Positions 1 to 64,000 of a stretch of DNA of 64,000 nt are shown one piece after another (within the stretch, counting starts at the first letter, position 1; every line of letters starts with the position of its first letter). Source of the DNA: Minisyncoccota bacterium (GTDB lineage Bacteria > Patescibacteriota > Minisyncoccia > Phycocordibacterales > XYD1-FULL-46-19). The stretch lies in contig JBAYKU010000003.1 in NCBI GenBank assembly GCA_041664425.1, positions 3,373 through 67,372 of the forward strand, written 5' to 3'. The notes under the pieces are model-generated. The model had not been told where the DNA came from, did no database searches, and worked only from the letters and a program-made list of their open reading frames with translations. The position numbers were made by a program, and so were the translations under genes.

Positions 1-2369
1 TGGCTAAAAAAGATTTCAAACACAAACTAGTCGTTTTTGATGCCCATGCGATTTTGCATCGGGGTTATCATGCTTTGCCTGAATTTACTTCCAGTAAGGG
101 GGAGCCGACGGGTGGGCTCTATGGTCTGACGGCGATGCTGATTCGGATTATTGGTGAATTAAAACCAGATTATTTGGTGGCTTGCTATGATCGCCCTGAG
201 CCGACTTTTCGTAAGCAAGCCTACGATGCCTATAAAGCCAAACGACCAAAAGCTGATGATGGGTTGGTCGCTCAAATTGAAAGATCAAAAGATATTTTTA
301 CCGCTCTCAATATTCCGATTTTTGAATTGCCAGGTTTTGAGGGCGATGACCTGATCGGCACAGTGGTGGAGCAAGCAAAAAAGATTAGTGATTTACAAAT
401 CATCGTGGCTTCTGGCGATATGGATACTTTGCAGTTGGTGGATGGCGAACAAGTCTTGGCTTACACTCTAAAAAAAGGCATCAATGATACCGTGGTTTAT
501 AACGAGAAGATGGTTAAGGAGCGTTTTGGTTTCGGGCCAGAACTTTTACCTGATTTCAAGGGTCTGCGTGGTGACCCCTCGGATAATATTATTGGTATTG
601 CGGGGATTGGGGAAAAGACGGCCACTGATTTGATTGTGGGTTTTGGTTCGATTGAACAAATTTATAAAAAATTAAAAAAGAGTGAGCAGTCTTTTCTCGA
701 TGCGGGGATCAAGGCGCGCATTGTCGGTCTACTAAAAGAAGGGGAGGAGGAAGCGATTTTCTCTAAAACTTTAGCGACCATCAAGCGCGATGTGCCCGTC
801 AAATTTATTTTACCTGATCAGGTTTGGCTAGAGACCATCGATCAGACCAAGGCAGAAAAGATTTTTATGGATTTGGAATTTAAATCATTGTTGGCTCGCC
901 TGAAAGGTCTTTTAAATAATCAGGCGACTAGTAATGAAGTCGAGACGACTTCGTCGTCAGTAGATGAACCAGTGATTGATTCGTTGGATGTTAAAAAAAC
1001 TGGTTTAGCTTTGTGGTTGCTAGATTCTGATTTGACCAACGCCAGTCTCGATGAGATTTATGCTTTTGCTGAAACGAGAGATTTTGCCGTGGCTCAAGAA
1101 AAAATTTTTGCTCGGCTTCACGATCAGGGTTTAGAAAAAGTCTATGAACAGATCGAGTTGCCACTTCTACCGATTATCGAAGCGATGCAAACCCGAGGCA
1201 TCTTGGTAGATAAAAATTTTTTAGCTGACTTGTCTGTTCGTTATCACAAAGAGCAGGATAAAATTAGTCAGAAAATTTTTGCTTTGGTGGGACATGAATT
1301 TAATCTCAATTCTCCTAAACAACTCGGCGAGGTTTTATTTACGGAATTAAAAATTTCACTCAAGGGAATGAAAAAAACGGCGGGGGGAGCTTTATCAACT
1401 CGCGAGTCGGAATTACAAAAAATCGCTGAAGCTCATCCGGTCATTCCGCTCATTCTCGATTATCGCGAATTGCAAAAATTACTTTCCACCTATATCGATA
1501 ATCTGCCGACCATGCTCGATGGCGAAGATCGTTTACATACCACTCTCAATCAAGCGGGGACGACTACTGGTCGGATGTCGTCCAATAATCCTAATTTGCA
1601 AAATATCCCCGCCAAAGGAGAACTCGGTCCAGAGATTCGCAAAGCTTTCGTGGCTAGCCCGGGCTATGAATTTTTGAGTTTTGATTATTCGCAGATTGAA
1701 ATGCGGGTTCTAGCCCTACTGTCTGGCGATACTGATTTGCAAAATATTTTCGCCAATGGTCAGGATATTCATGCTAGTGTGGCCTCGCGGGTTTTTGGCG
1801 TGCCGATGTCTGAAGTGACCAAAGATATGAGACGAAAAGCCAAGGTGATCAACTTCGGCATTATTTATGGCATGGGGGTCAACGCTCTGCGCACTAATCT
1901 CGGTGGCACTCGTGAGGAGGCTCAGCATTTTTATGATCAATATTTTATTACCTTTCCGACCATTAAAGCTTATTTTGATGGAGTGGTCAGCAAGGCAGGC
2001 CAGACTGGCTATACCGAGACTTGGTTTGGTCGTCGGCGTTATTTCCCCGGCCTTCACTCTAAGTTGCCTTTTGTTCGGGCTCAAGCCGAGCGCATGGCGA
2101 TGAACGCTCCTCTTCAGGGGACGGCTGCTGATATTATCAAACGGGCTATGGTTGAGGTGGTAGATAGCCTAAAGAAAAAGTACCTAGAGTCAGAGCTCTA
2201 TCTCCTTCTTCAGATCCACGATGAGTTATTATTTGAAGTCAAAGAGGGTAAAACAAAGGAAGTTTCTAGTGTTTTGATTTCTGCTATGGAAGAGATAGAT
2301 GGCCTCCCTATGAGATTTTTAGTGGAGGGTAAAAAGGGGGAGAGTTGGGGGAAAATGACGGCTTTTTAA
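1..2369 (+). CDS. polA: DNA polymerase I (5'-3' exonuclease + polymerase domains; 3'-5' exonuclease domain essentially absent). True ATG lies 1 nt upstream of the window (frame back-translates to MAKKDFKHKLVVFDAHAIL).
   Basis: N-terminal 5'-nuclease motifs (LVVFDAHAILHRGYHA, GIGEKTA), polymerase motifs (RRKAKVINFGIIYG, QIHDELLFE); only ~75 aa separate the two domains. Confidence 0.9.
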   Translation, partial: AKKDFKHKLVVFDAHAILHRGYHALPEFTSSKGEPTGGLYGLTAMLIRIIGELKPDYLVACYDRPEPTFRKQAYDAYKAKRPKADDGLVAQIERSKDIFTALNIPIFELPGFEGDDLIGTVVEQAKKISDLQIIVASGDMDTLQLVDGEQVLAYTLKKGINDTVVYNEKMVKERFGFGPELLPDFKGLRGDPSDNIIGIAGIGEKTATDLIVGFGSIEQIYKKLKKSEQSFLDAGIKARIVGLLKEGEEEAIFSKTLATIKRDVPVKFILPDQVWLETIDQTKAEKIFMDLEFKSLLARLKGLLNNQATSNEVETTSSSVDEPVIDSLDVKKTGLALWLLDSDLTNASLDEIYAFAETRDFAVAQEKIFARLHDQGLEKVYEQIELPLLPIIEAMQTRGILVDKNFLADLSVRYHKEQDKISQKIFALVGHEFNLNSPKQLGEVLFTELKISLKGMKKTAGGALSTRESELQKIAEAHPVIPLILDYRELQKLLSTYIDNLPTMLDGEDRLHTTLNQAGTTTGRMSSNNPNLQNIPAKGELGPEIRKAFVASPGYEFLSFDYSQIEMRVLALLSGDTDLQNIFANGQDIHASVASRVFGVPMSEVTKDMRRKAKVINFGIIYGMGVNALRTNLGGTREEAQHFYDQYFITFPTIKAYFDGVVSKAGQTGYTETWFGRRRYFPGLHSKLPFVRAQAERMAMNAPLQGTAADIIKRAMVEVVDSLKKKYLESELYLLLQIHDELLFEVKEGKTKEVSSVLISAMEEIDGLPMRFLVEGKKGESWGKMTAF

Positions 2370-2485
2370 GCCTAAAGTTGTCCACATTTGGAAAAAACTT
2401 GCATTTTAGCCCTAAAAACGATAATATTAAGCCACAACTTTCGTTGGAAAGGTCGATCTCAAAAAACCTATAGGTAAAAAAACAA

Positions 2486-2662
2486 ATGAAGAATTATATC
2501 ATCGTTGCCATTGTGATCATTTTGATCATCGCCGGCGTCGTCTGGTACTCCAACAAAGGTACCGTGGCTCCTGTTGACAATATGGCCACCACAACCGCTC
2601 CAGCCGTTGAAGGTACTATTGATACCACTGCTGTTGATGCAACGACTACTACTGCTCAATAA
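2486..2662 (+). CDS. small membrane-anchored protein (58 aa, one TM helix, Thr/Ala-rich tail)
   Basis: ATG at 2486, TM segment IIVAIVIILIIAGVVW, followed by a strong hairpin terminator; not in ORF track because <60 aa. Confidence 0.4.
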   Translation: MKNYIIVAIVIILIIAGVVWYSNKGTVAPVDNMATTTAPAVEGTIDTTAVDATTTTAQ

Positions 2663-2682
2663 TATCTCTGATGTTAAAGAAG

Positions 2683-2720
2683 CAAAACAAAAGACTCTGC
2701 TAGCAGGGTCTTTTGTTTTG
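2683..2720 (+). terminator. rho-independent terminator hairpin (caaaacaaaagac...gtcttttgttttg)
   Basis: perfect 13-bp inverted repeat with a T-run. Confidence 0.6.
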
Positions 2721-2754
2721 CTGGTTTATAAGATTAGTTTATACTTATGGTTAT

Positions 2755-3225
2755 ATGATCACTCTTTCTACTTTTGCTATGGCAATTCGCTTGGTTGCCG
2801 CTTTATTGTTAGGTGGGTTGCTTGGTGTTGAAAGAACGATGGCTGGAAAGATGGCTGGTTTGCGAACCTATGCTTTAGTGTCGATGGGCTCAGCCCTGTT
2901 TGTCATTATTGCTCAGCAGGTGACAGCCTTGTCGGTTTTTAATGGCAATGCCGATCCTTTGCGGGTGGCTTCTCAGGTGCTGGTGGGCATTGGCTTTATT
3001 GGGGCCGGTTTGGTGATGGTCAAAGATTCCAAGCTGACGGGTCTGACAACGGCGGCCGGTTTGTGGCTGGCGGCTGGTGTTGGTTTGGCTTGCGGCTACG
3101 GCCTGATTAGTTTGGCGATTATTTCTACTATGCTCGGCCTGCTAGTTTTGGTTTCCTGGTTTTTGGAAAAGCCTCTCTTGAAGAATGATATTGACGACAC
3201 CTATGAACCCACCGGATCTAAATAA
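2755..3225 (+). CDS. MgtC/SapB family membrane protein
   Basis: motif LLLGGLLGVERTMAGKMAGLRTYALVSMGSALF typical of the MgtC family; start moved to an internal ATG downstream of the terminator. Confidence 0.6.
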   Translation: MITLSTFAMAIRLVAALLLGGLLGVERTMAGKMAGLRTYALVSMGSALFVIIAQQVTALSVFNGNADPLRVASQVLVGIGFIGAGLVMVKDSKLTGLTTAAGLWLAAGVGLACGYGLISLAIISTMLGLLVLVSWFLEKPLLKNDIDDTYEPTGSK

Positions 3226-3811
3226 TCCTAAAACTGTCGCTCTGTTGAAAATCAAGCAGGCGCTCCTCGACGCCGAGGAAGCGCCGCTTTTTAAATATCG
3301 AAAAGATAATAATTATTGGCCGGTGATCGGCGAGGGGAGTCATGAAGCCAAGATCATGTTTGTCGGCGAAGCTCCCGGAAAAAATGAAGCCAAGACTGGT
3401 CGGCCTTTTTGTGGAGCGGCGGGAAAAATTCTCGATGAGCTCTTGGCGGGGATCGGTCTTAAACGCGAAGATATTTATATTACTAATATTGTCAAAGATC
3501 GTCCGCCAGAAAATCGTGATCCACTGCCGGAAGAAATCGCTTACTACGCCCCACTACTAGATCAACAGATTGAAATTCTTCAGCCACGCGTCATTGCCAC
3601 TCTCGGTCGGTTTTCAATGAGCTATTTGTTGACGAAATATTTTTTGCCCGCCAGCACTATTACTGAGATGCACGGACGAGTAATCGAGACCGAGGAAAAA
3701 TATGGGCCAGTGACGATCGTCCCGCTCTATCATCCGGCAGCGGCTATTTATAATCAACACCTGAAAGATACCTTGAAAAAAGATTTTGCAGTTCTAGCTA
3801 GGTTTAAGTAG
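3203..3811 (+). CDS. uracil-DNA glycosylase, family 4
   Basis: GEGSHEAKIMFVGEAPG...GRPFCGAAG motif of family-4 UDG. Confidence 0.8.
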   Translation: MNPPDLNNPKTVALLKIKQALLDAEEAPLFKYRKDNNYWPVIGEGSHEAKIMFVGEAPGKNEAKTGRPFCGAAGKILDELLAGIGLKREDIYITNIVKDRPPENRDPLPEEIAYYAPLLDQQIEILQPRVIATLGRFSMSYLLTKYFLPASTITEMHGRVIETEEKYGPVTIVPLYHPAAAIYNQHLKDTLKKDFAVLARFK

Positions 3812-3820
3812 AATAGGGCC

Positions 3821-4585
3821 ATGAAGCTAATCTCCTGGAATGTGAACGGTATTAGGGCCTGTGTCAAAAACGGCTTTGTGAGCTTTTTGGTTAAGGAAAA
3901 ACCGGATTTGTTGGGCTTGCAGGAAATAAAAATTAGTGACGAAGCGCGCCTCAAAGAGACTTTTGACTTTCAAAATTATGAGGAATTTTGGTACCCAGCT
4001 GAGCGACCAGGGTATAGTGGGACAGCGATTTTAGCTAAAAATAAAGTGGTGGTGAAAAATGGTTTAAGCATCAAAGAACTAGATACTGAGGGACGAGTGC
4101 AGACGGTTGAGCTAAAAGATTTTTATCTGGTCAATGTTTATTTTCCCAATGCCAATCATGAGCTATCGCGCTTAGATTTTAAAATTAAATTCAATCAGGC
4201 CCTTTTAAAATATCTGAAAAAGTTAGAGACTAAAAAACCAGTAGTAGTTTGTGGGGATTTTAATGTGGCCCATCGGGAGATCGACCTGGCTCGACCGAAA
4301 GAAAACGAAGGCAATGCTGGTTTTACAGTGGAGGAGCGGGCCTGGGCCGACGAGCTCGAGCGGGCCGGTTTCGTTGATACTTTTCGTCATTTACATCCCA
4401 CTAAACAAGAGTACTCTTGGTGGAGCTATCGAATGATGGCTCGGGATCGGGATGTCGGCTGGCGGATTGATAGCTTTTGGGTTAGTCAAAAATTGGTGCC
4501 AAAAATAAAAAAAGCTTGGATTTTAGGTGAAGTGTTTGGTTCTGACCATGCACCGGTGGGATTAGAAATTGACTTGTCCTCCTAA
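3821..4585 (+). CDS. xth: exodeoxyribonuclease III / AP endonuclease
   Basis: MKLISWNVNGIRA...LQEIK...SDHAPV ExoIII signature. Confidence 0.85.
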   Translation: MKLISWNVNGIRACVKNGFVSFLVKEKPDLLGLQEIKISDEARLKETFDFQNYEEFWYPAERPGYSGTAILAKNKVVVKNGLSIKELDTEGRVQTVELKDFYLVNVYFPNANHELSRLDFKIKFNQALLKYLKKLETKKPVVVCGDFNVAHREIDLARPKENEGNAGFTVEERAWADELERAGFVDTFRHLHPTKQEYSWWSYRMMARDRDVGWRIDSFWVSQKLVPKIKKAWILGEVFGSDHAPVGLEIDLSS

Positions 4586-4602
4586 CTTTTTAGTTGCGAA
4601 TT

Positions 4603-4857
4603 ATGCAATATGTTTATATTTTAAAAAGTGACGAAGATGATGAACTATATATTGGGTGCACTAAAGATTTAAAGAAGCGTGTCGAATTGCATAATTCAAA
4701 AAAAGTGCCATCTACTGAGAAACGTGGTAGGTTAAAGTTGATATATTATGAAGCTTTCATTAGTAAAGATGATGTTTTTGCCAGAGAAAGATTTTTTAAA
4801 ACCGGTTGGGGTCGAACCAATATCAAGAAGTTATTGTTTAACTTTTTTAACAACTAA
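4603..4857 (+). CDS. GIY-YIG nuclease domain protein
   Basis: YVYILKS...LYIGCTKDLKKRVELHN GIY-YIG motif. Confidence 0.7.
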   Translation: MQYVYILKSDEDDELYIGCTKDLKKRVELHNSKKVPSTEKRGRLKLIYYEAFISKDDVFARERFFKTGWGRTNIKKLLFNFFNN

Positions 4858-4873
4858 AAAGTTTGGAGGATAA

Positions 4874-5590
4874 ATGCTCTATCTCATCCACGGTCGTGAC
4901 ACGATCAAAAGTCAAAATAAGTACAACGATCTCATTATCTCTCTGCGTGAGCGTCAGCCGGACAGTGCAGTTTTTTTATTGAACGAAGAAAATTTTAGAG
5001 AAGCGCAGTGGCAAGAACTTTTAGTAGGACAGAGTTTGTTTTATCAAAAATATGTTGTCGGTGGTAATCGTCTTTTGGCTAATAAAGAATTTGGACCGAT
5101 TGTGGCAGAGAATATTGAAGAGCTGGCTAAGTCGCCACATATTTTTATTTTAATTGAAGAAAAGTTAGATTTGAAAATCTTTGAAAAAATTGAGAAAAAT
5201 GCTGACAAGGTTTTGTTTTTTGATAAGAAGGAGGCCGAGGTGGGGGAGACTTACAATGATTTTGCGGTGGCCGATGCCCTGTGTCGTCGGGATAAGAAAA
5301 AATTATGGTTAGAATATATCAAGGCCATAAACGATGGGCGAGAAGCAGATATGATTTTTTGGCAATTGTGGTGGCAGTTGAAGATGTTGTTGGTAGCTAA
5401 AATGACCAAGCAGAAAACTCCTAAGACCATCAAGCCTTTTGTTTTTAATAAAGCCATGCGTGGTGCCGGAAACTATACCGAAGAAGAATTAAAAAGTTTG
5501 GCCGGGAAAATGGTTCGCTTCTATCATCAAAATTTTCCCGGCAGCGAAGACTTTGCTTTTGGTTTAGAAAAAATAATTTTGGAGATCTAA
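4874..5590 (+). CDS. putative DNA polymerase III delta subunit (HolA-like)
   Basis: size and an N-terminus (LYLIHG.D...) resembling short HolA; weak. Confidence 0.35.
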   Translation: MLYLIHGRDTIKSQNKYNDLIISLRERQPDSAVFLLNEENFREAQWQELLVGQSLFYQKYVVGGNRLLANKEFGPIVAENIEELAKSPHIFILIEEKLDLKIFEKIEKNADKVLFFDKKEAEVGETYNDFAVADALCRRDKKKLWLEYIKAINDGREADMIFWQLWWQLKMLLVAKMTKQKTPKTIKPFVFNKAMRGAGNYTEEELKSLAGKMVRFYHQNFPGSEDFAFGLEKIILEI

Positions 5591-5603
5591 TCTTCATGTT
5601 AAA

Positions 5604-6776
5604 ATGAAAACAATGAATTCCCAATCTGGCTTTATGGTTCAGGTGGTGGCTATTGTTTTGGCAGTAGTGGCGATTATTTTGATGGTCTCTTTTGGTTCAC
5701 CTCTTAATTTTTCCTGGCCCATAAAAAACCAGACAGCTGCCGCTAGTCAATCTTTAGTCGAAGCGACAACTTCAATTAAAATCATCGAAGTAGCTAATCC
5801 AGTCGAAACGTCTTGGAAGCAGGTTGAACCCAGTCTAATTAAATTTCCTGGTCGTGATTCTCATGCTACCTATGAATTTAACGGCAAGTTATTTTTGACT
5901 GGCGGTTTGGATGCAACCGGGACTGGCCCTGCCAATAATCCAGTTTATGAGAAAGCTAAATATTATAATGATATTTGGTCCTCAGATGACGGTGAAAATT
6001 GGACTTTAGTTAAAGCCAAAGCTGATTTTCCACCTCTCCGTTCGATGTCCGTTGTTAATTTCAAGGGTGCTCTATATATGTTTGGTGGTTGGGGGCCGAC
6101 TGTCGGTTATAAAAATGGGATTTGGAAATCGACTGATGGTATCGTTTGGTCTAGGATCGCTAACACATCTTTCGATGAACGTGAGGGGCAGAAGGTAATA
6201 ATTTTTAATGACAAGCTATGGCTGATCGGAGGGGTAAATTATTTTACTAAAAAAACTTTTAATGATGTCTGGTCTTCGTCTGATGGGGTGGCCTGGAGAA
6301 AAGAAGTGGCCAATGCTCCATGGCATTCTCGCTGGGATCATGATGTGGCGGTTTTTAATGACCAGATTTGGTTGGTGGGCGGAATGAATTTTAATGGCGT
6401 GGGCTATGGCGATGAGTGGAGGTCAGAAGATGGAAAAAAATGGACTCGGGTGACAGAGCTGGCGCCATGGAAAAAACGTCAGGGCCAAGCCCTAGTAGTT
6501 TTCAAGGATCTGATGTGGTTGATTGGTGGTATTGATGCCAAGACTAGCGAGGGGATAGGCGATACTTGGTTTACAAAAAATGGGGTTGATTGGCAGAAGA
6601 CAGAAATAGATGGCGGTTGGTCGGGTCGGGAGGATCACGAAGTTAATGTTTTCAAAGATAAGATCGTTATTACTGGTGGAATGAATGGTAATTTTGAGTG
6701 GCTGAATGATGTTTGGGTGGCCACTGTCCCGGTGGAGAAGGTGGAGGTGAAAGTCGATGAAATGGTCTCTAGGTGA
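5604..6776 (+). CDS. secreted/membrane-anchored beta-propeller repeat protein (six Kelch/Asp-box-like repeats W-S-x-D-G-x-x-W ... GG)
   Basis: N-terminal TM/signal, repeated WSSDDGENW / WKSTDGIVW / WSSSDGVAW / WRSEDGKKW / WFTKNGVDW blades. Confidence 0.5.
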   Translation: MKTMNSQSGFMVQVVAIVLAVVAIILMVSFGSPLNFSWPIKNQTAAASQSLVEATTSIKIIEVANPVETSWKQVEPSLIKFPGRDSHATYEFNGKLFLTGGLDATGTGPANNPVYEKAKYYNDIWSSDDGENWTLVKAKADFPPLRSMSVVNFKGALYMFGGWGPTVGYKNGIWKSTDGIVWSRIANTSFDEREGQKVIIFNDKLWLIGGVNYFTKKTFNDVWSSSDGVAWRKEVANAPWHSRWDHDVAVFNDQIWLVGGMNFNGVGYGDEWRSEDGKKWTRVTELAPWKKRQGQALVVFKDLMWLIGGIDAKTSEGIGDTWFTKNGVDWQKTEIDGGWSGREDHEVNVFKDKIVITGGMNGNFEWLNDVWVATVPVEKVEVKVDEMVSR

Positions 6777-6842
6777 TTTTTCTTTACTTTTTTGCTCAAA
6801 TTGGTATTATTTGCTTGCTTTTTTAGATATTTAGAGAAGTTG

Positions 6843-6917
6843 TTGCCCCGTTAGCTCAGCTGGTAGAGCAGTTGCCTTTTAAGCAAACGGTCGTAGGTTC
6901 GATTCCTACACGGGGCA
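6843..6917 (+). tRNA. tRNA-Lys (anticodon TTT)
   Basis: cloverleaf GCCCCGT...ACGGGGCA, anticodon loop CTTTTAA, T-arm GGTTCGATTCC. Confidence 0.85.
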
Positions 6918-6988
6918 CAAAATAAAATAACCGACCTGTGAGCGGTTTTTATTTTGTGCCTAATTGAATTCTAAGTTAGGATGTTTTT

Positions 6989-7462
6989 ATGGCTAAAAAA
7001 GACCTATCGCTAATTCTCCATAATATCCGCAGTTCTCACAATGTGGGGGCGATTTTTCGTACGGCTGATGGGGCAGGGGTGAGTAAAATTTACCTGACTG
7101 GTTATACCCCGAAACCGATTGACCAATTTGGCCGACCAGATAAAGCTCTGGCGAAGACTGCTCTCGGTGCCGAGAAGACTATAGCCTGGCAATATCTGGC
7201 TTCCGCCTCAACTTTGATCAATAAACTTAAGAAATCAGGTACAGAAATTATCGCCTTAGAACAAGCGCCTGATTCGGTAGATTTCCGGCGGGCTAAAATC
7301 AAATGGCCGGCCGCCCTCTTGTTGGGCGAGGAGGTGGAGGGGGTTAATAAAGCGCTACTAAAAAAAAGTGATCAGATTATTGAAATCCCGATGCGAGGGC
7401 AAAAAGAATCACTCAACGTTTCGGTGGCCACCGGTATTGCAGTTTATGAAATTTTGAAGTAA
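6989..7462 (+). CDS. TrmH/SpoU family RNA 2'-O-methyltransferase
   Basis: SpoU methylase motifs (HNVGAIFRTADGAG, LLLGEEVEGV, NVSVATGIAVYE). Confidence 0.8.
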   Translation: MAKKDLSLILHNIRSSHNVGAIFRTADGAGVSKIYLTGYTPKPIDQFGRPDKALAKTALGAEKTIAWQYLASASTLINKLKKSGTEIIALEQAPDSVDFRRAKIKWPAALLLGEEVEGVNKALLKKSDQIIEIPMRGQKESLNVSVATGIAVYEILK

Positions 7463-7512
7463 TTTAGATAAGGTTTTTCTGAATATTTTTTAAAAATTTG
7501 ATGAGCCAAGTG

Positions 7513-7685
7513 TTTTTTAGGGGGAAAGGATTTTCTAAGTTCACCCTATGGAATAGCAAAGCGAAATTTGTCAAAAAAACTTACTTAATTTCAAAATGGC
7601 TGGGCTTGGGTCTGGGTTTTGAAATTAAGAAAGTTTTTGAACAAATTTATTCCATGGGGCAGGAAAAATCCGTACCCTAAAAAAT
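7513..7685. mobile_element. MITE-like element copy 1 (~173 bp) with ~22-bp terminal inverted repeats TTTTTAGGGGG...AAAAATCCGTACCCTAAAAAA and an internal palindrome TTAATTTCAAAA/TTTTGAAATTAA
   Basis: TIRs read directly; a related copy lies at 15537-15625 in opposite orientation. Confidence 0.5.
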
Positions 7686-7747
7686 AGCTTGGAGAAGAAA
7701 TGTAAAAAATGTTTAGAAAAACTGTTTACTAATTTATTTATAAAACT

Positions 7748-8425
7748 ATGGAAGAAACTGGTTTGACTAAAATTACGCTCCTGTCGATCATCACCATTTT
7801 GATTGTTGGCTCTTTGATTGGGGGAAGTATTTATTTGAAAAAAGGTGAGGGGAGCGATATGGCCACTAGTTCACTGGCCATGGTTGGGGCAATTAATAAT
7901 CAAGCTAGTTCTACTAATCAACAAACAACTATGCCAGAAATAACTATTGATAAAAATAAAAATTACAGCGTTGTGCTTCATACCACTGAAGGTGATATTG
8001 CTATCGAGCTTGCGGCTCAGGCGACCCCAGTTACTGTTAATAATTTTGTGACTTTAGCTAAAAAAGATTTTTATAACGGCACGATTTTCCATCGGGTGAT
8101 CAAGGGCTTTATGATCCAGGGTGGTGATCCGACAGGTACGGGTATGGGTGGTCCTGGTTATAAATTTAACGATGAACCGTTTGCTGGTGAATATACTCGC
8201 GGGACAGTGGCCATGGCCAACGCTGGTCCCAATACCAACGGTTCCCAATTCTTTATCATGCACGCGGATGTCCCACTACCAAAGGCTTATGTGATTTTTG
8301 GTAAGGTGATATCCGGGATGGAAACGGTGGATAAAATTGCGACCGCTCCCGTTAAGGCTGGTGGTGAGAATTCCTCTCCCATTAATCCAGTTAAGGTGAC
8401 CTCTGTAGAGGTGATAGAGAAGTAG
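7748..8425 (+). CDS. peptidyl-prolyl cis-trans isomerase, cyclophilin type, membrane anchored
   Basis: cyclophilin motifs (FHRVIKGFMIQGGDPTGTG, GTVAMANAGPNTNGSQFFI); N-terminal TM helix. Confidence 0.85.
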   Translation: MEETGLTKITLLSIITILIVGSLIGGSIYLKKGEGSDMATSSLAMVGAINNQASSTNQQTTMPEITIDKNKNYSVVLHTTEGDIAIELAAQATPVTVNNFVTLAKKDFYNGTIFHRVIKGFMIQGGDPTGTGMGGPGYKFNDEPFAGEYTRGTVAMANAGPNTNGSQFFIMHADVPLPKAYVIFGKVISGMETVDKIATAPVKAGGENSSPINPVKVTSVEVIEK

Positions 8426-8447
8426 TAAAAGTAGTAGAGTAGTAAGC

Positions 8448-8497
8448 AAAAACCCCTGATTTGTGCGAAGTCGGACTTCGCACAAATCAGGGGTTTT
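8448..8497 (+). terminator. strong rho-independent terminator (20-bp perfect stem)
   Basis: aaaacccctgatttgtgcgaagtc / gacttcgcacaaatcaggggtttt. Confidence 0.75.
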
Positions 8498-9043
8498 ATT
8501 GTAAAAAAGGAACGCCATCACTGGAGGTGATGGCGTTAGACGAAAGAGAATGGAAAAGGGACCCCGCTCGTAGAGCCTTTGGGTAGGTGGCTAGCAAGAG
8601 ACCTTATCACCCTCCGCAATCATCTGGCCGGATGATTGTTTCAAGCAATTTGGCTTTCTACCTAGCGTCCTTTACGCGCCCTTCCATACTGAGCGATCAA
8701 CTCAGTTAATATCTACTGGATGAAGTGGCGTACCATGATTAACCAGCATAACCATGCAGTCTTTACGATTCCGACTGCCGGCGCTTTTCCAGTCCTCTTT
8801 CAATTCCACTGACATTTCTAGCAGATTTGATTGTTTTTGGCAATGAAAAAGGCCATCGCAGAGAGAATCGCCTTTTTCGCTCGCCACTACTGGGTTGTGA
8901 CCTTTCTCGTCTATGGGCAGACTTGCGATGGCCTGTGACGACAATGTATCAAGATAGATTATTTTTGGCAATGGCTACAGAAATGAGCCCTAACAGTTTT
9001 TATTTCATAAAACTGAAAGGGTAAATTCCTCAACTTTGGCATA

Positions 9044-9910
9044 TTACTTTTGACAATTTGCGCAGTATTGGGTACCCCTACCGAGAAGTCTGATTTTTTG
9101 AATTGGTCGTTTGCAGACTTTGCAGGGTTGGCCAGCTCGGCCATAGACCTGGAGATGGGGGACGAAGCCACCCTGACTGCCATCGCTTCTGACGTAGTTG
9201 CGACTAGAGGTGCCGTGTTTACTGATGGAATGTTTGAGGACGGCGATAATCGCTTGGTGTAATTTTTTAGATTCAGGGCCGGTTATTTTGCCAGCGAGTC
9301 GGGTAGGTAAAATCTTGGCAATAAAACAACTTTCGTCAGCGTAGATATTGCCAATACCGGCGATGAGTTTTTGGTCGAGGAGAATTTGTTTGATTGGGCG
9401 ACGTGGATATGTGGAGAGAAGTGATTGAAAATATTTTAAAGAAAAATCTTTAGTCAGTGGTTCGGGCCCATGTTCGGCAAAAAGTTTGGCTACAGTGGCA
9501 TCATCGAGTAATTTAACCCAGCCGAATTTGCGCATGTCATTAAAGAAAAGTTTGGAGCCATCAGAGAAATCAAAAATCAGGCGGGTGAATTTGTTGGGTA
9601 AATTATCTAGTCCGCCAGGTTGAGGATGTCCACCAGAAATTATTTTTCCAGTTTTTGGTTGAAAAATCAGTTGCCCCGTCATTTTGAGATGAACGAGTAG
9701 GTCGAGCGGACCAGTCAATTTTATTCGAATCATTTTGGCGCGACGTTCAATGTCGGTAATTTTTGTATCGCTAATTTTTTTCTGGAAATCAGTAGGGGAA
9801 AGGGGAGCCACAGTTTTAGCCCATAGAATAGTGGCTTTGGTATTTTTTTTACCAACGATAACTTTGTTTAAGTCTTGTCTAATTGTCTCGACTTCGGGTA
9901 ATTCGGGCAT
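9044..9910 (-). CDS. fpg: formamidopyrimidine-DNA glycosylase (Fpg/MutM)
   Basis: N-terminal MPELPEVE, C-terminal zinc finger CKVCKRPIQK...YCANCQK. Confidence 0.85.
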   Translation of the reverse strand: MPELPEVETIRQDLNKVIVGKKNTKATILWAKTVAPLSPTDFQKKISDTKITDIERRAKMIRIKLTGPLDLLVHLKMTGQLIFQPKTGKIISGGHPQPGGLDNLPNKFTRLIFDFSDGSKLFFNDMRKFGWVKLLDDATVAKLFAEHGPEPLTKDFSLKYFQSLLSTYPRRPIKQILLDQKLIAGIGNIYADESCFIAKILPTRLAGKITGPESKKLHQAIIAVLKHSISKHGTSSRNYVRSDGSQGGFVPHLQVYGRAGQPCKVCKRPIQKIRLLGRGTQYCANCQK

Positions 9911-9966
9911 AATTAGCTTTTAGGTTATAGCTATCAGCTTTCAGAAAAAAAGCAACACTCGAAAAG

Positions 9967-11265
9967 CTAAAAGCTACCAGCTAAAAGCTTCCTAAGCTCT
10001 TCCCTCACCACTGTCGCATCGTCCCACTCCTGTCGGCTGCCATTTGGCCCCATGATATAAGGGTCAGTGCCTTTGCCGGTGATAATTACCGCCGAGCCTG
10101 GGGTAGCGAGACTGAGGGCCTTGGCAATAGCTTCGCGTCGATCGAAAATTTCTAAATGGTCTTTGGTTATACCCTTGGCGACATCACAGATAATATGATG
10201 AGGGTCTTCGTCGTAAGGGTCTTCGTTGGTGAGGATGATTACGTCGCAGTATTTGTCAGCTACTTGGCCCATTTGCGGTCGCTTCCATTGATCTCGGCCA
10301 CCGCCACAGGAACCGAGGATACAAATTTTATGTTTAACGCCCAGGGCTTCATAGGCTTGGGCGAGGGAATCGGCGGTGTGGGCGTAGTCAACAATGACTT
10401 CGAAATTTTGATGCGGATTGCCTGCCTGCGCAGGCAGGTTTATCGAAACTTTTTCCATCCGGCCCCGAATCTGGTCTAGACTTTCAATGGCTTTTTTAAT
10501 ATCGAGAGCGGATACACCAAAAACTCGAGCCATTTTGGCGGCGCCGAGGATGTTGTAGAGATTAAATTTCCCCGGTAATTTGGTGTTTATTTTTTCGCCA
10601 TCAATCGTTAAGCGTGATTCGTTCTCAGAGATTTCAAAGGGTTCGGCATCGTGGAGAGTAAAAGAAATTTGCTTGGCTGACGGAGCGCGTTGGAAAAATT
10701 TACCCGCTTCAACATCGTCGGCATTGGCGACCAGAGTTTTATTTTTCTTGGAGGATTTTTCTAGCGCGATTGCATATTCCAATTTGGCCTCGAGATATTT
10801 TTCAAAGGAACCGTGTGCTTCGATATGTTCAGGGGAGATGTTGGTAAAAATTAAACCATTAAAATCAATGAACTTATGGCGAAAAGTTTTGGCTCCTTCG
10901 GAAGTGGTTTCGAGAATAGCAAAGTCACAACCAGCCGCTACTGCTTCCCGTAAAAACTTTTGCATGAACATCCTCCCCGGCATACTCATCTTGTAGAGAT
11001 TGCGTCTGATCTTGTCGCCAATTTTAAATTGGAGGGTGGAAGTAGTGGCCACTTTGTAGCCGGCAGTTTCTAGAATCTTGGCCAATATTTCAGTGGTGCT
11101 AGTTTTACCCTTGGTGCCAGTGATGGCGATAACTTTGATTCTCCTAGAAGGGAAGCGGTAAAGAATCGCTCCGGCGAGGGCGAGTAGATAGTGATAGATG
11201 GGCTGGCCGGCGCGGTAAAGTTTTTTAGGAATTAGTTTTTCAATTGAGCGAAGGATTTTTTCCAT
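9967..11265 (-). CDS. Mur ligase family protein (MurE-like UDP-MurNAc-tripeptide synthetase)
   Basis: ATP-binding AITGTKGKTST motif, C-terminal TNEDPYDEDP (DNPR-like) region. Confidence 0.55.
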   Translation of the reverse strand: MEKILRSIEKLIPKKLYRAGQPIYHYLLALAGAILYRFPSRRIKVIAITGTKGKTSTTEILAKILETAGYKVATTSTLQFKIGDKIRRNLYKMSMPGRMFMQKFLREAVAAGCDFAILETTSEGAKTFRHKFIDFNGLIFTNISPEHIEAHGSFEKYLEAKLEYAIALEKSSKKNKTLVANADDVEAGKFFQRAPSAKQISFTLHDAEPFEISENESRLTIDGEKINTKLPGKFNLYNILGAAKMARVFGVSALDIKKAIESLDQIRGRMEKVSINLPAQAGNPHQNFEVIVDYAHTADSLAQAYEALGVKHKICILGSCGGGRDQWKRPQMGQVADKYCDVIILTNEDPYDEDPHHIICDVAKGITKDHLEIFDRREAIAKALSLATPGSAVIITGKGTDPYIMGPNGSRQEWDDATVVREELRKLLAGSF

Positions 11266-11267
11266 GA

Positions 11268-11840
11268 TTAATGATTTAAATTTTTAAGAGCAAATTTTAT
11301 TTTTTCTCCCGTATCAGTGATTTCGGCTGGAATTTTCTTGAGAGTGTCACGAATATCACGTTCGACATAGCCCATAGCTTGGAGGGCGAGGATGGTATCA
11401 GTATCCTGGCGAATATCGCTAATCTCGGTGTGACTTTCCAGATGTTCAACTTTATCTTTTAGCTCAAGGACAATTTTTTCGGCGAGTTTGCGACCAATAC
11501 CAGAAACTTTAATTAGATAGTCAGTGTTGTTCCCGCTAATCGCTTGGATCAAAGTGTTTGGGGTGGCCAGGGTGAGAACAGATAGGGCGCTTTTTGGTCC
11601 GACCCCCGAGACACCCAATAAAAGCTCAAAGAAGCCCAGCTCTTCTTTGGTGGCAAAACCATATAAGTCCAAAGCATCTTCACGGACGACGAGGTGTGTT
11701 TGCATGACCGCTTCTTGGTTTTTGATCAAATTATGTTTGGTCTCAGGAGTGGTAAAAACCTTATAGCCAACACCGCCGACATCAAAAATGATGAATTTTT
11801 CTCCCGAATCACTCAATTTTCCTCGCAATTGTCCAATCAT
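11268..11840 (-). CDS. ruvA: Holliday junction DNA helicase subunit RuvA
   Basis: MIGQLRGKL...GGVGYKV start typical of RuvA, HhH motifs GVSGVGPKSAL. Confidence 0.85.
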   Translation of the reverse strand: MIGQLRGKLSDSGEKFIIFDVGGVGYKVFTTPETKHNLIKNQEAVMQTHLVVREDALDLYGFATKEELGFFELLLGVSGVGPKSALSVLTLATPNTLIQAISGNNTDYLIKVSGIGRKLAEKIVLELKDKVEHLESHTEISDIRQDTDTILALQAMGYVERDIRDTLKKIPAEITDTGEKIKFALKNLNH

Positions 11841-11924
11841 AACCTAATCATACCTTATAAATGTCTTCTGTAAAAACGTCACCCAACCCTTGCTTTTTTG
11901 ATTAATCTGGGTTATCTTATCGTC

Positions 11925-12188
11925 ATGCCTATAATCAAATCAGCTAAAAAAGCCCTCCGCAGCTCTACTAAAAAGCGCGTCTTCAATGATCGTCGCCGTA
12001 AGGCTATGCGCGAAGCTGTCAAAGATATTAAAAAATTAGTTTTGGCCAAGACTCCAGCCGAAGCCCAAAAGAAGCTCAGTGATGCTTACCAAGCCATCGA
12101 CAAGGCTGCCAAGCGGGGAGTGATCAAGAAAAATGCCGCCAACCGCAAGAAATCTCGATTAGTTAAAATGATTAAGAAAGCCTCTTAA
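11925..12188 (+). CDS. rpsT: 30S ribosomal protein S20
   Basis: MPIIKSAKKALRSSTKKRVFNDRRRKAM; start moved to an internal ATG. Confidence 0.8.
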   Translation: MPIIKSAKKALRSSTKKRVFNDRRRKAMREAVKDIKKLVLAKTPAEAQKKLSDAYQAIDKAAKRGVIKKNAANRKKSRLVKMIKKAS

Positions 12189-12227
12189 AAACAAAAACAA
12201 AAAAACCGCCCTTGGGCGGTTTTTTTT

Positions 12228-12345
12228 GGTGCTCCTTGCAGGAATCTTCCGCGACTCAAAACTCGCCGTCGCTTGTTTTGGTCGTGTCCGCAGCTCGCGA
12301 TTCGGCCTGCTGGCCTAATAACGCTCCGCTTTTCGATTCCTAGTG
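12228..12345 (-). pseudogene. degenerate tRNA-derived fragments: a diverged copy of the 3' two-thirds of the adjacent tRNA-Arg (incl. ...GGAAGATTCCTGCAAGGAGCACCA with encoded CCA) plus an opposite-orientation T-arm-like piece (TTTTCGATTCCTAG)
   Basis: direct comparison with the tRNA at 12407-12478; both copies are preceded by similar hairpin+T-run terminators. Confidence 0.45.
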
Positions 12346-12406
12346 TAAGTAAAATTATTTACTTACTCCGGGAACAAAAAAAACGGCCAAAGCCGTCTTT
12401 TTTTTG

Positions 12407-12478
12407 TGCTCCCGGTAGGAATCGAACCTACATTACAAGCTCCGCAAGCTAGCGTTCTATCCATTAAACTACGGGAGC
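12407..12478 (-). tRNA. tRNA-Arg, anticodon apparently GCG (unusual; the scaffold is near-identical to the tRNA-Arg(TCT) at 22465-22536)
   Basis: GCTCCCG TA GTTT AATGGATA GAAC G CTAGC TTGCGGA GCTTG TAAT GTAGG TTCGATT CCTAC CGGGAGC A; anticodon stem has one T-T mismatch. Confidence 0.6.
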
Positions 12479-12508
12479 AATTACGCTCTGTACCCTAACA
12501 CATTATTT

Positions 12509-13021
12509 CTAAAAACCAAAATATTCGCTGACCTTATCTATAGCTGTTTCCTTTGGTTTTAATTCTGGTAGAAATTTAGCCAAAGTTCTTTGGACTTCCG
12601 CTGGGTCAATTTCATAAAAATAAATATGAATATATGGAAAAATCAGCCGGCCGGAATGGAGAATTAAAACATCAATATCTTTATTGTCTTCTACCCAAAA
12701 AGATTTAACTGATTCGTAAGAATAAAAATTATTACCTACTAAAATTCCTTTATCAGAAATTTCTATTTCTGGCCAATTGGGTTCGCGTTTTTCTAGAGTA
12801 ATAATTGAATAGGCTCCAAGTAAAACAATCAGTGCAAAAAGAAAATTTTTAAAAATAATAGCCAGAATTATTACAATAAAAGCCAAAATGCCTACCATCC
12901 AAGACCAGTCTGGGTGACGTTTCGTCTGGTTATATTCGGGCGCTTGCCAACGGAGAAATATTTGTTTTTTAGGATTAGCCGGCATTGCTATGATTATATC
13001 AGTTTGTGGTTTAGCCCCCAA
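12509..13021 (-). CDS. hypothetical membrane protein (two TM helices + C-terminal soluble domain)
   Basis: ORF with hydrophobic stretch ILAFIVIILAIIFKNFLFALIVLLGAY. Confidence 0.4.
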   Translation of the reverse strand: MGAKPQTDIIIAMPANPKKQIFLRWQAPEYNQTKRHPDWSWMVGILAFIVIILAIIFKNFLFALIVLLGAYSIITLEKREPNWPEIEISDKGILVGNNFYSYESVKSFWVEDNKDIDVLILHSGRLIFPYIHIYFYEIDPAEVQRTLAKFLPELKPKETAIDKVSEYFGF

Positions 13022-13120
13022 ATTAATTTATGCACTTCTTATGCACCCTTTTGCTTTTTGACAGCTTGTTGACCTAATAAAAGAGAGTACCATCGTTAGT
13101 AATTAATGACCTCGAGGCCT

Positions 13121-13726
13121 ATGGAGTTCGACACAGACAAAAATCTAGTCGAAAAAGCCAAGGCTGACCGCAAAGCCTTTGCTTTGCTTTACCAAAAATA
13201 TTCAGAGAAAATTTTTAATTATTTTTGGTATCGTCTTAATCACGACACCGAGGTAGCTCAAGATTTAATGCAAGATGTTTTTTTGCGTGCCTTTAATAGC
13301 CTACATGCTTTTAAGGAAGAGAGTTATTCTTATCTAACTTATTTATTAAAAATTTCTCATAATCTTTTAGTAGACTATTATAAAAAACCCAAAAATGTTT
13401 CTCTAGAGAGTTTGGAGGTTGATATACCAGAAGATGTTCCAGAGGAGGTGATTTTACACCTGGAAGATGAACAGAAAGAAAAGGCTAAAAGTCTGTGGCG
13501 AGATGTTCAGAACTTGCCACTACACGATAGAGATGTTCTGCTTTTGCATTATCGAAAGAATCTTAAGATATCTGAGATTGCTAAAATTAAGGGTCGATCA
13601 GAAAATGCTATAAAGTTAGCCCTTTCTCGAGCCAGAAAAAAATTAAAAGTTTTGCACGATTTAGAGAATCTACCTCATTTTGGTAATAAAAAACTAAGCC
13701 CGACAAAGAGAAAATTTATTTTTTGA
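13121..13726 (+). CDS. RNA polymerase sigma-70 family (ECF-type) sigma factor
   Basis: region 2 (DLMQDVFLRAF) and region 4 HTH (LKISEIAKIKGRSENAIKLALSRARKKL). Confidence 0.75.
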   Translation: MEFDTDKNLVEKAKADRKAFALLYQKYSEKIFNYFWYRLNHDTEVAQDLMQDVFLRAFNSLHAFKEESYSYLTYLLKISHNLLVDYYKKPKNVSLESLEVDIPEDVPEEVILHLEDEQKEKAKSLWRDVQNLPLHDRDVLLLHYRKNLKISEIAKIKGRSENAIKLALSRARKKLKVLHDLENLPHFGNKKLSPTKRKFIF

Positions 13727-13987
13727 ACAGTTATGACACCTTTGTTTTTCTTGTTCGTTATAGAGGTTGTCAGGAGTGATGGCGCTCCACTACAACTAAA
13801 TAGCTTTGCGCAGACTTTGGCTTACTATATGTAGCAAAAGTAATATGGATAGATGGGTATCTATCTTGCCCAGGGGCAACAAAGATCAGTCGCTTCTGGT
13901 GGTGTGGGGGCCACATAAGGCATGGGGGGTATGTTCCTTTCACCAAAAAAGCGCCCTGAAGAGGGGCGCTTTTTGGACGGTGTTTTT

Positions 13988-15388
13988 TTAAAATTTATTC
14001 TGTTCTTCCTTGCCCTTTTTTAGACCCAATATTTCTCCTAGGGGGTAGAGATGAGAGCTAATTGTTTCGCCAATAGCTAATTCTTTAAAATAGAGAAGGG
14101 GGTTTTCTTTGGTAGGATATTTATCGGAGAGAACCTCTTTGATTGATGGGAGGATTAAAGAAACAAAAACCGATCTAACTATCGCCGATAAAATAAAAGC
14201 CAAAAAAAGGATATTGAAGCTTTTAAAATCAATATATTTTACGATCAATCCTCCCAGTCCAGCCCCAAGAAAAACCCCGAGACCACTGAGAACATTTTGG
14301 TAGGCAACACAGATAGCTCGGCGTTCTGGGGTGACCGAATCGTAGATAAAATTGCTGGCAGCCAGAGAGAAAGCGGCCCACCCAACACCGGTGACTAATT
14401 GTGGAACAAAAATTAAGTAAAAGGGGTTGGCAGAAAATAGCCAGAGAACTGAGGCTGGGATGATGATGAGACTGCCAATTTTTAATAATTCGCGATTACC
14501 GTAGCGATCGGCAAACTTACCCCACATCGGCATAAACAGGAGAGTAAATAAACTACCAGAGATGCTAATGATGGTATACCAGATTGGGTTGAGGGCGAGA
14601 TCGCGCCACATATAAATAGCAAAGAACGGCCCAGAGATATTCATGGCTAGATTGATGGCGGCAACATAGATAGCAAAACGGCCGAAATTATTTGATGGTG
14701 CTTTGCGAATAAATTGCCAGAGAGAGAAAAAATAGTTTTCTGGCAAACTCATTTTTTCTTCATGATGTTTACTTAAAAAGAAGGCTGAAAAATAGCGGGC
14801 GATACCAGCAATAATAAACAGAGAAATAAAAGCTAGAATCAGCCACTGATTTTCCTTGGCATAAAAAAGTAGGAGGGAAGCGAGGAGGGTGGCAGAAATG
14901 TTAACCGCAATATTTATTTTGTTGCGATTAGAAAAATAAGCGCCACGAATATTTTCTGGCACGGCATCGCCGAGGAGAGAAAACCAAGCTGGTCCGCCGA
15001 GTGACCCGGCCAGGGCATAAATAATATAGGCTAAAATCAGTAGGGGGATTAAAAGATAACTTTGGCCGTAAAAATAAAACCACCCACCCAGTGAGGCAAA
15101 GATGAACCACACGGAAGCGTGCAAAATGACCGAGGTGACGACAATCGACCGGCGAGAAAATTTTTCAATTAGACGACTACCACCGAGCTGAGCAATGGGG
15201 CCAATAAGACTGGCGAGGCCAGAGAGGAGGCTGATTTGAAAATTGGAAGCTTTTAGTTCGAGGGCAAAAGGGGTGATATAAGACTCGCCAGCTCCACCGG
15301 TGATCGAAGCCGCCATCCCTTCCTTGATTGAAAGTTTTCTGGTGCGAGCGTATTTTTGGTCGAGAGTGAGATTATTTTGTTCAGACAT
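13988..15388 (-). CDS. MFS transporter
   Basis: 12 predicted TM segments, MFS-like loop motifs. Confidence 0.7.
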   Translation of the reverse strand: MSEQNNLTLDQKYARTRKLSIKEGMAASITGGAGESYITPFALELKASNFQISLLSGLASLIGPIAQLGGSRLIEKFSRRSIVVTSVILHASVWFIFASLGGWFYFYGQSYLLIPLLILAYIIYALAGSLGGPAWFSLLGDAVPENIRGAYFSNRNKINIAVNISATLLASLLLFYAKENQWLILAFISLFIIAGIARYFSAFFLSKHHEEKMSLPENYFFSLWQFIRKAPSNNFGRFAIYVAAINLAMNISGPFFAIYMWRDLALNPIWYTIISISGSLFTLLFMPMWGKFADRYGNRELLKIGSLIIIPASVLWLFSANPFYLIFVPQLVTGVGWAAFSLAASNFIYDSVTPERRAICVAYQNVLSGLGVFLGAGLGGLIVKYIDFKSFNILFLAFILSAIVRSVFVSLILPSIKEVLSDKYPTKENPLLYFKELAIGETISSHLYPLGEILGLKKGKEEQNKF

Positions 15389-15536
15389 TAGTTTAATCCT
15401 AACAGAAAATTGTCAGGGTGATAAATGTTAATTTGTTGATTTTAGGCTGTTTTTTGGCTAGGATGAGGGTTGGTGTGAAAACAGAGGTTAAATCATCCTT
15501 TTGTACTTTTAATTCCCAAACTTTTTACTCGGCACA

Positions 15537-15625
15537 CCCTTTTTAGGGTACGGATTTTTCGAAGCTTAAAAAATCCTGAAGTTTTCGCGCCGGTCGCGCT
15601 CCAAACCCCCTAAAAAGGGTGAGCC
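15537..15625. mobile_element. MITE-like element copy 2 (inverted relative to copy 1; shares the TIR GAAAAATCCGTACCCTAAAAAGGG / CCCCCTAAAAAGGG and the AGGATTTTTTAAG motif, and carries an internal GC hairpin)
   Basis: reverse-complement alignment to 7513-7685. Confidence 0.45.
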
Positions 15626-15682
15626 TTCGACAAGTTTTGAAATTAAAATAATGATTGTATGATTTCCAGATAATTTTCACTG

Positions 15683-15772
15683 GGAGAGATGTCCGAGAGG
15701 TTTAAGGAGACGGTCTTGAAAACCGTTAGGCTCGAAAGGGTCTCGTGGGTTCGAATCCCACTCTCTCCGCCA
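15683..15772 (+). tRNA. tRNA-Ser (anticodon TGA), long variable arm, CCA encoded
   Basis: GGAGAGA...anticodon loop CTTGAAA...variable arm...GGTTCGAATCC...TCTCTCCGCCA. Confidence 0.85.
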
Positions 15773-15817
15773 GATTACCAAGTTTGAACAGGAGTATAAT
15801 AAGGGTTCTTTGGTAAA

Positions 15818-16666
15818 ATGAAGATCATGTCAAAATTATTAACCAAAAAAGAAGCTGTTAAATTTCTTGGTCTCGATGACAAGACTTTTGATAACTACTT
15901 CAAAAGTGCGGCTGAATTTCCATGCGTCGATAGAAACGGTGGCAGAGGCCGCTTTTACTTTGAGGAAGACGTGTTGCGAAAATGGAAGGACAATTTGGCA
16001 TGGAGAACTGTTGATCTAAATAAAGAGGACTATGCCTTGTGTTTAGATTTTGCACTCGCACAACACTTTCGCAACTATGTGCAATCAGATTTTGGTACTG
16101 GGCGACAAAGGGAGTTTGGACAAAAAATAACAAATTGGGTCAAAGGACAGCTTGGAGAAGTTGCCGTAAAGAAATTTCTGAAAAGAGAGTTTAATGTAGA
16201 TGTTGAACTTGATTTTAATATTCGCGATAAAATTGTTTTGCAAGATATTACGGCTGTTAAGGAAAATGGAAAAATGAGAACGCCCAAAATTGGCATTGGT
16301 ATAAAGTCGTCTAAACCTAAAAGTGCTTTTTTGGTACTCGGAGAAAATGAAATAAAAATAAAAGAACGCAGATCAGATATTTATATCTACTGTCGCCCAG
16401 ATATTCCCGATGACCATCTTTTAAGACTCACAAAAGAGGAAGTGAATGAAGTTGTAAAAGATAAACCTCATTATTCAAAATATAAAGATTTAATGCCCGA
16501 CTTTATAAACATACCCTGTGAGGTTGTTGGTTGGTGTCGTTACACTGACTTAAGAGAAACAAAATCAATCCCCGGACAAGAATTTGACGGCGTCCGATTT
16601 GTTAAAGAGTCGGGTCTCTTGAGAAAATCGAAGAAAGATTGGGAAGAGCTTATAAGGCAACTGTAG
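15818..16666 (+). CDS. putative type II restriction endonuclease (PD-(D/E)XK-like) with N-terminal HTH, partner of the adjacent C5-MTase
   Basis: convergent, 3'-overlapping with the methyltransferase gene; VDVELD...IGIKSSK candidate catalytic motif; N-terminal LLTKKEAVKFLGLDDKTFDNY HTH-like segment. Confidence 0.4.
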   Translation: MKIMSKLLTKKEAVKFLGLDDKTFDNYFKSAAEFPCVDRNGGRGRFYFEEDVLRKWKDNLAWRTVDLNKEDYALCLDFALAQHFRNYVQSDFGTGRQREFGQKITNWVKGQLGEVAVKKFLKREFNVDVELDFNIRDKIVLQDITAVKENGKMRTPKIGIGIKSSKPKSAFLVLGENEIKIKERRSDIYIYCRPDIPDDHLLRLTKEEVNEVVKDKPHYSKYKDLMPDFINIPCEVVGWCRYTDLRETKSIPGQEFDGVRFVKESGLLRKSKKDWEELIRQL

Positions 16667-17795
16667 CTCCAGCTTCTACTTTATCGAACAGGCTCGCTAT
16701 CTCTTGTGCGTTGGCTTCTCCATTGGTTATTTTTGAGTCAACAAACTCATAAGGTATTCCTGCAAAAGTTTTTAGCACGGCAGAAATGACTGCCTGTGCT
16801 CCAACAGGGGGTACAGCCATTCCGATTTGTTTTCTTGCGCTTTCCTTTGAGCCCTCAAATATAAAGTTGTCGGGAAAAGATTGTAGTCGTGCTCTTTCTC
16901 GGTTTGTAAGAGCGCGATGTTCTGACCAGTGGTAAACATGCGTTCCACCCCCTCCGCTTCCGGTGATCGTATAGGAGGGTTTTTTAGGGTCTAATCTTTT
17001 ATAAATCTGGCTCATGCGAGCACCTTTCACATTCAATCTTAAATGCTGTGGAATTCCCTCGTACCAAGCATTTTCTCCCGCAGGGATATGTTTTAGTCGC
17101 TCAACAACGCCCGCAGATTGCTTGGTAAGTTCGTGATTTTGTGCGCCATCTGGTATTCGTGGGTTTTCTATTGCTTCGCGCGCACTTACATAATTATATT
17201 TTGTAGTTGGGGCAGGAACTCTAAACTTCAAGCCTAAATCTTTTCTTATACCGATGATAACAATTCGGTGTCTTTGTTGTGGTACTCCATATTCTTCAAA
17301 CTTATACAAGTGAGGGGTGAGAATATATCCCTTACCTGCCTCGCCCAAGTCTTTCAAAATTTGTTTAAAAGCGTTTCCACCATTTGCACTCTGTAAACCG
17401 CTAACATTTTCTGCAATGAACCATTTTGGATTATGTGTATTTATAGCCCTGACCCCATGAGAGTAGAGGGGGCCAAATTTTCCATCAAATCCTTTTTGTT
17501 CCCCAACAACACTAAAGTCATTACAAGGGAATCCGAAAGCAAGCACATCAAATTTTGGTACCTTTTTAAAGTCTACTTCTTGAACAGGGGCACAAACGAC
17601 ATTTTCCTCGCTTCCATTATGAATATTACGAGCATATGTTTTGCAGGTATCGACGTCGTAATCATTTGCCCAAACAGGTTCAATACCATAGGTAGTGTCT
17701 TTGTTTTCAGCAAAGGATCCGATTGCACCGAGAGCAAGCCCACCGGGACCGGAAAATAGTTCTGCTAACTTAAATTTTATTTCTTTTTTTTTCAT
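16650..17795 (-). CDS. DNA (cytosine-5)-methyltransferase
   Basis: motif I FSGPGGLALGA, motif IV GFPCNDFS, ENV motif. Confidence 0.85.
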   Translation of the reverse strand: MKKKEIKFKLAELFSGPGGLALGAIGSFAENKDTTYGIEPVWANDYDVDTCKTYARNIHNGSEENVVCAPVQEVDFKKVPKFDVLAFGFPCNDFSVVGEQKGFDGKFGPLYSHGVRAINTHNPKWFIAENVSGLQSANGGNAFKQILKDLGEAGKGYILTPHLYKFEEYGVPQQRHRIVIIGIRKDLGLKFRVPAPTTKYNYVSAREAIENPRIPDGAQNHELTKQSAGVVERLKHIPAGENAWYEGIPQHLRLNVKGARMSQIYKRLDPKKPSYTITGSGGGGTHVYHWSEHRALTNRERARLQSFPDNFIFEGSKESARKQIGMAVPPVGAQAVISAVLKTFAGIPYEFVDSKITNGEANAQEIASLFDKVEAGATVAL

Positions 17796-17821
17796 AAAAT
17801 CTATAATTCTATTTTAGCATG

Positions 17822-18454
17822 TTATTGCCCGATGTTCTTTATAATCTCAACAACCTTGCCACTAATTTTAAAATCATCGTTTTCGTGAATGAAGATTGGT
17901 GAGTATTCCCGTGTTGATTCTGATAAAAGAGCAATTCTAGAATGGTTTTTATCTAAACGATATTTTTTTATATTAGCCATACCATCAATAACCGATACAA
18001 TATAATCGCCATCACGTGGTGATGTATTTTCGCTATCTACAATAACAAAATCTCCACTCTCTACATTTTTGCCACCAATGTTTGCTTTATTAAGGGAGTT
18101 TCCCTCCGCTCTTAAAGCAAAAACACTTTTTTTGTTTGGAGCAAGTCGTTTGGATATTTTTAAGTATCCCTCAATATTTTTATCAGCGTAAATGGTCGCC
18201 GGGCCACAATTAGCGGCACCGACTATTGGAATTGAAACAAAAATATCTCCAGCCTTTGCTTTGTTGCTAATTCTGCTAATTTTTTTATTTTTTCTATCAA
18301 TCAAAATAAAACCCTTTCGTTCCAGTTGGGAAAGGTGGTGTTTAACTTTTTGGGGGAGTTTTTCTCCTATCAATTCGCCGACTTGGCGTAGCGTAAGACC
18401 ACCCACATTTTTATCATCGATCACTTTGAGTAGTTTTTCTTGTATTGTGTGCAT
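17822..18454 (-). CDS. LexA-like repressor (winged-helix + S24 peptidase domain; Cys-Gly cleavage site, Ser/Lys dyad)
   Basis: LRAEGNSL...GDFVIVD...DGDYIVSVID...NIKKY S24 signature; N-terminal HTH. Confidence 0.75.
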   Translation of the reverse strand: MHTIQEKLLKVIDDKNVGGLTLRQVGELIGEKLPQKVKHHLSQLERKGFILIDRKNKKISRISNKAKAGDIFVSIPIVGAANCGPATIYADKNIEGYLKISKRLAPNKKSVFALRAEGNSLNKANIGGKNVESGDFVIVDSENTSPRDGDYIVSVIDGMANIKKYRLDKNHSRIALLSESTREYSPIFIHENDDFKISGKVVEIIKNIGQ

Positions 18455-18634
18455 ATTGGTATTATAGTGCAGGTGTCAAAGATATGCAAAAAGTTATCCA
18501 CAAGCAATTAACATATGACAGAGTTGACAGTAAGGGCTGGTGCCGCTTAAAATAGAGGTATCCTGATGGTCTCAAACCATTGAAGTCGACAGGAAAGAAA
18601 CTATTATCAATTAAAGCAGTCGATCTGAACAATT

Positions 18635-18862
18635 ATGAGAAAAGTAATATACGTTCTCTCTCATGGTACAAAATGGAAAGTGAAGTGTGATCACTGTGAT
18701 TCTGAAGTAAAAGATACACAAGTTGAAGCAATCAAAGTTGCCAAGCGACATGTAGCAGGATTGCCAGCGGGCACACTCTCTCAGATTCTGATACAACGAG
18801 ATAATGGTCAGTTTAGGGCAGAGTGGACTTACGGAGAGGATCCGTTTCCACCCGAAGGATAA
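18635..18862 (+). CDS. DUF2188-like small protein
   Basis: HGTKWKVK...DTQVEAIKVAKRH...YGEDPFPPEG resembles the DUF2188 family (recalled, not searched). Confidence 0.4.
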   Translation: MRKVIYVLSHGTKWKVKCDHCDSEVKDTQVEAIKVAKRHVAGLPAGTLSQILIQRDNGQFRAEWTYGEDPFPPEG

Positions 18863-18866
18863 AATT

Positions 18867-19073
18867 ATGGCAAAACCAAAATATATAGCAAAGTCTGGTC
18901 AGCCTTGGACTCCAGTTGAAGTAAAACAGTTGAAAAGCATGGGGGGCTGGGTGCCAACTCGTGTTATTGGCTTGAAACTTCAGAGACCAGTCGCAGGAAT
19001 ACAGGCAAAAGCTCAAGAAATCGGTATGAGTTTGAAGCCGGTAAATAAATCGCCGCGCTCAAAACTTAAATAG
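18867..19073 (+). CDS. hypothetical small basic protein
   Basis: ORF with ATG at 18867 just after the previous gene. Confidence 0.3.
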   Translation: MAKPKYIAKSGQPWTPVEVKQLKSMGGWVPTRVIGLKLQRPVAGIQAKAQEIGMSLKPVNKSPRSKLK

Positions 19074-19385
19074 GTCAACCTGAGCAAAAGGAACTGGCTT
19101 ATAACGCGCCTGATAGGTAGAGAAGATCAGCTTCCAGTAAATCAGCTCGGCTAACCAATGATGGCGGTAGAAAGGTTACACCTAGCTCACCAAAACCACT
19201 CACTCGAGTGGTTTTGGTTTATATCGAATAATCTATTGCATTTTTACCTTTGTCGGACTTTGGCTTCGGTGTCTCAAACCATTCAGGATGAACTTTGAAT
19301 ATACGCCTTAATTCCTGTATACTTTTATCAATATCCTCGAATTTGAGCCATTTTCTAGGTTCAAAGTTCCAGGCATCATCCCCAC

Positions 19386-19775
19386 ATGCGTTATCTCGGA
19401 ATTGATTATGGTTCGAAAAAAATAGGTCTCGCCGTCTCGGATGAGAGTGGACGGGTGGCTTTTCCTTTGCAAGTGATTCCTAATACCAAGAAACTTTTGG
19501 CTGAAGTGGTGGCTATTTGCCGACAGGAAAATATTGCTAAAATTATTTGTGGCTTGTCGCTAGATTTTTCTGGCCAAGATAATCCGATCGCCAAGGAGGC
19601 TAAAGATTTCTGTAATCAATTAATATCGGAAATTAACCTACCGCTAGAATTTGAAAATGAATTTCTGACCAGTGTTTTTGCTGGCCAAATCTCTCCTCAA
19701 AACAAAGAAATTGATGCTCGGGCCGCCGCCCTGATACTCCAGCGCTTTTTGGACCGCACTAAAAATAATTCTTAA
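19386..19775 (+). CDS. ruvX: Holliday junction resolvase-like protein RuvX/YqgF
   Basis: MRYLGIDYGSKKIGLAVSD RNase H-fold YqgF signature. Confidence 0.8.
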   Translation: MRYLGIDYGSKKIGLAVSDESGRVAFPLQVIPNTKKLLAEVVAICRQENIAKIICGLSLDFSGQDNPIAKEAKDFCNQLISEINLPLEFENEFLTSVFAGQISPQNKEIDARAAALILQRFLDRTKNNS

Positions 19776-19969
19776 CATCGGAGCCTATCCTTGGTGTGCT
19801 GATTGGTTTATAATTAACCCTATCTAAGTAAGGTTTAAAATTTTTTGAATATAAAAATTTTAAACCTAGATTTGACCAATATTAGCCGTATCTTGGTTAA
19901 ATCAAAAAAAGACTGATAATCGGAGGTAATTTTATTAACAATAATGTCAAATCTACTTAATAGGGTAAA

Positions 19970-21061
19970 ATGAAAGCTAATCGTTTTTTTAATATGTTTC
20001 CCGTGCCGAAATTTCTGCAAATGGCGGCAGCGGGGATTGATATTTCTGATCGGTCTTTGAAATTTTTTCAATTAATTGAGAAAAGGGGACAACTAATCGA
20101 TGGTTGGCATGAAGAAGTTGAATTGCCGGCCGGGATTATTGAAGGTGGTCGGATTATTCAAGCTGATAAATTAAAACCAATCATCAACAGCCTGTCTAAG
20201 AAATATGGTGTGACCAGGGCTATAGTCTCATTGCCAGAAGATCGCGCCTATACTTTACAATTGAACTTACCCCAGATGAAAAAAAGCCAATTACGAGAGG
20301 CCATTGCTTTTCAGCTAGAAGAGTATGTTCCCTTACCATCAAATGAAATTGTTTTTGATTATAAATTGGTAAAAAGTGGTGGGGATAAAAATAGTTTGAT
20401 TGTGGCGGTGTCGGCTCTGCCTAAGACAATTATCACTGAATATGTAGAAGTTTTTTCTGGCACCAGTATGGTCCCGATTGCTTTTGAGATTGAAGCACAA
20501 GCTATGGCCAGATCTCTTTTGTCACGTGATTCTAATGAGCTAGCTTTGATTGTTGACATCGGGCGCGTCCACGTTGGTTTCTTTGTGGCACGACAAGGAG
20601 AGGTTTTATATGCCTCAATTGCCAATAACATCGGTGGTGATGATATTAGCGCCATTATTTCTCGACAGTTGAATATTTCTCTTGAAGAAGCGGAAAAACT
20701 CAAAAATGAGATTGGCCTCAATCGCTCGGAGGACAATAAAGATTCCTTCTTTGCCGCTATTCCCGTTATCACTTCTATCAAAGATGAGATTAACCAGCGT
20801 TGTGAATATTGGCGAAATCGTGAAAAATATAATCCGAGAACCGAAAGAATTGCTCGAATCGTCTTGTGCGGGGGACAATCAACTTTGCCAGGTCTGCTAG
20901 ACTTTCTCCAATCCTACTTTGATATCCCGGTGGAGCTTGGCAACCCTTGGCAAAACTTTTATCCAGCGGAATTGGGAGTACCAAAGCTGTCGTTAAAGGA
21001 ATCTCTCCGCTATGCTACCGCCCTGGGTTTGAGTCTGCGTTCATTTGAAGAAATTTTTTAA
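19970..21061 (+). CDS. pilM: type IV pilus assembly protein PilM
   Basis: actin-like ATPase fold motifs, AAGIDISDRSLKFFQL start; followed by pilN/pilO-like genes. Confidence 0.6.
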   Translation: MKANRFFNMFPVPKFLQMAAAGIDISDRSLKFFQLIEKRGQLIDGWHEEVELPAGIIEGGRIIQADKLKPIINSLSKKYGVTRAIVSLPEDRAYTLQLNLPQMKKSQLREAIAFQLEEYVPLPSNEIVFDYKLVKSGGDKNSLIVAVSALPKTIITEYVEVFSGTSMVPIAFEIEAQAMARSLLSRDSNELALIVDIGRVHVGFFVARQGEVLYASIANNIGGDDISAIISRQLNISLEEAEKLKNEIGLNRSEDNKDSFFAAIPVITSIKDEINQRCEYWRNREKYNPRTERIARIVLCGGQSTLPGLLDFLQSYFDIPVELGNPWQNFYPAELGVPKLSLKESLRYATALGLSLRSFEEIF

Positions 21062-21064
21062 TCT

Positions 21065-21595
21065 ATGATTAATCTTTTACCACTCGAAAATAAAAAAAAT
21101 ATTTGGCGCGATTATCGCAATCGTCGCTCGGTAACAATTGCTCTGGTGGTGATGTTTTTGTTGTTGACGGGGATTATTTTGTTGACCGCTTTTTATTTTT
21201 CTTCTTTGTTTGGCTTGCAACCGCGGGCTAGTGTCGTAGTGGAAAAAAATGAAAAAGATCGACCGGCTTATGAACTAAAATTGAAAAATCTAAAAGAAGA
21301 ACTCGCTCTGCTCTCCGGTCCAAGTAATAATTTTTCAGCTATTAGTGTTTTTGAAAGAATTTCCCAAACCAAAGTGGCGGGTGTCGGAATCGAATCTTTT
21401 TCCCAAGAGATAAAGACTACTGGAGAAATAATTTTTAAATTACAGGTCACCGCTGGTTCCAGAAAGATGGCTTCTGATTATATTTCCAAACTCCACAGTG
21501 TCGAGGGGGTCAAGGATGTTGTCTATCCTATTTTGACTAGTGACAAAAATCTAACCATTCCTTTGGAAATAATTTTGGCTGATAAGAAAAAATAA
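21065..21595 (+). CDS. pilN: type IV pilus assembly protein PilN
   Basis: MINLLPLE N-terminus + single TM, typical PilN. Confidence 0.55.
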   Translation: MINLLPLENKKNIWRDYRNRRSVTIALVVMFLLLTGIILLTAFYFSSLFGLQPRASVVVEKNEKDRPAYELKLKNLKEELALLSGPSNNFSAISVFERISQTKVAGVGIESFSQEIKTTGEIIFKLQVTAGSRKMASDYISKLHSVEGVKDVVYPILTSDKNLTIPLEIILADKKK

Positions 21596-21597
21596 TC

Positions 21598-22134
21598 ATG
21601 TCTAACTCCAAAACAAAAATTTTTTGGTTACTGGCCTCTATCGATGTCTTGTTGTTTGTTGGTTGGATAGTTTTATCTTTTTTGACTTGGCAAAAAGTGT
21701 CGGTGGAAACTGCTATTGCTGATTTAAATGATGGCGAATTTAAAATTGAGCTGGCTGAACTCAAACGTTTTCTTACTTCTTCTCAAGGTAAAATTGATAC
21801 GATCGGGTTGGCAGTAGTTGATTCAGAAAATGTTAATTCTCTAGTTGACCAAATTTTGAATTTGGCGCAGGGGGCTGGGGTGGAGGCGGCGATTGATCGT
21901 GCCACCGCCAGCAAGGACAGTTTAGATTTAATTATTTCCGCTAAGGGAAATTTTCGTAACTCCGTCCAATTTTTACGTTTAATGGAAAAATTGCCCTACC
22001 GGCTCACTATTAGCAAAGAATCCATGGTCAATCTGGCGGGGACGGGGAGCGACCTTTTAAAAGCTAAAACCGAGCGGGTCTCGAGTCTGTGGCGGTCGGA
22101 AATCAATATTAAGATTTTAAGTTATCACCAATAA
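21598..22134 (+). CDS. PilO-like pilus assembly protein
   Basis: TM + coiled coil, position in the pilMNO operon. Confidence 0.4.
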   Translation: MSNSKTKIFWLLASIDVLLFVGWIVLSFLTWQKVSVETAIADLNDGEFKIELAELKRFLTSSQGKIDTIGLAVVDSENVNSLVDQILNLAQGAGVEAAIDRATASKDSLDLIISAKGNFRNSVQFLRLMEKLPYRLTISKESMVNLAGTGSDLLKAKTERVSSLWRSEINIKILSYHQ

Positions 22135-22135
22135 A

Positions 22136-22459
22136 ATGGACTTCGGCAAAAAAATTAAAAATTGGTTTGGGGGTCTTTTTGATAAGGATCGTTTAAATTT
22201 TGCTTATTCTCCTTGGGGAGACTGGCGGATTATTGTAATTGTTTTTTTGTTGGGAGAGGTCTTAATTATTTCTTCGCATTATTTCTTTTACCAGTGGTCG
22301 GCAGTAGCAGAAGATCAATCTTCATCCCAGGATGGTTCTCAGACTATTGTTGAGCAAAAAAATAAACTGGACCAAGTCTATTTCTTGTACCAAAATAAAC
22401 AAAAGGTCTTAGAGGATGCCCAAAAAAATCCGCCGAGTTTGGTTGACCCATCTTTATAA
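22136..22459 (+). CDS. small membrane protein (possible PilP-like pilus component)
   Basis: operon position, single TM. Confidence 0.25.
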   Translation: MDFGKKIKNWFGGLFDKDRLNFAYSPWGDWRIIVIVFLLGEVLIISSHYFFYQWSAVAEDQSSSQDGSQTIVEQKNKLDQVYFLYQNKQKVLEDAQKNPPSLVDPSL

Positions 22460-22464
22460 AATTG

Positions 22465-22536
22465 TGCCCCCGCGAGGAATCGAACCTCGATTAACGGCTT
22501 AGAAGTCCGCAGTTTTATCCATTAAACTACAGGGGC
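22465..22536 (-). tRNA. tRNA-Arg (anticodon TCT)
   Basis: GCCCCTG TA GTTT AATGGATA AAAC...CTTCTAA...TTCGATTCC...CGGGGGCA. Confidence 0.75.
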
Positions 22537-22841
22537 TTTTTTGTCCTACCAAAACTTTCTTGTTGCCTATAAGTTTTTTTTCGATGGCAATTTGCACACC
22601 TTATCTCGCACTTATTAATCTCATTGGAGACCGATTTCCATGAGTAGTGGCCAGACAACATCTTTGCTACAGTTTTGAATTTACTATTTGGGTCAATATG
22701 ATCAAATTCTAAAACAATTGGATCATTCTCTCCACAATCGACGCATTTTTTAGACGAGAGAAAATCCAATAGCTTTTCCCTAACTTTAATGCGATGGTTC
22801 TTTTGAGCCTGATATAAGTCCTCCTTGTGTTTGTAGGGCAT
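22527..22841 (-). CDS. HNH endonuclease (small, free-standing); 3' end overlaps tRNA-Arg(TCT) by 10 nt
   Basis: CVDCGEND...LEFDHIDPNS...CANCHRKK HNH/zinc motif. Confidence 0.7.
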   Translation of the reverse strand: MPYKHKEDLYQAQKNHRIKVREKLLDFLSSKKCVDCGENDPIVLEFDHIDPNSKFKTVAKMLSGHYSWKSVSNEINKCEIRCANCHRKKTYRQQESFGRTKKPL

Positions 22842-22939
22842 ATAGTGGGATTATATCATCAAGTTCTAACCTCAACAACAGGCATTTACCATAATTAATT
22901 TATACTATAAGATTAGCATCAAATCAAAGAATTAAGGAA

Positions 22940-23686
22940 ATGAAATCATCGTTTGTTGAAGCTAAAAAAGAATTAAAAAAGCTGGCCAACCCGATTCAGG
23001 CGGAAATTCTCCAGCGCTTCTTCAAAACCGGTCGAGGTCAATATGGCGAGGGCGATATTTTTCTGGGAGTGAAAGTGCCACAAACTAGAAAAGTGGCTAA
23101 ACAATTTCGCGAGCTACCTCTGGCGGAAGTCGAAAAACTGCTACATTCTAAAATTCACGAAGAGCGTTTGCTGGCGCTACTAATTTTGATTCAGAAATTT
23201 CAGCTGTCGGGCGAAGGGGAACAGAGAAAAATTTACCGTCTCTATTTAAAAAATCTAAAAGGAACTTGTCGCGTGGGAGCGCAGCGATTTTACGCGATCA
23301 ACAATTGGGACTTGGTGGATTTGTCAGCACCGCAAATTGTCGGCACTTTTCTGCTTGATAAAAATCGGTCGGAACTTTATCGTTTGGCGCGATCTAAACA
23401 CCTCTGGAGTAGGCGAGTGGCGATGATCTCAACTTTTGCTTTCATTAAAAAACAGCAATTCGACGACAGTTTAAAACTGGCCGAGATTTTATTGACTGAT
23501 AAACACGACCTGATTCACAAAGCCGTCGGTTGGATGTTGCGCGAGGTGGGGAAGCGCGACCTAGTGGCCGAAGAAAACTTTTTGAAAAAATATGCCGGCA
23601 CCATGCCCCGCACTGCCCTCCGCTATGCTATTGAAAAATTCCCACCAGTGAAAAGACAATTTTACCTTAAATATGGCTCAAAATAA
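22940..23686 (+). CDS. DNA alkylation repair enzyme (AlkD/AlkC-like HEAT-repeat glycosylase)
   Basis: family-typical N-terminus (AEILQRFFKTG...) and HEAT-like repeats. Confidence 0.6.
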   Translation: MKSSFVEAKKELKKLANPIQAEILQRFFKTGRGQYGEGDIFLGVKVPQTRKVAKQFRELPLAEVEKLLHSKIHEERLLALLILIQKFQLSGEGEQRKIYRLYLKNLKGTCRVGAQRFYAINNWDLVDLSAPQIVGTFLLDKNRSELYRLARSKHLWSRRVAMISTFAFIKKQQFDDSLKLAEILLTDKHDLIHKAVGWMLREVGKRDLVAEENFLKKYAGTMPRTALRYAIEKFPPVKRQFYLKYGSK

Positions 23687-23702
23687 GGTTATCTGTACAC
23701 TA

Positions 23703-23733
23703 TTGACATATATATAAAACGGGTGTATAATAT
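23703..23733 (+). promoter_or_regulatory. near-consensus sigma-70 promoter (TTGACA ... TATAAT, 19-bp spacer) upstream of the DGR target gene
   Basis: ttgaca at 23703-23708, tataat at 23728-23733. Confidence 0.5.
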
Positions 23734-23812
23734 AGGGTAGATCCGCTGGAGTCTAAAACACTGGGTTTTGGGCTAGCTAGCGAAAGAAATTGACAAAGAA
23801 AGGGAAAAGACG

Positions 23813-24445
23813 ATGTCTACCAAGAACACGTCGAAAGAATCCGAAGTTGTAATGGCAACAGGAGAGCAGGTTGAGCACATCATGGATATGTGGCGTAGGC
23901 GTCTGAATAGCCGCAAACTGACCCTGGCAGAGGCCCAGCACATCATCCAGAACGGCGGTCAGTATTTGCCTATCATGGATAAGGCGGCCGATGTCCTCGT
24001 GGATCAGGTGCGGTCGGATACGCAGAACACGATCATCCGTATGGTTCGCAACGTTCAACGCAATCGGTCTGCGGAGCAGGCCATCAATGCTACCGGACGC
24101 ACGAAGTATGTCGACAGCTCTGTCCTTGCGAGCATGCCGGTCGGTAGTGGCCCCGAGGAAGTGGAACTCGTTTACTTCAAGCTTGGCCGCTATGTTGGCA
24201 ACGAAGAGCTTGAACGCGAGTACGATGTCCGTGGCCTTCGACCCGATCCTCAAGCACAATCGGCTGACAACGAGGGAGATCCGTCTTTCGCGGACGACCA
24301 CCCGAATGGTTGTCTCTGGGGTCGCGATGGTCGGGTGGCAAGTTTCGTCGCGTTCGGTCGTTGGTTCGGCGGGCGCGAGGTGAGCGTCGACCGCGTCGAC
24401 TGCGGCTGGTTCGGCCGCTGGTGGTTCGCCGGTGTTCGCAAGTAA
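23813..24445 (+). CDS. DGR target (variable) protein; the C-terminal ~34 aa are encoded by the variable repeat, ending ...GWFGRWWFAGVRK
   Basis: 3' end is an adenine-mismatched copy of the TR; GC-rich ORF; GGAAAAG RBS. Confidence 0.8.
   Translation: MSTKNTSKESEVVMATGEQVEHIMDMWRRRLNSRKLTLAEAQHIIQNGGQYLPIMDKAADVLVDQVRSDTQNTIIRMVRNVQRNRSAEQAINATGRTKYVDSSVLASMPVGSGPEEVELVYFKLGRYVGNEELEREYDVRGLRPDPQAQSADNEGDPSFADDHPNGCLWGRDGRVASFVAFGRWFGGREVSVDRVDCGWFGRWWFAGVRK
24340..24441 (+). repeat. DGR variable repeat (VR)
   Basis: ~100-bp homology to TR; every mismatch falls where TR has A (A->G/C/T). Confidence 0.85.
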
Positions 24446-24500
24446 TTTTCCCTCAGGCTTAAGTTTCTTTGTGCTTCGGTACTTAGACACTTAGTCCTTA

Positions 24501-24527
24501 CCCCACCCTCTCTGTGAGAGGGTGGGG
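24501..24527 (+). promoter_or_regulatory. GC hairpin downstream of VR (ccccaccctctc-tgtg-agagggtgggg), the typical DGR target-recognition stem-loop
   Basis: perfect 11-12 bp stem ~55 bp after the VR end. Confidence 0.6.
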
Positions 24528-24831
24528 TAAAATTTTGCATAAAAAAATAAAATGTTAAGATAAAAAAGGTAGTAGGTGAATATCAGTAAGCAATTAAGGT
24601 TGCTTGCCACCGAATCCAGTATCCATACATTGAGAATATCTGCGACTACGGTTTCAGATAGGGTGGTGTATGTAGACACTTCACAAAAAATGAAGCTACT
24701 TGGTGCGAGATACCAAGGCATTACGATGCCGAATAAGATTCAACCCCGAGAGCAAGGTGAACGGAGCAGTCATCGTATGATGGCAACTCCGAGAGTATTC
24801 GAGGGGTGGTGACATAGACGATATCTCGTAC

Positions 24832-24932
24832 AATTTCGTCACGTTCAATCGTTGGAACGACAAGCGCAAGGTGAACGTCAACCGCAACGACAACGACTGG
24901 AACGACAACTGGTGGTTCGCCGGTGTTCGCAA
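24832..24932 (+). repeat. DGR template repeat (TR), AAC-rich (aacgacaagcgcaaggtgaacgtcaaccgcaacgacaacgactggaacgacaac...)
   Basis: aligned base-by-base with VR; differences only at TR adenines. Confidence 0.85.
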
Positions 24933-24938
24933 CTCTCT

Positions 24939-25292
24939 TCATTTCTCTCCAGCTTTCACTGGAGAGTTTTGTTTTGTAAGCTTTCCATTCCAACCCCCAA
25001 GCATTTTACCAATCTCATCTAATTTTAAAGACAGAGCAATATATTTTTTAGTATCTAAAGACTTGGCCTCCCATAGGACCAGCAAAAGGACTTTGAGCGT
25101 ATCCATTTTTCTGATAGCTAATCGAACATATGGTGCCTTGTCTGCCGGAGACAAAAACGAAGCACTGGCCACGGCCTCTATCGCTTCAATAAACAAAGCG
25201 TCAACTCTTAAACCCAAAGAAAATTTTTCAACCTTGGGTAAAGTCTGATGATATTGGTGCCACAAAAGATAAGCTGATTTCAAATACTGCAA
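24939..25292 (-). CDS. avd: Avd-like accessory variability determinant (four-helix-bundle protein of the '23S rRNA intervening sequence protein' family)
   Basis: YLLWHQYHQTLPKVEKFSLGLRVDALFIEAIEAV...LDEIGKMLGGW resembles the Avd family; encoded antisense to the TR/RT. Confidence 0.6.
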   Translation of the reverse strand: MQYLKSAYLLWHQYHQTLPKVEKFSLGLRVDALFIEAIEAVASASFLSPADKAPYVRLAIRKMDTLKVLLLVLWEAKSLDTKKYIALSLKLDEIGKMLGGWNGKLTKQNSPVKAGEK

Positions 25293-25335
25293 AAGTGGTA
25301 GTAATTTTGTCGGGGGGGGGGGTACTATTGGTCAA

Positions 25336-26331
25336 ATGAGTGGAATTAAATTTATTCACAAATATGAGGATATCATTTCCCTTGATAATTTACTAGGAGC
25401 TTGGCGACAATTTGTTCGAGACAAAAAATCTAAAAAAGATGTTCAAGAATTTGAATTAAACTTGATGAGTAATATCATTTCTCTACATCTCGACCTCAAA
25501 CACAAAACCTACTCCCACGGTCCCTACCTAGCCTTCAACATCTCTGACCCCAAACCGCGTAATATCCACAAAGCCCTCGTTCGCGACCGTCTGCTCCACC
25601 ATGCCATCTACCGTGTTCTGCATCATCACTTCAACTCAAAATTCATCTACGACTCGTATTCTTGTCGTTTGGGCAAAGGCACGCACAAGGCAATTAAAAG
25701 ATTTGAACAAATGGCAAGAAAAGTTTCGTGTAATAACACCAAAACTGGCTGGATTTTAAAATGCGATGTCAGAAAGTTTTTTGCTTCGATTGATCAAACT
25801 ATACTTCTAAATATTTTAAAAAAACACGAGCCTGACCCAGATATTATCTGGCTCCTCGAGCGGGTAATCAGTAGTTTTTATAGCACCGAATTTGGCAAAG
25901 GTTTGCCTTTGGGTAATTTAACCTCGCAACTCTTGGTTAATATCTACATAAATGAATTTGACCAGTTTATGAAGCACCAACTCAAAGCCAAATATTACCT
26001 CCGTTATGCTGATGATTTTGTGATTATGGACACAGACAAAAGATGTCTCGAAAAACTTTTGCCTAAAATCAAGGTTTTTCTGCTAGTCCAGCTTAAACTC
26101 ACGCTTCATCCCGACAAGGTGTATATCAAAACTCTAGCTTCGGGTGTGGATTTTCTCGGCTGGGTGCATTTTCCTCATTATCGAGTGCTGCGGACGGCGA
26201 CAAGGAGGAGGATGTTTAAGAGAATTAGAGAAACGAGTGGCAAAAAAGAGACCGTGCAATCTTATTTGGGGTTGCTGAAGCATGGTAATGGATATGGATT
26301 AAGAGAAAAAATTATAAGCTCGGCTGGTTAA
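25336..26331 (+). CDS. DGR reverse transcriptase (331 aa, no maturase/endonuclease domains)
   Basis: RT motifs incl. YADDFVI (YxDD), the LGNLTSQ region, size typical of DGR RTs. Confidence 0.85.
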   Translation: MSGIKFIHKYEDIISLDNLLGAWRQFVRDKKSKKDVQEFELNLMSNIISLHLDLKHKTYSHGPYLAFNISDPKPRNIHKALVRDRLLHHAIYRVLHHHFNSKFIYDSYSCRLGKGTHKAIKRFEQMARKVSCNNTKTGWILKCDVRKFFASIDQTILLNILKKHEPDPDIIWLLERVISSFYSTEFGKGLPLGNLTSQLLVNIYINEFDQFMKHQLKAKYYLRYADDFVIMDTDKRCLEKLLPKIKVFLLVQLKLTLHPDKVYIKTLASGVDFLGWVHFPHYRVLRTATRRRMFKRIRETSGKKETVQSYLGLLKHGNGYGLREKIISSAG

Positions 26332-26379
26332 TGTAATTTGGAAAAAGTTAGTTTCTGTGGTTATATTAGTCAGATATTT

Positions 26380-26452
26380 GGGCGGTTAGCTCAGTTGGTA
26401 GAGCATTTGATTTACACTCAAAGGGTCACAGGTTCGAGTCCTGTACCGCCCA
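26380..26452 (+). tRNA. tRNA-Val (anticodon TAC)
   Basis: GGGCGGTTAGCTCAGTTGGTAGAGC...TTTACAC...GGTTCGAGTCC...ACCGCCCA. Confidence 0.85.
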
Positions 26453-26453
26453 C

Positions 26454-27185
26454 TTGAAAGACATCCCCATTATTTTTGAAGACTCCGATATTCTGGTCTT
26501 AAATAAACCCGCCGGTTTGTCGGTGCATGGTGATGGTTTTAATACTGAACCAACTTTAGCCGATTGGCTTCTCAAAAAATATCCCGCTTTAGCGGAAATA
26601 GGCGAGTCAATGAAAGACCAAAAGGGGATTGAAATAAAAAAACCAGGTCTAGTTCATCGTCTCGATCGCGATACCAGTGGAGTTTTGTTGGTGGCTAAAA
26701 ATCAACCCACCTTTTTATTTCTCAAAGAACAATTTAAAAATCACTTAGCTTCAAAGACTTACCGCGCAATTTTGTCGGGGGAGATGAAGGGGGAAGTGGG
26801 GCAGGATCAAACTATTTCTCTGCCGATTGGGCGGAGTAATCGTGATCCGCGCCAGCGAGTGGCCAACATCAAAGCGGCTGGCACTTTGCGGGAGGCGACG
26901 ACTATCTATCGGGTGCTGAAAACCGCTTCTGGCTATACCTATGTTGAGGCCAACCCAAAAACTGGCCGGACCCACCAGCTCCGGGTCCATTTTAAAGCCC
27001 TCAATTATCCCATCCTCTGTGACGCTCTCTATGCCCCTAAGCTCGCTTGTTCGGACATGATGGGGCGTCAGGCTCTCCACGCCTTTTCACTCTCTATTAC
27101 CCTGCCCAACGGGGAACTGGGCTGTTTTTCCGCGCCCCTACCCTTAGATTTTCAAAAAACCCTTGATAATCTTGGTTTGATGTGA
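26454..27185 (+). CDS. RluA-family pseudouridine synthase (TTG start 2 nt after the tRNA)
   Basis: GLVHRLDRDTSGVLLVAKN and HQLRVH motifs. Confidence 0.75.
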   Translation: MKDIPIIFEDSDILVLNKPAGLSVHGDGFNTEPTLADWLLKKYPALAEIGESMKDQKGIEIKKPGLVHRLDRDTSGVLLVAKNQPTFLFLKEQFKNHLASKTYRAILSGEMKGEVGQDQTISLPIGRSNRDPRQRVANIKAAGTLREATTIYRVLKTASGYTYVEANPKTGRTHQLRVHFKALNYPILCDALYAPKLACSDMMGRQALHAFSLSITLPNGELGCFSAPLPLDFQKTLDNLGLM

Positions 27186-27200
27186 TAAGCTAACGCCCGT

Positions 27201-27659
27201 ATGACATCAAGCTTTATTACTTCGCCAATCGATATGGCCAAGCGCCAAAAACTCGGTCTCAAAGCCGGGATGACTGTTCGTGTCTGGCAGAAAATTCAAG
27301 AAAAGGGTAAAACTCGCTTGCAGGCCTATGAAGGTCTGATTATTGCTTGTAAACATGGCAAAGAAGCCGGCTCAACTTTCACGGTTCGCCGAGTCGCTTC
27401 AGGGGTAGGGATGGAAAAGATTTTTCCACTTTACTCACCAAATATTGATAAGATTGAAATTTTGAAAGAAGCCAAGACCCGTCGTTCCAAACTCTATTTC
27501 ATTCGCGACAAGGCTGCCCGTGAGATCCGTCGCCGAATGCGCGGTGTGGTTCGCAAAAAGACTGCCAAGGATGATGACGAGCTCGTCGAGCAAGTGATCG
27601 AAGGTGTCGCTCTCGAAAATCCAGTGGAGATCGAGGAAGTGGCTGAAACCAAAGAATAA
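27201..27659 (+). CDS. rplS: 50S ribosomal protein L19 (with acidic C-terminal extension)
   Basis: VRVWQKIQEKGKTRLQAYEGLIIA...FTVRRV...EKIFPLYSPNI. Confidence 0.85.
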   Translation: MTSSFITSPIDMAKRQKLGLKAGMTVRVWQKIQEKGKTRLQAYEGLIIACKHGKEAGSTFTVRRVASGVGMEKIFPLYSPNIDKIEILKEAKTRRSKLYFIRDKAAREIRRRMRGVVRKKTAKDDDELVEQVIEGVALENPVEIEEVAETKE

Positions 27660-27767
27660 TTAAAACAAAAAAACCACCGAGCAGGCTCGGTGGTTTTTTG
27701 TTTTTGTTCGGCCAATATACTGGTATATACTATTGCTTGAGGATAAATTTGGAGTTAAAATAGATGG

Positions 27768-28442
27768 ATGGGTAAAAGAGGTCCAAAACCGAAAGGGGTT
27801 GTAGATACCAAATGGTCAGCAGACCTGGCCTATGCTATAGGCTTGCTGTCCTCTGATGGATGTCTTTCTTCTGATGGTAGACATATAACTCTAGTTTCAA
27901 AAGATGAAGAACAAATAGTGAATTTTCTAAATTGCCTTAAAATTGAACTCAAAATAGGTAAAACTTACAATGGTTCCAAGGATAAGAGAGTCTATTATCG
28001 TGTGCAAGTAGGTGATGTATTATTTTACAATTTTTTGTTAGAGCTTGGACTTGCCTCTGCTAAATCAAAAACTATTAGTTCTTTAAAAATTCCTGACAAA
28101 TACTTTTTTGATTTCTTAAGAGGGTCTTTTGATGGTGACGGTTGTTTTTATTCCTATTGGGATCCGCGCTGGAAATCTAGTTTTATGTTTTACACTAGTT
28201 TTATTTCTGCCAGTAAAGAACATATTAATTGGCTGCGAGACGAAATATTTAAGAGATTAAAAATTAAAGGTCATATCACTAAGGCTAAGAAAATGAATAT
28301 TTATTATCAGCTTAAATATGCTAAAAGTGATTCTTTGAAGGTGCTAAGAAAGATTTATCAGCCAAATAAGGTCGTGGTATGTCTATCTCGAAAAAGATTG
28401 AAAATTGACCAAGCTTTAGGCATAATAGGGAACAGTCTATAA
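27768..28442 (+). CDS. LAGLIDADG homing endonuclease (two LAGLIDADG motifs), free-standing, ends 4 nt before tRNA-Leu
   Basis: LAYAIGLLSSDGCL and FDFLRGSFDGDGCF motifs. Confidence 0.7.
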   Translation: MGKRGPKPKGVVDTKWSADLAYAIGLLSSDGCLSSDGRHITLVSKDEEQIVNFLNCLKIELKIGKTYNGSKDKRVYYRVQVGDVLFYNFLLELGLASAKSKTISSLKIPDKYFFDFLRGSFDGDGCFYSYWDPRWKSSFMFYTSFISASKEHINWLRDEIFKRLKIKGHITKAKKMNIYYQLKYAKSDSLKVLRKIYQPNKVVVCLSRKRLKIDQALGIIGNSL

Positions 28443-28446
28443 AAAT

Positions 28447-28530
28447 GCGCGAGTGGCGAAGTTGGTAGACGCGATACCTTGAGGTGGTATTGGGAGTAAT
28501 CCCGTGGAGGTTCGAGTCCTCTCTCGCGCA
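28447..28530 (+). tRNA. tRNA-Leu (anticodon GAG), long variable arm
   Basis: GCGCGAG...ATACC TTGAGGT GGTAT...variable arm...GGTTCGAGTCC...CTCGCGCA. Confidence 0.8.
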
Positions 28531-28664
28531 CAATGTGTAAAAAAGCCTAAATCAGGCCTTTTTCTGTAAAAGGATGTTGGTTTGCTTTTTTTATATTGTG
28601 TGATATAATATGTATTAGATAAGTGGTCTTAAACAGCTGTCGCTAGGCGACCAGGAGGTGTTTA

Positions 28665-29021
28665 GTGAGAAAGCCTATCTATCTGTACAGGGTTTACCTC
28701 CAACTTCTTGCCACTGGCAAGGTGGCTAAGTTTGGGGAGACCATGGCTGTATCGGAAGCCGAAGCAGAGAATCATCTCCGTTTCCGGGAGTACGGCGAGC
28801 TCTCGATCGAGCGACTGGAATCGGAGAAGGGTCTCCGGCTGGTCGCAGCCAGGGTTGGTACGACCAAGGCGATGAAGCTGGCCCAGTTGACTGGCGAGTT
28901 ACCTCCGGCCCCCAAGGTCCGTCAGCACCGCCAAGCGCCGGCCCAGCAGTTTTTTGCTGGCACCGGGTTCGGTCTTGCCGAACCACCGACTCGTCCTCAT
29001 CGAGTCCGTCGCCATGACTAA
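28665..29021 (+). CDS. hypothetical protein, strongly GC-rich (compositionally foreign) ORF with its own promoter, GGAGG RBS, GTG start and terminator
   Basis: ORF plus regulatory signals read from sequence; no recognisable domain. Confidence 0.4.
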   Translation: MRKPIYLYRVYLQLLATGKVAKFGETMAVSEAEAENHLRFREYGELSIERLESEKGLRLVAARVGTTKAMKLAQLTGELPPAPKVRQHRQAPAQQFFAGTGFGLAEPPTRPHRVRRHD

Positions 29022-29121
29022 GCGGCGACTCCCTTGCAAGAGCGTAGGCAGAAACAGATCACTCGATTCTGTTCCGGCCCACGCTCTTTATTTTTTGCCA
29101 AAATTGTGATAAAACAAACCT

Positions 29122-29670
29122 ATGCTTTATACGACCAATGGTGATGATGGTAAGACAGGCCTTTTTGGTTGTGATCAACGGATTTCTAAAAGTTCCGCGA
29201 TTGCCGAAGCTTTGGGCTGTCTCGATGAAATCAATTCGCTTTTAGGTTGGTGTAAAGTAAAAGCTGGCGATAAGTCTTTCAAGGTTGGCACAGTGGGGAT
29301 TGCCGCTATGATTGATGAAGTTCAACAAGATCTTTTTATCATTCAGGCCCAATTAGCCGGTGCTCCAAAGGTTTTGCCAGTAGAGAGAATAAAAGTCATG
29401 GAGAGTTTGATTGGTGAGATTGAAAAAATTCTACCACCGATTAAAACTTTTTTTGTGGCTGGTGGTACCGAGTTGGCGGCTATCTTTGATCACGCTCGCA
29501 CGGTGGCTCGACGGGCTGAGAGGCGAGTGATTGCCGCTCATGAAGAAGGCCTAGTTAAAATTTCTCAAGAAAGTTTAGCTTTGCTCAATCGTCTATCGTC
29601 CCTACTCTATGCTTTGGCTCGTTTAGCCAATCATGATAGTGGGGTGAATGAAGAAGCTCCGAGGTATTAA
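29122..29670 (+). CDS. ATP:cob(I)alamin adenosyltransferase, PduO type
   Basis: MLYTTNGDDGKTGLFGCDQRISKSSAIAEALGCLDEINSLLG family-typical N-terminus. Confidence 0.8.
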   Translation: MLYTTNGDDGKTGLFGCDQRISKSSAIAEALGCLDEINSLLGWCKVKAGDKSFKVGTVGIAAMIDEVQQDLFIIQAQLAGAPKVLPVERIKVMESLIGEIEKILPPIKTFFVAGGTELAAIFDHARTVARRAERRVIAAHEEGLVKISQESLALLNRLSSLLYALARLANHDSGVNEEAPRY

Positions 29671-29760
29671 CCCGCTTAAGTTTTTGAATTAGAATCCGCC
29701 ATGGGGCGGATATTTTTATAAAACATTGGGAATTGTACCGAGTTTGATTATCCACAGTAG

Positions 29761-30303
29761 ATGGTGTTTACTTGCAGGATATTTGGCAGTATTATTAAAT
29801 ATATGCCAATAGTCAGTTGTGAAATTTGTTCAAAAGAATTTTATTCTAAACCGTCTTGGATAGAAAGGGGGAAGGGGAAGTTTTGTTCGAGAGTTTGTTC
29901 CTCCTTGGCAAAGAGAAACGGAAAAGATATTAAATGTTTTTCTTGCGGTAAGGGAGCTTATAAACCGTTAAAAGATTTAAATAATTCAAAGAGTAAAAAT
30001 TATTTTTGTAGTAAAAAGTGCAGCCTGTCTTGGAATAATTCCTTACATTTTGGAGATAATAGTGTTAATTGGAAAGGGGGAAGATTTTCTTATAAAAAAA
30101 TTATTGAACGAAATGGATTGCCTCAAGTTTGTGTCTTGTGTGGAAAAAATAATACAAAAATTCTCTCAGTTCACCATCTCGACCAAAACAGAAGCAATAA
30201 TGATATAAAAAATTTAGTTTGGCTTTGTCAAAACTGTCATTTTTTGGTTCATCACTATTCAGAAGAAAAACAAAATCTATTTAGTAAGTATGCCAATCAA
30301 TAA
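29761..30303 (+). CDS. HNH endonuclease with three N-terminal CxxC...FCSxxC zinc-ribbon repeats (paralog 1)
   Basis: repeats CEICSKEF...FCSRVCS / CFSCGKGAY...FCSKKCS; C-terminal VHHLDQNRSNNDIKNLVWLCQNCHFLVH. Confidence 0.6.
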   Translation: MVFTCRIFGSIIKYMPIVSCEICSKEFYSKPSWIERGKGKFCSRVCSSLAKRNGKDIKCFSCGKGAYKPLKDLNNSKSKNYFCSKKCSLSWNNSLHFGDNSVNWKGGRFSYKKIIERNGLPQVCVLCGKNNTKILSVHHLDQNRSNNDIKNLVWLCQNCHFLVHHYSEEKQNLFSKYANQ

Positions 30304-30796
30304 AAAGTGCGAAATGTGCCATCAAGTATTTCACCCCAAACCAGCCAATGTTAAAAAGGGCTGGGGTAAATTTTGTTCGGCTAAATGCCAATACCAATCT
30401 TTTAAAAAGGGGGTTGTTAAAAAATGCTTTGTTTGTCATAAGGAAGTCTATTTAACTCCCAGTCGTTTTAAAAATTCAAAAAGTGGTAGGTTTTTTTGTG
30501 GCAAATCATGCCAGACCAAATGGCGTAATCAGGAATTTAGTGGTGATAAAAGCAAATTATGGAAAAATGGCCGCTCGACTTATCGTGATGTGATGTTAAA
30601 AAGTTCTACCAGTCGGAAGTGTAGACTCTGTGATGAAAAGGATTTTAGAGTGTTGGCGGTCCATCATGTGGACCAAAACCGAAAAAATTACAGGCTTGAA
30701 AATCTAGTTTGGCTGTGCCATAATTGCCATCACCTTGTCCATTCTGATAGTATGGAAAGGTTGAGTTTAAGCGAGATTTTGGAGATTGCAAGATAA
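30290..30796 (+). CDS. HNH endonuclease with zinc-ribbon repeats (paralog 2, tandem duplicate)
   Basis: same architecture; AVHHVDQNRKNYRLENLVWLCHNCHHLVH. Confidence 0.6.
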   Translation: MPINKKCEMCHQVFHPKPANVKKGWGKFCSAKCQYQSFKKGVVKKCFVCHKEVYLTPSRFKNSKSGRFFCGKSCQTKWRNQEFSGDKSKLWKNGRSTYRDVMLKSSTSRKCRLCDEKDFRVLAVHHVDQNRKNYRLENLVWLCHNCHHLVHSDSMERLSLSEILEIAR

Positions 30797-30803
30797 ATAT
30801 GAT

Positions 30804-30876
30804 GGCGGTCATCGTCCAGTGGTTAGGACTTTGCTCTGTGGCAGCAAAAACGTGAGTTCGAATCTCACTGATCGCC
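30804..30876 (+). tRNA. tRNA-His (anticodon GTG) with encoded G-1
   Basis: G-GCGGTCA...TTGCT CTGTGGC AGCAA...GTTCGAATCTCAC TGATCGC C. Confidence 0.75.
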
Positions 30877-30943
30877 CACCTAAATTTTCTCAAGGCCATT
30901 ATTTTAGAGTGACTTTTGACGAGTATCTTGTTAAAATTCAGTT

Positions 30944-31420
30944 ATGAAAATGAAATCTGATTGGCTCAAACTGATTACGGCGATTGTCGTTGTCCAGCTA
31001 GCTGGTTTTATTGGTTCGATTTATACTACCCCGTCGATTGATAGTTGGTTTAATCTTTTACAAAAACCCCTACTATCTCCGCCTAATTGGGTTTTTGCGC
31101 CAGTTTGGACCATCCTATTTCTCTTGATGGGAATTTCTGCTTGGTTGATTTGGAAGCGGGGATTGGGGAAAAAGGAACGCTTAGCTTTGAGTGTTTTCTT
31201 GTTTCAACTAGTTTTGAACGTTTGGTGGTCAATTATTTTCTTTGGTTGGCACAATCTCGGTTTGGCTGTTTTAGAAATAATTGCTCTCTGGTTGTCGATT
31301 GTTTGGACCATTAGAGTTTTTAATCGCTTGTCACCTCTAGCCGCTCGACTACTATGGCCGTATCTGATCTGGGTTTCTTTTGCTTCATACTTAACCATCG
31401 CTTTTTGGTGGTTAAATTAG
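30944..31420 (+). CDS. TspO/MBR family tryptophan-rich sensory protein
   Basis: five TM helices, W-rich family-typical sequence. Confidence 0.75.
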   Translation: MKMKSDWLKLITAIVVVQLAGFIGSIYTTPSIDSWFNLLQKPLLSPPNWVFAPVWTILFLLMGISAWLIWKRGLGKKERLALSVFLFQLVLNVWWSIIFFGWHNLGLAVLEIIALWLSIVWTIRVFNRLSPLAARLLWPYLIWVSFASYLTIAFWWLN

Positions 31421-31453
31421 AAAATTAATAATTAATAAAATAAAATAAAAAAT

Positions 31454-31834
31454 ATGAGTGGCTACGTAGATAATATTGAGAAAAAAAGTCAGTACAATGA
31501 TAATTTTCGAGAAGTCCTTTTTACTTCTGGCAAAATGCAGTTAGTCGTTATGAAATTAAATGCGGGCGAAGATATTGGTGAAGAGGTCCATGATAAAGTT
31601 GATCAATTTATCCGTGTTGAATCTGGTGAGGGCATGGCTGTCCTCGATGGAGAGGAAACCAAGATTTATGATGGTTTCGCGGTGGTGATTCCAGCTGGTA
31701 CCAAGCATAACATCATCAACCAGGGTGTGGATGCAATGAAGCTCTATACTATCTATACTCCACCACAGCACCGCGAACGTACTGTTCACGCGACTAAGGC
31801 TGATGCTATCGCTGATGAGGGGGATCATTACTAA
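31454..31834 (+). CDS. cupin domain protein
   Basis: GEETKIYDGFAVVIPAGTKHNIIN cupin motif 2. Confidence 0.6.
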   Translation: MSGYVDNIEKKSQYNDNFREVLFTSGKMQLVVMKLNAGEDIGEEVHDKVDQFIRVESGEGMAVLDGEETKIYDGFAVVIPAGTKHNIINQGVDAMKLYTIYTPPQHRERTVHATKADAIADEGDHY

Positions 31835-31848
31835 AAAATAGAATCCGC

Positions 31849-31885
31849 GACCGCCCCATTGGGTCGGTCGCGGATTTTTTGTTGT
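31849..31885. terminator. bidirectional terminator hairpin (aatccgcgaccgaccc...gggtcggtcgcggatt)
   Basis: long perfect stem between convergent genes. Confidence 0.6.
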
Positions 31886-31897
31886 GGCAGGTCTTCC

Positions 31898-32236
31898 CTA
31901 GTACGGGATGACTTCTTGGAAGTTGTTGGTCGGGACTCCGACCAGAGCTACCCATAAGTCGTCGTCATACTGTTTTTCGAACTCGTTGAGTTTGACGAAG
32001 AAACCCGTTTGCCACCTCTTGATCTGTTTCCATGGTCGCCAGACGATGGCCGTTTCGCAACTGGCGTTCAATCGAGCGAACACCTTGTCCCCATCAATGA
32101 AGTGTCCATAGATGGTTACCCTCGTGCCACTCAGAGTAAGCACCGACTTGACCGTGCCCACCCCGCCACACTTTTCCTGCAGTTTGGTCTCTAGGTATCC
32201 CAGTACAGCGTCCTTCTTTTTCGTTGCTTCCCACAT
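31898..32236 (-). CDS. hypothetical protein (GC-elevated ORF with GGAGG RBS)
   Basis: ORF with RBS; no recognisable motif. Confidence 0.35.
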   Translation of the reverse strand: MWEATKKKDAVLGYLETKLQEKCGGVGTVKSVLTLSGTRVTIYGHFIDGDKVFARLNASCETAIVWRPWKQIKRWQTGFFVKLNEFEKQYDDDLWVALVGVPTNNFQEVIPY

Positions 32237-32346
32237 GGCGAACCCTCCTTTTTTGTCTATATATTAAATTAACACAAAAAATTTTTGTTGCCAGCTATTT
32301 GATATATAATCGTTGGTAGGGGGTTTAATCGCTAATTGAAATCGAC

Positions 32347-32589
32347 ATGCGTTTTTCAATCGTTGTGTTGTTGCTGGGTATTATCTTTTTGCTGCGTAAT
32401 TTGGGATTTTTAATGCCAATTGCCAACTGGGATATTGTCTGGCCGATTCTGTTGATTGCCCTGGGCTTGATTATGATGTTCAAGAAGAGAGGTTGCCGTG
32501 GTTGTCATGGCATGGGCGGTGCTTGTAAATGCAAATGCTGCCAATCTCAAGGCTGTTCTTCTTGTAAGGATGGCACTTGCCAGACATAG
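32347..32589 (+). CDS. small membrane protein with two TM helices and a C-terminal Cys-rich (metal-binding-like) tail
   Basis: GCRGCHGMGGACKCKCCQSQGCSSCKDGTCQT tail. Confidence 0.5.
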   Translation: MRFSIVVLLLGIIFLLRNLGFLMPIANWDIVWPILLIALGLIMMFKKRGCRGCHGMGGACKCKCCQSQGCSSCKDGTCQT

Positions 32590-32638
32590 TTAAACCAAAA
32601 CTAAAACGCGCGCCCTCGGGCGCGCGTTTTAGTTTTAG

Positions 32639-32992
32639 TTATTTATCATTATCACCCTCACTACTACCTCTCTCTTCTATAAATTTTCTGATTTTTAACA
32701 TGTCTTCCTGGGAAAGTTCAGAAAAAGTAAAACCAGCGAGAAAAATATCGGAATCATCTATTTTATTTATCCAGGCTACAATAGCGACACATTTAATATT
32801 TGCTACTTCTGGGCTGAGAGTAAAAGATAACTCATAACGAGAGTCGGGGGTGAAGCGACGGTGACTGCGGAGTCTAAAACCGGTCTCGCTGATATCTAGA
32901 GATTCTGCTCGAATCTCTTTGTCATCACCATTAACAGCGACAGTAAAATTGCAGTTGGTGCGAAAAGACCTTCGTCGTTCTTCATTATTCAT
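32639..32992 (-). CDS. PilZ domain protein (c-di-GMP-binding-like)
   Basis: RRSFR ... DISETG PilZ motifs. Confidence 0.55.
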   Translation of the reverse strand: MNNEERRRSFRTNCNFTVAVNGDDKEIRAESLDISETGFRLRSHRRFTPDSRYELSFTLSPEVANIKCVAIVAWINKIDDSDIFLAGFTFSELSQEDMLKIRKFIEERGSSEGDNDK

Positions 32993-33052
32993 TTAGTAAG
33001 TATATCTCTCGAAACAAGCAACGTCCATTATTTTTGAGTTTTAGACAAAATT

Positions 33053-33823
33053 TTGCTACAGTTTCTTCGTATGACAGAAAACAATCTAACAAAATACGAA
33101 AAACATCAGCTGGAAAAAGCTGATCGAGAAAAAGCAGATAAAAGTCAAAAACGTCAGCGTCAGATCTGGCGCTACCTTTTATGGTTGTCGGCCGGGCTTT
33201 TGATTGTAGTGACTGTTTGGCAAGTCAATCGTTTGGTTTCTGGCAATAGTAAAATCTCACCAACCGCTACCAGTTCCTCTTTAGCCTTAACGGTTAAAGA
33301 TGGTGATTGGATAATGGGAGCCACCACCTCGCCAGTGGTCCTGATTGAGTATAGTGATTTCCAGTGTCCCGCTTGTGCTGAATATAATGATTTAGTTGAA
33401 CAACTTAAAAAAGATTACCCGGATAAATTAACCGTTGTTTACCGGCATTATCCTTGGTTTTTCCATGAGCATGCTATGAGTGCGGCTTTGGTGGCCGAGG
33501 CTGCCGGACAGCAAGGGAAATTTTGGGCCATGCACGATCTGTTGTTTAAAAATCAAAATGAGTGGTCGGCTGGAAAAGGTTCGGAGTCGTTTAACAAATA
33601 TGCCAATCAATATGCGATTAGACTCGGTCTAGATCAAACCTTGTTTACAAAAGATTTAGCCAACCCGGTCTGGCGTCAGAAAATAGAAGCCCAGCTGGCA
33701 GAGGGGAAGAGTCTGGGGATAGATTATACGCCAGCCTTCGCTATTAATGGTAAAATAATTACAAATCCAAAAAGTTATGAAGAATTCCGACAAGTTATTG
33801 ACCAAGTCCTCAAAAGCCAATAA
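33053..33823 (+). CDS. DsbA-like thiol:disulfide oxidoreductase (membrane anchored, CPAC active site)
   Basis: FQCPACAEY thioredoxin-fold motif. Confidence 0.75.
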   Translation: MLQFLRMTENNLTKYEKHQLEKADREKADKSQKRQRQIWRYLLWLSAGLLIVVTVWQVNRLVSGNSKISPTATSSSLALTVKDGDWIMGATTSPVVLIEYSDFQCPACAEYNDLVEQLKKDYPDKLTVVYRHYPWFFHEHAMSAALVAEAAGQQGKFWAMHDLLFKNQNEWSAGKGSESFNKYANQYAIRLGLDQTLFTKDLANPVWRQKIEAQLAEGKSLGIDYTPAFAINGKIITNPKSYEEFRQVIDQVLKSQ

Positions 33824-34241
33824 GTGGTATATACCACTTATTGCGATACTTTCTTTTGGTGGTTTTGTTGATGCTAGCTATCTAACCATTTCTCATTTTA
33901 AAGGGGCCTCTCTTTTTTGTAATTTATCCACTGGTTGTGATCAGGTCACCACTAGTGCCTACTCAACAATTCTAGGTGTGCCCGTAGCCATGCTGGGATT
34001 GTTTTTTTATCTTTTCACCTTTATTTTGGTGGTGGCTTATTTTGATACCAAAAAAGATTTTCTGTTTAAAATCATTTTAGTCTTGTCGGCTTTATCTTTT
34101 TGCTTCTCACTTTGGTTTGTTGGAGTAATGGCTTTTGTTATTGGGGCTTGGTGTCAGTATTGTTTGGTCTCTGCGGTTCTCTCGACCACGATTTTTGTTG
34201 CCAGCTTGTTCCGATATCGACTAGGGCGAACAGAGGGCTAG
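33777..34241 (+). CDS. vitamin K epoxide reductase (VKOR) family protein
   Basis: TM helices with CxxC (CNLSTGC) and the C-terminal CQYC motif; pairs with the DsbA-like gene. Confidence 0.7.
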   Translation: MKNSDKLLTKSSKANKWYIPLIAILSFGGFVDASYLTISHFKGASLFCNLSTGCDQVTTSAYSTILGVPVAMLGLFFYLFTFILVVAYFDTKKDFLFKIILVLSALSFCFSLWFVGVMAFVIGAWCQYCLVSAVLSTTIFVASLFRYRLGRTEG

Positions 34242-34313
34242 TTTTGACATTTACTGGCAAAAGGGGTAATATTATCTAAAGCCCCGCGGGGCATTTTTAA
34301 ATACAACAAATAT

Positions 34314-34496
34314 ATGTCACTCATCAATTATCTCAAGGATACTAAGACCGAAATGAAGCATGTTAGCTGGCCGACTCAAAGCCAAGTGATTAATTTCACT
34401 TTGTTAGTTTTGGGTTTGTCTATCGGGACCGGTATTTTACTCGGCGCTTTTGATGTTATTTTTACTAGCGGTCTCAAGACCATTATTTTTAAATAA
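34314..34496 (+). CDS. secE: preprotein translocase subunit SecE
   Basis: size, single C-terminal TM, conserved secE-nusG-rplK order. Confidence 0.75.
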   Translation: MSLINYLKDTKTEMKHVSWPTQSQVINFTLLVLGLSIGTGILLGAFDVIFTSGLKTIIFK

Positions 34497-34498
34497 AT

Positions 34499-35044
34499 AT
34501 GGCTAGACAGGAACTAAATCAAGGTCGGAATTGGTATGCGATCCATACTTATTCTGGTTATGAAAATGCGGTCGCGCGCAACCTTAAACAGCGTATCGAA
34601 TCTCTAGGCATGGAAGATAAAATCTTCAATGTCATTGTTCCGGTGGAGAAAAAGGCAAAAATCAAAGCGGGTAAGCGGGTGGTGTTGGAAGAAAAAATTT
34701 ACCCGGGCTATGTTTTGGTGGACATGGTAGTGACTGATGATTCTTGGTATGTGGTCCGCAACACTCCACGCGTGACTGGTTTTATTGGCTCAGGTGTGGT
34801 GCCAGTACCATTAGAAATTAAAGAAATCGAAGAACTCTTTTCTCGTATGGGTGATGAGAGTATCAAACACAAGATTGACTTGGTGGTGGGCGAGACTGTG
34901 TCGATTGTCGATGGTCCGTTTAAGGATTTTGAGGGGAAGGTTAGCGAAATCGATGAAGAGAGAGGTAAGGTTAAAGTTTTGGTTTCGATGTTTGGTCGCG
35001 AGACTCCCGTCGAACTCGATTTCTTGCAGGTCAAGCACATTTAA
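34499..35044 (+). CDS. nusG: transcription antiterminator NusG
   Basis: NGN domain WYAIHTYSGYE, KOW motif. Confidence 0.85.
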   Translation: MARQELNQGRNWYAIHTYSGYENAVARNLKQRIESLGMEDKIFNVIVPVEKKAKIKAGKRVVLEEKIYPGYVLVDMVVTDDSWYVVRNTPRVTGFIGSGVVPVPLEIKEIEELFSRMGDESIKHKIDLVVGETVSIVDGPFKDFEGKVSEIDEERGKVKVLVSMFGRETPVELDFLQVKHI

Positions 35045-35106
35045 AGGAAAGGTTGATAAAATACCGTTTTTATTATAGGATGGCAAAGTTCAATAAATAA
35101 TCACTT

Positions 35107-35532
35107 ATGGCAAAGAAAGTAGAAAAGAAAATCAAATTACAGATCCCAGCCGGTAAAGCTAACCCGGCACCTCCTGTTGGTACCGCTCTCGGTCCAGCCG
35201 GTGTTAATATTGGTGATTTCGTTCAGAAATTCAACGCTGCTACTGCCGAAATGATCGGCTCTATTATTCCAGTCGAAATCTCCGTCTATGCTGATCGTAG
35301 TTTCGACTTCATCTTGAAGACCCCACCAGCTTCTGACTTTTTACTCAAAGCCGCTAAAATTGAGAAAGGTTCTGGTAAAAACTTAGTTAGCCGAGCGGGC
35401 AAAGTCACTCGCGCTCAATTGCGAGAAATCGCCGAGAAAAAGATGTCTGATTTGACCGCCAGTAGTGTCGAACAAGCCATGAAAACTATCGAAGGTTCGG
35501 CTCGTTCTATGGGTTTGGAAGTCACTGATTAA
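35107..35532 (+). CDS. rplK: 50S ribosomal protein L11
   Basis: [28 protein letters not shown]. Confidence 0.9.
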
Positions 35533-35684
35533 ATTTCAATACAAGACCGGCGCCAGCGCAAGCTGGCGCCGGTCTGTCGTTTGGGCTAATTTTAGGGTGG
35601 ATTTTGTTGACAATTGGATAGGGAAATAGAGGTTAAGCCCCTTGGGCATCAAAAACATAAAAGGAAAAAAGGAGGGTTGTAATC

Positions 35685-36380
35685 GTGGACTCGAAAGATT
35701 TAGGTGCACTACTTCGTGGAGAAAAAATCTCCACCCCACAGCGTGTGATCAAAGGCCTGCAGGAGCTGGCAGAGGTGGTCAAATACCTTCGCCTGTTTGG
35801 TTTCAAGATTTCTTCAACGACCGGTGTTTGGGACCTGTTCCATATTGGTCACGGTCGTTACCTCGAACAAATGCGTGCTCAGGGACATATAAGTATCGTC
35901 GAAGTTGATTCTGATGAAGTGGTCCGAATGCGTAAACCTGACGACTTGCACCGTCCAATCGTTCCATTGGATGAAAGAATCGAAATGCTTTCGTTCGTTC
36001 GTCCAGTAGATCTGATTTATCCGCTGATGGCAGGGGAGGATCCAATTGAGTTCATTCGAGTTATGAGACCGGATGCATTCATTGTGTCTGAAACATCGGC
36101 AGATTCCAAGGAAGAATACCTGTCTCAGGTGCGTGATCATTGTGGAGAGGTGGTTGTGCTGCCAGCCCAAGCGGCCATTTCTACTACTCGGCGTATACAA
36201 TATATGATGATGGCTGGTGGAATCGAGAGGCTGGTAGAAGTTCGCGACTCGATCACTAGAATGATTGGTGCTGCTCATGGTGATGGCGATATCAAGAACC
36301 CTAAACACGATGAAGTTGCACGTAGTTCTGTTGTGAGTGAACTAACCTTAGGGAATCAAGAAAAGGAAGGTAAACGATGA
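35685..36380 (+). CDS. nucleotidyltransferase of the cytidylyltransferase-like (HxGH) superfamily, function unknown
   Basis: GVWDLFHIGHGRYLEQ (HxGH) motif; first gene of the GC-rich thymidylate island. Confidence 0.45.
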   Translation: MDSKDLGALLRGEKISTPQRVIKGLQELAEVVKYLRLFGFKISSTTGVWDLFHIGHGRYLEQMRAQGHISIVEVDSDEVVRMRKPDDLHRPIVPLDERIEMLSFVRPVDLIYPLMAGEDPIEFIRVMRPDAFIVSETSADSKEEYLSQVRDHCGEVVVLPAQAAISTTRRIQYMMMAGGIERLVEVRDSITRMIGAAHGDGDIKNPKHDEVARSSVVSELTLGNQEKEGKR

Positions 36381-37222
36381 CTCCAGTTATCCTAGCTCAA
36401 AGAGTTTTGGTGGCGTATGTGCCAGTTGTCCACTCGGCTATTATTGAGTGGGCTAAACGGGAAAACTCACCAATTCTCGTACTCTGCCAAGAGTTTATTG
36501 GCGAGTTCCCACAACTCAAGCACGACCTGCGAGCCGTCTCACCTGAGCTTGTCGTCGATATGTTAAAGAGTCTTGGTTTTCAAGCCAGTTTGCTTGATTT
36601 TCAGGCTTTGGTTGCATTAAAGATGATGAGTAAGCCAACTTTTGTCTTGCCGACCGACGAGGTGATGCAACAATTTGCCGAACGCTATCTGGTGGGGCAA
36701 AAAGTTGAACATCAGCGGGTCTTCATTCGCTGGGACAAGATCAACACCACGAGCGAAAACGAGGTTTATCCTGATCGGTCGGTAACGAGCGAGCAATTAG
36801 CCAAAGACATCATGGGTTTGTGCTACGAACATGCCAAGCTGTCTTCAGATTGGTGGCGACAGGTTGGGGCGGCAGCGGTGCGAGATGGTCAGGTCTTACT
36901 CTACGGTGTAAACCGAATGAAGCCGACTGATTACGCGCCCTACCTTGATGGTGACATTCGTGGTTGCTTTGGTTTCGGTGAGCGCCTGGATATCTGCGGA
37001 ACGCTTCATGCGGAAGCGGCGGTCGTAGCTGGCGCTGCCGCACGTGGTCTGTCATTGGATGGTACCGATTTCTACTGTACCACCTTTCCCTGTCCACAAT
37101 GTGCCAGACTTTTGGAAGCTGCCAGGGTTCGGCGCGTCATCTACGACGAGGGGTATTCAGTTTGTGATACTTTCGACATTCTCAAGACTGCGGGAGTTGA
37201 AATCATCAAACTGATACCGTGA
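36377..37222 (+). CDS. dCMP deaminase-like protein with ~130-aa N-terminal extension
   Basis: C-terminal zinc-binding CMP/dCMP deaminase motifs HAEAAVV ... PCPQCARLL. Confidence 0.6.
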   Translation: MTPVILAQRVLVAYVPVVHSAIIEWAKRENSPILVLCQEFIGEFPQLKHDLRAVSPELVVDMLKSLGFQASLLDFQALVALKMMSKPTFVLPTDEVMQQFAERYLVGQKVEHQRVFIRWDKINTTSENEVYPDRSVTSEQLAKDIMGLCYEHAKLSSDWWRQVGAAAVRDGQVLLYGVNRMKPTDYAPYLDGDIRGCFGFGERLDICGTLHAEAAVVAGAAARGLSLDGTDFYCTTFPCPQCARLLEAARVRRVIYDEGYSVCDTFDILKTAGVEIIKLIP

Positions 37223-37285
37223 ACTGTGTGTGGTGGGTTTTATCCCAACCAATATGAGACCGAGACGCTTCACGTGTCTCGGTCT

Positions 37286-37744
37286 TTACTTTTTATAGCC
37301 AATAGGGAAATTAATAATTTTTCTTTTATTCTTCCCACTAATTTTTTGTCCGACTAATAAATGGGCATGTAGGTGGGCAACCGAGGCCCCTGTATAATTA
37401 GAGTCACCAAACCTAATAGCAAAACATCCTGCTGGTAATTTGTATTTTTTTGATAACCATTTTAAATGGTCAGCTAATTCTGCAAAACCTGACCCACTGA
37501 TTTCTTTTATGTGTTTTATGTGCTTGCGATAAATAAATAAATAGTGATGAGTTGTGCCAGAGTAAGGGTAATCGTTTTTAGTTACCACCCAATATTTGCC
37601 AGTTTTTTCAATTGGGTGGTCGTGGTATTTGGCTAAATATTTAGGGCAAAAAGGGCAAGCATTTATTTTGGTCAATTCTTCCATTTTAGCCTTTTGAGCT
37701 GGTAGGCGGGCGTGATGAAAATTAAAAAGTTTGTTTTTTAACAT
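37286..37744 (-). CDS. HIT (histidine triad) family protein with N-terminal CPFCP zinc motif
   Basis: HLHAHLL histidine-triad motif. Confidence 0.6.
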   Translation of the reverse strand: MLKNKLFNFHHARLPAQKAKMEELTKINACPFCPKYLAKYHDHPIEKTGKYWVVTKNDYPYSGTTHHYLFIYRKHIKHIKEISGSGFAELADHLKWLSKKYKLPAGCFAIRFGDSNYTGASVAHLHAHLLVGQKISGKNKRKIINFPIGYKK

Positions 37745-37824
37745 AAGGTTATCTTAGCATTTTTTAAAAATAAAAAAATAACAGCCACTGGCGCGCGAGG
37801 GCGCCAGTGGCTGGCTGAGGTGAC

Positions 37825-38721
37825 TTAAAAAGCCACAGGGATACCTCCAATCGGAGGATGAGGGTCATAATCCGTAATCTCGAAATGTTCGGCCCGAAAG
37901 GCGAACAAGTCTTTGATCTCTGGGTCAATGATCTGGAGAGTGGGTAATCGTCGCGGTTCACGGGCGAGCATTTTCCACACTCCTTCCATTTGATCGTCGT
38001 AGATATGAGCATTCTTGATAGCGTGGACATAGTATCTGGGTTTCAAACCAGTTACCTGAGCCAAGGCTAACGAGAGGGCTGTATATTGAGCCAGATTGGC
38101 CGGTAGTCCAATAGTGACATCACACGAGCGTTGTTCTACACACGTATCTAGACAGTCACCGTAAACGTAACAAGTTACCCAACCATGGCACGGGGCAATG
38201 AAAACCTTGCGGTCTCCAAACTCCGAGGCGTAGTAAGGTACCCACGGGCTGACCATGTTGGTTCGTGACCACGGCTTCTCTCTTAGCCCTTGTACCAGAG
38301 CGGCGAATTGGTTGAAACCGTTTGGTAGTCCTGGGGTAGGGAAGTTGTGAAAGGCGACACCATAGGAGCCAGGCCCGAAGTCACCTTCGGGTAGTCCAAG
38401 GGTGTCACAAACTTCTTTAGTGCCCCATTGCTCCCACCAGTCGCAACCATAGGCCTTGAACTCTTCGACGGTGTGAGCGCCGTTGATCATAGCGAAGATT
38501 TCGCCGATAGCCTTTCGCCAAAAACCAATCTTACGTTCGGTGATTATCGGTGCACCATTGCGCAAGTCAAAGCGCAAATCCAGCGGTTTGAAGAAAGTAG
38601 TGCAAGGCACTGCTTGGTTGTTTACTTCTTGCCGTTCTCCTCTATCCAATATGAGACGTAACAGGTCTCGATACTGTGTATCGGGAGTACGATCTTCTAG
38701 ACACAAATACTCCATCTGCAT
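37825..38721 (-). CDS. thyA: thymidylate synthase (ThyA family; Asn in GLPAN suggests dUMP specificity)
   Basis: FIAPCH catalytic Cys motif, QRSCDVTIGLPANLAQY, REPRRLPTL, DYDPHP...PVAF match ThyA blocks. Confidence 0.75.
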   Translation of the reverse strand: MQMEYLCLEDRTPDTQYRDLLRLILDRGERQEVNNQAVPCTTFFKPLDLRFDLRNGAPIITERKIGFWRKAIGEIFAMINGAHTVEEFKAYGCDWWEQWGTKEVCDTLGLPEGDFGPGSYGVAFHNFPTPGLPNGFNQFAALVQGLREKPWSRTNMVSPWVPYYASEFGDRKVFIAPCHGWVTCYVYGDCLDTCVEQRSCDVTIGLPANLAQYTALSLALAQVTGLKPRYYVHAIKNAHIYDDQMEGVWKMLAREPRRLPTLQIIDPEIKDLFAFRAEHFEITDYDPHPPIGGIPVAF

Positions 38722-38864
38722 ATAGATTCTCCTCTCTTGTGGTTTGTTGTCGGAGGCCAAATTACTCTAATTCCGATATTAGCAGGAAAGGGGAGCTAGT
38801 CAATTTGCAAAAACTAACGCCGTACCTCGGAGGCACGGCGTTGCAGATTCTTTTGTTTGTGTTC

Positions 38865-39356
38865 TCAGTCGGCGAACCGACGAAGAATTTGGAAGGTTGA
38901 GGTGTATTGGTCTCCCTCTCCCTGACTAATAGCCATCTGCTCCACTACTTCCCAGCATTTGGCTAGCTCAGGAAAATGGGCGTCTCCTGCGCATTCAACC
39001 TTTACCACTGTGCGGTAGATCTTGTTAGCCCAGGGTATGGCCGAGAGAAAGACTTCACTACCGCCAATCACAAAGGTTTCGAGTTCTCTGTGAATGGCTT
39101 TCTCGACCTCAGGCCAGCTGCGACAGACGACCACCTCGCAGGTCTGTTCCATGGTTCTCGACAGAACGACGTTCCTTCTTCCGGGTAGGGGGCGAAACCT
39201 TTCCGGTAGTGAGTCATAGGTCTTTCGGCCCATGACTACAGTGTGACCCATGGTGAGCTTCCGGAATCTTTTCATGTCGCTAGGGAGCGACCAGGGCAAT
39301 TGGCCTGCTTTGCCAATCACTCCATTAAGAGAAACCGCGCAAATGATTGAGATCAT
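38865..39356 (-). CDS. folA: dihydrofolate reductase
   Basis: MISIICAVSLNGVIGKAGQLPWSLPSDMKRFRKLTMGHTVVMGRKTYDSLP. Confidence 0.85.
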   Translation of the reverse strand: MISIICAVSLNGVIGKAGQLPWSLPSDMKRFRKLTMGHTVVMGRKTYDSLPERFRPLPGRRNVVLSRTMEQTCEVVVCRSWPEVEKAIHRELETFVIGGSEVFLSAIPWANKIYRTVVKVECAGDAHFPELAKCWEVVEQMAISQGEGDQYTSTFQILRRFAD

Positions 39357-39453
39357 TTATGACTCCTTTCTAGACCTATTGTCTGCTCAGACTTTAGCAG
39401 GAAAGTGACTATAGTCAATTGTTCAGTAAAATGCTAAATTTCTAACATTAAAT

Positions 39454-40632
39454 ATGAAAGACAAACAAATCGAAAAATTGATTAAAACCGAGGCCACGAG
39501 GCAGAAGAAAGTGATCAACCTGATCGCTTCCGAAAACTATGTCTCAGCCGATGTCTTGAAAGCTTTAGGATCGGAGTTGGTCAATAAATATGCCGAAGGT
39601 TATCCAGGTGAACGCTATTATGGCGGCAACCAGATTATTGATGAAGTAGAAAAGCTCTGCCAAAAGCGCGCTCTAAAAACTTTTGGTTTGTCGGATAAAA
39701 AGTGGGCGGTTAATGTTCAGCCCCTGTCAGGCTCACCAGCCAACTTGGCAGTTTATCTAGGCTTGGTTCCGTTGGGTGAAAAAATTATGGGGATGTCGAT
39801 GGCTCACGGTGGCCACCTCACTCATGGTCAAAAAGTTTCTATTACTGGCAAGGCCTGGCAGCAGGTATCCTATGGGGTTGATGAAAAAACGGAAATTCTA
39901 GACTATGACCAACTGCTCACTCTGGCTAAGAAGGAAAAGCCAGCGATTATTGTCGCCGGCTTCACAGCTTACCCTCGTAAAATTGATTGGAAAAAGTTTC
40001 GAGCGATTGCCGATGCTGTCGGAGCCTATCTAATGGTAGATATGTCGCACTTGGCCGGCTTGGTCGCTGGTGGCGCCTATCCGTCGCCCTTTCCTTATGC
40101 AGATATCGTCACGACTACTACTCATAAAACTTTACGCGGTCCGCGCTCAGCTCTGATTTTTTCCCGGATTGATCAACGCGATTTGCCAGCGAAGATTGAT
40201 AAAGCCATTATGCCTGGCCTACAGGGTGGCCCGCACATCAATCAGGTGGCAGCCGTAGCGGTAGCTTTAGACGAAGCTAGTCGTTCGGAATTTAAAAAAT
40301 ATGCCAAGCAGATTGTGGTCAATGCTAAAACTTTAGCGACCGAATTAAAAAAGAAAGGTTGGCGGCTGGTCTCTGGTGGAACTGATAGCCATTTGATTTT
40401 GGTAGATGTCTGGAATGGTGGACAGGGGATTGGTGGCAAGGAAGCTAGTGAGCGCTTAGAAAAAGAAGGAATCATTGTTAATAAAAACGGTATTCCATTT
40501 GATCAACGCGGGCCGGTTGATCCCTCTGGTATTCGCCTCGGCACGGCCGCGGAAACTACTCGTGGTAAAACCGAAAAAGATATGATTAAAATCGCCGAAA
40601 GAATCGATAAAATTTTGAGAACAAAAAAATAA
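39454..40632 (+). CDS. glyA: serine hydroxymethyltransferase
   Basis: PLP-lysine region TTTTHKTLRGPRS, overall SHMT similarity. Confidence 0.9.
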   Translation: MKDKQIEKLIKTEATRQKKVINLIASENYVSADVLKALGSELVNKYAEGYPGERYYGGNQIIDEVEKLCQKRALKTFGLSDKKWAVNVQPLSGSPANLAVYLGLVPLGEKIMGMSMAHGGHLTHGQKVSITGKAWQQVSYGVDEKTEILDYDQLLTLAKKEKPAIIVAGFTAYPRKIDWKKFRAIADAVGAYLMVDMSHLAGLVAGGAYPSPFPYADIVTTTTHKTLRGPRSALIFSRIDQRDLPAKIDKAIMPGLQGGPHINQVAAVAVALDEASRSEFKKYAKQIVVNAKTLATELKKKGWRLVSGGTDSHLILVDVWNGGQGIGGKEASERLEKEGIIVNKNGIPFDQRGPVDPSGIRLGTAAETTRGKTEKDMIKIAERIDKILRTKK

Positions 40633-41054
40633 TGGTTCTAAAAATAAAAATCAAAAAATTAAATCCAGAAGCCAAGTTGCCGACCTATGCCCATCCGGGG
40701 GATGCGGGGATGGATGTTTATGCTGTTAGTAAAACCGAGACCGAAAAATTTGTGGAATATGGTACGGGGCTGGCTTTTGAATTACCAACCAACCATGTGT
40801 TGTTGGTTTTTCCCCGCAGTAGCATTTCTAATACTGATTTGTCACTGACTAATTGCGTCGGGGTTTTAGACTCGGGCTATCGTGGCGAATTAAAAATGCG
40901 GTTTCGAAAAACTGGCGAGGTGGAATATGCAGTTGGGGAGAGGATTGGTCAGATTCTGGTTTTACCTTATCCAGAAATAGATTTTGAGGAAGCCGAAGAA
41001 TTGGCCGACAGCTCTCGGGGCGAAGGCGGTTTTGGTAGTACGGGGAAGAGTTAA
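40632..41054 (+). CDS. dut: dUTP diphosphatase
   Basis: AHPGDAGMDV, VLDSGYRGEL dUTPase motifs. Confidence 0.85.
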   Translation: MVLKIKIKKLNPEAKLPTYAHPGDAGMDVYAVSKTETEKFVEYGTGLAFELPTNHVLLVFPRSSISNTDLSLTNCVGVLDSGYRGELKMRFRKTGEVEYAVGERIGQILVLPYPEIDFEEAEELADSSRGEGGFGSTGKS

Positions 41055-41081
41055 AAAGATTGCTTATTTTGTGTTAATATT

Positions 41082-42746
41082 TTGTTAATGACTATCCAGG
41101 GGAAAATAAAATTAGCCATAAAAGATGCTTTGGGAGCTTTGGGTTTGCCGACTGGCGATTTTTTGTTGGAGCATCCGGCGGATTTGAACTTGGGTGACTA
41201 TGCTTCCAATGTGGCGATGGTTTTTGGTAAAAAGCACAATCGTCTGCCAAAGGATTTGGCTAGTGATATCATCAAACAGCTTTATTTGAATAACTATGAT
41301 TGGCTGGAAAAAGCCGAAGTGGCTGGTCCGGGTTTTATCAATATTTTTCTGACTAAAAAGTTTTTGACCGAGACGGTGGTTGATTTACAAACTGGAGAAC
41401 TGGGTTTGGTAGATTTTGGCACTGGCCAAAAAGCGATTGTGGAATATTCTTCGCCGAACATTGCTAAGCCTTTTTCCATCGGTCATTTGCGCTCGACAAT
41501 TATTGGTGCCGCGATCGCTAATCTGCTCGAGGTGAGTGGCTATAAAATTATTCGCCATAACTATCTCGGCGATTGGGGAACACAGTTTGGTAAGATGATA
41601 GTGGCGATTAAAAAATGGGGCGATCTGTCTGCTATCGAAAAAAGCGCCGAACCAGTCAAAGAGCTCGTGGCTCTCTATGTTCGTTTTCATGAAGAAGCCG
41701 AAAAAGATAAGGATTTGGATGACGAAGCTCGCTCGTGGTTTACAAAATTAGAACAGGGTAACGAAGAAGCCGTGGAAATTTGGCAGAAATGCATTGCTTT
41801 GTCGAAAGTTGATTTTACTAAAATCTATCAGCGATTGGGAGTGGAGTTCGATCTCGATCGAGGTGAGAGCTTTCTGGAGGGCAAGACTGGTCCAGTTTTA
41901 GTGGAAATAAAAAAGAGTGGTTTCGTCCATGAGAGCGAAGGAGCGACTTTATTTTTCTTTCCCGAAGATTCTTTACCACCAATGATGCTGGCGAAAAAAG
42001 ATGGTTCATCTTTGTATGCTCTGCGTGATCTAGCTTCGGATTTTGGCCGCCAGTCTGAATTTGCTCCGGACCTGATTATTAATGAAGCTGGCTCGGAACA
42101 AAAATTACATTTTGAGCAGGTAATAGAAGCTGAACGTTTGCTGGGCTGGTTCAGGCCAGGTCAGCGAGTCCATATTGGTCACGGTCTGTACCGTTTTGCC
42201 GAAGGAAAGATGAGTACTCGCAAAGGTAATGTGATTTGGCTCGAAGAAGTTTTGGATGAGGTGGTTAAACGAGCATCAGAATTTAATCCTGATTCGGCTG
42301 AAGCGGTGGGAATCGGAGCCTTGAAATACAACGATTTGAAACGAGACAGTAAACTCGATATTACTTTTGATTGGGATGATGTTTTAAATCTCAAAGGCAA
42401 CTCTGGCCCCTATTTGCAATACACTGTCGCTCGAGCCAAAGCGATCTTGGACAAGTCGGATAAAAATCCGGCGATTGGTAATAGTCTTGTTGGTACGGAT
42501 TTAGAACTCTCGCGCTGGCTGTATCGTTTCCCGGAAGTAGTAGAACGTTCGGCACGCGAATATGCCCCACATCAGCTTTGTACTTATCTCTATGAATTGG
42601 CCAGCACCTTTAATGCTTTTTATGCTCAAGAAAAAATTGTCGGTGGAGAAGGGGAGGAAAGTAAACTAGCTTTAGTTTCTGCCACGGCTAATATTTTAGC
42701 CAAGGGTTTGGATTTGCTTGGTATCGCCGTGCCAGAAAAAATGTAA
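41082..42746 (+). CDS. argS: arginyl-tRNA synthetase
   Basis: HIGH-like SIGHLRS, class I fold, anticodon-binding C-terminal domain. Confidence 0.85.
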   Translation: MLMTIQGKIKLAIKDALGALGLPTGDFLLEHPADLNLGDYASNVAMVFGKKHNRLPKDLASDIIKQLYLNNYDWLEKAEVAGPGFINIFLTKKFLTETVVDLQTGELGLVDFGTGQKAIVEYSSPNIAKPFSIGHLRSTIIGAAIANLLEVSGYKIIRHNYLGDWGTQFGKMIVAIKKWGDLSAIEKSAEPVKELVALYVRFHEEAEKDKDLDDEARSWFTKLEQGNEEAVEIWQKCIALSKVDFTKIYQRLGVEFDLDRGESFLEGKTGPVLVEIKKSGFVHESEGATLFFFPEDSLPPMMLAKKDGSSLYALRDLASDFGRQSEFAPDLIINEAGSEQKLHFEQVIEAERLLGWFRPGQRVHIGHGLYRFAEGKMSTRKGNVIWLEEVLDEVVKRASEFNPDSAEAVGIGALKYNDLKRDSKLDITFDWDDVLNLKGNSGPYLQYTVARAKAILDKSDKNPAIGNSLVGTDLELSRWLYRFPEVVERSAREYAPHQLCTYLYELASTFNAFYAQEKIVGGEGEESKLALVSATANILAKGLDLLGIAVPEKM

Positions 42747-42797
42747 CCCGTGCGGACGCTAGCGCGTCCGCACGGGGCGAAGAAGAGGGGCCAAATT

Positions 42798-43025
42798 TCA
42801 GTGGCCCTCTTTCTTGAGAATCCTTTTGGCACAAGGGGAAGTCTCTTGGAAGAATTCGAGGACAGAGTGAGGGTCTGCGTCCCACCTCTGAGCTAAGGCC
42901 TGTATCTGATAACCCAAGCCGGTCAGTTCCCCCCTTTGCTCCCGATCTACCTCGGGTTGGACAATACTTTTGACACCTTCCTCAACGAGCAGACACTCAA
43001 TTCCGTGACGGGTAAGATTTTTCAT
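42798..43025 (-). CDS. hypothetical small protein (GC-elevated), flanked by hairpins
   Basis: ORF only. Confidence 0.25.
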   Translation of the reverse strand: MKNLTRHGIECLLVEEGVKSIVQPEVDREQRGELTGLGYQIQALAQRWDADPHSVLEFFQETSPCAKRILKKEGH

Positions 43026-43125
43026 TACTTTTTCACCCCCTTTCGTGGATGGTTTATCTTCTGGTTGCAAACTAGCAGTTTTTGTTGTGGTTGTAAATAC
43101 CGCGTTTTTACGGTAAATTGTCTAA

Positions 43126-46100
43126 ATGGAAGAAAATAAAGACCTCGTAGAAAAATCAGCTCTCGCCAAGCGCGAGGAGGAGATTTTGGCTGGTTGGCAA
43201 ACTAAAAAAGTTTTTGAACAATCCTTGAATCAGAAGGCCTCTAAGGGAGAATTCGTTTTCTATGATGGTCCGCCTTTTGCCACGGGTCTGCCACATTATG
43301 GCCACTTGATTGGCGGCACCATCAAAGATGTTATTCCGCGTTATAAAACGATGCAGGGTTACCATGTCTCGCGTCGTTGGGGTTGGGACTGTCATGGTTT
43401 GCCAGTAGAAAACCTGATTGAAAAAGAACTCGATCTTAAAACCAAAAAAGAGATTGAGGACTACGGTATCGGTAATTTTAATGAGAAGGCCCGCGAGAGT
43501 GTCATGCGCTATGCTGATGAGTGGAAAAAAATCGTGCCACGCCTCGGTCGCTTTGTGGATATGGATAATGATTATCGGACAATGGATCCGAGCTATACCG
43601 AATCAATCTGGTGGATTTTCAAAAATCTTTACGACCAAGGTTTGATTTATGAGGGGTATAAGGCGATGCAGATTTGCCCACGTTGCGAGACGACCCTGTC
43701 GAACTTTGAGGTTAACCAGGGTTACAAAGATATCACTGATATTTCAGTCTTTATTAAATTTGAGTTGGTTGATGAACCCGGAACTTTTGTGGTGGCTTGG
43801 ACGACGACGCCTTGGACCTTGCCAGGGAATGTCGCTTTGGCCGTGGGTGCCGATCTAAAATATGTAGTGACTTCAGTAGAAAAAAACAAGTATATTCTTT
43901 TAGCTGAGCGGTTAGAATTTTTAAAAAATAAATTATTTGCCGATCAAGAAGTGGTAATAGAAAAAGAAATAACCGGTGCTGATTTGATCGGCTTACCTTA
44001 TGAACCAGTTTTTGATTACTATGCCAAAGACGAAACCTTAAAAAATCACGAACGTGGTTGGAGGGTATATGGCGCGGATTTTGTGACGACTGAAGATGGT
44101 ACTGGAGTGGTCCATATCGCCCCGGCTTTTGGTGAAGATGATATGAAGTTAGGCCAGAAAGAAAATTTGCCTTTTGTTCAACATGTGGCCATGAATGGTA
44201 CTTTCAAACCGGAGGTAGGGGATGGTCTGGCCGGTCTACGAGTGAAGCCGATTGAAAATCCCCAAGCGACTGATATCGAAATTATAAAAATCTTGGCGGT
44301 CAAGGGCTCACTTCTAGCCAAGGAAAAAATCGTTCACTCTTATCCGCATTGTTGGCGTTGTGAGACTCCGCTTCTCAACTATGCTACTTCGTCATGGTTT
44401 GTAGAGGTGACAAAAATCAAAGATAAATTAGTGACGGAAAATAAAAAAATCAATTGGGTGCCAGAGCATATTAAAGAAGGCCGATTTGGTAAATGGCTCG
44501 AAGGGGCCCGTGATTGGGCCATTTCTCGCACCCGTTTTTGGGGTGCTCCACTGCCGGTCTGGCGTTGCGAAGCTTGCCAGGAGAAGAAAGTTTTCGGCTC
44601 CTTGGCCGAATTGCAGGCCGTCATGGTGCCAGCTAAAAATAATTATTGGATTATGCGTCATGGCGAGGCTGAGAGTAATCTTGGTGATTCAATAAGCTCT
44701 GACCCTCTTGCCCCGAATCATTTGATAGAAAAAGGTAAAGATAAAGTTAAAGAGTCAGCTCAAAAATTGAAAGGAGAAAAAATCGACTTAATTATCTCAT
44801 CAGATTTTGTGCGAACAAAAGAAACAGCTGAAATTATGGCAGAGGAATTAGGTTTAACCTCAGATCAGATTGTTTTTGATGAGCGTTTGCGAGAAATTAA
44901 CCCAGGCAGCTTTACTGGTAAAAGTTGGGGTGACTACAACGACGCTTTTGGAGAGAGAATTAATCGTCTAAATGGGCGTTTACCTGGTGGTGGCGAGAAT
45001 TTTAATGAGGTGCGCCGTCGGGTGATGGCTGTTTTGTATGAATTTGAACAAAAATATCAAGGTAAAAAAATTCTGGTTATCACGCATGGTTTGCCGGCTT
45101 TTATGATTCAGGCTACGGTTGATCATTGGGATGATCGAGCGACTACTTATCGGCCTTATCCGAAGCCTAGTTTCGAACCAGGAGACGTTCGGGCTGTCAA
45201 TTTTGCCCCTATACCTCATAATAATAATTATGAATTAGACTACCATCGCCCATACATAGACGATATTGAAATGTCTTGTGCTTGTGGTGGGCAAATGAAG
45301 CGCGTGCCAGATGTCTTTGACTGCTGGTTTGAATCCGGCTCCATGCCCTATGGTCAAAATCACTATCCTTTTGAAAAAGAAAAAGGTGGTTTTGACCCGA
45401 CTAAGCAAACTTCCTTCCCAGCTGATTTTATCGCTGAGGGGCAAGATCAGACTCGAGGCTGGTTTTATACTATGTTGATTATTGGTACGGCTTTATTTGG
45501 TCAGAGTCCTTATAAAAATGTGGTGGTCAATGGTTTGGTTCTAGCTGAAGATGGCCAGAAAATGTCTAAACATCTGAAAAACTACCCTGATCCACTAGAT
45601 TTGGTCAACAAATATAGCGCCGATGTCTTGCGACTTTATTTGATGGCTTCGCCAGCAGTGCACGCCGAGGATCTAAACTTTTCCGAAAAAGGCGTGGGGG
45701 AGATCCAGCGTAAAATAATCTCTCGCTTACTTAACGTTGTGACTTTCTTAGAGACCTACGGCGAGGTCAAGGGAGGGGAGATTAAAACTCCCAAGACGGA
45801 TGACATTCTCGATCAATGGATTTTGTCACGTTTAGGTCAAACGATCGCTAAAGTCGAGAAAGAGTTTGAGGGCTATGAACTAGACCGTGCCGTCTGGGCC
45901 CTGGATGATTTTATTGACGACCTTTCAAACTGGTATCTGCGTCGCAGTCGAGATCGTTTTCGTGGTGACAATCAAACCGATCGTGAGCAAGCCAATCAAA
46001 CTTTGTTGTTTGTTCTGTCGGTGACGGCTAAAATTTTAGCTCCGCTAGCACCATTTTCTGCCGATGATATCTACTTGCGCCTAACCGATGGTCAGGCTAA

Positions 46101-46644
46101 AGACAGTGTCCATCTGGAAACTTGGCCAGAAGCAATATCGACCGATGAAAAATTGATTGATCTAATGAAAGAAGTGCGAAAAGTAGTAACTTTAGGTTTG
46201 GAGATGCGCATGTCAGCTGGGGTCAAGGTGCGTCAGCCTTTGCAGAGTATCGCTATTGCTGATAAAAAATTGTTGGGACAAAATGAATTATTGGAACTGG
46301 TCAAAGATGAATTGAATGTTAAAGAAGTTATTTTTGATCAGGCTTCAGGGGAGCCGGTCTGGTTGGAGACGAAGATAACCCCAGCTTTGCGTGAAGAGGG
46401 AATGGCTCGTGATTTTATTCGTCTGATTCAGGAAAAACGCAAACAAGAAAATTTGGTGCCGAGTGATCAGGCTGGTCTAAAGATTTTTGTTCGTCCTAGA
46501 AGCCAAGAAGTTTTTAAAAAGTTTATTGATGAAATCAAGCTGGTGGCCGGGTTGAGTGGGGTAGAATTTTTGTCTACTGAGCCAGGGACTGATCCAGATG
46601 GATCAGTCCAAGAAGAACCAGTTTGGTTGGATTTGGTTCGTTAG
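43126..46644 (+). CDS. ileS: isoleucyl-tRNA synthetase carrying a ~195-aa inserted histidine-phosphatase (PGAM-like) domain between the WGAPLP and DVFDCWFESG blocks
   Basis: HYGH (HIGH), CP1 editing domain, KMSKH (KMSKS); insert has RHG, SSDFVRTKET, GGENFNEVRRR, ITHG phosphatase motifs (nt ~44638-45225). Confidence 0.85.
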   Translation: MEENKDLVEKSALAKREEEILAGWQTKKVFEQSLNQKASKGEFVFYDGPPFATGLPHYGHLIGGTIKDVIPRYKTMQGYHVSRRWGWDCHGLPVENLIEKELDLKTKKEIEDYGIGNFNEKARESVMRYADEWKKIVPRLGRFVDMDNDYRTMDPSYTESIWWIFKNLYDQGLIYEGYKAMQICPRCETTLSNFEVNQGYKDITDISVFIKFELVDEPGTFVVAWTTTPWTLPGNVALAVGADLKYVVTSVEKNKYILLAERLEFLKNKLFADQEVVIEKEITGADLIGLPYEPVFDYYAKDETLKNHERGWRVYGADFVTTEDGTGVVHIAPAFGEDDMKLGQKENLPFVQHVAMNGTFKPEVGDGLAGLRVKPIENPQATDIEIIKILAVKGSLLAKEKIVHSYPHCWRCETPLLNYATSSWFVEVTKIKDKLVTENKKINWVPEHIKEGRFGKWLEGARDWAISRTRFWGAPLPVWRCEACQEKKVFGSLAELQAVMVPAKNNYWIMRHGEAESNLGDSISSDPLAPNHLIEKGKDKVKESAQKLKGEKIDLIISSDFVRTKETAEIMAEELGLTSDQIVFDERLREINPGSFTGKSWGDYNDAFGERINRLNGRLPGGGENFNEVRRRVMAVLYEFEQKYQGKKILVITHGLPAFMIQATVDHWDDRATTYRPYPKPSFEPGDVRAVNFAPIPHNNNYELDYHRPYIDDIEMSCACGGQMKRVPDVFDCWFESGSMPYGQNHYPFEKEKGGFDPTKQTSFPADFIAEGQDQTRGWFYTMLIIGTALFGQSPYKNVVVNGLVLAEDGQKMSKHLKNYPDPLDLVNKYSADVLRLYLMASPAVHAEDLNFSEKGVGEIQRKIISRLLNVVTFLETYGEVKGGEIKTPKTDDILDQWILSRLGQTIAKVEKEFEGYELDRAVWALDDFIDDLSNWYLRRSRDRFRGDNQTDREQANQTLLFVLSVTAKILAPLAPFSADDIYLRLTDGQAKDSVHLETWPEAISTDEKLIDLMKEVRKVVTLGLEMRMSAGVKVRQPLQSIAIADKKLLGQNELLELVKDELNVKEVIFDQASGEPVWLETKITPALREEGMARDFIRLIQEKRKQENLVPSDQAGLKIFVRPRSQEVFKKFIDEIKLVAGLSGVEFLSTEPGTDPDGSVQEEPVWLDLVR

Positions 46645-46648
46645 AAAA

Positions 46649-47239
46649 ATGTCTCATCGTCTATACCACACCGAAGCATTTGTTTTACAACATCGACCGA
46701 GGGGGGAAGATAGTAAACTGTTGTATTTATTTACAGCTGATTTTGGTTTGATTTTGGTGGTCGCTCAGGGGGTGAGAAAACTCGGTTCGAAAATGCGAGC
46801 CAATATCACCGACTACTCCTTTGGCGACTACTCGCTGGTTCGGGGGAGAGAATTTTGGCGGCTGGTTTCTGCTCAAAAGCGAAATGATTTTTCGGCGACT
46901 TTTTCTTCGCCTAAAAAAAGATTGATCGCTGGTAATGTTTTTCGGTTATTGATGGTGCTGACTGGGGAGGAGGAAAGCCAAGAAATTTTTGAAGATTTGA
47001 AACAAGCTTTTGGTTGGTTGAGTCAGATTGCTGAAGATGATAAATTGGTCTCAGTCATTGAGAGGATGCTAGTGCTCCGGCTACTGTCACATTTAGGCTA
47101 TCTCAAATCTGATCCAATTTGGCTTGGTTTGGTCGCGGGAGATTGGACGAGAGAAAAATTGGCCACTTTGATGGCCCCACCTCTCAATCGCGATTCGACT
47201 ATTTTTATAAACAAAATGCTCAGGGATCTGCATTGGTAG
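46649..47239 (+). CDS. recO: DNA repair protein RecO
   Basis: MSHRLYHTEAFVLQHRPRGEDSKLLYLFT OB-fold N-terminus typical of RecO. Confidence 0.7.
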   Translation: MSHRLYHTEAFVLQHRPRGEDSKLLYLFTADFGLILVVAQGVRKLGSKMRANITDYSFGDYSLVRGREFWRLVSAQKRNDFSATFSSPKKRLIAGNVFRLLMVLTGEEESQEIFEDLKQAFGWLSQIAEDDKLVSVIERMLVLRLLSHLGYLKSDPIWLGLVAGDWTREKLATLMAPPLNRDSTIFINKMLRDLHW

Positions 47240-47276
47240 AAGAGAAACGCCGGTAATGATATAATCGATAATAATT

Positions 47277-49205
47277 ATGGCCCTACCTGGTTCAGAAGAA
47301 ACAAACAGTTTAAACGAATTACAACGGAAACTTGATCAAGGCACCTTGACCAATGTTCGTTTGAAGCGTTCCAATTTACCTCGGGAGGAATCTGCTGAGG
47401 GTGATGGTTGGTCCCGAGATATTATTGATGACTATAGTGAGGAGGTGCAGTCTTCTTCGTGGCGTAAAATTAAGAATTTTTTAATTATTGCCACTGTTTT
47501 CTTTATTGTTTCTCTGGGGATTGCCTCCATTGTTATTTTGCGAGGTGGTAATTTGATTTCTAATGCCAATATTAATCTCGATGTTCGGGGACCGGTGAGT
47601 ATCAAATCTGGCGATATTTTGCATTTACAAGTGGGAGTGGTAAACCACAACAAGGTGTCTTTGGAATTGGCTAGAGTTTTGGTTGAGTATCCAGACGGCA
47701 CTCGCTCGGCCATAGATGCCACTCAGAATTTTATTCGCGGTAATTACAGTATTGGAATAATAAAAAAGGATGAAGTTATAAATCAGAGCTTTGATGCTCT
47801 GGTTTTTGGTGGTCAAGGCAACCAACAAAAAGTAAAAGTAACTTTGGAATATCGCTTGGCCGGATCGAATAATGTTTTTTCCAAAGAAAAAGATTTTATT
47901 TATTCTATTAGTGATGCACCCGTAACCATGGCAGTTGATTTGCCATCGGAAATGAACGCTGGTCGTGAATTTAATTTTACGATTGATTTGGTTTCTAACT
48001 CGCCAACAATTTTGTCTGACTTGATATTAGACGTTTCTTTCCCGCCAGGATTCCAATTTAAATCTTCAGATATTCCACCTGCTCCGGACGGTCACACCTG
48101 GCGTTTAGGTGATCTGGCCTCTGGTGCTAAGAAAAAAATCACAGTGACTGGCTTTTTATCTGGTCAAGAAAATGAAGCTAAAAGTTTCCGATTTGTTGTC
48201 GGTCCAGCCGAAGGTCGGGTTGGGACTCAGACCGCTTTTGCTTATGGTGATGTTTTAAAAAATCTGGTTATCCGCAATCCTTTTGTTGGAGCTGATTTGG
48301 TTATTAATAACGACTCCGGCTCCGAAATAGTGGCTTCGGCTGGTGATATCCTCAATGGTCAGATTAACTGGACCAACAATCTAGTGAGCAGTATCAGTAA
48401 TCTCCAAGTGGAATTAAAAATTGACGGCAATGTCATAAATCTTCGATCAATCAGAGCTGATAGAGGTTTTTATCGTTCCCAAGACAACAAAATCATCTGG
48501 AATAAAGATCTTGTCGCTGGTATGGAAACCATCACCCCTAACTCTAAAGGGGGAGTATCTTTTTCCTTCTCGGTTTTGCCACTCTCTTCTTTGCGTAGTA
48601 GTTCGGTTAGAAATCCGCAAACCAAACTAACTTTAGTTTTGACTGGTGAAAGACAAACGACCGGCAACCAGTCTGAAGTTGTCAGAACGGAAATAGAAAA
48701 AACCTTAAAAGTCTTATCTGTTCCTCAGCTCGCCACCCAATTGCTTTACAGTAATGGACCTTTTACCAATAGCGGACCGATAAATCCTAAAGTTAATGAG
48801 TCTTCTACTTATACTGTGACTTGGTCAGTAGCCAATCCTTATAGTGAGATCAAGGATGCGCGGGTGACTGCCAGCTTGCCAGTTTATGTCAATTGGCAAT
48901 CAACCATTTCTCCACAAGACGAAAAGTTGACCTACAATCAGGCCACCAGACAAATAACTTGGGACTTGGGAACTTTGCCGGCTGGTTTGGGTTTTGGTTC
49001 CAACCCGAGAGAAGTGTCATTCCAAATCGCTCTTACTCCAAGCTTGGGCCAAGTCGGGGAGACCCCAGTGGTGGTGACTGAGGCTGTTTTAACCGGCACG
49101 GATTCTTTTGCCAACACAGAGGCTCGTTTTAGCCGAGCCGCCTTGTCTACCCGCCATCTCAATGAACCAGGTAAAGTGTCCGGTGTTGGTGTGGTCAGTG
49201 AATAA
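47277..49205 (+). CDS. large membrane-anchored extracytoplasmic protein (N-in, one TM, beta-rich ectodomain), hypothetical
   Basis: TM FLIIATVFFIVSLGIASIVIL; repetitive beta-strand-rich sequence. Confidence 0.4.
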   Translation: MALPGSEETNSLNELQRKLDQGTLTNVRLKRSNLPREESAEGDGWSRDIIDDYSEEVQSSSWRKIKNFLIIATVFFIVSLGIASIVILRGGNLISNANINLDVRGPVSIKSGDILHLQVGVVNHNKVSLELARVLVEYPDGTRSAIDATQNFIRGNYSIGIIKKDEVINQSFDALVFGGQGNQQKVKVTLEYRLAGSNNVFSKEKDFIYSISDAPVTMAVDLPSEMNAGREFNFTIDLVSNSPTILSDLILDVSFPPGFQFKSSDIPPAPDGHTWRLGDLASGAKKKITVTGFLSGQENEAKSFRFVVGPAEGRVGTQTAFAYGDVLKNLVIRNPFVGADLVINNDSGSEIVASAGDILNGQINWTNNLVSSISNLQVELKIDGNVINLRSIRADRGFYRSQDNKIIWNKDLVAGMETITPNSKGGVSFSFSVLPLSSLRSSSVRNPQTKLTLVLTGERQTTGNQSEVVRTEIEKTLKVLSVPQLATQLLYSNGPFTNSGPINPKVNESSTYTVTWSVANPYSEIKDARVTASLPVYVNWQSTISPQDEKLTYNQATRQITWDLGTLPAGLGFGSNPREVSFQIALTPSLGQVGETPVVVTEAVLTGTDSFANTEARFSRAALSTRHLNEPGKVSGVGVVSE

Positions 49206-49268
49206 TCAAAATCTTTGGCAAAGATGATTAATTTTGCCAAGTAAGTAAAGCTATAGTATTATCTGCAT

Positions 49269-50354
49269 ATGAACGGCAACGATCGAATCAATTTAGTCAG
49301 TCTATCTTTCAATACTCTCTGGAAGGCGGTTTTGGTTTTCGGTATCGTTTTCTTTGTCTATTATTTGCGAGACGTTTTTCTGGTCTTACTAACCTCGATT
49401 GTTTTTGGTTCGGCGGTTCGACCATTTTCTAATTGGTTTGAGAAATTTAAAATTCCTCGCGTTTTTTCGGTTCTTTTGGTTTATATTATTGCCTTCTCTG
49501 TTGTCCTGGGAACTTTGTATTTTATTATTCCGCCGATTTTTGGAGACATGCTCGATATCGCTCAGACTTTGCCGGCCAAGATTAACTCCTTTATGCAGAC
49601 TAACTCGACTTGGAGCAGTGTGACTGATTTTTCGAACAGTTTTGTTAATGATTTTTCCATTAATGATCTGATGAATTCCAATGTCAGTTCCTATCTCCCA
49701 GCTATCCCTAAAAATGTCATGGAGTTAATCACTTTTCTCTTTAACGGTATTTTTAGCTTCGTTTTGATTATTATTATTTCTTTCTATATTGCTGTTCAGA
49801 AAAATGGTGTTGAGGAATTTTTACGTCTGGTTGTGCCTCTGCGAAGCGAAAATTATGTGATTGATCTCTGGCGAAGAGTTGAAAAGAAGATCGGTGGTTG
49901 GCTCCAAGGGCAGATTTTACTGGGTATTATTATTGGGCCACTCGTTTTTCTCGGTTTGACTTTGTTGGGAGTAAAATACGCTTTGATTTTAGCTATTTTG
50001 GCAGCCGTTTTTGAACTCATCCCATTTTTTGGGCCAGTGCTCTCGGCGGTGCCGGCAGTAATTTTTGCTTTTTCGACTGGGGTGCCGGTCGGTTTAATGA
50101 CAGTTGGTTTCTATGTTGTCGTCCAGCAATTTGAGAACCATCTGATTTATCCATTGGTCGTGCGCAAGATTATTGGCGTGCCACCCCTGATTGTGATTAT
50201 TTCTTTGGTTATTGGGGCCAAACTAGCTGGTTTTCTGGGTATAATTTTAGCAGTACCAGTGGCAACTTTGTTTATGGAGATGGCTAATGATATGGAAACT
50301 CGTAAGGGACTTTTCCGTCTTCAAAGTGCTCAGGCGGAAAAAAATGAAAACTAA
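49269..50354 (+). CDS. AI-2E family (PerM/UPF0118) transporter
   Basis: 8 TM topology and family-typical sequence. Confidence 0.7.
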   Translation: MNGNDRINLVSLSFNTLWKAVLVFGIVFFVYYLRDVFLVLLTSIVFGSAVRPFSNWFEKFKIPRVFSVLLVYIIAFSVVLGTLYFIIPPIFGDMLDIAQTLPAKINSFMQTNSTWSSVTDFSNSFVNDFSINDLMNSNVSSYLPAIPKNVMELITFLFNGIFSFVLIIIISFYIAVQKNGVEEFLRLVVPLRSENYVIDLWRRVEKKIGGWLQGQILLGIIIGPLVFLGLTLLGVKYALILAILAAVFELIPFFGPVLSAVPAVIFAFSTGVPVGLMTVGFYVVVQQFENHLIYPLVVRKIIGVPPLIVIISLVIGAKLAGFLGIILAVPVATLFMEMANDMETRKGLFRLQSAQAEKNEN

Positions 50355-51789
50355 TTCTTCTCGTTTTTATATCACAACCACTTTGCCTTATGTAAATGCT
50401 AAACCGCATCTTGGTTTTGCGATGGAAATTATTCGGGCTGATATTATTGCTCGCTATCACGGGGCGCTAGGGGAGGAAGTCTTTTTTAACACGGGCACCG
50501 ATGAACATGGTCAGAAGATTTATGATAAGGCTATTGAACTAGGGCAGACCCCTCAGGCCTATGTTGATGAACTAGCCGAGAAATTTCGCGATCTAATCAC
50601 ACCACTGGGTATTAGTTCTGATATTCATTTTATTCGGACGACTGATCAAAATCACATTGAAGCGGCTCAGGAATTTTGGCGTCAATGCGATCACAATGGC
50701 TTTATTTATAAGAAGAATTACCAGACCAAGTATTGTGTTGGTTGTGAATTGGAGAAAACTGACTCAGAACTCGTGGATGGCAAGTGCCCACTTCATTCCA
50801 ATTTAATTTTAGAAATTAGGGATGAGGAAAATTATTTTTTCAAATTTTCGGCTTTTGGTGATAAACTTCTGGCTTTCTATGAAGCGCGACCAGATTTTAT
50901 TTTTCCGGCTGAACGGGTCAATGAGATGAAAGCGTTGATTGAACGGGGTCTGCAAGACTTTAGTATTTCCCGGCTAGCGACGAAAATGTCGTGGGGTATT
51001 CCAGTGCCTGGCGATGAGACTCAGGTGATGTATGTCTGGTTTGATGCTCTAGTGAACTATGTCTCGGCTGTCGGCTGGCCTGATGACCAGGACAGTTTCA
51101 AAAAATGGTGGCTCGATAATGGTGGAGTGGTGCAATATTGTGGCAAGGACAATCTCCGTCAGCAGACAGCTATGTGGCAGGCGATGTTAATGGCCGCCGA
51201 TATTCCGAACTCTAAATGTGTCATTGTTGAAGGTTTTGTCACTAGTGGTGGTCAAAAGATGAGTAAGAGTGCCGGTAATGTCGTTGATCCGCTAGCAGTG
51301 GTAGAAAAATATGGCACTGATGCTCTGCGCTATTTTGTGGCGGGGGAATTGGCTATGTTTGAAGACAGTGATTTTACTTGGGAGCGTTTCCATGATGCTT
51401 ATAATTCCAAACTGGCCAATGGCCTGGGTAATCTCGTCAGTCGGGTGATGAAAATGTCGGAGAGTTATCTCCCTGAGCCGGTGACAGTGGGGGAAGTAGC
51501 TTTGCCTGATGAATTTAAAAAATGGTTAGACGTTTTTGATATTGGTCGGGCGACTGATTTGATTTGGCAAAAAATTACTGAGCTTGATCTTAAAATTCAA
51601 GCCACTCAACCCTTCAAATTAATTAAAGAAGCTCGCCCCGCGGCGGAAAAAATAGTGGCGGAGCTGGTGCAGGGAGTAGCCGAGATTGCCGAGATGTTAA
51701 GTTTTATCATGCCAGCCACCGCCGAAAAAATAAAAGTTTTGATTAAGGAAAACAAAATGCCGGAGCCGCTCTTTTTGCGTAAAAACTAA
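50344..51789 (+). CDS. metG: methionyl-tRNA synthetase (short form)
   Basis: PYVNAKPHLGFA (HIGH region), Zn knuckle CVGCE...CPLH, KMSKS. Confidence 0.85.
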   Translation: MKTNSSRFYITTTLPYVNAKPHLGFAMEIIRADIIARYHGALGEEVFFNTGTDEHGQKIYDKAIELGQTPQAYVDELAEKFRDLITPLGISSDIHFIRTTDQNHIEAAQEFWRQCDHNGFIYKKNYQTKYCVGCELEKTDSELVDGKCPLHSNLILEIRDEENYFFKFSAFGDKLLAFYEARPDFIFPAERVNEMKALIERGLQDFSISRLATKMSWGIPVPGDETQVMYVWFDALVNYVSAVGWPDDQDSFKKWWLDNGGVVQYCGKDNLRQQTAMWQAMLMAADIPNSKCVIVEGFVTSGGQKMSKSAGNVVDPLAVVEKYGTDALRYFVAGELAMFEDSDFTWERFHDAYNSKLANGLGNLVSRVMKMSESYLPEPVTVGEVALPDEFKKWLDVFDIGRATDLIWQKITELDLKIQATQPFKLIKEARPAAEKIVAELVQGVAEIAEMLSFIMPATAEKIKVLIKENKMPEPLFLRKN

Positions 51790-51790
51790 A

Positions 51791-52639
51791 ATGATTCCCA
51801 AATATTTTGACGCGCATACTCATCTTAATATTCAATTTGATACAGACTGGCAGAAGACAGGGCAGAGAGCTCTGGATGCTGGCGTGGCTTTTGTGAATGT
51901 GGGCGCGGATGTGGAGCGGTCGAAATTGGCCGTGGAACAGGCCAAGTATTTTGGTGCCAATGGGTATGCCACGGTTGGTATTCATCCGACCGAGGATGGC
52001 GCCGATTTTGCGACAATAGAAAAACTGGCCGAGGAGGATTGCGTTGTAGCGATTGGAGAGTGTGGATTGGAACTAATGGAAAATGAAAAAAATACCCACC
52101 AAAATTTTTCTGCGAAAAACTTAAGTGGGCAAGAAACACAAAATGACAATGAAAAATTAAAAAGTTTTGAATATAATAAAAAAATACAGGAGGAGTTGTT
52201 TAGAAGGCATATTGAGTTGGCACTAAAATTGGATAAACCGCTGATGATTCACTGTCGCGAAGCCTACGAAGATACTTGGGAAATTTTAAATGAATATCGG
52301 CAAAAAGTGGGGGAGAAGCTAAAATTCAACATGCATTTCTTCGCTGGGGATTGGGCTATTGCCCAAAAGTTCCTGGCTTTGGGTGGTTACCTATCCTTTA
52401 CTGGCGTGATCACTTTTACCGACCAATATGACGAAGTGATCAAAAAAATGCCCCTCGATCGGCTGATGGCCGAGACTGACGCCCCCTTTGTTGCTCCTGT
52501 GCCGTACCGAGGGAAGCGCAATGAGCCAGCCTATGTGGTTCTAGTGGCCGACAGGATTGCCGAATTGCGTTCAGAGTCACGGGAGGAGGTTTTAGAGGCT
52601 CTGATCGGTAATACTAGGCGGTTTTTTGGAATAAATTAA
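51791..52639 (+). CDS. TatD family hydrolase (with ~45-aa low-complexity insertion)
   Basis: FDAHTHL start, CRE..., DAP metal-binding motifs. Confidence 0.75.
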   Translation: MIPKYFDAHTHLNIQFDTDWQKTGQRALDAGVAFVNVGADVERSKLAVEQAKYFGANGYATVGIHPTEDGADFATIEKLAEEDCVVAIGECGLELMENEKNTHQNFSAKNLSGQETQNDNEKLKSFEYNKKIQEELFRRHIELALKLDKPLMIHCREAYEDTWEILNEYRQKVGEKLKFNMHFFAGDWAIAQKFLALGGYLSFTGVITFTDQYDEVIKKMPLDRLMAETDAPFVAPVPYRGKRNEPAYVVLVADRIAELRSESREEVLEALIGNTRRFFGIN

Positions 52640-52766
52640 AAAAAGAAGGGGTTTTGACCCGGTAGTAGATTTTGGCGTTGCTCTGTAAGAGCGTTTGCCT
52701 TTAGCAAACGACGCCAAAATTCACTACTGGGTTGACCTTTTCTGCTCGTATGCTAGGATTATGCCC

Positions 52767-53276
52767 ATGGAAACACAGGAAATTATTGCTGGTCAACCCG
52801 CTAATCTTTATGAGATTGGCTATTTATTGAATCCTTTAATCCCAGCCGAAGGAGTCTCTGCTGAAGCTGATAAGGCTTTGCGTACCCCGATCGAGGCTTT
52901 GGGTGGGGAAGTCACTAGTCAGTTGATGCCATTTATGCGTCCGTTGGCCTATGCTGTTAGTAAATCTATCGGCAGCAAGCGCAGTTCATACAAAGATGCT
53001 TATTTTGGCGCCCTACGCTTTGAACTTACCTCTGATAAAATTGCCGATCTGAAAGATGCTCTCGATAAAAGTGAGATGATTCTACGTTTTCTTTTAATTC
53101 GTTTACCTAAAAATGCCGAAAGAGTAATTAATTTTACTTACCGTAAACCCGCTTCCCGTCACGAAGGTTCTGCCGACCGTCCTGTCGCTAAAGAAGCTGA
53201 AGCTATCGAAAAGGTAGAAATTAATGAAGAACAAATCGATAAAGAAATCGAAGATTTGTTAGTCACAGCCGAATAA
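52767..53276 (+). CDS. rpsF: 30S ribosomal protein S6 (with C-terminal extension)
   Basis: YEIGYLLNP...LAY...; rpsF-ssb-rpsR order. Confidence 0.7.
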   Translation: METQEIIAGQPANLYEIGYLLNPLIPAEGVSAEADKALRTPIEALGGEVTSQLMPFMRPLAYAVSKSIGSKRSSYKDAYFGALRFELTSDKIADLKDALDKSEMILRFLLIRLPKNAERVINFTYRKPASRHEGSADRPVAKEAEAIEKVEINEEQIDKEIEDLLVTAE

Positions 53277-53279
53277 ACA

Positions 53280-53738
53280 ATGTATCTAAACAAGGCGATA
53301 ATTTATGGTAACTTGACTCGCGACCCAGAGCGCCGAGCTTTGCCATCTGGCGCTTCGGTAGTCAATTTTTCTGTTGCTACTTCTCGAGTTTGGAAGGATA
53401 AGAGTGGTGCTCGTCAGGAAGATACTCAATTCCACAATATTGTCGCTTTCGCTCAGTTAGCTGATCTGATTTCCCAATATTTACGCAAAGGTTCCGGTGT
53501 CTTAGTAGAGGGTAGAATGCAGACCCGAAGCTGGGATAGCCCTGAGGGCAAAAAATACCGCACCGAAATCGTAGCGGATGCCATCCAGTTTGGCCCTAAG
53601 CGTGACGGTGCTCCAGCTCCTGCTGATTATGGCAAGGCTGATAGCAAGGGGAGTCAGGTAAATGAACAGCCAAGTCAGCCGGTCGACACGATTCAGTATC
53701 CCGAAGAGGATATTAATCCAGACGACATTCCATTTTAG
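53280..53738 (+). CDS. ssb: single-stranded DNA-binding protein
   Basis: OB fold NKAIIYGNLTRDPE..., acidic C-terminal tail ending DDIPF. Confidence 0.9.
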   Translation: MYLNKAIIYGNLTRDPERRALPSGASVVNFSVATSRVWKDKSGARQEDTQFHNIVAFAQLADLISQYLRKGSGVLVEGRMQTRSWDSPEGKKYRTEIVADAIQFGPKRDGAPAPADYGKADSKGSQVNEQPSQPVDTIQYPEEDINPDDIPF

Positions 53739-53758
53739 AAAAAATAAATTTAAATTTT

Positions 53759-53959
53759 ATGAAGCAATGCCATTTTTGTACTAATAATGCTAAGGATATC
53801 GACTATAAGGATACTGAAGCCTTGAAAGGTTTCCTCGATTCTCATGCTCGTATCGTTAAGCATCGCCGAACCTCTGTTTGTTCTCTTCATCAGCGCAAGC
53901 TTACCGAAGCCATCAAACACGCTCGTTTCCTAGCCCTCTTGCCATTCTCAGTCGGTTAA
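53759..53959 (+). CDS. rpsR: 30S ribosomal protein S18
   Basis: CHFCTNNAKDIDYKDTEALKGFL... Confidence 0.85.
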   Translation: MKQCHFCTNNAKDIDYKDTEALKGFLDSHARIVKHRRTSVCSLHQRKLTEAIKHARFLALLPFSVG

Positions 53960-54595
53960 AAAAGACCACAAAAATCCCGCCCTATCTCAAGGCGGGATTT
54001 TTGTTGACAGAAAAGATATTTTCTGTTAGTAATAGACGAGCGAACGGCTACCTCGTGTAGCGTCGCGTCCTGAGGTGAATCCGTCGTCCCCCCGCGACGT
54101 CACCTCAGGACCTCCCTAAAACCACCTTTGATTATCTTCGGCTACCTGCCGACAGTTATAGTCAGCAAGGTGGTTCTTTTTTTGTTGAAAAATAGGGGAG
54201 CTGAGATATCCACAGGCCTCTTGACGACTTTTATGGATTTGTTAAACTAAGATCAGATCAGTTCGTTGTGTGGTTTAGACAAAGAGCTTTCGCATAAGCA
54301 GATTGTGATCGTGGACCCCAGATCCATGATTAACGAACGTGTGACCGTCGCCATTACATTCCATCGCCGAGTGCGACGAATGTCATACAAAAACCAATCT
54401 CGCATCCTCCTGTGCTATAGGATGTCATCTGGATTGAGCTCTCGACTAATTGTCTCACCACACCCCGTTTTCCCCGCCTCGTACTGGCCTCGTGTGCAGT
54501 ACCTGGCGGTTTCTTTTTGCCAGAAATTTTTCCAATTAAAATTCCCCCGAGCCGACTAGTGTCGGCTCGGGGGAATTTTCTGCGTTAATCCGCGT

Positions 54596-55156
54596 CTACA
54601 CTCGCTCTGTATATTCGCCTGACTCAGTATTGATTCTAATTATATCTCCAGCATTGATGAACATTGGGGTATTGATAGTGGCACCAGTTTCTAGGGTGAC
54701 CAACTTAACTCCGCCCTGAACGGTATTACCTTTGACTGCTGGGGGAGCGTCTTTGACTTTGAGCTCCACTTTGATAGGTATTTTTACACCGAGAGTGCGA
54801 TCACCAAAAGACAAGACATCAACAATCGAGTTGGCTTTAACAAATTTGATTTGATCACCGACGGTCTCATGAGGAAAGGAAAAACGCTTACTAGGATCTT
54901 TTTCTTCACAGAACCAGTATTCATTGCGGTTCTCGTAGAGGTATTTGACCTTGCGAGTTTCAATTTCGGCTTCCTCTACCTTTTCACTTTGATGAAAAGA
55001 AATTTCCATCACTTTGCCAGTAAAAAGATTCTTTAATTTGGTAGCGTTGACTGGCTTGCGTTGTTGTTTGCGGAAGACGTGAGAATCGAGGACTTCAAAA
55101 GGCTCGCCTTCATAGACGATAAACTTGCGCGGTTTGATTTCGTTGTATTCAAGCAT
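54596..55156 (-). CDS. efp: elongation factor P
   Basis: three-domain EF-P, KPGKG-like loop region. Confidence 0.85.
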   Translation of the reverse strand: MLEYNEIKPRKFIVYEGEPFEVLDSHVFRKQQRKPVNATKLKNLFTGKVMEISFHQSEKVEEAEIETRKVKYLYENRNEYWFCEEKDPSKRFSFPHETVGDQIKFVKANSIVDVLSFGDRTLGVKIPIKVELKVKDAPPAVKGNTVQGGVKLVTLETGATINTPMFINAGDIIRINTESGEYTERV

Positions 55157-55250
55157 GATAGATTTCTTAAGGGCTAAAGATATTGCAGTCTAACCCGATT
55201 TATTCACAAATTCAACCCCGCCCTCTCGGAGAGAGGGCGGGGTTGAATTT

Positions 55251-56261
55251 TTACTCTGCTATTTTTTCTTTGATCTGAGTGGCGACTTGCTCTTTGATTT
55301 CTGGATTGTCGCGCAGGAAAGTGCGGGCCGCATCATAGCCTTTACCTAATTTAATACTGCCAAAAGAATAGGAGGCACCAGCTTTGGTTACTACGCCGTT
55401 TTTCTCACCTAGGGCAATCAATTCGCCTTCGGGGGAAATGCCTTCATTGTAGAGAATATCAAATTCAGCTTGTTTGAAAGGAGCCGCGACTTTATTTTTA
55501 ACTACCTTGACCCGAACTCGACCGCCGACAATCTCTTCACCCTTTTTGATTTGGGCGATGCGACGGATATCGAGGCGGACAGAAGAGAAGAATTTGAGAG
55601 CCTTGCCACCTGGGGTAGTTTCGGGATTGCCAAACATCACACCAATCTGCATACGAATCTGATTGATGAAAATAACGACCGTATTGCTTTTAGCGACGAT
55701 GGCCGTCATCTTGCGTAAGGTTTGCGACATCATACGGGCTTGTTTACCGACGTGATAATCGCCAACATCTCCCTCTATTTCATCTTTTGGTGTCAGAGCG
55801 GCGACTGAGTCGATAACCACGACGTCAATTTTACCGGTGCGGACGAGACTCTCGGCAATATCGAGGGCTTGCTCGCCGTAGTCTGGTTGGGAGATGAGTA
55901 ATTCATCAGTTAAGACCCCGAGACGCTTGGAATATTCTGGATCGAGAGCGTGCTCAGCATCAATAAAAGCACAGATGCCGCCTTTCTTTTGGGCTTCGGC
56001 AATGATGTGGAGGGCGAGGGTCGTCTTACCAGAAGATTCTGGTCCGAAGATCTCAATGACTCGTCCACGGGGGACGCCACCCACTCCTAGGGCCATATCT
56101 AGGCCGAGAGATCCAGTAGAAATAGCGTCGACACCTACTTTTGGTTTGTCACCCAGCTTCATGATCGCTTCATCGCCAAAACGGCTTTGAATAGATTTGA
56201 TTGTTTCTAAAACCGAAGCGCGATCGCCGCCAATCGGATGTGATTTCTCTTTTTTTGCCAT
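55251..56261 (-). CDS. recA: recombinase RecA
   Basis: Walker [11 protein letters not shown]1/L2 loops. Confidence 0.95.
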
Positions 56262-56390
56262 ATGTTTGCTTGTCCGCTTAGGTTCTTGGATAATCTACCA
56301 AAATTTTATTCACCTGCTTAACTTTTAAAAAAGTTTGGCTGGTAATAAAACTTAAGTAGACAAGAATTTTGGCGGGTTATATTAAGTTGC

Positions 56391-56744
56391 TTATTGGAAG
56401 ACCAATTCGACGTTTTTACTAATTTTTCGGCCAAAGCTATCTTCGGCTTTGAACTCAAGTATATTATAGCCTCTGGCTAGTAGCAAAGATTCATTGAACA
56501 CGCCGTTTTCGTCAGTAAAAATCTTGCGGTCGTTAAAATAGATTTTGGCGATCCTCTTAGCTTGGCCACTGATAGTGACTAAGGGAGTCCGATGAGTCGA
56601 GCCCGAGACGGGGGAGTCAATGATAATTTGGGGTCCCAATAAGACATTTTTAAGTTTGAGGCCAGAATAAACAGCCATGACTAAAAACAAAATAGTAATA
56701 GTAATTACTTTTATTGCTTGGCGAGTGGAATTAGGGGAACTCAT
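56391..56744 (-). CDS. hypothetical membrane-anchored secreted protein
   Basis: N-terminal TM + beta-rich domain. Confidence 0.35.
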   Translation of the reverse strand: MSSPNSTRQAIKVITITILFLVMAVYSGLKLKNVLLGPQIIIDSPVSGSTHRTPLVTISGQAKRIAKIYFNDRKIFTDENGVFNESLLLARGYNILEFKAEDSFGRKISKNVELVFQ

Positions 56745-56791
56745 AGTCTTTGCCTGGTGATTGGGGTGGATGGTTTTTGACTGAATAAAAG

Positions 56792-59101
56792 TTAAAAACC
56801 TTCTTGGCCATGAGCAATATCCTCGACCGTCTCGTCTGGTCGGTGAGAATAGACCTCTCTCGGTTTGGCGCCATCACCGGGACCAATCACCCCGCGTTCC
56901 TCGAGCATGTCGAGTAGACGAGCAGCGCGGGCATAACCAACCTTTAGTTTGCGTTGGAGGTAGGAGGCAGAAGCCTTGCCAGCTTCAACGACGGCCATCC
57001 GAGCTTCTTCGTAGAGGTTGTCATCGTCGCTATCTTCGCCTAAGGCAGTACCATAGAGGGCTTTGTTGCCAGCTACCTCATCGTTGCCTAGGCTAATCTC
57101 AGTCGGGAGAAATTCTCCAGCATACTGGTCAATCAAATAGGAGACGACTTTTTTAACTTCGGTTTCAGTGATGAAGGCCGACTGAACACGAATCGGTTTA
57201 GCCATTTCTCCACCGAGATAAAGCATGTCGCCAGCCCCGAGTAGTTTTTCAGCTCCAGCCATGTCAATAATAGTACGAGAGTCTATTTGCGAGGCGACTT
57301 GGAGGGCAATACGAGAAGGAATGTTAGCTTTAATCAGACCGGTAATAACCTCGACACTAGGACGCTGGGTAGAGAGGAGGAGGTGGATACCGACTGCGCG
57401 AGACATTTGGGCGAGACGGACGATAGCGGCTTCGAGCTCGCGTGGGTAGCTGGTCATAATATCGGCCAACTCATCAATAATGATGACAATATAAGGCATC
57501 CTTTCAATCTCTTCTGATTCATCTACCTCGCTACCTTTTTTACCAAGTTTTGATAGTTTGGTTTCTAAAATATTTTTATGATACGACTGAATATCGCGAA
57601 CCGATTCGGCCTCGAGAATATTGTAGCGGCGATCCATTTCTTTGGCGGCCCAACGCAAAGCCGCAATAGTTTTTTTAGGATCAGTGATGACTGGGGTGAG
57701 GAGGTGAGGAATTTTGTTGTAGAGGGTTAGCTCAACCCGCTTTGGGTCAATCATGATAAAGCGTAATTGTTCTGGTGAATTGCGATAGAGGAGGGAAGTA
57801 ATAATAGTATGGATAGTGACAGATTTACCAGAACCAGTGGCTCCGGCGATCAGCATGTGGGGCGATTTGGCGAGGTTGGTGTATTGGGGTAGACCAGAAA
57901 TGCCTTTACCGAGGGCAATATAAAGTGGGAAGTTGGACTCAGCAAATTCTTTGGTCCCGAGCATGGTCGCTAAACCGACAGTGGCTTTAGTGGTGTTGGG
58001 GATTTCGATACCAACGAGAGATTTACCAGGGATTGGGGCTTCGATTCTGAGTGGGTGGGCGGCGAGAGCGAGAGAAAGGTCGTTTTGCAGGGCGATAATT
58101 CGTGAGAGCTTCATACCCTCGGCTGGCTTTAGAGCATAGCGGGTGACCGATGGTCCGATCGAAACCTCGTCCATTTCGACATTGATGCCAAAATTAGACA
58201 GAGTTCTTTTAATAATATTCATGTTGGCTTTGATGTCGCCAACCCCCGGCTTGCCACTATCTCGTTCGAGTAATGATAGTGGGGGTGGAGTGAAAGCGCT
58301 GATGCCACCGCGTTTGGCAAAAGACATGGCGCTAGCAAAGAAGCTCTCGTCCGAAGTAGTTTTTTTAGGTTCAACAACTTTATTGGCGGAGCGGTCGTCT
58401 TTGTTGGCGTTGTCTACTTTGTTGGCTTCTGATACGCGAGCTTCTTCGTCGGTGGTTAGCTTGCCGTCAACTGGCACGTTCTCCAATTCTTTTTTGCGGA
58501 AAAGTTTGAGGGGATTGAGAAAACCAGTATCAAAAACTACCAATAAAGAAACCACGGCGATAGCAACCAAGAAAATCAAACTGATATAGAAATCAAACAA
58601 AGAGAGCATGGGCTTGGACAAGAGAGTGCCGACATTACCACCAGCTTTTTCGCCGAAAATCAGACTGGTTACAGCCAAAGCCGAAACGAAAAATAGTAGC
58701 CCACCCAGTAGTCTGGAAAGGACAAAGTTTGGTCGCATTGATTTGAAAAAAGAAAAGGACAACGACAGAAACACTACTGGAATCAAGAAGAAACCAGCCC
58801 CGAATAATTTATCGAAAAGCTGATAAATAAAATCACCAGCCACCCCGGCTTTTTGGAAACGGGCGAGCATAAAAAAGGCGGCCAGCGCCAAACCGGCAAT
58901 AGCCAGAGCCCCATGCTTGGTCTCTTCTTTGAAGCTGATTTTAGGAACAGAAAAATCGGGATCAAGATCTTTTTTTGGACGATTTTTTCTCTCGTTTTGA
59001 TTAATTTTTTTACGGCCCATATTTTGATTTTTAGATTCTTTTATAACTGACACTATTATAGCAAAAACCAACCCTATAACCAAAAAAGCCTTATAGGACA
59101 A
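56792..59101 (-). CDS. ftsK: DNA translocase FtsK/SpoIIIE
   Basis: N-terminal TM helices, motor domain Walker A IAGATGSGKS, C-terminal gamma winged helix. Confidence 0.9.
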   Translation of the reverse strand: MSYKAFLVIGLVFAIIVSVIKESKNQNMGRKKINQNERKNRPKKDLDPDFSVPKISFKEETKHGALAIAGLALAAFFMLARFQKAGVAGDFIYQLFDKLFGAGFFLIPVVFLSLSFSFFKSMRPNFVLSRLLGGLLFFVSALAVTSLIFGEKAGGNVGTLLSKPMLSLFDFYISLIFLVAIAVVSLLVVFDTGFLNPLKLFRKKELENVPVDGKLTTDEEARVSEANKVDNANKDDRSANKVVEPKKTTSDESFFASAMSFAKRGGISAFTPPPLSLLERDSGKPGVGDIKANMNIIKRTLSNFGINVEMDEVSIGPSVTRYALKPAEGMKLSRIIALQNDLSLALAAHPLRIEAPIPGKSLVGIEIPNTTKATVGLATMLGTKEFAESNFPLYIALGKGISGLPQYTNLAKSPHMLIAGATGSGKSVTIHTIITSLLYRNSPEQLRFIMIDPKRVELTLYNKIPHLLTPVITDPKKTIAALRWAAKEMDRRYNILEAESVRDIQSYHKNILETKLSKLGKKGSEVDESEEIERMPYIVIIIDELADIMTSYPRELEAAIVRLAQMSRAVGIHLLLSTQRPSVEVITGLIKANIPSRIALQVASQIDSRTIIDMAGAEKLLGAGDMLYLGGEMAKPIRVQSAFITETEVKKVVSYLIDQYAGEFLPTEISLGNDEVAGNKALYGTALGEDSDDDNLYEEARMAVVEAGKASASYLQRKLKVGYARAARLLDMLEERGVIGPGDGAKPREVYSHRPDETVEDIAHGQEGF

Positions 59102-59189
59102 TGTTTTTTGGATGGCCTATAGACAAAAATGTCCGACAGGTATACAATAAAAGACAATCATTGTCTAGGACAAAAACAAAAAGACAAAC

Positions 59190-60011
59190 ATGTTGGAACA
59201 AAAAGACAACAAATTAAAAGACATAAACCTATTGGCCAATAAGGGTCAGCGTCTATCTCGTGCCATCTATTTGGTCAGCTCGTTTGTCCCCGACCAAGAC
59301 CCTTTGAAGTGGAAGATTAGGGAACGGGCGATTGAATTAATGTCCGATGCCAAAACTTTAGGACAGAGTATTGAAAAGTCCGATAATAATGGACAGAACA
59401 ATTTAGAGTCAGAAATTGTCCTCAACAAATTAAATGGACATCTCGATCAGCTCCTGTCCCTGATGGATTTGGCTGTGGCTGGGGGAGCTATTTCGGAAAT
59501 GAACTTTGGTATTCTCAAACAAGAAACGTCTGTATTATCGGAAAAAGTTTCTCGCGGAATTGAGGAAATTGCTTCTCTGTGTTTTGTTGATGGTCCGGAT
59601 GAAGAGATCAGAACTGTCAATGGTTTTCCAATTTCCGGTTTTAACCGTCAAGTTCGGACACCGGCTATCGCTTCAAATCTGACCCATAACCAAGGTCCTC
59701 ATATTGGACAAGTACATGTCACAGCCCCGGCTGTTTCTAATGGACAAAAAAGTGCCAAAATGATTTCAGGGGAGAGTCCTAGTCCGATTAATCGTGCTCG
59801 ACCAAACAAGTCTGAAAGCCGTGATAATAGAAAGAAAACTATCAATGATTTCGTAAAAGGGAAGAGTTGGACTTCCATAAAAGACATTGCTACGGCAGTC
59901 CATGGTTGTAGTGAAAAAACCGTTCAGCGCCTGCTGGCTGAAATGGTCGAAGAGGGGGCTCTAAAAAAGCAGGGTGAACGTCGTTGGTCGCGATATATGC
60001 TTGCCCAGTAA
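59190..60011 (+). CDS. hypothetical protein with C-terminal winged-helix DNA-binding domain
   Basis: C-terminal SIKDIATAVHGCSEKTVQRLLAEMVEEGAL HTH-like segment. Confidence 0.35.
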   Translation: MLEQKDNKLKDINLLANKGQRLSRAIYLVSSFVPDQDPLKWKIRERAIELMSDAKTLGQSIEKSDNNGQNNLESEIVLNKLNGHLDQLLSLMDLAVAGGAISEMNFGILKQETSVLSEKVSRGIEEIASLCFVDGPDEEIRTVNGFPISGFNRQVRTPAIASNLTHNQGPHIGQVHVTAPAVSNGQKSAKMISGESPSPINRARPNKSESRDNRKKTINDFVKGKSWTSIKDIATAVHGCSEKTVQRLLAEMVEEGALKKQGERRWSRYMLAQ

Positions 60012-60445
60012 GTTTTCTTAGAAAATTTATGTTGGCTTGCCCGGTAGTGATTTTGTACTCAAAATCTACTACCTGGGTTGATTTTTACCCTTGTTTTTGC
60101 TAAGATATCAACAGGCCAAAAACCGTGGTTTCTCTGTGGTTATCCACAAAAGTTTTTGCGGTTTTAGGACAGGAATAATATAATCAGACTATGGCAGTTT
60201 TGTCTGTCCCTTGTCATTTGAATACACCGAAAGAATAAACGTTAGAAACTCCTTTCTTTCCCTTTGTTTATTAAACACTCGCAGAGACGGGTGGTTAATG
60301 AATCGTCGCGAATTGGCTACAAAATAGTTAATTGGTGGCGAGCGTGAACCCGCCGAGATAAGTCGATGGCGGTTGGTTCACCGAAAAATTAATTAGTTTA
60401 TTAGAATAGATTATAAGTTCAATTATTAAGAATTAACCCAATTAT

Positions 60446-62362
60446 ATGAGTAAAATGTTTAAACTTACTTCATTGGTTGTTGGTTTGGCGATGGTCTTGT
60501 CGTTCGTAGCAGTTCCTGCTTCGGCCGCTACCATTGATGAGTTGATGGCGCAAATTGCGACTTTGACTGCCCAAATCGCTGCCTTGAAGGGTGGTGCTAC
60601 TGCTACCACTGCTACCACTTTCACCCGTGACCTTACTGTAGGTTCCACTGGTGCTGATGTTAGCGCTTTGCAGCAAATTTTAATCGACAGTGGTTACTTG
60701 GATATCGTTACCCCGACCACCTACTTTGGTTCTATGACCAAGGCGGCCCTCGTTAAGTACCAGAAAGAGAATGGTATCTCTGCCACTGGTTACTTCGGTC
60801 CAATCACTCGTGGGTTTGTTAACTCAACTGTTACCACTACCACGACCACTACCACCACTACTACTGGTATCACAACTCCAGGTGTTGAAGGTAGTATCAC
60901 CGTTTCCGCTAACCCAACTCCAAGCTCTGGCCAAACCATTCGCGAAGGTGACTCAAATGTTAGCGTGTTAGGTCTTAAATTAGAGGCCAAACTTTCTGAC
61001 ATTAGTATCCAACGCGTAAAGGTTGATTTGGGAACCTCTTCCGTTTTCTACGGCAAGTTGTTCACCACTATCTCTTTGGTTGATGACTCCGGTCGTGTCT
61101 TAGTTGAATCTCCTTTGAATTCTTCTACTGTTGTCAAAGAAGATACCACCTACTACATCACCTTGTCTGGTTTCAACTATGTTGTTGCCAAGAATTCTAC
61201 CAAGGTCTTGACCTTAAGACTTAGCGCCATGGGTTCTATCGATAGCACCTATGATGCCTCTGCTGCTTACGGTCTTTTGATTCCTGCCAACGGTGTTCGT
61301 GGTGTTGATGGTGCTGGCTTGAGCCAGACTGGTCCTTCTACGGCCTTGTCTCGCCGAACTGTTACTATTGATTCCGATGCTTTGGTTGATGCCGCTACTT
61401 TGAAGATCACTTACAACAGTGCTTCTCTCGGTACTCAACAAATCGTTGCTGATCAAAACACTACCAAGGATGAGTATGCCAAACTTCCTCTTTTGACCTT
61501 CGATATGAAGGCTGAAAAGGATAATGTCACTGTGACTGACTTGATTGTCAATATCACCAGAGGTGGAGTTACCACCACTGCGTCTGGCACCACTGTCTAT
61601 CTTATGGACGGTAGTAATGTTATCGGTTCAGCCAACTTGGTTGGTACTAGCTTGACTGCTATGACTGCCACCTTTGCTGATGACTTTGTCATCCCAGCCG
61701 ATACCACCAAGACTTTGACTGTTAAGATGGATGTTGTTGATGCTGGTACTGATATCACCACTTTTGTCGCTGTTGTTACAGCTGGCACTGATGTTGATGC
61801 TGAAAATTCCAATGGTACTGCCGTCGTTGAGACTGGTACTGCCACTGGTAACACTATCTCTATCTTGAAGAGCGGTCTCCAAGTTTCTTTGGATTCCAAT
61901 CCTACTATTGAGAAAGTGATTACTTCCAACAACACCAACAGTACTACGACCGTGACCGCGACCTTCAATGTTCGTGTCAAGGCCTTTGGTGCTGATGTCG
62001 TTTTGCCAACTGTGGCTTCCGATACCCCAATGTTTGCTAAGACTGGTGCTACTAATAGCTTTACGGTTTACGCTGATGGCGTCGCCTCAGCTTTGACTGC
62101 TTACGCTACTAGTACTAACTACACCATCCCATCCACTTGTTCGACTGCTGGTTTGACCAACGGTTGTACTTTGGCTGAAGGTAGTGAAGTTTTGATCCCA
62201 GTCACCTACACCTTCTCGAGCCGAAATGTCGCTGGTACCGCTCTTACTGCTGGTAACTACGCCGTTCAGCTTATCAAGGTTAACTACGGTGCTACTGTGA
62301 CCACTAGCACTTTCATGTCTAGCTTGAGTAATTGGAGATCTCCTTCAACTTACGTCAACTAG
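60446..62362 (+). CDS. secreted cell-surface protein: signal peptide, coiled coil, peptidoglycan-binding domain, poly-Thr linker, large Thr/Val/Ser-rich beta domain
   Basis: PG_binding-like LTVGSTGADVSALQQIL...GYFGPIT; TTTTTTTTTTG linker. Confidence 0.55.
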   Translation: MSKMFKLTSLVVGLAMVLSFVAVPASAATIDELMAQIATLTAQIAALKGGATATTATTFTRDLTVGSTGADVSALQQILIDSGYLDIVTPTTYFGSMTKAALVKYQKENGISATGYFGPITRGFVNSTVTTTTTTTTTTTGITTPGVEGSITVSANPTPSSGQTIREGDSNVSVLGLKLEAKLSDISIQRVKVDLGTSSVFYGKLFTTISLVDDSGRVLVESPLNSSTVVKEDTTYYITLSGFNYVVAKNSTKVLTLRLSAMGSIDSTYDASAAYGLLIPANGVRGVDGAGLSQTGPSTALSRRTVTIDSDALVDAATLKITYNSASLGTQQIVADQNTTKDEYAKLPLLTFDMKAEKDNVTVTDLIVNITRGGVTTTASGTTVYLMDGSNVIGSANLVGTSLTAMTATFADDFVIPADTTKTLTVKMDVVDAGTDITTFVAVVTAGTDVDAENSNGTAVVETGTATGNTISILKSGLQVSLDSNPTIEKVITSNNTNSTTTVTATFNVRVKAFGADVVLPTVASDTPMFAKTGATNSFTVYADGVASALTAYATSTNYTIPSTCSTAGLTNGCTLAEGSEVLIPVTYTFSSRNVAGTALTAGNYAVQLIKVNYGATVTTSTFMSSLSNWRSPSTYVN

Positions 62363-62638
62363 TCATAATCTAACTTTTAGTTAGTCTGCCAAAAGTAGAC
62401 TCAAACTAAGTTTAAGATTACAAAAAACCGCCCAAAAGGCGGTTTTTTGTTTGAAGATTTTTTTATCTAGGGTATATAATGAGGTTGGTTTTTACTATTA
62501 AAATTTTAAAATTTAATTTAATCCGGCAAAATTCTTGTCTACTTAAGTTTTGTTTACCCGCCAAACTTTTTTAAAAGTTAAGCGGGTGAATAAAATTTTG
62601 GTAGATTGTGCAAGAAACTTAAGCGGACAGGTAAATAT

Positions 62639-63103
62639 ATGAAAAAGATATCAAAGGGGTGGTGGGGATTAGCAATCGTAGTCGCAGTGATTATTTTTTG
62701 GTTTGGGGTTGGGCAAAAGATGTTTGTCCATTGGCAACAGCAGAGATATATTGCCAGTGTTGAGGTGCTAAAGGCCGAGTATAAAAATGACACTTATGGC
62801 GGGGCGACACCGGAAGAGACTTTGCAGCTGTTTATCAAGGCTTTCCAGGCGGGGGATTTGGAACTGGCCAGTAAGTATTTTATTATCGAAAAACAGGCCG
62901 AATACCTAGATAAGATGCAAAATTGGGTGAAGTTGGGGAAGGGGGAGGAGATAATAAGTACTTTATCATTAGCTACTTGGAGCGGTGATAGTAAATCAAA
63001 TCAAGATCAAATGGATGTGTGGGGAAAAAATAGAGAATCCATACTAAGCATTTTCTTTATAAAAAACGAATTTACTAAGAAATGGAAGCTCATCAATATG
63101 TAA
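62639..63103 (+). CDS. hypothetical membrane-anchored protein
   Basis: ORF with N-terminal TM. Confidence 0.35.
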   Translation: MKKISKGWWGLAIVVAVIIFWFGVGQKMFVHWQQQRYIASVEVLKAEYKNDTYGGATPEETLQLFIKAFQAGDLELASKYFIIEKQAEYLDKMQNWVKLGKGEEIISTLSLATWSGDSKSNQDQMDVWGKNRESILSIFFIKNEFTKKWKLINM

Positions 63104-64000
63104 AAGTAATACTAGCGTTGGTTTTTCTGCCAACGCTAGTATTTGGTTATGATAAAGACATCACCCACCCCTTTTTGACTGGCGAGGCGATCAAATTATC
63201 CGAAGCCAGTTTCAGTCAGAATTTTTCTGGTGCCGAAGTCCAGGCCATCAAAACTGGGTCAATCGAGGAGGATGCTGGTGACCGACCCCTGAACCACTTT
63301 TATGATCCGATTCGTCAGGCCGGTTTGTATGGCTTTGTTTCTTCTAAAAGCTGGGCTCATGGACATAATACTGGTGGCAATGCTTATTCTTGGGAGAATG
63401 CCATTTATGAGTATGTCTATGGTGACAAAGCTAAGGGCCTAAATACTTTGGGTCATGTCGTCCACCTAGTCCAGGATGCGACCGTGCCCGATCATACGCG
63501 GGCTGATAATCACTATTGGCACTCGACTTATGAATCGTATGCCAAGGTTCAGACCTTTGTTGGCTCCGCCGAACCAATCATCCTTGATTCTTTGGATGCT
63601 TATTTTGATCAGACGGCCAGTTTTTCTAATGGTAATTTTTTTAGTGACGATACTATTTTAAATGGATATCAAGAGCCTAAAATAATAAAAGAATCTAAGG
63701 AATTAGGAAAAGACGGAAATTTTAGAAATTATGGTTATGGAAAAGTTGGAGAGAAAATAGTTCTAATTGTAAATGAAATAGGGAATGATGGGGTTATTAA
63801 AAAAAATTATTCTATTTATGATAAGAATGACAACCAAGTCATGTCCGCCTACTGGTCCACGCTGGCACCCAAAGCGGTGGGCTATAGTGCTGGAGTAATA
63901 AAACTATTCTTGGCTGAAGTAGAAAAAGAACGGCAAACTCACGCCTTACAAAAAGCGCGGGAGCCGTGGTGGCAGAAATTGATTGCGGCCGCTAAACTAA
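63082..64000 (+). CDS. secreted zinc-dependent phospholipase C / S1-P1 nuclease-like protein (3' end beyond window)
   Basis: signal peptide VKVILALVFLPTLVFG; GHVVHLVQDATVPDHT (H...D...H zinc motif); frame open to the window end and not in the ORF track. Confidence 0.45.
   Translation, partial: MEAHQYVKVILALVFLPTLVFGYDKDITHPFLTGEAIKLSEASFSQNFSGAEVQAIKTGSIEEDAGDRPLNHFYDPIRQAGLYGFVSSKSWAHGHNTGGNAYSWENAIYEYVYGDKAKGLNTLGHVVHLVQDATVPDHTRADNHYWHSTYESYAKVQTFVGSAEPIILDSLDAYFDQTASFSNGNFFSDDTILNGYQEPKIIKESKELGKDGNFRNYGYGKVGEKIVLIVNEIGNDGVIKKNYSIYDKNDNQVMSAYWSTLAPKAVGYSAGVIKLFLAEVEKERQTHALQKAREPWWQKLIAAAKL

Follow-up and report, generated by a model that had tools for sequence, protein, structure and literature searches.

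Bacteria of the candidate phyla radiation (CPR) are the lineage most enriched in diversity-generating retroelements (DGRs), and to our knowledge none of the CPR DGRs has been reconstituted. The 'B3' architecture, TR-(avd)-RT, accounts for 90% of CPR DGRs (Wu et al. 2018, PMC5758913), and their targets have been described as having neither transmembrane (TM) segments nor known domains (Roux et al. 2021, PMC8144416). On the RNA side, the Rfam motif RT-10 corresponds to the spacer of BPP-1 (PMC5737381), and stem-loops just 3' of the template repeat were reported in 207 of 278 Avd-type DGRs, including those of CPR (Handa et al., bioRxiv 10.1101/2023.10.23.563531).

Here we analyse a 64,000-nucleotide stretch of DNA (the window) from a Candidatus Paceibacterota (CPR) metagenome-assembled genome. 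We consider, with a probability of about 0.9, that it carries a chromosomal DGR of the CPR ('B3', TR-(avd)-RT) type. The original prediction was that of a complete DGR, and every component it named (target with variable repeat, hairpin, template repeat, Avd, reverse transcriptase) is present. Since avd lies on the opposite strand, the layout is the TR-(avd)-RT one typical of CPR bacteria. Both this layout and small domain-free CPR targets are already published, so the locus would be a further DGR of a known kind; as one more example of a well-populated class it changes little by itself. What appears to be new is that the template lies within a conserved and, as the alignments suggest, folded RNA of about 400 bases.

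The repeats, the reverse transcriptase and Avd

The genes, the repeats and their flanking features are the following:
23703-23731, plus strand: putative target promoter, TTGACA-17 nt-TATAAT
23813-24445, plus strand: DGR target (variable protein) gene, 210 aa, with the variable repeat as the last 101 nt of the ORF
24341-24441, plus strand: variable repeat (VR), encoding the last 34 residues of the target, SFVAFGRWFGGREVSVDRVDCGWFGRWWFAGVRK
24418-24441, plus strand: IMH-like GC-rich 3' end of the VR, CTGGTGGTTCGCCGGTGTTCGCAA
24446-24497, plus strand: 3' flank of the target with short CTTNG repeats
24498-24540, plus strand: perfect 15-bp GC hairpin with a T-rich tail
24832-24932, plus strand: template repeat (TR)
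24939-25292, minus strand: avd, 117 aa
25312-25322, plus strand: G11 homopolymer
25336-26331, plus strand: DGR reverse transcriptase (RT), 331 aa
26380-26453: tRNA-Val

The offset scan gave a single dominant diagonal at +491, on which VR and TR align base for base, as had been claimed, over 101 nt without gaps and with 79 matches and 22 mismatches. The same pair was recovered by a separate repeat search, and a search of both strands of the 64-kb window gave no second VR. It is conspicuous that, when the substitutions are tabulated by TR base, the mismatches are confined to TR adenines exactly as predicted (22/22), and that all of them are at codon position 1 or 2 of the ORF 23813-24445 (Fisher p = 1.7e-16). 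In other words, 22 of the 29 adenines of the TR are changed (15 A>G, 6 A>T and 1 A>C), and none of the 72 other positions differs. The TR adenines themselves are distributed over the codons in the same manner (13 at position 1, 16 at position 2, none at position 3), and the TR contains 7 AAC and 2 AAT codons. As all 22 differences are at TR adenines, we infer that some 15 codons of the target owe their present form to adenine-mutagenic retrohoming, with a theoretical repertoire of about 1e16 proteins. No substitutions are seen 3' of VR position 24417, i.e. the last 24 nt are identical to TR 24909-24932; the homology ends at 24441/24932 and the flanks diverge at once. By analogy with BPP-1, from which the role is taken (PMC5758913), the segment 24418-24441 would act as the IMH.

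The same tendency is seen in related loci, which were sought with 16 closer target-family sequences as seeds. In about 35 of them, whose segment boundaries were set with a scoring that penalises A mismatches less, the TR lies 420-570 nt downstream of the VR and the mismatches are almost exclusively at A; in an untuned test on 69 independent loci, 1047 of 1174 mismatches were at TR adenines. Close pairs within the family are 93-94% identical outside the VR and 69-73% identical inside it. One genome has an 'orphan' target paralogue on the same contig as its DGR, at a distance of 206 kb; the paralogue and the TR of this genome differ only at adenines (15/15), which suggests a remote target of the same TR. 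The order TR, avd on the reverse strand, RT, with the target upstream, is also found in about 30 related loci.

The differences between VR and TR could in principle record nothing but the past activity of a DGR that is now a fossil. The exact RT sequence was found only on one contig (119 kb) of one assembly, and decayed relatives with truncated leaders and RT fragments do exist (L012, L038, L044 and L060). Neutral decay would, however, accumulate non-adenine differences, of which there are none here, and all ORFs are intact, the RT keeps its YADD and GNLTSQ motifs, and the promoter, the leader helices (see below) and the G-tract are intact and match the family consensus. We thus regard a fossil as unlikely and a DGR with intact parts as the better description.

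The RT itself is as predicted, 331 aa with a YADD motif that is readable in the translation together with GNLTSQ, and it matches RVT_1 (3.4e-22). The two motifs are of the I/LGxxxSQ and YxDD types that characterise RTs of the DGR clade. In a PDB search its best match was BPP-1 Brt (8ub7, E = 1.1e-37; the chain was identified as Brt by tblastn against BPP-1), and the next best, of group II or retron type, was at 1.9e-18, in agreement with the assignment to the DGR type rather than to group II or retron RTs. One may still ask whether a group II intron or retron RT merely lies beside a chance direct repeat, given that the best NCBIfam match is a group II RT/maturase model; this match reaches 137.9 bits against a cut-off of 300, in libraries that hold no DGR-RT model. 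The chance that there is no DGR here is in our view negligible: a chance repeat would not confine 22 of 22 mismatches to TR adenines (p = 1.7e-16), in the PDB search Brt scored 20 orders of magnitude better than any RT of group II or retron type, an Avd homologue is present, and we see neither a maturase or endonuclease domain nor, by Rfam, an intron RNA.

The predicted Avd-family gene was also found at 24939-25292, on the minus strand (the strand had been left unstated), i.e. convergent with the TR RNA; its position and strand are unchanged in related loci. The product matches NF033474 DivGenRetAVD (E = 1.3e-13; 51.2 bits, below the NCBIfam cut-off of 80) and Pfam bAvd (PF22296, E = 4.5e-8; 34 bits, below the cut-off of 40), and a PDB sequence search with it returned nothing meaningful. 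Because of these E-values, the near full-length coverage of the profile, the pI of 9.6 and the conserved position next to TR and RT, the best reading of this ORF is a divergent Avd.

The 43-bp divergent intergenic region between avd and RT contains the G11 tract, which is followed by TACTAT and, 7 nt later, by the ATG of the RT. A tract of G7-12 is located upstream of the RT gene in 32 of 33 related loci, with lengths that differ between loci; in about one third of the loci it lies 5-6 nt before the ATG, a Shine-Dalgarno-like placement. Some promoter poly-G tracts phase-vary transcription, e.g. that of the Treponema pallidum tpr genes, and the tracts of this family are likewise directly upstream of a -10-like hexamer or the start codon. 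The conservation of the tract suggests a possible on/off or dosage control of mutagenesis.

As to the other side of the RT, the DGR was said to adjoin a tRNA-Val. The tRNA gene is indeed there, at 26380-26453, but the adjacency is not conserved, as a tRNA follows the RT in 0 of 33 related cassettes. Integration of the DGR at tRNA-Val was rejected on this ground, and we consider the adjacency incidental.

The target gene and its flanks

The promoter-like site upstream of the target, predicted as near-consensus, matches the consensus at 12 of 12 positions and is the only perfect site in the region 23600-26500. The target gene is GC-rich, as was noted originally (57.8% vs 42.9% in the window), and this is a property of the family: the GC content of target genes is about 12 points above that of their flanks in 71 of 72 loci. 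Depletion of adenines over the whole target by past mutagenesis was considered and rejected, since the AT skew is positive in the 5' half and negative only at the VR.

The target family has 1,516 representatives at 50% identity, and Pfam domains were found in none of the 59 members scanned. Hydropathy gave no evident signal peptide, in line with the original prediction, nor an evident TM segment in the target (maximum KD over 19 residues, 0.71). A small target without a signal peptide, which had been pointed out as a peculiarity, is not unusual for the CPR clade. The predicted structure consists of N-terminal helices (residues ~17-71) and a core with the C-type-lectin fold (~73-210) that has the VR on its C-terminal strands, the arrangement of DGR variable proteins of the Mtd/TvpA/FGE-like kind, so the anticipated CLec-like variable C terminus is supported by the model. 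Foldseek comparison of the model with PDB and BFVD gave nothing significant, and a sequence search of the PDB with the target profile nothing meaningful. According to the model, the approximately 15 rewritten codons are those of the ligand-binding face of the target. What such cytoplasmic-looking, GC-rich, lectin-fold proteins do is a question of function that was already flagged by Roux et al.

The short CTTNG repeats of the 3' flank are enriched in comparison to shuffled sequences, with 3.2 per 90 nt in loci that bear the leader described below, 2.7 in loci without it and 0.57 in the shuffles. Then follows the GC stem-loop, which had been placed at 24501-24527; the stem is perfect as stated and has 15 bp, but the inverted repeat extends over 24498-24530, some 57 nt from the VR. 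Related loci have a hairpin of variable sequence followed by a T-run at the same place. In terms of its shape the element is a probable intrinsic terminator of the target gene, and it is not demonstrably a DGR cruciform next to the IMH.

The leader and the RNA around the template repeat

The 'spacer' between the target and the TR is 386 nt long and holds a conserved extended -10 box and a leader of about 265 nt. The features of this region, all read on the plus strand, are the following:
24553-24561: extended -10-like box TGTTAAGAT (TGnTAnnnT), candidate promoter for the TR RNA
24566-24831: conserved structured leader (nhmmer, RNAalifold, covariation)
24575-24611: helix P1
24625-24671: helix P2
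24688-24714: 'bridging strand' AAAUGAAGCUACUUGGUGCGAGAUACC, complementary to both TR flanks
24703-24714 with 24820-24831: helix P3, 12 bp, ending at the base before the TR
24718-24729: helix P4
24743-24750 with 24800-24807: helix P5
24933-24944: conserved linker CTCTCTTCATTT, containing the avd stop codon on the other strand
24945-24976: 8-bp hairpin followed by TTTTGTTTTG, of intrinsic-terminator shape
The TR (24832-24932) fills the interval from the 3' strand of P3 to the linker, with no gap on either side.

Of 35 related loci, 33 have the TGnTAnnnT box, in most cases 11-12 nt upstream of a conserved TAGGYR motif. The leader, searched with an nhmmer profile rather than a covariance model, has one match in the window (E = 2.9e-57), and no related locus with avd or RT lacks it. 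RNAalifold predicted 74 base pairs, 56 of which show compensatory changes. The proportion of paired cells was 94.7%, as opposed to 80.3% in shuffled and 37-48% in slid alignments; an independent set of 56 loci reproduced the five helices, with 97.4%, 84.0% and 38-48%, respectively. P3 has double changes in 9-10 of its 12 pairs. RNAalifold also predicted a helix within the TR (A5 columns 562-609), which was taken as spurious because it hardly covaries. Known RNA families gave no counterpart: a scan of 23600-26400 with Rfam (release 15, including the RT-1 to RT-19 motifs) returned nothing at E <= 1 save one spurious sRNA match, neither the window nor 18 related loci gave a match that reached the gathering score, and RT-10 in particular has no match in the window.

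The leader accompanies DGRs of several different target families. An 18-nt leader motif occurs in at least 119 metagenomic loci, with a VR in 69 of the 89 that could be tested, and in only 2 contigs of IMG/VR. The leader is thus a sensitive, target-independent marker and could improve the detection of DGRs in CPR genomes.

The leader might also be something separate from the DGR RNA, such as a small protein gene (ORF 24576-24812), a cis-regulator in the 3' UTR of the target or an sRNA. A 78-aa ORF does overlap the leader in the window, and gene callers put short ORFs there in other loci. This ORF has no Pfam match, though, and its reading as a gene is at odds with the covariation of the helices and with indels that are not multiples of three. 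A terminator-shaped hairpin and the -10 box stand between the leader and the target gene, the 3' strand of one helix abuts the TR, another strand pairs beyond the TR, and the leader is present in every avd/RT locus whatever the target family. A separate leader thus seems quite improbable to us, and we return to a leader that belongs to the TR RNA.

In the predicted fold, segment 24688-24695 of the bridging strand pairs with the linker at 24937-24944, the UUG at 24700-24702 is opposite the CAA that ends the TR (24930-24932), and 24703-24714 pairs with 24820-24831, which abuts the 5' end of the TR. The UUG:CAA pairing is invariant across loci. The long-range helix with the linker was predicted by RNAalifold on a structure-blind MAFFT alignment and has double changes at 6 of 6 pairs, a covariation owed mainly to about 7 divergent loci, together with a few single compensations; the cognate linker is the best partner of the bridging strand in divergent loci. 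The window's own version of the helix is 8 bp long, after which the strands no longer match. In the comparison of cognate and non-cognate partners in the independent metagenome set, the helix strands are almost invariant and the TR-end calls are imprecise. The linker, complementary to 24688-24695, is conserved in nearly all related loci; part of this conservation is due to its encoding the stop codon and tail of avd, but this would not make it covary with a non-coding partner.

In most of the 35 related loci the position of 24945-24976 is likewise taken by a hairpin with a U-run, the stems of which differ in sequence and covary. The distance from the TR to the U-run is about 45 nt. This hairpin is a candidate for the 3' end of the TR RNA and/or for the counterpart of the Avd-binding stem-loop of BPP-1.

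From these patterns we infer that the TR is inserted, as a single-stranded segment, in an RNA gene that is complete in itself and about 410 nt long (~24567-24976), with its own putative extended -10 promoter, a leader of about 265 nt (P1-P5) and a terminator-shaped 3' hairpin. The bridging strand would pair on one side with the last TR bases and the linker behind them and on the other side with the 12 nt abutting the 5' end of the TR, so that the VR-homologous stretch, no more and no less, would be enclosed by the two predicted helices. By analogy with the Bordetella phage DGR RNA, P3 may stop the RT at the 5' end of the TR, the 3' hairpin and/or the leader helices may dock RT-Avd, and the 2'-OH that primes the synthesis would presumably be at the invariant ACUUGG. 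The location of the bridging strand upstream of the template would be retron-like, unlike the downstream strand of BPP-1.

Taken further, we tentatively propose that CPR DGRs of different target families share, as a hallmark, a self-terminating RNA of about 400 nt, circularly permuted relative to the Bordetella DGR RNA, in which the upstream clamp strand primes, together with poly-G control of the RT. The proposal is a possible rather than a probable one. Equally tentative is the view that the RNA is exactly Bordetella-like, i.e. that priming and RT-Avd docking depend on sequence 3' to the TR (the linker plus 3' hairpin, or read-through into antisense avd) and that the leader only stabilises or regulates. 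The high positional conservation of the post-TR hairpin would fit this view, as would the stem-loops that Handa et al. reported for Avd-type DGRs, CPR included. Against it, the distance from the TR to the U-run is about 45 nt, vs 140 nt for the spacer (Sp) of BPP-1, the predicted partner of both TR flanks lies 5' of the TR, and the conservation of the leader is far beyond the need of a stabiliser.

Comparison with known systems

The permuted RNA of about 400 nt proposed here for CPR DGRs has, as far as could be established, not been described. The CPR DGR literature covered here (Wu et al., Roux et al.) makes no mention of the structured leader, the poly-G tract or the GC-rich targets. If the primer strand is upstream of the template, the RNA architectures of DGRs and retrons would be linked and the Bordetella layout would not be universal. 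In practical terms, a defined RNA of about 410 nt provides a concrete construct to those who wish to reconstitute such a system in vitro or to engineer compact DGRs, with mapped helices, a candidate priming site, a putative stop helix, promoter and terminator.

There is no categorical difference between this locus and the described CPR DGRs (Wu et al. 2018, PMC5758913; clade 2 of Roux et al. 2021, PMC8144416). The host group (Patescibacteria/CPR), the gene order, the inverted avd and the C-terminal VR are alike, the target is small and without TM segments or Pfam domains in both cases, and both are chromosomal, not viral.

BPP-1 (mtd-avd-TR-brt) has the RT that is the closest solved relative of the present one, and it shares the adenine-specific mutagenesis, the IMH-like invariant GC-rich 3' end and a target with the C-type-lectin fold. 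For its RNA, Handa et al. (bioRxiv 10.1101/2023.10.23.563531) describe a strand with two partners, the 3' end of the TR and the sequence immediately before the TR, and the same is predicted here. The template:primer duplex of BPP-1 lies beside a 'stop' duplex, with a stem-loop just after the TR, and these have counterparts in our locus: a duplex that abuts the 5' end of the TR (of the 'cPRT stop' type, with a putative function) is predicted beside the duplex of the TR 3' end. The differences are as follows: here avd is inverted and downstream of the TR; the bridging strand, which in BPP-1 is in the 140-nt downstream spacer (Sp), is upstream, about 130 nt before the TR; there is an additional structured leader of about 265 nt; the RNA seems to be provided with a promoter and a terminator of its own; and the target is a small cellular protein instead of a phage tail-fibre tip.

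Retrons prime from the 2'-OH of a G at the end of a duplex. In the present RNA the elements follow one another in the same order as in the retron msr-msd: first a 5' strand whose predicted partner lies beyond the 3' end of the template, next the stem-loops and last the template itself. A conserved G (in ACUUGG) is located at the end of this duplex, where retrons carry the priming G. The likeness does not extend to the enzyme or to the product, as the RT here is of the DGR clade and its product is used for retrohoming into the VR; no msDNA is implied.

The VR/TR pair and the genes of the element

An offset scan of the region gave a single outstanding diagonal (+491). It joins the variable repeat (VR, 24341-24441) to the template repeat (TR, 24832-24932) in an ungapped alignment of 101 nt that contains 22 mismatches. 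Tabulation by base places all 22 at TR adenines, i.e. 22 of the 29 adenines are altered and none of the 72 non-A positions (Fisher p 1.7e-16), so the adenine-confined repeat of the original prediction is borne out by computational alignment. In the reading frame of the target ORF, all 22 are at first or second codon positions. The TR contains seven AAC and two AAT codons and no third-position adenines, and about 1e16 protein variants were computed to be possible from its adenine positions. A search with the non-A TR positions on both strands of the whole window revealed no VR beyond this pair. A reverse transcriptase (RT) system like that of Brt, the RT of Bordetella phage BPP-1, has rewritten the VR adenine-specifically, and the locus was rightly observed and interpreted as a diversity-generating retroelement (DGR).

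Genes and elements of the DGR
23703-23731, plus strand: predicted target promoter, TTGACA-17-TATAAT
23813-24445, plus strand: target ORF (ORF listing)
24498-24530, plus strand: perfect inverted repeat 3' of the VR (repeat search)
24939-25292, minus strand: Avd-like ORF (profile matches)
25336-26331, plus strand: RT (ORF listing and profile match)
26380-26453: tRNA-Val (tRNA search)

Among solved structures the RT is closest to chain A of PDB 8ub7 (E 1.1e-37), which over the aligned sequence shows 100% identity with brt of BPP-1; group II and 'retron-type' RTs come next, at 1.9e-18 or weaker. The RT is thus of the DGR type, as had been proposed, and its translation contains the expected YADD together with GNLTSQ. 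The I/LGxxxSQ motif is a hallmark of DGR-RTs. The anticipated Avd (accessory variability determinant) gene is an Avd-like ORF on the minus strand. The DGR Avd model of NCBIfam recognises it at E 1.3e-13 and bAvd of Pfam at 4.5e-8, each with a score below its curated cut-off, and the encoded protein is basic (pI 9.6). The stem-loop after the VR exists as a perfect inverted repeat, but it spans 24498-24530 instead of 24501-24527. The predicted target promoter agrees with the consensus at 12 of 12 positions, and the target is indeed GC-rich (57.8% vs 42.9% for the window). Every defining DGR feature that can be tested from sequence is present. The target has no match in Pfam, NCBIfam or the PDB sequences and no evident signal peptide, and its AlphaFold model, built with 30 homologues as input, is confident (pLDDT 92.9).

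The target family, its hosts and remote targets

A Candidatus Paceibacterota MAG encodes a hypothetical protein with 100% identity to the target. A profile search gave 1,516 representatives of 50%-identity clusters, 460 of them with E <= 1e-30. The homologues are nearly all about 200 aa long, with a conserved core (residues 70-210) and a variable N-terminus, and none of the 59 sampled carries a Pfam domain. A scan of species-representative genomes gave 77 related loci, labelled almost without exception as Patescibacteria/CPR lineages, and the order target(+), TR(+), avd(-), RT(+) is seen in about 30 of these. This layout was named B3 by Wu et al. (PMC5758913) and makes up 90% of their CPR set. 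Roux et al. (PMC8144416) place CPR DGRs in cellular clade 2, with targets typically lacking transmembrane or other recognisable domains, and leave open whether clade 2 targets are non-membrane proteins. Since the family is about 200 aa long, B3 is common in CPR and clade 2 targets are domain-poor, the small target, at first regarded as unusual, is typical of its clade. As a DGR, the locus is a further element of the known CPR B3/clade 2 type. A tRNA-Val does lie next to it, but such adjacency recurs in none of 33 related cassettes.

We note that CPR-type targets or cassettes also occur in MAGs labelled Gammaproteobacteria, Bdellovibrionales, Methanoregula and Methanosarcinales (L011, L028, L030, L035, L056, L057 and L073; L numbers denote individual loci). 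These labels are probably binning or labelling errors and not true hosts.

With the VR excluded, mean GC content is 56.8% for the target genes vs 44.3% for the flanks, the target gene exceeding its flanks in 71 of 72 loci. RT genes (mean 41.3%) are host-like or lower. Adenine depletion over the whole gene was considered as a cause and does not account for the GC excess. A second GC outlier, a 118-aa ORF with 61% GC (28665-29021, plus strand), lies 2.3 kb downstream in a GC island (~28700-29150). It has AGGAGG-N6-GTG at its start, is preceded by a TGnTATAAT-like box and followed by a terminator-like hairpin, and showed neither a Pfam match nor similarity to the TR. Next to tRNA-Leu there is a free-standing ORF for a LAGLIDADG-type homing endonuclease (27768-28442, plus strand), and an HNH endonuclease ORF (22527-22841, minus strand) abuts tRNA-Arg; both are mobile-element-like genes that lie among tRNAs close to the DGR.

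In about 30 loci a target paralogue has neither TR nor RT within 4 kb. One of them, L033, shares a 652-kb Moranbacteria contig with L037 at a distance of 206 kb; its VR differs from the L037 TR at 15 positions, all of which are TR adenines, and the 3' flank and hairpin are near-identical base for base. L063, also without adjacent RT or TR, differs from the TR of L066 with 16 of 19 mismatches at adenines. By this pattern L033 is a remote target of the L037 TR, at least one such case among the paralogues without TR or RT, and paralogues of this kind can be remote targets. Other loci (L012, L038, L044, L060, L011, L013, L067, L077 and L079) have a truncated leader and/or bare RT fragments directly after the target, with avd missing; in L012 and L038 the leader is cut at model position ~89. 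These cassettes have apparently decayed, which suggests that the DGR is often lost while the target gene stays.

A conserved structured leader upstream of the TR

Alignment A4 covers the stretch from the target stop codon to the TR, 330-460 nt long, in 35 related loci. It shows, in this order, CTTNG repeats, a variable hairpin with a T-run, a TGnTAnnnT box and about 265 nt of conserved sequence in which long blocks are nearly invariant. CTTNG occurs 3.2 times per 90 nt in leader-bearing loci vs 0.57 in shuffles, and the enrichment in the 90 nt after the target stop, about 5-fold over shuffles, extends to orphan and remote-target paralogues. The copies in the window (24446-24497) are CTTAAG, CTTTG, CTTCG and, twice, ACTTAG. 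It is possible that CTTNG is involved in target-site recognition.

The whole element was also aligned with MAFFT, blind to structure (A5), and folded with RNAalifold.

Features of the spacer, the leader and the region after the TR
24498-24540, plus strand: sequence-variable hairpin and T-run (A4)
24553-24561, plus strand: TGnTAnnnT box, 33/35 loci, usually 11-12 nt 5' of a conserved TAGGYR
24575-24611, plus strand: P1 (A5 fold)
24625-24671, plus strand: P2 (A5 fold)
24703-24714 with 24820-24831, plus strand: P3 (A5 fold)
24718-24729, plus strand: P4 (A5 fold)
24743-24750 with 24800-24807, plus strand: P5 (A5 fold)
24945-24966, plus strand: 3' hairpin (A5 fold)
25312-25322: G11 homopolymer in the short avd/RT divergent spacer

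The A5 fold has 74 pairs with compensatory changes at 56. Paired cells amount to 94.7%, vs 80.3% in column shuffles (0 of 500 reach the observed value) and 37-48% with partners slid by 1-3 columns; double-change cells number 419 vs 113 and 75-99, respectively. A helix that RNAalifold drew within the TR was discarded, covariation being essentially absent. The fold was repeated independently on a de-replicated set of 56 metagenome loci (A6), in which P1-P5 were recovered, with 97.4% paired cells (84.0% in column shuffles, 38-48% with slid partners) and 489 double-change cells (129 and 64-132). We put the probability that this RNA structure is real and part of the DGR at about 0.9.

An nhmmer profile of the leader has one match in the 64-kb window (24566-24832, E 2.9e-57) and matches 53 related loci, including every locus with avd or RT. 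The leader has no match in Rfam 15, where the RT-1 to RT-19 motifs of Weinberg et al. (PMC5737381), with RT-10 as the BPP-1 spacer, were included. An 18-nt leader motif was found in only 2 IMG/VR contigs vs at least 119 metagenome contigs. A full leader with sufficient sequence is present in 89 of the metagenome contigs, and 69 of these carry a VR in the same orientation, 425-569 nt upstream; in fixed, untuned 100-nt windows, TR adenines account for 1047 of 1174 mismatches in these independent loci. The window's protein family accounts for just 12 of the 69 targets; the VR and protein sequences of the others are clearly different.

The P5 loop of the window has an insertion of ~45 nt (24750-24800) relative to most relatives. 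It includes a 22-nt segment (24742-24763, AACCCCGAGAGCAAGGTGAACG) that is 82% identical to TR positions 24856-24877 (AACGACAAGCGCAAGGTGAACG). Different insertions occur in other loci, both here and at two further loop positions.

Bridging strand, poly-G tract and comparison with BPP-1 and retrons

The 3' strand of P3 terminates at 24831, one base before the TR starts. RNAalifold also pairs UUG 24700-24702 with the 3'-terminal CAA of the TR (24930-24932; a predicted helix, invariant across loci), and 24691-24696 with 24936-24941 in the linker after the TR. By inspection the latter extends to 8 bp, A24688-G24695 with C24937-U24944. Its 5' strand and that of P3 are contiguous, AAAUGAAGCUACUUG being followed directly by GUGCGAGAUACC, so the VR-homologous stretch coincides exactly with the strand that remains between the two adjoining helices. 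ACUUGG, of the CTTNG type, lies at the invariant junction of this bridging strand (24688-24714). In A5, double changes occur at 6 of 6 long-range pairs. The cognate linker is the best partner against all 34 others in the divergent L008, L025, L026, L031 and L055, and ranks 1/34 in L006 and 3/34 in L001. The long-range strands are near-invariant in A6, which therefore contributes only a few single compensations (L110, L109, L148 and L161).

The region after the TR is strikingly uniform, i.e. a 12-nt linker (CTCTCTTCATTT) that carries the avd stop codon on the opposite strand, a hairpin whose stem varies in sequence with pairing kept, and TTTTGTTTT. Hairpin and TTTTGTTTT are together shaped like an intrinsic terminator, and on the plus strand only. 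We infer that the TR is carried on a dedicated RNA of ~410 nt, from the putative -10 box (24553-24561) to the end of the U-run (24976), a span convergent with avd; we lean towards this RNA being a separate transcription unit.

Of 33 related loci from independent assemblies, 32 have a G7-12 tract (mode 10) in the avd/RT spacer, and L001 has C8 in its place. TAnnnT follows the tract immediately in 15 of the 32, and 9 of these 15 keep the window's spacing of exactly 7 nt to the ATG, an arrangement suggestive of a -10-only promoter with a leaderless RT mRNA. In other loci the RT ATG is 5-6 nt past the tract, in a Shine-Dalgarno-like position. The tract is a candidate phase-variable promoter spacer, poly-G Shine-Dalgarno element, or both. 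Our literature search found no paper on DGRs with such tracts, nor, in the literature searched, a prior description of the structured TR RNA or the upstream bridging strand. All three are family-wide features and make the mechanism of CPR DGRs directly testable. The linker clamp and UUG:CAA helix would fix the start of cDNA synthesis and P3 its end, while P1, P2 and/or the 3' hairpin may serve as the RT-Avd docking site. Cis-priming from the upstream strand, which would place the RNA-cDNA junction at or beside G24702/G24703, is a tentative proposal, to which we give somewhat less than even odds.

In BPP-1, a spacer strand downstream of the TR pairs with the TR 3' end as template:primer duplex, with priming from Sp A56, and directly next to this duplex it forms the stop duplex with the bases just 5' of the TR; an Avd-binding stem-loop lies 3' of the TR (Handa et al., bioRxiv 10.1101/2023.10.23.563531). 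The CPR RNA is likewise predicted to have two adjoining duplexes and a stem-loop after the TR, but its bridging strand is upstream of the template and not downstream as in BPP-1. Retron msr-msd RNAs have their bridging strand upstream of the template, and in this 5' position the CPR RNA resembles them.

Follow-up and report, generated by a model that had tools for sequence, protein, structure and literature searches.

A Patescibacteria DGR of known architecture in which TR is probably a discrete plus-strand RNA converging on avd

The DGR in the window (the whole 64-kb stretch of DNA analyzed here) has a known architecture in which TR most probably forms a discrete, non-coding plus-strand RNA converging on avd. 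A promoter-like box, a structured leader, a 3' hairpin, and nucleotide constraint confined to about 12 avd codons make the TR RNA look discrete and about 410 nt long. This RNA would extend from about 24568 to 24976, starting at its own promoter directly after the target-gene terminator and continuing through a structured 5' domain of about 265 nt whose final helix reaches TR, while pairing between leader and linker would close TR into a loop and a conserved hairpin with U-tract would form the 3' end. The 3' element would lie opposite the last ~12 avd codons, so that the TR RNA would converge on the avd mRNA and overlap it by about 40 nt, and a separate, divergent region containing a hypermutable repeat would drive avd and the RT gene. 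Overlap of the 3' element with the avd end would also explain why the avd stop always lies within a few bases of TR, and a functional TR RNA of any kind must overlap the avd 3' end. The analysis demonstrates the individual parts with their conservation, covariation, and strand specificity as well as the extent of nucleotide constraint; promoter, termination, protein binding, and all regulation are aspects that we infer from the sequence. The features are collected in Table 1.

Table 1. Coordinates of the features of the DGR locus in the window.
Feature	Position	Strand	Details
Promoter-like site before target gene	23703-23731	+	TTGACA-17-TATAAT; 12/12 consensus matches; pattern match only
DGR target gene	23813-24445	+	210 aa; VR at 3' end
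VR	24343-24441	+	99-nt direct repeat of TR
Perfect 15-bp hairpin and T-run after VR	24498-24530	+	candidate target-gene terminator and/or post-IMH inverted repeat
Candidate TR RNA promoter	24534-24561	+	inferred; -35-like TTTGCA (24534-24539), extended -10 TGTTAAGAT (24553-24561)
Structured 5' leader of TR RNA	24568-24833	+	RNAalifold, 64 loci; ~265 nt, ends at TR
Leader helices 1-3	24586-24594/24599-24607; 24624-24631/24665-24672; 24637-24647/24650-24660	+	
Leader helices 4-6	24703-24714/24820-24831; 24718-24720/24727-24729; 24743-24750/24800-24807	+	
TR	24834-24932	+	99-nt direct repeat of VR
Linker CUUCAUUU 3' of TR	24937-24944	+	proposed partner: leader AAAUGAAG (24688-24695), closing TR into loop
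avd main ORF	24939-25292	-	117 aa from TTG 25292; frame open to 25331
avd stop codon	24939-24941	-	6 nt from TR end
Terminator-like hairpin and U-tract	24945-24976	+	hairpin 24945-24966, U-tract 24967-24976; inside last avd codons
Out-of-frame N-terminal piece of long-form avd	25228-25359	-	GTG 25359, MNKFNSTHLTNSTPPP...; head-to-head overlap with RT codons 1-8
G11/C11 simple-sequence repeat	25312-25322	.	inside long-form avd frame and RT gene 5' untranslated region
DGR reverse transcriptase	25336-26331	+	331 aa; RVT_1 E=3.4e-22

The locus is a DGR in which all 21 mismatches between TR and VR lie at TR adenines (27 in total), VR is borne by the target gene, and the RT is of the DGR type. The [ILV]GxxxSQ motif, found together with a catalytic YxDD, is diagnostic of DGR-type RTs, and the RT encoded here contains LGNLTSQ (residue 192) and YADD (residue 224), sharing 29% identity with Brt of Bordetella phage BPP-1 over 304 residues (E=7e-45). 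The last 24 nt of the repeat (CTGGTGGTTCGCCGGTGTTCGCAA), a candidate IMH/IMH* bounding the mutagenized part, were identical in TR and VR and were found at these two sites only in the window (0 expected by chance); cases with identical IMH and IMH* are known (Wu et al., PMC5758913). No Pfam domain was found in the 210-aa target protein. A hairpin followed by a T-run was identified at the same place 3' of VR in most related loci (alignment A3).

Comparison with published cassettes assigned the locus to the ordinary Patescibacteria (CPR) DGRs, with the order target/VR, TR, avd on the reverse strand, and RT. Wu et al. (2018, Nucleic Acids Res 46:11, PMC5758913) report Architecture B3, TR-(avd)-RT, in 90% of CPR DGRs, and DGR clade 2 is confined to Patescibacteria (Roux et al., 2021, PMC8144416). 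The window contained the B3 core order of TR (+), avd (-), and RT (+) without a further accessory gene and shared with Architecture B3 and clade 2 DGRs the order and orientation of these three parts, a target with VR upstream on the TR strand, a target lacking a recognizable domain, and the host group Patescibacteria; no difference was found at the cassette level. The nearest relatives of the RT and Avd were almost all Patescibacteria MAGs among the best matches listed. The initial annotation had described a sole Avd-like ORF on the minus strand, which a profile search of six frames over the whole 64 kb confirmed with no second Avd-like frame in the window, and plus-strand ORFs of the region gave no Pfam match. 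The convergence of this ORF on the plus-strand TR was likewise borne out by the geometry (Table 1), while of the "7 bp" between stop and TR the adjacency stood and the distance did not, 7 being the count from 24932 to 24939 and the true gap 6 nt (24933-24938). The layout had also been called unusual and a comparison of synteny with related DGR loci suggested; once carried out, this comparison showed the opposite, as avd was on the minus strand adjoining the RT gene in 75/75 related Patescibacteria loci (those with enough flank), and the gap from TR to the avd stop had a median of 6 nt in the 64 loci with a TR/VR pair. In this RT clade, a minus-strand avd abutting TR represents the conserved ancestral arrangement. 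Since the layout with a reverse-strand avd is published and dominant in CPR DGRs, the locus is one more example of it and the gene order is of little importance as a finding.

Evidence for a separate start of the TR RNA came from the sequence between the target gene and TR. A "TtTGaTATAaT" box was conserved ~7 nt before a conserved 5' end GGTAGTAGGTGAATAT across the 64 loci, consistent with a promoter at this position. The consensus fold of the leader that followed (RNAalifold, 64 loci) comprised 47 pairs, 43 of them with compensatory changes, and 95.7% of leader cells were paired compared to 68.9% in shuffles (0/500) and 39-50% with slid partners. Over 22000-28000, an Rfam search at a lenient E-value returned no credible match in the DGR, giving two tRNAs only plus weak sub-threshold matches, including a match to RF02637 touching 24483-24563 (16 bits against a 440-bit cut-off). 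The proposed duplex between linker and leader had a mean energy of -5.8 kcal/mol compared to -3.4 with shuffled linkers and -3.96+/-0.24 kcal/mol after exchanging linkers among loci (minimum -4.58 in 200 permutations), and compensatory changes in several loci are consistent with this pairing.

The 3' end of the putative TR RNA is marked by a hairpin with an 8-bp stem and a 6-nt loop followed by TTTTGTTTTG (terminator scan), situated 13-44 nt past TR together with its U-tract and kept in most of the 64 loci. The median distance from the TR end to the hairpin was 11-12 nt (5-15 nt in most loci), the 9-nt tail after it had a median of 7 T across loci, and the T-rich tail was retained in most loci, among them several with a different stem sequence. 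Covariation was evident from 93.4% paired cells compared to 77.6% in shuffled alignments and from double changes in 7/8 pairs. G.U pairs numbered 50 on the plus strand versus 4 on the minus strand, an asymmetry that disfavors a DNA cruciform or a hairpin of the avd mRNA, and the plus strand was the more stable in 38/50 loci. Synonymous-site entropy of avd was at background over codons 1-105, with a drop confined to codons 106-117 (e.g., Q108 0.18 versus 0.99 and K117 0 versus 0.95), and these codons specify a C-terminal tail predicted to be disordered (pLDDT below 50). Conservation of the C-terminal KQNSP...GEK as a protein feature was rejected as the main cause, given the disordered tail whose length tracks the hairpin loop, the occasional stop codon in the loop, the plus-strand-specific G.U pairs, and the frozen codon choice. 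The hairpin loop contains the stop codon in some loci, and therefore the 5' arm is non-coding there. With a stem-loop and a U-tract on the transcribed strand, the element has the sequence hallmarks of a putative intrinsic terminator, and it probably corresponds to the Avd-binding stem-loop of the Bordetella phage RNA, acts as an intrinsic terminator, or both. The argument for the TR RNA rests on conservation rather than on motif scanning, because the terminator scan of the region gave no enrichment over shuffles (3 found, 3.0 expected) and the promoter scan mild enrichment (12 vs. 5.6). A single-sequence fold of 24790-25080 was uninformative alone (z = -0.02).

The initial annotation had instead envisaged a long plus-strand TR RNA running antisense through all of avd into the RT gene, such that antisense interference would couple RT and avd expression. 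This is unlikely, although the RT gene follows TR on the same strand after 403 nt that contain no other plus-strand gene, and a simple scan found no sigma-70-like plus-strand promoter at 24632-25381. Read-through is disfavored by the promoter-like box and structured leader belonging to TR itself, by the covarying, plus-strand-specific hairpin and U-tract shortly past TR in most loci, and by the absence of nucleotide-level constraint in avd past the hairpin. A candidate extended -10 resembling "TGGCAAAAT", conserved just 5' of the G-run, could drive the RT gene separately, and Wu et al. (2018, PMC5758913) already noted that cassettes of this kind require two or more transcription units. For a discrete TR RNA, any antisense effect on avd would be limited to about 40 nt, provided that termination is not leaky. 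Intrinsic terminators frequently permit read-through, and with only 43 nt separating avd from the RT gene, RT transcription could still be supplied by read-through or incomplete termination.

The DGR of Bordetella phage BPP-1 (mtd-avd-TR-brt) resembles the locus in its homologous RT, an Avd-fold protein, an A-specific TR/VR pair, a GC-rich and conserved repeat 3' end, and a hairpin 3' of VR. All parts of the BPP-1 cassette are on one strand, with avd between VR and TR and a 144-nt non-coding spacer between TR and brt, whereas in the window avd is inverted and fills the interval between TR and RT and about 390 nt of non-coding sequence separate VR and TR. The BPP-1 RNA has an Avd-binding stem-loop at spacer positions 3-33 and a duplex of the sequences flanking TR (Handa et al., bioRxiv 10.1101/2023.10.23.563531). 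Both have likenesses in the window, an 8-10 bp stem-loop directly 3' of TR and a predicted flank pairing that would loop out TR. In related loci the stem-loop past TR covaries and the predicted flank pairing exceeds both controls. The locus differs from BPP-1 in the U-tract after the stem-loop, in that no conserved RNA was evident further 3', and in the position of the large structured part, which lies 5' of TR here and 3' in BPP-1.

An arrangement as in Bordetella phage, in which a functional spacer of at least about 140 nt with a priming adenosine and RT-binding elements would be antisense to the C-terminal third of avd and the hairpin would be only the first, Avd-binding spacer element and not a terminator, is very unlikely here. 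It would account for the phage Avd-binding stem-loop occupying the same place as the hairpin, and stem-loops with an upstream:downstream duplex were predicted in 207/278 DGRs including CPR (Handa et al., bioRxiv 10.1101/2023.10.23.563531). Against it, synonymous sites of avd codons 60-105 (spacer ~45-180) were as free as background, the T-rich tail retained in most loci has no equivalent in the U-tract-free sequence after the phage stem-loop, and the large covarying domain sits 5' of TR instead. A constraint on structure only in the anti-avd RNA might escape the synonymous-site test. As cDNA priming in Bordetella phage requires about 140 nt of RNA downstream of TR (Handa et al., bioRxiv 10.1101/2023.10.23.563531), the 45-nt 3' end of the discrete TR RNA would imply a different priming arrangement.

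The identity of the minus-strand ORF as Avd was supported by HMM matches, fold, basic pI, and homologues. The product matched NCBIfam DivGenRetAVD (NF033474; E=1.3e-13, 51 bits) and Pfam bAvd (PF22296; E=4.5e-8, 34 bits), in both cases significantly yet below the curated cut-offs (80 and 40, respectively). A total of 878 homologues were found, with PF22296 precomputed on 120/120 among the matches listed, and alignment A1 (22 sequences) had 30 invariant columns. A fold comparison was needed because a sequence search of the PDB with the Avd profile gave no match at E<=1. The AlphaFold model (pLDDT 78) was a four-helix bundle like Bordetella phage Avd, and Foldseek matched it to 2GSC, 2RLD, 4DWL, and 8UBE (TM 0.65-0.76, probability 1.00, E only 0.02-0.3), with TM 0.68-0.76 for the Bordetella Avd structures 4DWL and 8UBE. 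The pI of the 117-aa product was 9.63 compared to 9.55 for BPP-1 Avd. The suggestion that the ORF is a chance frame or a decayed gene rather than a functional Avd, for which the sub-cut-off HMM scores, the lack of a PDB match by sequence, and a long-form start frame-shifted by the C11 run in the window could be cited, is exceedingly improbable and largely refuted by the homologues, invariant columns, agreement in fold and pI, the intact main frame, and the place beside a DGR RT kept in 75/75 loci.

The avd start was ambiguous between TTG 25292 and the upstream GTG 25359, the latter out of frame through the C11 run, and the G11/C11 repeat separating avd from the RT gene is a possible phase switch judging from the sequence features described below. 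Should the repeat switch expression of Avd or RT, organisms with very small genomes would have a simple genetic means of turning targeted hypermutation on and off. It is also possible, as a tentative reading, that the DGR RNA of Patescibacteria is reorganized compared to that of Bordetella phage, with a 5' domain of about 265 nt replacing the long 3' spacer, a hairpin or terminator placed across the avd stop, and the machinery made phase-variable by the junction repeat; phase variation of the mutagenesis machinery would in this case mean that only a fraction of cells diversify the target protein. No description of the 5' leader, the hairpin in the avd stop region, or the junction repeat was found in the literature searched, and Paul et al. 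(2017, Nat Microbiol) may contain some of them. The compact and sharply bounded template RNA proposed for this clade, with its promoter, strongly covarying 5' domain, TR held as a loop, and 3' hairpin with U-tail, could be useful for the study of DGR priming and of the restriction of reverse transcription, as its organization would differ from the only structurally solved example and its synthesis and testing with RT and Avd are feasible.

The long-form piece upstream of the run agreed with the N-termini of homologues (e.g., P0004, MNSFNFTHLTNNTPPPTKLLPLLQYLK), and removal of one C from C11 fused it to avd in a 139-aa product. The G11 run was the only G/C run of at least 7 in the 64 kb, and 68/71 G/C runs of at least 8 in related loci (617 kb) were at the avd/RT junction. 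The junction repeat, whose unit length is not divisible by 3, was G8-G14 in most loci and (GGTT)n, (GGCT)n, or (CT)n in others, with tract length differing between related loci with identical flanks, and the long-form frame was in frame in 31 loci and out of frame in 43. Simple-sequence-repeat contingency loci, such as the poly-G tracts in genes of Neisseria and Campylobacter, likewise keep a long tract of G/C, dinucleotide, or tetranucleotide units at one site close to the 5' end of a frame, with lengths that vary among close relatives while the flanks are conserved, and occur in in-frame and out-of-frame states. Here, in contrast, length variation is known between loci only, the repeat is also in the RT 5' region, and avd may in fact start downstream of it. 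The upstream long-form start was rejected as proof of phase variation, since the in-frame fraction of 31/74 is near the random 1/3, and an avd start downstream of the repeat at the conserved TTG of "LPVL" is therefore possible. An Illumina poly-G artifact was also rejected as the source of the G-run, which is internal and has conserved flanks in 60-odd independent assemblies. A second assembly with the same RT, the only one of its kind, was identical over 4.2 kb, including the G-run.

The window carries one copy of a complete diversity-generating retroelement (DGR) that is a further example of a type known from the Patescibacteria (CPR). All 21 differences between the template repeat (TR) and the variable repeat (VR) were at TR adenines, and the 3'-terminal 24 nt of the repeat occurred at two sites only in the 64 kb, the TR and the VR. 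The initial annotation had placed an Avd-like ORF on the minus strand abutting the TR, which was confirmed by a stop codon (24939-24941) 6 nt past the TR end and by profile and fold matches to Avd. The product matched two Avd models, NF033474 of NCBIfam at E=1.3e-13 and bAvd of Pfam at E=4.5e-8, in each case with a score under the curated cut-off, and had 878 database homologues, with a bAvd domain in 120/120 among the matches listed. It was basic (pI 9.6) and predicted to form a four-helix bundle with TM scores of 0.65-0.76 to Avd of Bordetella phage BPP-1 (4DWL, 8UBE) and related pentameric bundles. A six-frame profile search of the window gave no second Avd-like frame, and the plus-strand ORFs of the avd interval were without any family match.

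Features of the DGR and its surroundings (positions in the window)
Feature	Position	Strand	Description
tRNA-Arg(TCT)	22464-22536
HNH-domain ORF	22527-22841	-
DNA-alkylation-repair gene	22940-23686
DGR target ORF	23813-24445	+	3' end is the 99-nt VR
VR	24343-24441	+	99 nt, matches TR on the same strand
TR	24834-24932	+	99-nt partner of VR
avd ORF	24939-25292	-	117 aa, matches Avd models
Hairpin and T-rich tail	24945-24966, 24967-24976	+	the window's copy of the hairpin 3' of the TR
Reverse transcriptase (RT) gene	25336-26331	+	29% identity to BPP-1 Brt; LGNLTSQ and YADD motifs
tRNA-Val(TAC)	26380-26453
tRNA-Leu(GAG)	28447-28531

The same annotation regarded this architecture as unusual, a view contradicted by both the literature and the related loci. 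Architecture B3, with the order TR-(avd)-RT and a reverse-strand avd, is the usual published layout of CPR DGRs, and cassettes whose parts lie on different strands require at least two transcription units (Wu et al., 2018; PMC5758913); one DGR clade is confined to Patescibacteria (Roux et al., 2021; PMC8144416). Among 80 loci encoding RT relatives of 60-76% identity, nearly all from Patescibacteria MAGs, all 75 with enough upstream DNA had a minus-strand avd immediately 5' of the RT gene. The distance from TR end to avd stop had a median of 6 nt, mostly -10 to +26, in the 64 loci with a findable TR/VR pair, and tight abutment is therefore a conserved feature of the clade. The avd frame lacked a stop before the TR in 11 of these 64 loci (L007, L018, L021, L028, L029, L034, L044, L046, L047, L049, and L056) and read 37-164 nt into it; the protein's conserved portion nevertheless finished at the TR boundary. 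The specialist interest of the locus lies in the fine anatomy of its TR RNA and in a repeat at the avd/RT junction.

We infer that the TR is made as a discrete plus-strand RNA of ~410 nt comprising, in order, a promoter, structured 5' domain, TR loop, clamp, and terminal hairpin with U-tail, which would converge with the avd mRNA and overlap it by ~40 nt. The ~390 nt VR-TR interval was non-coding yet conserved, including an extended -10-like box 3' of the hairpin and T-run of the target gene (TGTTAAGAT in the window, 24553-24561), a candidate promoter element of the TR RNA. A conserved 5' end, GGTAGTAGGTGAATAT, lay ~7 nt past this box and opened a region of ~265 nt reaching the TR. RNAalifold predicted 47 pairs in this leader across 64 loci, 43 of them with compensatory changes; 95.7% of leader cells were paired vs 68.9% in shuffles and 39-50% with partners slid, and double-change cells numbered 832 vs 237. 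A long-range 12-bp helix (24703-24714/24820-24831) stopped 2 nt short of the TR, and AAAUGAAG just 5' of it (24688-24695) can pair with the linker CUUCAUUU just 3' of the TR (24937-24944). The mean energy of this duplex was -5.8 kcal/mol vs -3.4 for shuffled linkers and -3.96+/-0.24 for linkers exchanged among loci, with clear compensatory changes at several loci. This pairing would close the TR into a loop bounded by two helices, resembling the upstream/downstream-sequence duplex of the Bordetella phage ribonucleoprotein. No Rfam family matched the leader or TR-flanking structures. Relative to most related loci, the window had a leader insertion of ~45 nt in a helix loop (24742-24795). It includes CCGAGAG in duplicate, together with 22 nt (24742-24763) that are 82% identical to part of the TR (24856-24877).

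A plus-strand hairpin followed by a TTTTGTTTT-like sequence was present 5-15 nt past the TR in most of the 64 loci, with a conserved outer stem (CUCYCC/GGRGAG) and a covarying inner stem. In 38 sequences, 93.4% of hairpin cells were paired vs 77.6% in shuffles (0/500) and double changes affected 7/8 pairs. G.U pairs numbered 50 on the plus strand vs 4 on the complement and stability was greater on the plus strand in 38/50 loci. This plus-strand specificity marks the hairpin as part of the TR RNA and disfavors an avd mRNA element or a DNA cruciform. The hairpin was written across the last ~12 avd codons, encoding a tail predicted to be disordered whose length shifted with the hairpin loop, the stop codon falling inside the loop in some loci. 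In a 76-sequence codon alignment, avd synonymous-site entropy equaled background in codons 1-105 and collapsed only in 106-117; nucleotide selection therefore spans ~45 nt past the TR and no deeper into avd. The hairpin matched the position of the BPP-1 Avd-binding stem-loop (spacer 3-33) and was followed by a terminator-like U-tract absent from the phage sequence, and may both bind Avd and terminate the RNA, in which case cDNA would be primed without a long downstream spacer.

The initial annotation proposed instead a long plus-strand transcript reading from the TR through anti-avd into RT. Termination at the hairpin could be leaky and the RT promoter is only a candidate, but a self-contained TR RNA makes the long transcript unnecessary, and it is less likely than the short RNA overlapping the avd stop region. 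An extended -10 candidate similar to TGGCAAAAT lay on the plus strand at 25296-25305, just 5' of a G-run, was conserved at the same site among L001-L080 (the compared loci), and may be the RT promoter. Its bases also encode, on the opposite strand, the conserved avd LPVL motif or a TTG start.

The 43-nt avd-RT interval contained a G11 run (25312-25322), the sole G/C run of at least 7 in the 64 kb, and 68 of the 71 G/C runs of at least 8 in 617 kb of related loci were at this same site. The junction repeat is thus conserved and hypermutable: most loci had G8-G14, others carried (GGTT)n, (GGCT)n, or (CT)n instead, and tract length varied among loci sharing identical flanks. At the N-terminus, many Avd homologues (135-147 aa) were extended by M...TPPP(T/Q)xLLP(L/V)L, where the C-run is read as prolines. 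The extension was also present in the window (GTG 25359, MNKFNSTHLTNSTPPP...), where C11 leaves its frame mismatched to avd and deletion of one C gives a 139-aa protein matching the homologues. This long-form avd shares its first 24 nt (25336-25359) head to head with the RT gene, codons 1-8 encoding MNKFNSTH (avd, minus strand) and MSGIKFIH (RT, plus strand). The repeat looks like a slipped-strand switch, a candidate for phase variation of the DGR machinery. The frame state across loci (31 in frame, 43 out of frame) was near random, such that the true avd start may be 3' of the repeat, which may act instead on the RT or avd leaders. A literature search found no paper connecting DGRs with such simple-sequence repeats. 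Contigs of four MAG loci (L015, L036, L076, and L019) stopped at or within ~115 nt of the G-run, that of L015 starting with G26, suggesting that assembly breaks at the repeat.

The tRNA-Arg(TCT) and tRNA-Val(TAC) genes flanked a block holding the HNH-domain ORF, DNA-alkylation-repair gene, and DGR. A perfect match to the sigma-70 promoter consensus (TTGACA-17-TATAAT) was present at 23703-23731, 82 nt 5' of the DGR target gene. Against ~43% GC for the window, peaks were observed in the target-gene body (57%, 24000-24300) and in a short stretch 3' of tRNA-Leu with ORFs in several frames (61%, 28800-29100). An ORF at 27768-28442 preceded tRNA-Leu(GAG), and its copy in the related locus L082 had a faint LAGLIDADG_3 match.

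Follow-up and report, generated by a model that had tools for sequence, protein, structure and literature searches.

The window, a 64,000-nucleotide stretch of DNA, contains a block of genes (35580-39400) predicted to encode a nucleotidyltransferase (NTase), a dCMP deaminase, a zinc-motif HIT protein (Zn-HIT), a ThyA-family thymidylate synthase, and a dihydrofolate reductase (DHFR), followed by glyA and dut. Pfam and NCBIfam profile matches and sequence motifs bear out the initial annotation in content and coordinates for all five block genes. Upstream lie secE (34314-34496), nusG (34499-35044), and plus-strand rplK (35107-35532; TIGR01632, 185 bits), which encodes ribosomal protein L11 and is the upstream anchor of a conserved locus. 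By sequence inspection, a GC-rich, terminator-like hairpin with a 14-bp stem and a weak T tract lies 3' of rplK (35544-35575, plus strand), and a GGAGGG ribosome-binding site precedes the NTase gene (about 35671, plus strand).

The NTase (35685-36380, 231 amino acids, GTG start) and deaminase (36377-37222) genes are on the plus strand and overlap by 4 nt. The deaminase gene converges on the minus-strand Zn-HIT gene (37286-37744, 152 amino acids), and between them is a hairpin, assigned to neither strand, that resembles a bidirectional terminator (37256-37286, 13-bp stem). ThyA (37825-38760) and DHFR (38865-39356, 163 amino acids; PF00186, 164.7 bits, E 1.8e-48) are also encoded on the minus strand. 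Minus-strand hairpins lie 3' of both genes: a GC-rich 13-bp stem with a T-run after ThyA (37782-37813) and a 12-bp stem after DHFR (38816-38842). ThyA matches PF00303 (203.8 bits, E 3.7e-60) and TIGR03284 (144.9 bits, cut-off 108 bits). Its longest open reading frame begins with TTG at 38760, and the likely start is the ATG at 38721, which gives 298 amino acids, as in the existing gene call. The plus-strand genes that follow encode serine hydroxymethyltransferase (glyA, 39454-40632; PF00464, 527 bits), which supplies 5,10-methylene-THF, and dUTPase (dut, 40632-41054; TIGR00576, 109.7 bits), which supplies dUMP.

A scan of genome contigs for relatives confirmed at least 552 matched stretches, and we inspected the best 80 loci (species representatives). 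The core order NTase(+)-deaminase(+)-HIT(-)-ThyA(-) is present in about 75 of these 80, across all major Patescibacteria lineages and a locus GC range of 0.31-0.71. The position of DHFR differs between lineages. Gene order is identical in six Paceibacterota/Vogelbacteria contexts with deaminases only 40-68% identical. The cassette usually lies just 3' of nusG-rplK(-rplA) and often 5' of glyA/dut/argS. About 54 of 90 loci have nusG-rplK near the cassette; in most of these it precedes the NTase by 0.1-4 kb, and in a few it is downstream on the opposite strand. glyA is downstream in many loci, and dut is nearby in 41 of the 90. A few loci (L020, L039) carry the NTase-deaminase pair with no HIT or ThyA nearby. 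L047 and L084 contain inserted open reading frames judged Nudix-like from motifs only. The cassette is also native to a Streptosporangiaceae MAG, where it has kept all five genes after a move into an unrelated actinobacterial context.

The window lacks rplA, and the block had been read as an insertion at the position where rplA belongs. L015, L021, L037, L043, and L077 carry a Ribosomal_L1 gene that separates rplK from the NTase. Since lineages that keep rplA have it at this position, the gene has been lost here rather than displaced by an insertion. Absence of ribosomal protein L1 has been described for the OD1-L1 group (PMC5220378). The same genes occur in the same order in near and distant Patescibacteria, and this order is probably ancestral at the rplK locus. 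The block is an ancient dTMP gene cluster held at the rplK locus across the candidate phyla radiation (CPR), not a foreign island.

The GC content of the block, described initially as clearly higher, is indeed the highest among all 3.8-kb windows of the stretch (0.473 versus 0.426 in the remaining window, z about 2.1), and its tetranucleotide distance is within the top 6%. The excess is nevertheless modest and non-uniform: GC is 0.505 for the deaminase, 0.497 for ThyA, 0.522 for DHFR, and 0.473 for the NTase, versus 0.346 for HIT, which is under the window mean. GC3 is 0.51-0.58 for the deaminase, ThyA, and DHFR versus a window mean of 0.42, and only 0.414 for the NTase. No cassette gene exceeds z = 2 of the gene-to-gene spread in the window, and three unrelated open reading frames are more extreme (23777-24490, 0.559; 28665-29021, 0.591; 31898-32236, GC3 0.673). 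Four GC-richer genes with an AT-rich HIT are also seen in L006, L008, L009, L011, L012, and L093. Relative to flanks, the GC offset across 78 loci is +0.039 for ThyA, +0.032 for DHFR, +0.026 for the NTase, +0.017 for the deaminase, and -0.010 for HIT. Every clade member shows the offset, even L006 with its low GC (0.35), so transfer is not required to explain it. The small GC excess is a trait of the cassette genes themselves, conserved within the lineage, rather than a mark of recent import.

Gene-by-gene identities are mosaic, which makes some allele exchange within the clade possible. L012 is the nearest relative by nusG, rplK, and ThyA (95, 92, and 76% identity), yet identity falls to 49% for its deaminase. 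For the deaminase (68%) and HIT (78%) the best match is L093, and for the NTase (78%) it is L011; no DHFR exceeds 47% identity. ThyA identity is 58-76% in clade relatives and 46% in the most distant fetched, L009. An ancestral locus in which single genes (deaminase, HIT, DHFR, perhaps the ThyA-DHFR pair) were swapped for alleles of related, somewhat GC-richer Paceibacterota would account for the GC bump and fits the high GC3 of the deaminase, ThyA, and DHFR. It would also account for the ThyA-then-DHFR order common to L004 and L093, and ThyA/DHFR order varies among close relatives. Uneven rates of evolution or thin sampling can, however, produce the appearance of a mosaic, and the GC offset is shared by the whole clade. 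We consider such replacement unlikely, though well worth keeping in mind, and it is compatible with the ancestral-cluster explanation.

Several observations tie the NTase and HIT genes to the ancestral cluster. First, the NTase is directly upstream of the deaminase in 90 of 90 loci; the median spacing between the NTase stop and the deaminase start is -1 nt, and 57% of 82 loci show an overlap. For HIT and ThyA the median gap is 10 nt. Second, P0308 is an NTase-HUP-deaminase fusion in a single protein, and two lineages have DHFR-HIT fusions (L053, L090). Finally, the NTase-deaminase pair is also found alone on an actinophage-like contig. The initial annotation saw no obvious role for either protein in dTMP synthesis; we too know of none for either enzyme class, although both belong to the unit. 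In compact CPR genomes, gene order near ribosomal operons can be frozen, so that the two might be housekeeping neighbors with no functional link to the dTMP genes. The invariant adjacency with overlapping stop and start codons, the fusions, the pair on the phage-like contig, and retention of all five genes in the actinobacterial context make this improbable. NTase and HIT are integral parts of the dTMP unit.

ThyA carries a GLPANL motif, in which the residue is the Asn (Asn177) of dUMP-type enzymes, not Asp, and is invariant. E58, W80, W83, Y94, C146, H147, R166, S167, D169, and N177 are kept in 73-75 of 75 orthologs, H207 in 72, Y209 in 69, and the C-terminal I-P-x-x-x in at least 70. The family retains all catalytic residues but is missing two of four phosphate-binding arginines. 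Arg21 is replaced by I/Q/N in about 70 of 75 orthologs, and only Arg126' and Arg166 remain. In the VAAP-clade thymidylate synthase of Vibrio parahaemolyticus, the phosphate-binding Arg127' is replaced by Gly and Lys48 by Arg; this enzyme retains activity, and its Km for dUMP is raised (PMC6005164). CPR ThyA likewise has Arg127' replaced (by Thr) and Arg for Lys48. Unlike the VAAP-clade enzyme, it also lacks Arg21 and has His128, an insert of about 10 residues after W83, and an insert after W133.

The divergence of ThyA, which scores under all NCBIfam NF0024xx equivalog cut-offs, might suit an enzyme of nucleotide or DNA base modification, and ThyA homologs, deaminases, and nucleotidyltransferases co-occur in phage hypermodification loci. 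Modification chemistry had been suggested for the extra nucleotidyltransferase and HIT genes; we find no support for it and regard a cluster devoted to it (for example 5-hydroxymethyl-dU/dC or hypermodified thymidine) in place of plain dTMP synthesis as very improbable. Asn177, the C-terminal closing segment, and Y94/E58/H147 are all retained. Hydroxymethylases, which release THF, do not require DHFR, whereas here DHFR is closely linked to the cassette and in places even fused to HIT. Linkage extends to glyA and dut. Kinase, glycosyltransferase, and aminoacyl-transfer genes, which are typical of hypermodification, were absent from the loci inspected. Essentially all sampled Patescibacteria lineages have the cluster, which fits a housekeeping role.

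The proposal that the block was probably acquired horizontally, possibly from phage, as a recent island inserted 3' of rplK in place of rplA, can draw on its GC-richest position, on the td/frd/cd sets common in phages (PHROG matches), and on a reported transfer of thyA into Patescibacteria (PMC12455944), but is already refuted by the conserved synteny and deserves practically no credence: relatives that differ widely in genomic GC show the same GC offset, an AT-rich HIT lies mid-block, no tRNA is found within 4.7 kb and the genes on record nearby include no integrase or transposase, ThyA identity to phage ThyAs is at most 34%, and this deaminase type occurs on only one of 2.9 million viral contigs.

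The catalytic domain of the deaminase (36790-37222; PF00383 on residues 143-256) carries HAE (211-213) and PCxxC (238-242) motifs that are invariant among orthologs. Its family profile matches the phage S-TIM5 and T4, Streptococcus mutans, and human dCMP deaminases, to which it is closest, and Foldseek returned the same set plus the PBCV-1 dCMP/dCTP deaminase. Listed dCMP deaminases have an 'NA' motif and a Cys/His structural zinc insert (PMC3239186), both of which the cassette deaminase lacks.

Residues 1 to about 130 of the deaminase (36377-36760), noted initially as an N-terminal extension, have no Pfam match. An AF2 model (pLDDT 89.8) has TagD (2b7l; E 0.05, prob 0.96) as its best PDB fold match, followed by PPAT, PanC, and FAD synthetase. 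Conserved residues include P16 and H19 (PVxHxGY), R52, P92, and R118-W119 (FLRWDK), and the domain is confined to the N-terminus of deaminases of about 275-300 amino acids. The model and its fold matches indicate a diverged nucleotidyltransferase-like (HUP) Rossmann fold. Its likeness to the NTase is structural only (hhalign probability 3%, E 0.013).

The NTase itself, of cytidylyltransferase (HUP/HIGH) fold, matches PF01467 (E 2.5e-12), and its family profile matches ethanolamine-phosphate cytidylyltransferase (ECT; 3elb, 6e-31), HldC (5x9q, 2e-27), and TagD. It retains HxGH, K84, R90, and the STT..R motif, and HxGH, RKGPxRP, and STTxR are invariant in 40 orthologs, suggesting a catalytically intact enzyme. 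Its fold and its HxGH, (R/L)KGxxRP, and ISTT motifs are common to ECT and to the HIGH nucleotidyltransferases of the HldC/HldE-domain II, TagD, and RibL group. The NTase is not orthologous to any of these, as scores are far under equivalog cut-offs (RfaE domain II, 76.7 versus 181.5; TagD, 30 versus 165). ECT is a tandem of two cytidylyltransferase domains and a precedent for pairing an active domain with a second, similar one; here, unlike in ECT, the proposed partner domain sits on the deaminase.

The Zn-HIT protein has CPFC...H, N56, RFGD, and HLHAHL motifs, with C29, C32, H123, and H125 kept in an alignment of 44 orthologs. Pfam scores are borderline (HIT, 20.4 versus 21.5; DcpS_C, 25.9 versus 24), and no NCBIfam model matches. 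Profile matches are to HIT proteins (to E 5e-7), Ap4A phosphorylase (0.003), and GalT (0.05), and JGI annotates the family as Ap4A HIT hydrolase or ATP adenylyltransferase. With Hint/Fhit, Ap4A phosphorylase (3ano), and the GalT branch, the cassette protein shares the histidine triad HxHx(H/Q), an N-terminal zinc motif (CxxC...H), and Asn and Arg residues that are conserved. Unlike these hydrolases and phosphorylases, it is encoded next to ThyA/DHFR or as a fusion with them. Where sources name the organism for the best 120 of 726 relatives, the name is always of Patescibacteria type.

The coherent dTMP pathway recognized initially holds up, with a dCMP deaminase, a ThyA with Asn177, and DHFR joined by glyA and dut. 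Motifs suggest that the deaminase domain would convert dCMP (possibly also dCTP) to a dU nucleotide, Dut would convert dUTP to dUMP, ThyA would reductively methylate dUMP with methylene-THF from GlyA, and DHFR would recycle dihydrofolate. Core enzymes, the dCMP to dUMP to dTMP route, and folate recycling are the same as in the classical route (ComEB/DCTD, ThyA, DHFR, GlyA, and Dut). The NTase is probably translationally coupled to the deaminase and may dock on its degenerate NTase-like domain as a pseudo-dimer resembling the ECT tandem. The Zn-HIT, a putative nucleotidyl hydrolase or phosphorylase, is probably co-transcribed with ThyA. For their precise reactions, we infer an 'activate and release' nucleotidyl-transfer pair that would feed cytidine nucleotides into the pathway: the NTase would convert (d)CTP and an acceptor to a (d)CMP-conjugate and PPi, and HIT would cleave the conjugate to NMP. 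A one-step pyrophosphatase would be simpler for making dCMP, which leaves this two-step route without an obvious rationale.

In supplying dCMP, the pair may thus play the part that the dCTPase has in phage T4. The T4 set (cd, td, frd, gp56 dCTPase), with its dNTP-synthetase complex, is likewise tightly clustered, and the fusions in the cassette hint at a complex. As in protozoan bifunctional DHFR-TS, gene fusion within the thymidylate cycle implies channeling, but here the partners are DHFR-HIT and NTase-deaminase, and ThyA is unfused. Unlike the T4 set, the conserved core has an NTase and Zn-HIT instead of a dCTPase/MazG-type enzyme, its deaminase bears an additional HUP domain, and the cluster is an ancient cellular one rather than one derived from phage. 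dTMP synthesis has been described within the minimal Patescibacteria gene repertoire (PMC12455944). The cassette is likely an ancestral, phylum-wide dTMP cluster at its usual place 3' of secE-nusG-rplK, with rplA lost in an L1-less Paceibacterota lineage and with NTase and HIT as integral members.

The locus lies on a 119-kb contig of a metagenome assembly (a Candidatus Paceibacterota MAG). ORF listing and profile searches recovered every gene named in the initial annotation. The plus-strand genes secE (34314-34496), nusG (34499-35044) and rplK (35107-35532) are followed by a cytidylyltransferase-fold nucleotidyltransferase (NTase; Pfam accession PF01467, 35685-36380, plus strand, 231 amino acids) with a GTG start and a GGAGGG ribosome-binding site ahead of it. 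The NTase stop overlaps by 4 nt the start of a 281-amino acid deaminase (36377-37222, plus strand), residues 143-256 of which match dCMP_cyt_deam_1 and the first ~130 of which gave no match in profile searches. The minus strand encodes a 152-amino acid HIT protein with a CPFC motif and the HIT triad HLHAHL (37286-37744), a ThyA-family protein (37825-38721, longest ORF to 38760) and DHFR (38865-39356). The plus strand then carries glyA (39454-40632), dut (40632-41054), argS and ileS downstream of this five-gene cassette. Perfect GC-rich hairpins with stems of 12-14 bp occupy all of the cassette's intergenic gaps: rplK-NTase (35544-35575), deaminase-HIT (37256-37286), HIT-ThyA (37782-37813) and ThyA-DHFR (38816-38842). 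Two of the four share the core GGCGCCAG/CTGGCGCC.

The ileS gene (43126-46644, plus strand, 1172 amino acids) encodes a His_Phos_1 (histidine-phosphatase) domain inserted at residues 508-663, within the catalytic domain; the ileS records of four related loci (L004, L006, L008 and L009) show this architecture too. An 80-amino acid ORF (32347-32589, plus strand) is hydrophobic in its N-terminal half and ends in a tail very rich in Cys (CRGCHGMGGACKCKCCQSQGCSSCKDGTCQT).

The gene order secE-nusG-rplK, NTase(+), deaminase(+), HIT(-), ThyA and DHFR in either order (-), then glyA, dut, argS and ileS, recurs on contigs that encode deaminases 40-68% identical to the window's. When a single genome for each GTDB species was scanned, at least 552 matched stretches proved to contain relatives, and the best 80 of these include Saccharibacteria, Woese-, Moran-, Uhr-, Adler-, Nealson-, Campbell-, Taylor- and Peregrinibacteria and Paceibacterota. 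In tblastn searches with the window's proteins, the NTase gene is immediately 5' of the deaminase gene in 90 of 90 loci, which span a GC range of 0.31-0.71. HIT was found in 85 of these loci and ThyA in 83, with absences mostly at contig ends. DHFR varies in position (5' of NTase, between HIT and ThyA, or 3' of ThyA) and falls inside the flank in 59/90 loci; glyA and dut are linked. The nusG-rplK genes are nearby, mostly upstream, in ~54/90 loci.

Several observations suggest that the five genes work together. First, the NTase gene adjoins the deaminase gene in 100% of loci, with a median stop-to-start distance of -1 nt and overlap in 57%, and the median gap between HIT and ThyA is 10 nt. Second, natural fusions join cassette members: a related 469-amino acid protein (P0308) combines the NTase, the deaminase's N-terminal domain and the deaminase, and DHFR-HIT fusions occur at two related loci (L053 7912-8880, minus strand, 323 amino acids; L090 4211-5149, minus strand, 313 amino acids). 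Finally, the genes also occur jointly in another context. A Streptosporangiaceae MAG (JBEKIF010000002.1) carries the entire five-gene cassette (L010, identical to L086, 7336-10705) in the arrangement NTase(+) deaminase(+) HIT(-) DHFR(-) ThyA(-), at a native GC of 0.68-0.71 and among unrelated actinobacterial neighbours (flavohaemoglobin, PabB and FtsH).

Metagenome deaminase homologues of ~288 amino acids, ~41% identical to the window's, align closely with that of the Streptosporangiaceae MAG. The NTase-deaminase pair occurs alone on a 158-kb viral contig of GC 0.62 (L091 5471-6831, IMG/VR UViG_3300037483_001116), in an actinobacterial-like version beside a gene for the Thoeris inhibitor Tad3. 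Downstream of the pair at a Woesebacteria locus (L039 8017-10710) come genes for an F420-0:gamma-glutamyl-ligase-like protein and a RibD_C/DHFR-like reductase, as well as dut, with no HIT or ThyA within 7 kb.

The window NTase contains FHIGH and AISTTRRI motifs. Among 40 NTase orthologues the HxGH, RKGPxRP and STT..R motifs are kept, with H53, G55 and H56 invariant and T167 and R172 nearly so. The protein matches PF01467 (47.6, cut-off 21) and TIGR00125 (37.6, cut-off 27.7), and its profile matches include ethanolamine-phosphate cytidylyltransferase, HldC and TagD. An equivalog score above cut-off would imply the same acceptor as HldE domain II, TagD or RibL; all equivalog scores fell far short of their cut-offs, among them RfaE_dom_II (76.7 vs 181.5), TagD (30.1 vs 165.4) and PPAT (19 vs 104).

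Besides a zinc motif, CxxC...H, the HIT family has an Asn and an Arg that do not vary and the triad HxHx(H/Q), with H123 and H125 fixed and either H or Q in third place. HIT domain PF01230 matches 43 of 44 members, profile matches to HIT structures reach 5e-7, and source names include 'Ap4A HIT hydrolase' and 'ATP adenylyltransferase'. The cassette HIT falls between Hint/Fhit-type hydrolases and Ap4A-phosphorylase/GalT-type transferases. Moran- and Uhrbacteria-type loci have extra HxHxQ HIT paralogues inside the cassette, some of them long, with a C-terminal extension of ~150-200 amino acids (L021 7864-9443, L043 8276-8830, L044 8489-9016, L048 8227-8994 and L063 7915-8700). Genes for a dNK-like kinase and for an NT5C-like nucleotidase border the cassette. 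ORFs with a Nudix-like motif, as judged by eye, are inserted at L047 7995-8495 (Moraniibacteriota) and L084 5351-5992.

The deaminase domain (PF00383, 56.5, cut-off 25) has a zinc site of H211, E213, C239 and C242 (HAE and PCxxC) that is invariant in 59 sequences. Profile searches matched it to 4p9c (5.6e-23), 1vq2, 2hvv and 2w4l, and Foldseek matched it to 4p9c (2e-11) and to the T4, S. mutans, PBCV-1 bi-DCD and human enzymes; its nearest relatives by sequence and fold are the dCMP deaminases of S-TIM5, T4, S. mutans, PBCV-1 and human. PBCV-1 bi-DCD takes both dCMP and dCTP. The ComEB equivalog model scored the cassette deaminase at 33 against a cut-off of 219. For dCMP deaminases, Iyer et al. 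(2011, PMC3239186) list 'NA' two residues past HxE as well as a structural zinc insert with Cys/His residues ahead of helix 2. Cassette deaminases lack both features, reading HAEAA(x)IA and DGDPRxxFxxGE without conserved Cys/His, and have instead a conserved SSDWWRQ plus DGDPRxxFxxGE cap. The substrate is probably a dC nucleotide, dCMP and possibly also dCTP.

The N-terminal domain of the deaminase is predicted to be a five-stranded Rossmann-like domain (pLDDT 89.8). Its best PDB neighbours, weak as they are, belong to the HUP class of nucleotidyltransferases (TagD with probability 0.96 and E 0.05, then PPAT, PanC and FAD synthetase). Conserved P16 and H19 of a 'PVxHxGY' motif occupy the position of HxGH in NTases, and beyond the last strand comes a conserved 'FLRWDK'. 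In an exhaustive phmmer search of 1.84 billion representatives, the domain turned up solely as the N-terminal part of deaminases of this type. We rejected a paralogous relationship to the NTase: hhalign aligned the two with HxG in register at a probability of 3% (E 0.013), a similarity at the level of fold only.

The ThyA protein scores above cut-off for PF00303 (203.8 vs 24.3) and TIGR03284 (144.9 vs 108.35) and below it for every NF0024xx equivalog model (e.g. 173 vs 327), and is 37-40% identical to solved bacterial thymidylate synthases (TSs). We aligned 75 cassette ThyAs to E. coli ThyA, whose numbering agrees with a published table (PMC6005164). C146, N177, E58, Y94, H147 and D169 are invariant in 75/75, H207 is kept in 72/75 and Y209 in 69/75, and W80, W83, R166, S167 and G173 are also essentially invariant. 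The initial annotation had left open whether Asn or Asp follows the GLP motif; the window ThyA reads GLPANL, with Asn, and has the APCH motif. Asn177 points to dUMP rather than dCMP as the substrate, and the conserved C-terminus, I-P-(T/V)-(P/A)-(V/I), together with DHFR linkage, points to reductive methylation. With dUMP and methylene-THF as substrates, the enzyme would probably yield dTMP along with dihydrofolate; linkage to DHFR, glyA and dut is indirect evidence for this.

Cassette ThyAs have a distinctive phosphate-binding site. TS binds phosphate through four arginines, R21, R126', R127' and R166 (PMC6005164). Two of the four are gone in the cassette ThyAs. R166 is kept in every one of the 75, and R126 in 67 of them (Lys in 6). 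R21 is replaced in 73/75, mostly by I, Q or N (R in 2/75); at R127', 73/75 have Thr, and His128 comes next in 91%. The cassette enzymes also have Arg in place of Lys48 and inserts after W83 and after W133. Work by Kawase et al. in 2000 reportedly found tolerance at R21. At the R127 position, substitution is tolerated in mutagenesis and one natural substituted TS is active (PMC6005164), which weakens the argument that the missing arginines prove a substrate other than dUMP.

Taken together, the cassette is likely an ancestral, functionally integrated dTMP module. Motifs and homology support a route in which the deaminase converts a dC nucleotide to a dU nucleotide, Dut yields dUMP, ThyA methylates dUMP with GlyA-derived methylene-THF, and DHFR regenerates THF. 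The NTase-like N-terminal domain of the deaminase may be a docking site for the NTase, a pairing for which the tandem cytidylyltransferase domains of ethanolamine-phosphate cytidylyltransferase (3elb) offer a precedent. The NTase and HIT might then form an activate/release pair on cytidine nucleotides that yields dCMP from (d)CTP; in T4, dCMP supply is the job of a dCTPase. We consider this specific role of the pair tentative and somewhat doubtful.

An unlikely alternative does without free mononucleotides: thymidylate would be made on a carrier, in a channelled pathway that only Patescibacteria and one actinobacterial lineage would have. The NTase would first attach a (deoxy)cytidine nucleotide to the carrier, so that dCDP-X forms, or else a dinucleoside pyrophosphate (Ap2dC, for example). 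The HUP-domain deaminase and ThyA would deaminate and methylate the base while still on the carrier, and the Zn-HIT would free dTMP, or dTDP via phosphorolysis. Methylation on a carrier would explain the depleted phosphate clamp of ThyA, from which two of four arginines have been lost.

The initial annotation had also raised base modification and a comparison of ThyA with phage dUMP and dCMP hydroxymethylases. dCMP hydroxymethylases have Asp at the Asn177 position and do not need DHFR. The cassette enzymes have Asn in 75/75, and DHFR is linked and, in fusion proteins, joined to the adjacent HIT, which speaks against this chemistry; on sequence alone, a dUMP hydroxymethylase is improbable but conceivable.

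The block (35580-39400) was initially read as a compositionally foreign island inserted after rplK. That reading is an ordinary one, and it is wrong. The same gene order at the rplK locus across the phylum decides against it, and the cassette is present at this locus in all relatives examined. We found no rplA after rplK (35532-35685) or anywhere in the window, which is consistent with the described L1-less 'OD1-L1' Parcubacteria (PMC5220378). In lineages that have L1 (loci L015, L021, L037, L043 and L077), rplA lies exactly between rplK and NTase. Together these observations indicate that rplA was lost beside an old neighbour and not displaced. The block is not flanked by a tRNA, the nearest lying at 30805, and no Pfam match to an integrase or transposase is on record for its neighbouring genes.

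The higher GC of the block is real, yet modest and heterogeneous. At 0.473, against 0.426 in the remainder of the window (+0.047), it ranks first among all 3.8-kb windows (z ~2.1), with a tetranucleotide distance in the top 6%; the GC-rich hairpins contribute to this excess. Gene GC ranges from 0.522 (DHFR), 0.505 (deaminase), 0.497 (ThyA) and 0.473 (NTase, with an average GC3 of 0.414) down to 0.346 for the mid-block HIT. No cassette gene exceeds z = 2 against 64 gene-sized window ORFs (mean 0.430, sd 0.051). DHFR, deaminase, ThyA and NTase also exceed their surroundings in GC at L006 (locus GC 0.35), L008 (0.38), L011 (0.41), L009 (0.44), L012 (0.43) and L093 (0.47). In these six relatives HIT is below the other four cassette genes and, L008 excepted, below its surroundings. 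Mean offsets against the flanks of 78 loci are +0.039 for ThyA, +0.032 for DHFR, +0.026 for NTase, +0.017 for deaminase and -0.010 for HIT; such gene-specific offsets recur in relatives of genomic GC 0.35-0.47 and are absent in L004 (0.51). The compositional pattern of the cassette is inherited. Island-calling needs caution, as genes for conserved enzymes can look foreign by composition when the genome is AT-rich and streamlined.

Elsewhere in the window, three ORFs without a Pfam match are stronger outliers: 23777-24490 (minus strand, GC 0.559), 28665-29021 (plus strand, GC 0.591) and 31898-32236 (minus strand, GC3 0.673). These are better candidates for foreign DNA than the cassette. Two AT-rich ORFs near tRNA-Leu (28447-28531), at 27768-28442 (plus strand, GC 0.335) and 29761-30303 (plus strand, GC 0.308), have faint LAGLIDADG and weak HNH endonuclease matches and may be homing-endonuclease remnants.

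A phage origin, initially proposed as a possible source, was rejected on the at most 34% identity of ThyA in tblastn against 50,697 phage records and on the presence of this deaminase type on one contig only among 2.9 million viral contigs scanned. Labels of 'Pseudomonadales', 'Gammaproteobacteria' and 'Bdellovibrionales' on some TPA MAG loci were not accepted as spread beyond Patescibacteria; where their flanks include nusG and rplK, these resemble the window's. Closest relatives differ by gene: L012 for nusG, rplK and ThyA, L093 for deaminase and HIT, and L011 for NTase, with DHFR at most 47% identical to every relative compared. ThyA/DHFR order also flips among close relatives. These mosaic identities and order flips (the window vs L012, L093, L011 and L004) may reflect allele exchange or rearrangement within a clade of related Paceibacterota.

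Full-text literature searches found no description of the cassette, the HUP-deaminase architecture or the two-arginine ThyA. The dTMP pathway itself is of a known kind; the conserved accessory enzymes and the variants set this form of it apart. Patescibacteria account for a large part of bacterial diversity and have no de novo nucleotide synthesis, and dTMP synthesis is among the few nucleotide conversions that they retain. The genes for it belong to a module of deep conservation, in which two catalytic components are unexplained, the deaminase has a new domain architecture and the ThyA variant is without two 'invariant' phosphate-binding arginines. This marks a concrete and testable gap in a pathway usually deemed fully understood. 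If the NTase and HIT supply or carry substrate, this would answer where Patescibacteria obtain dCMP or dUMP, and could offer lineage-specific targets or markers.
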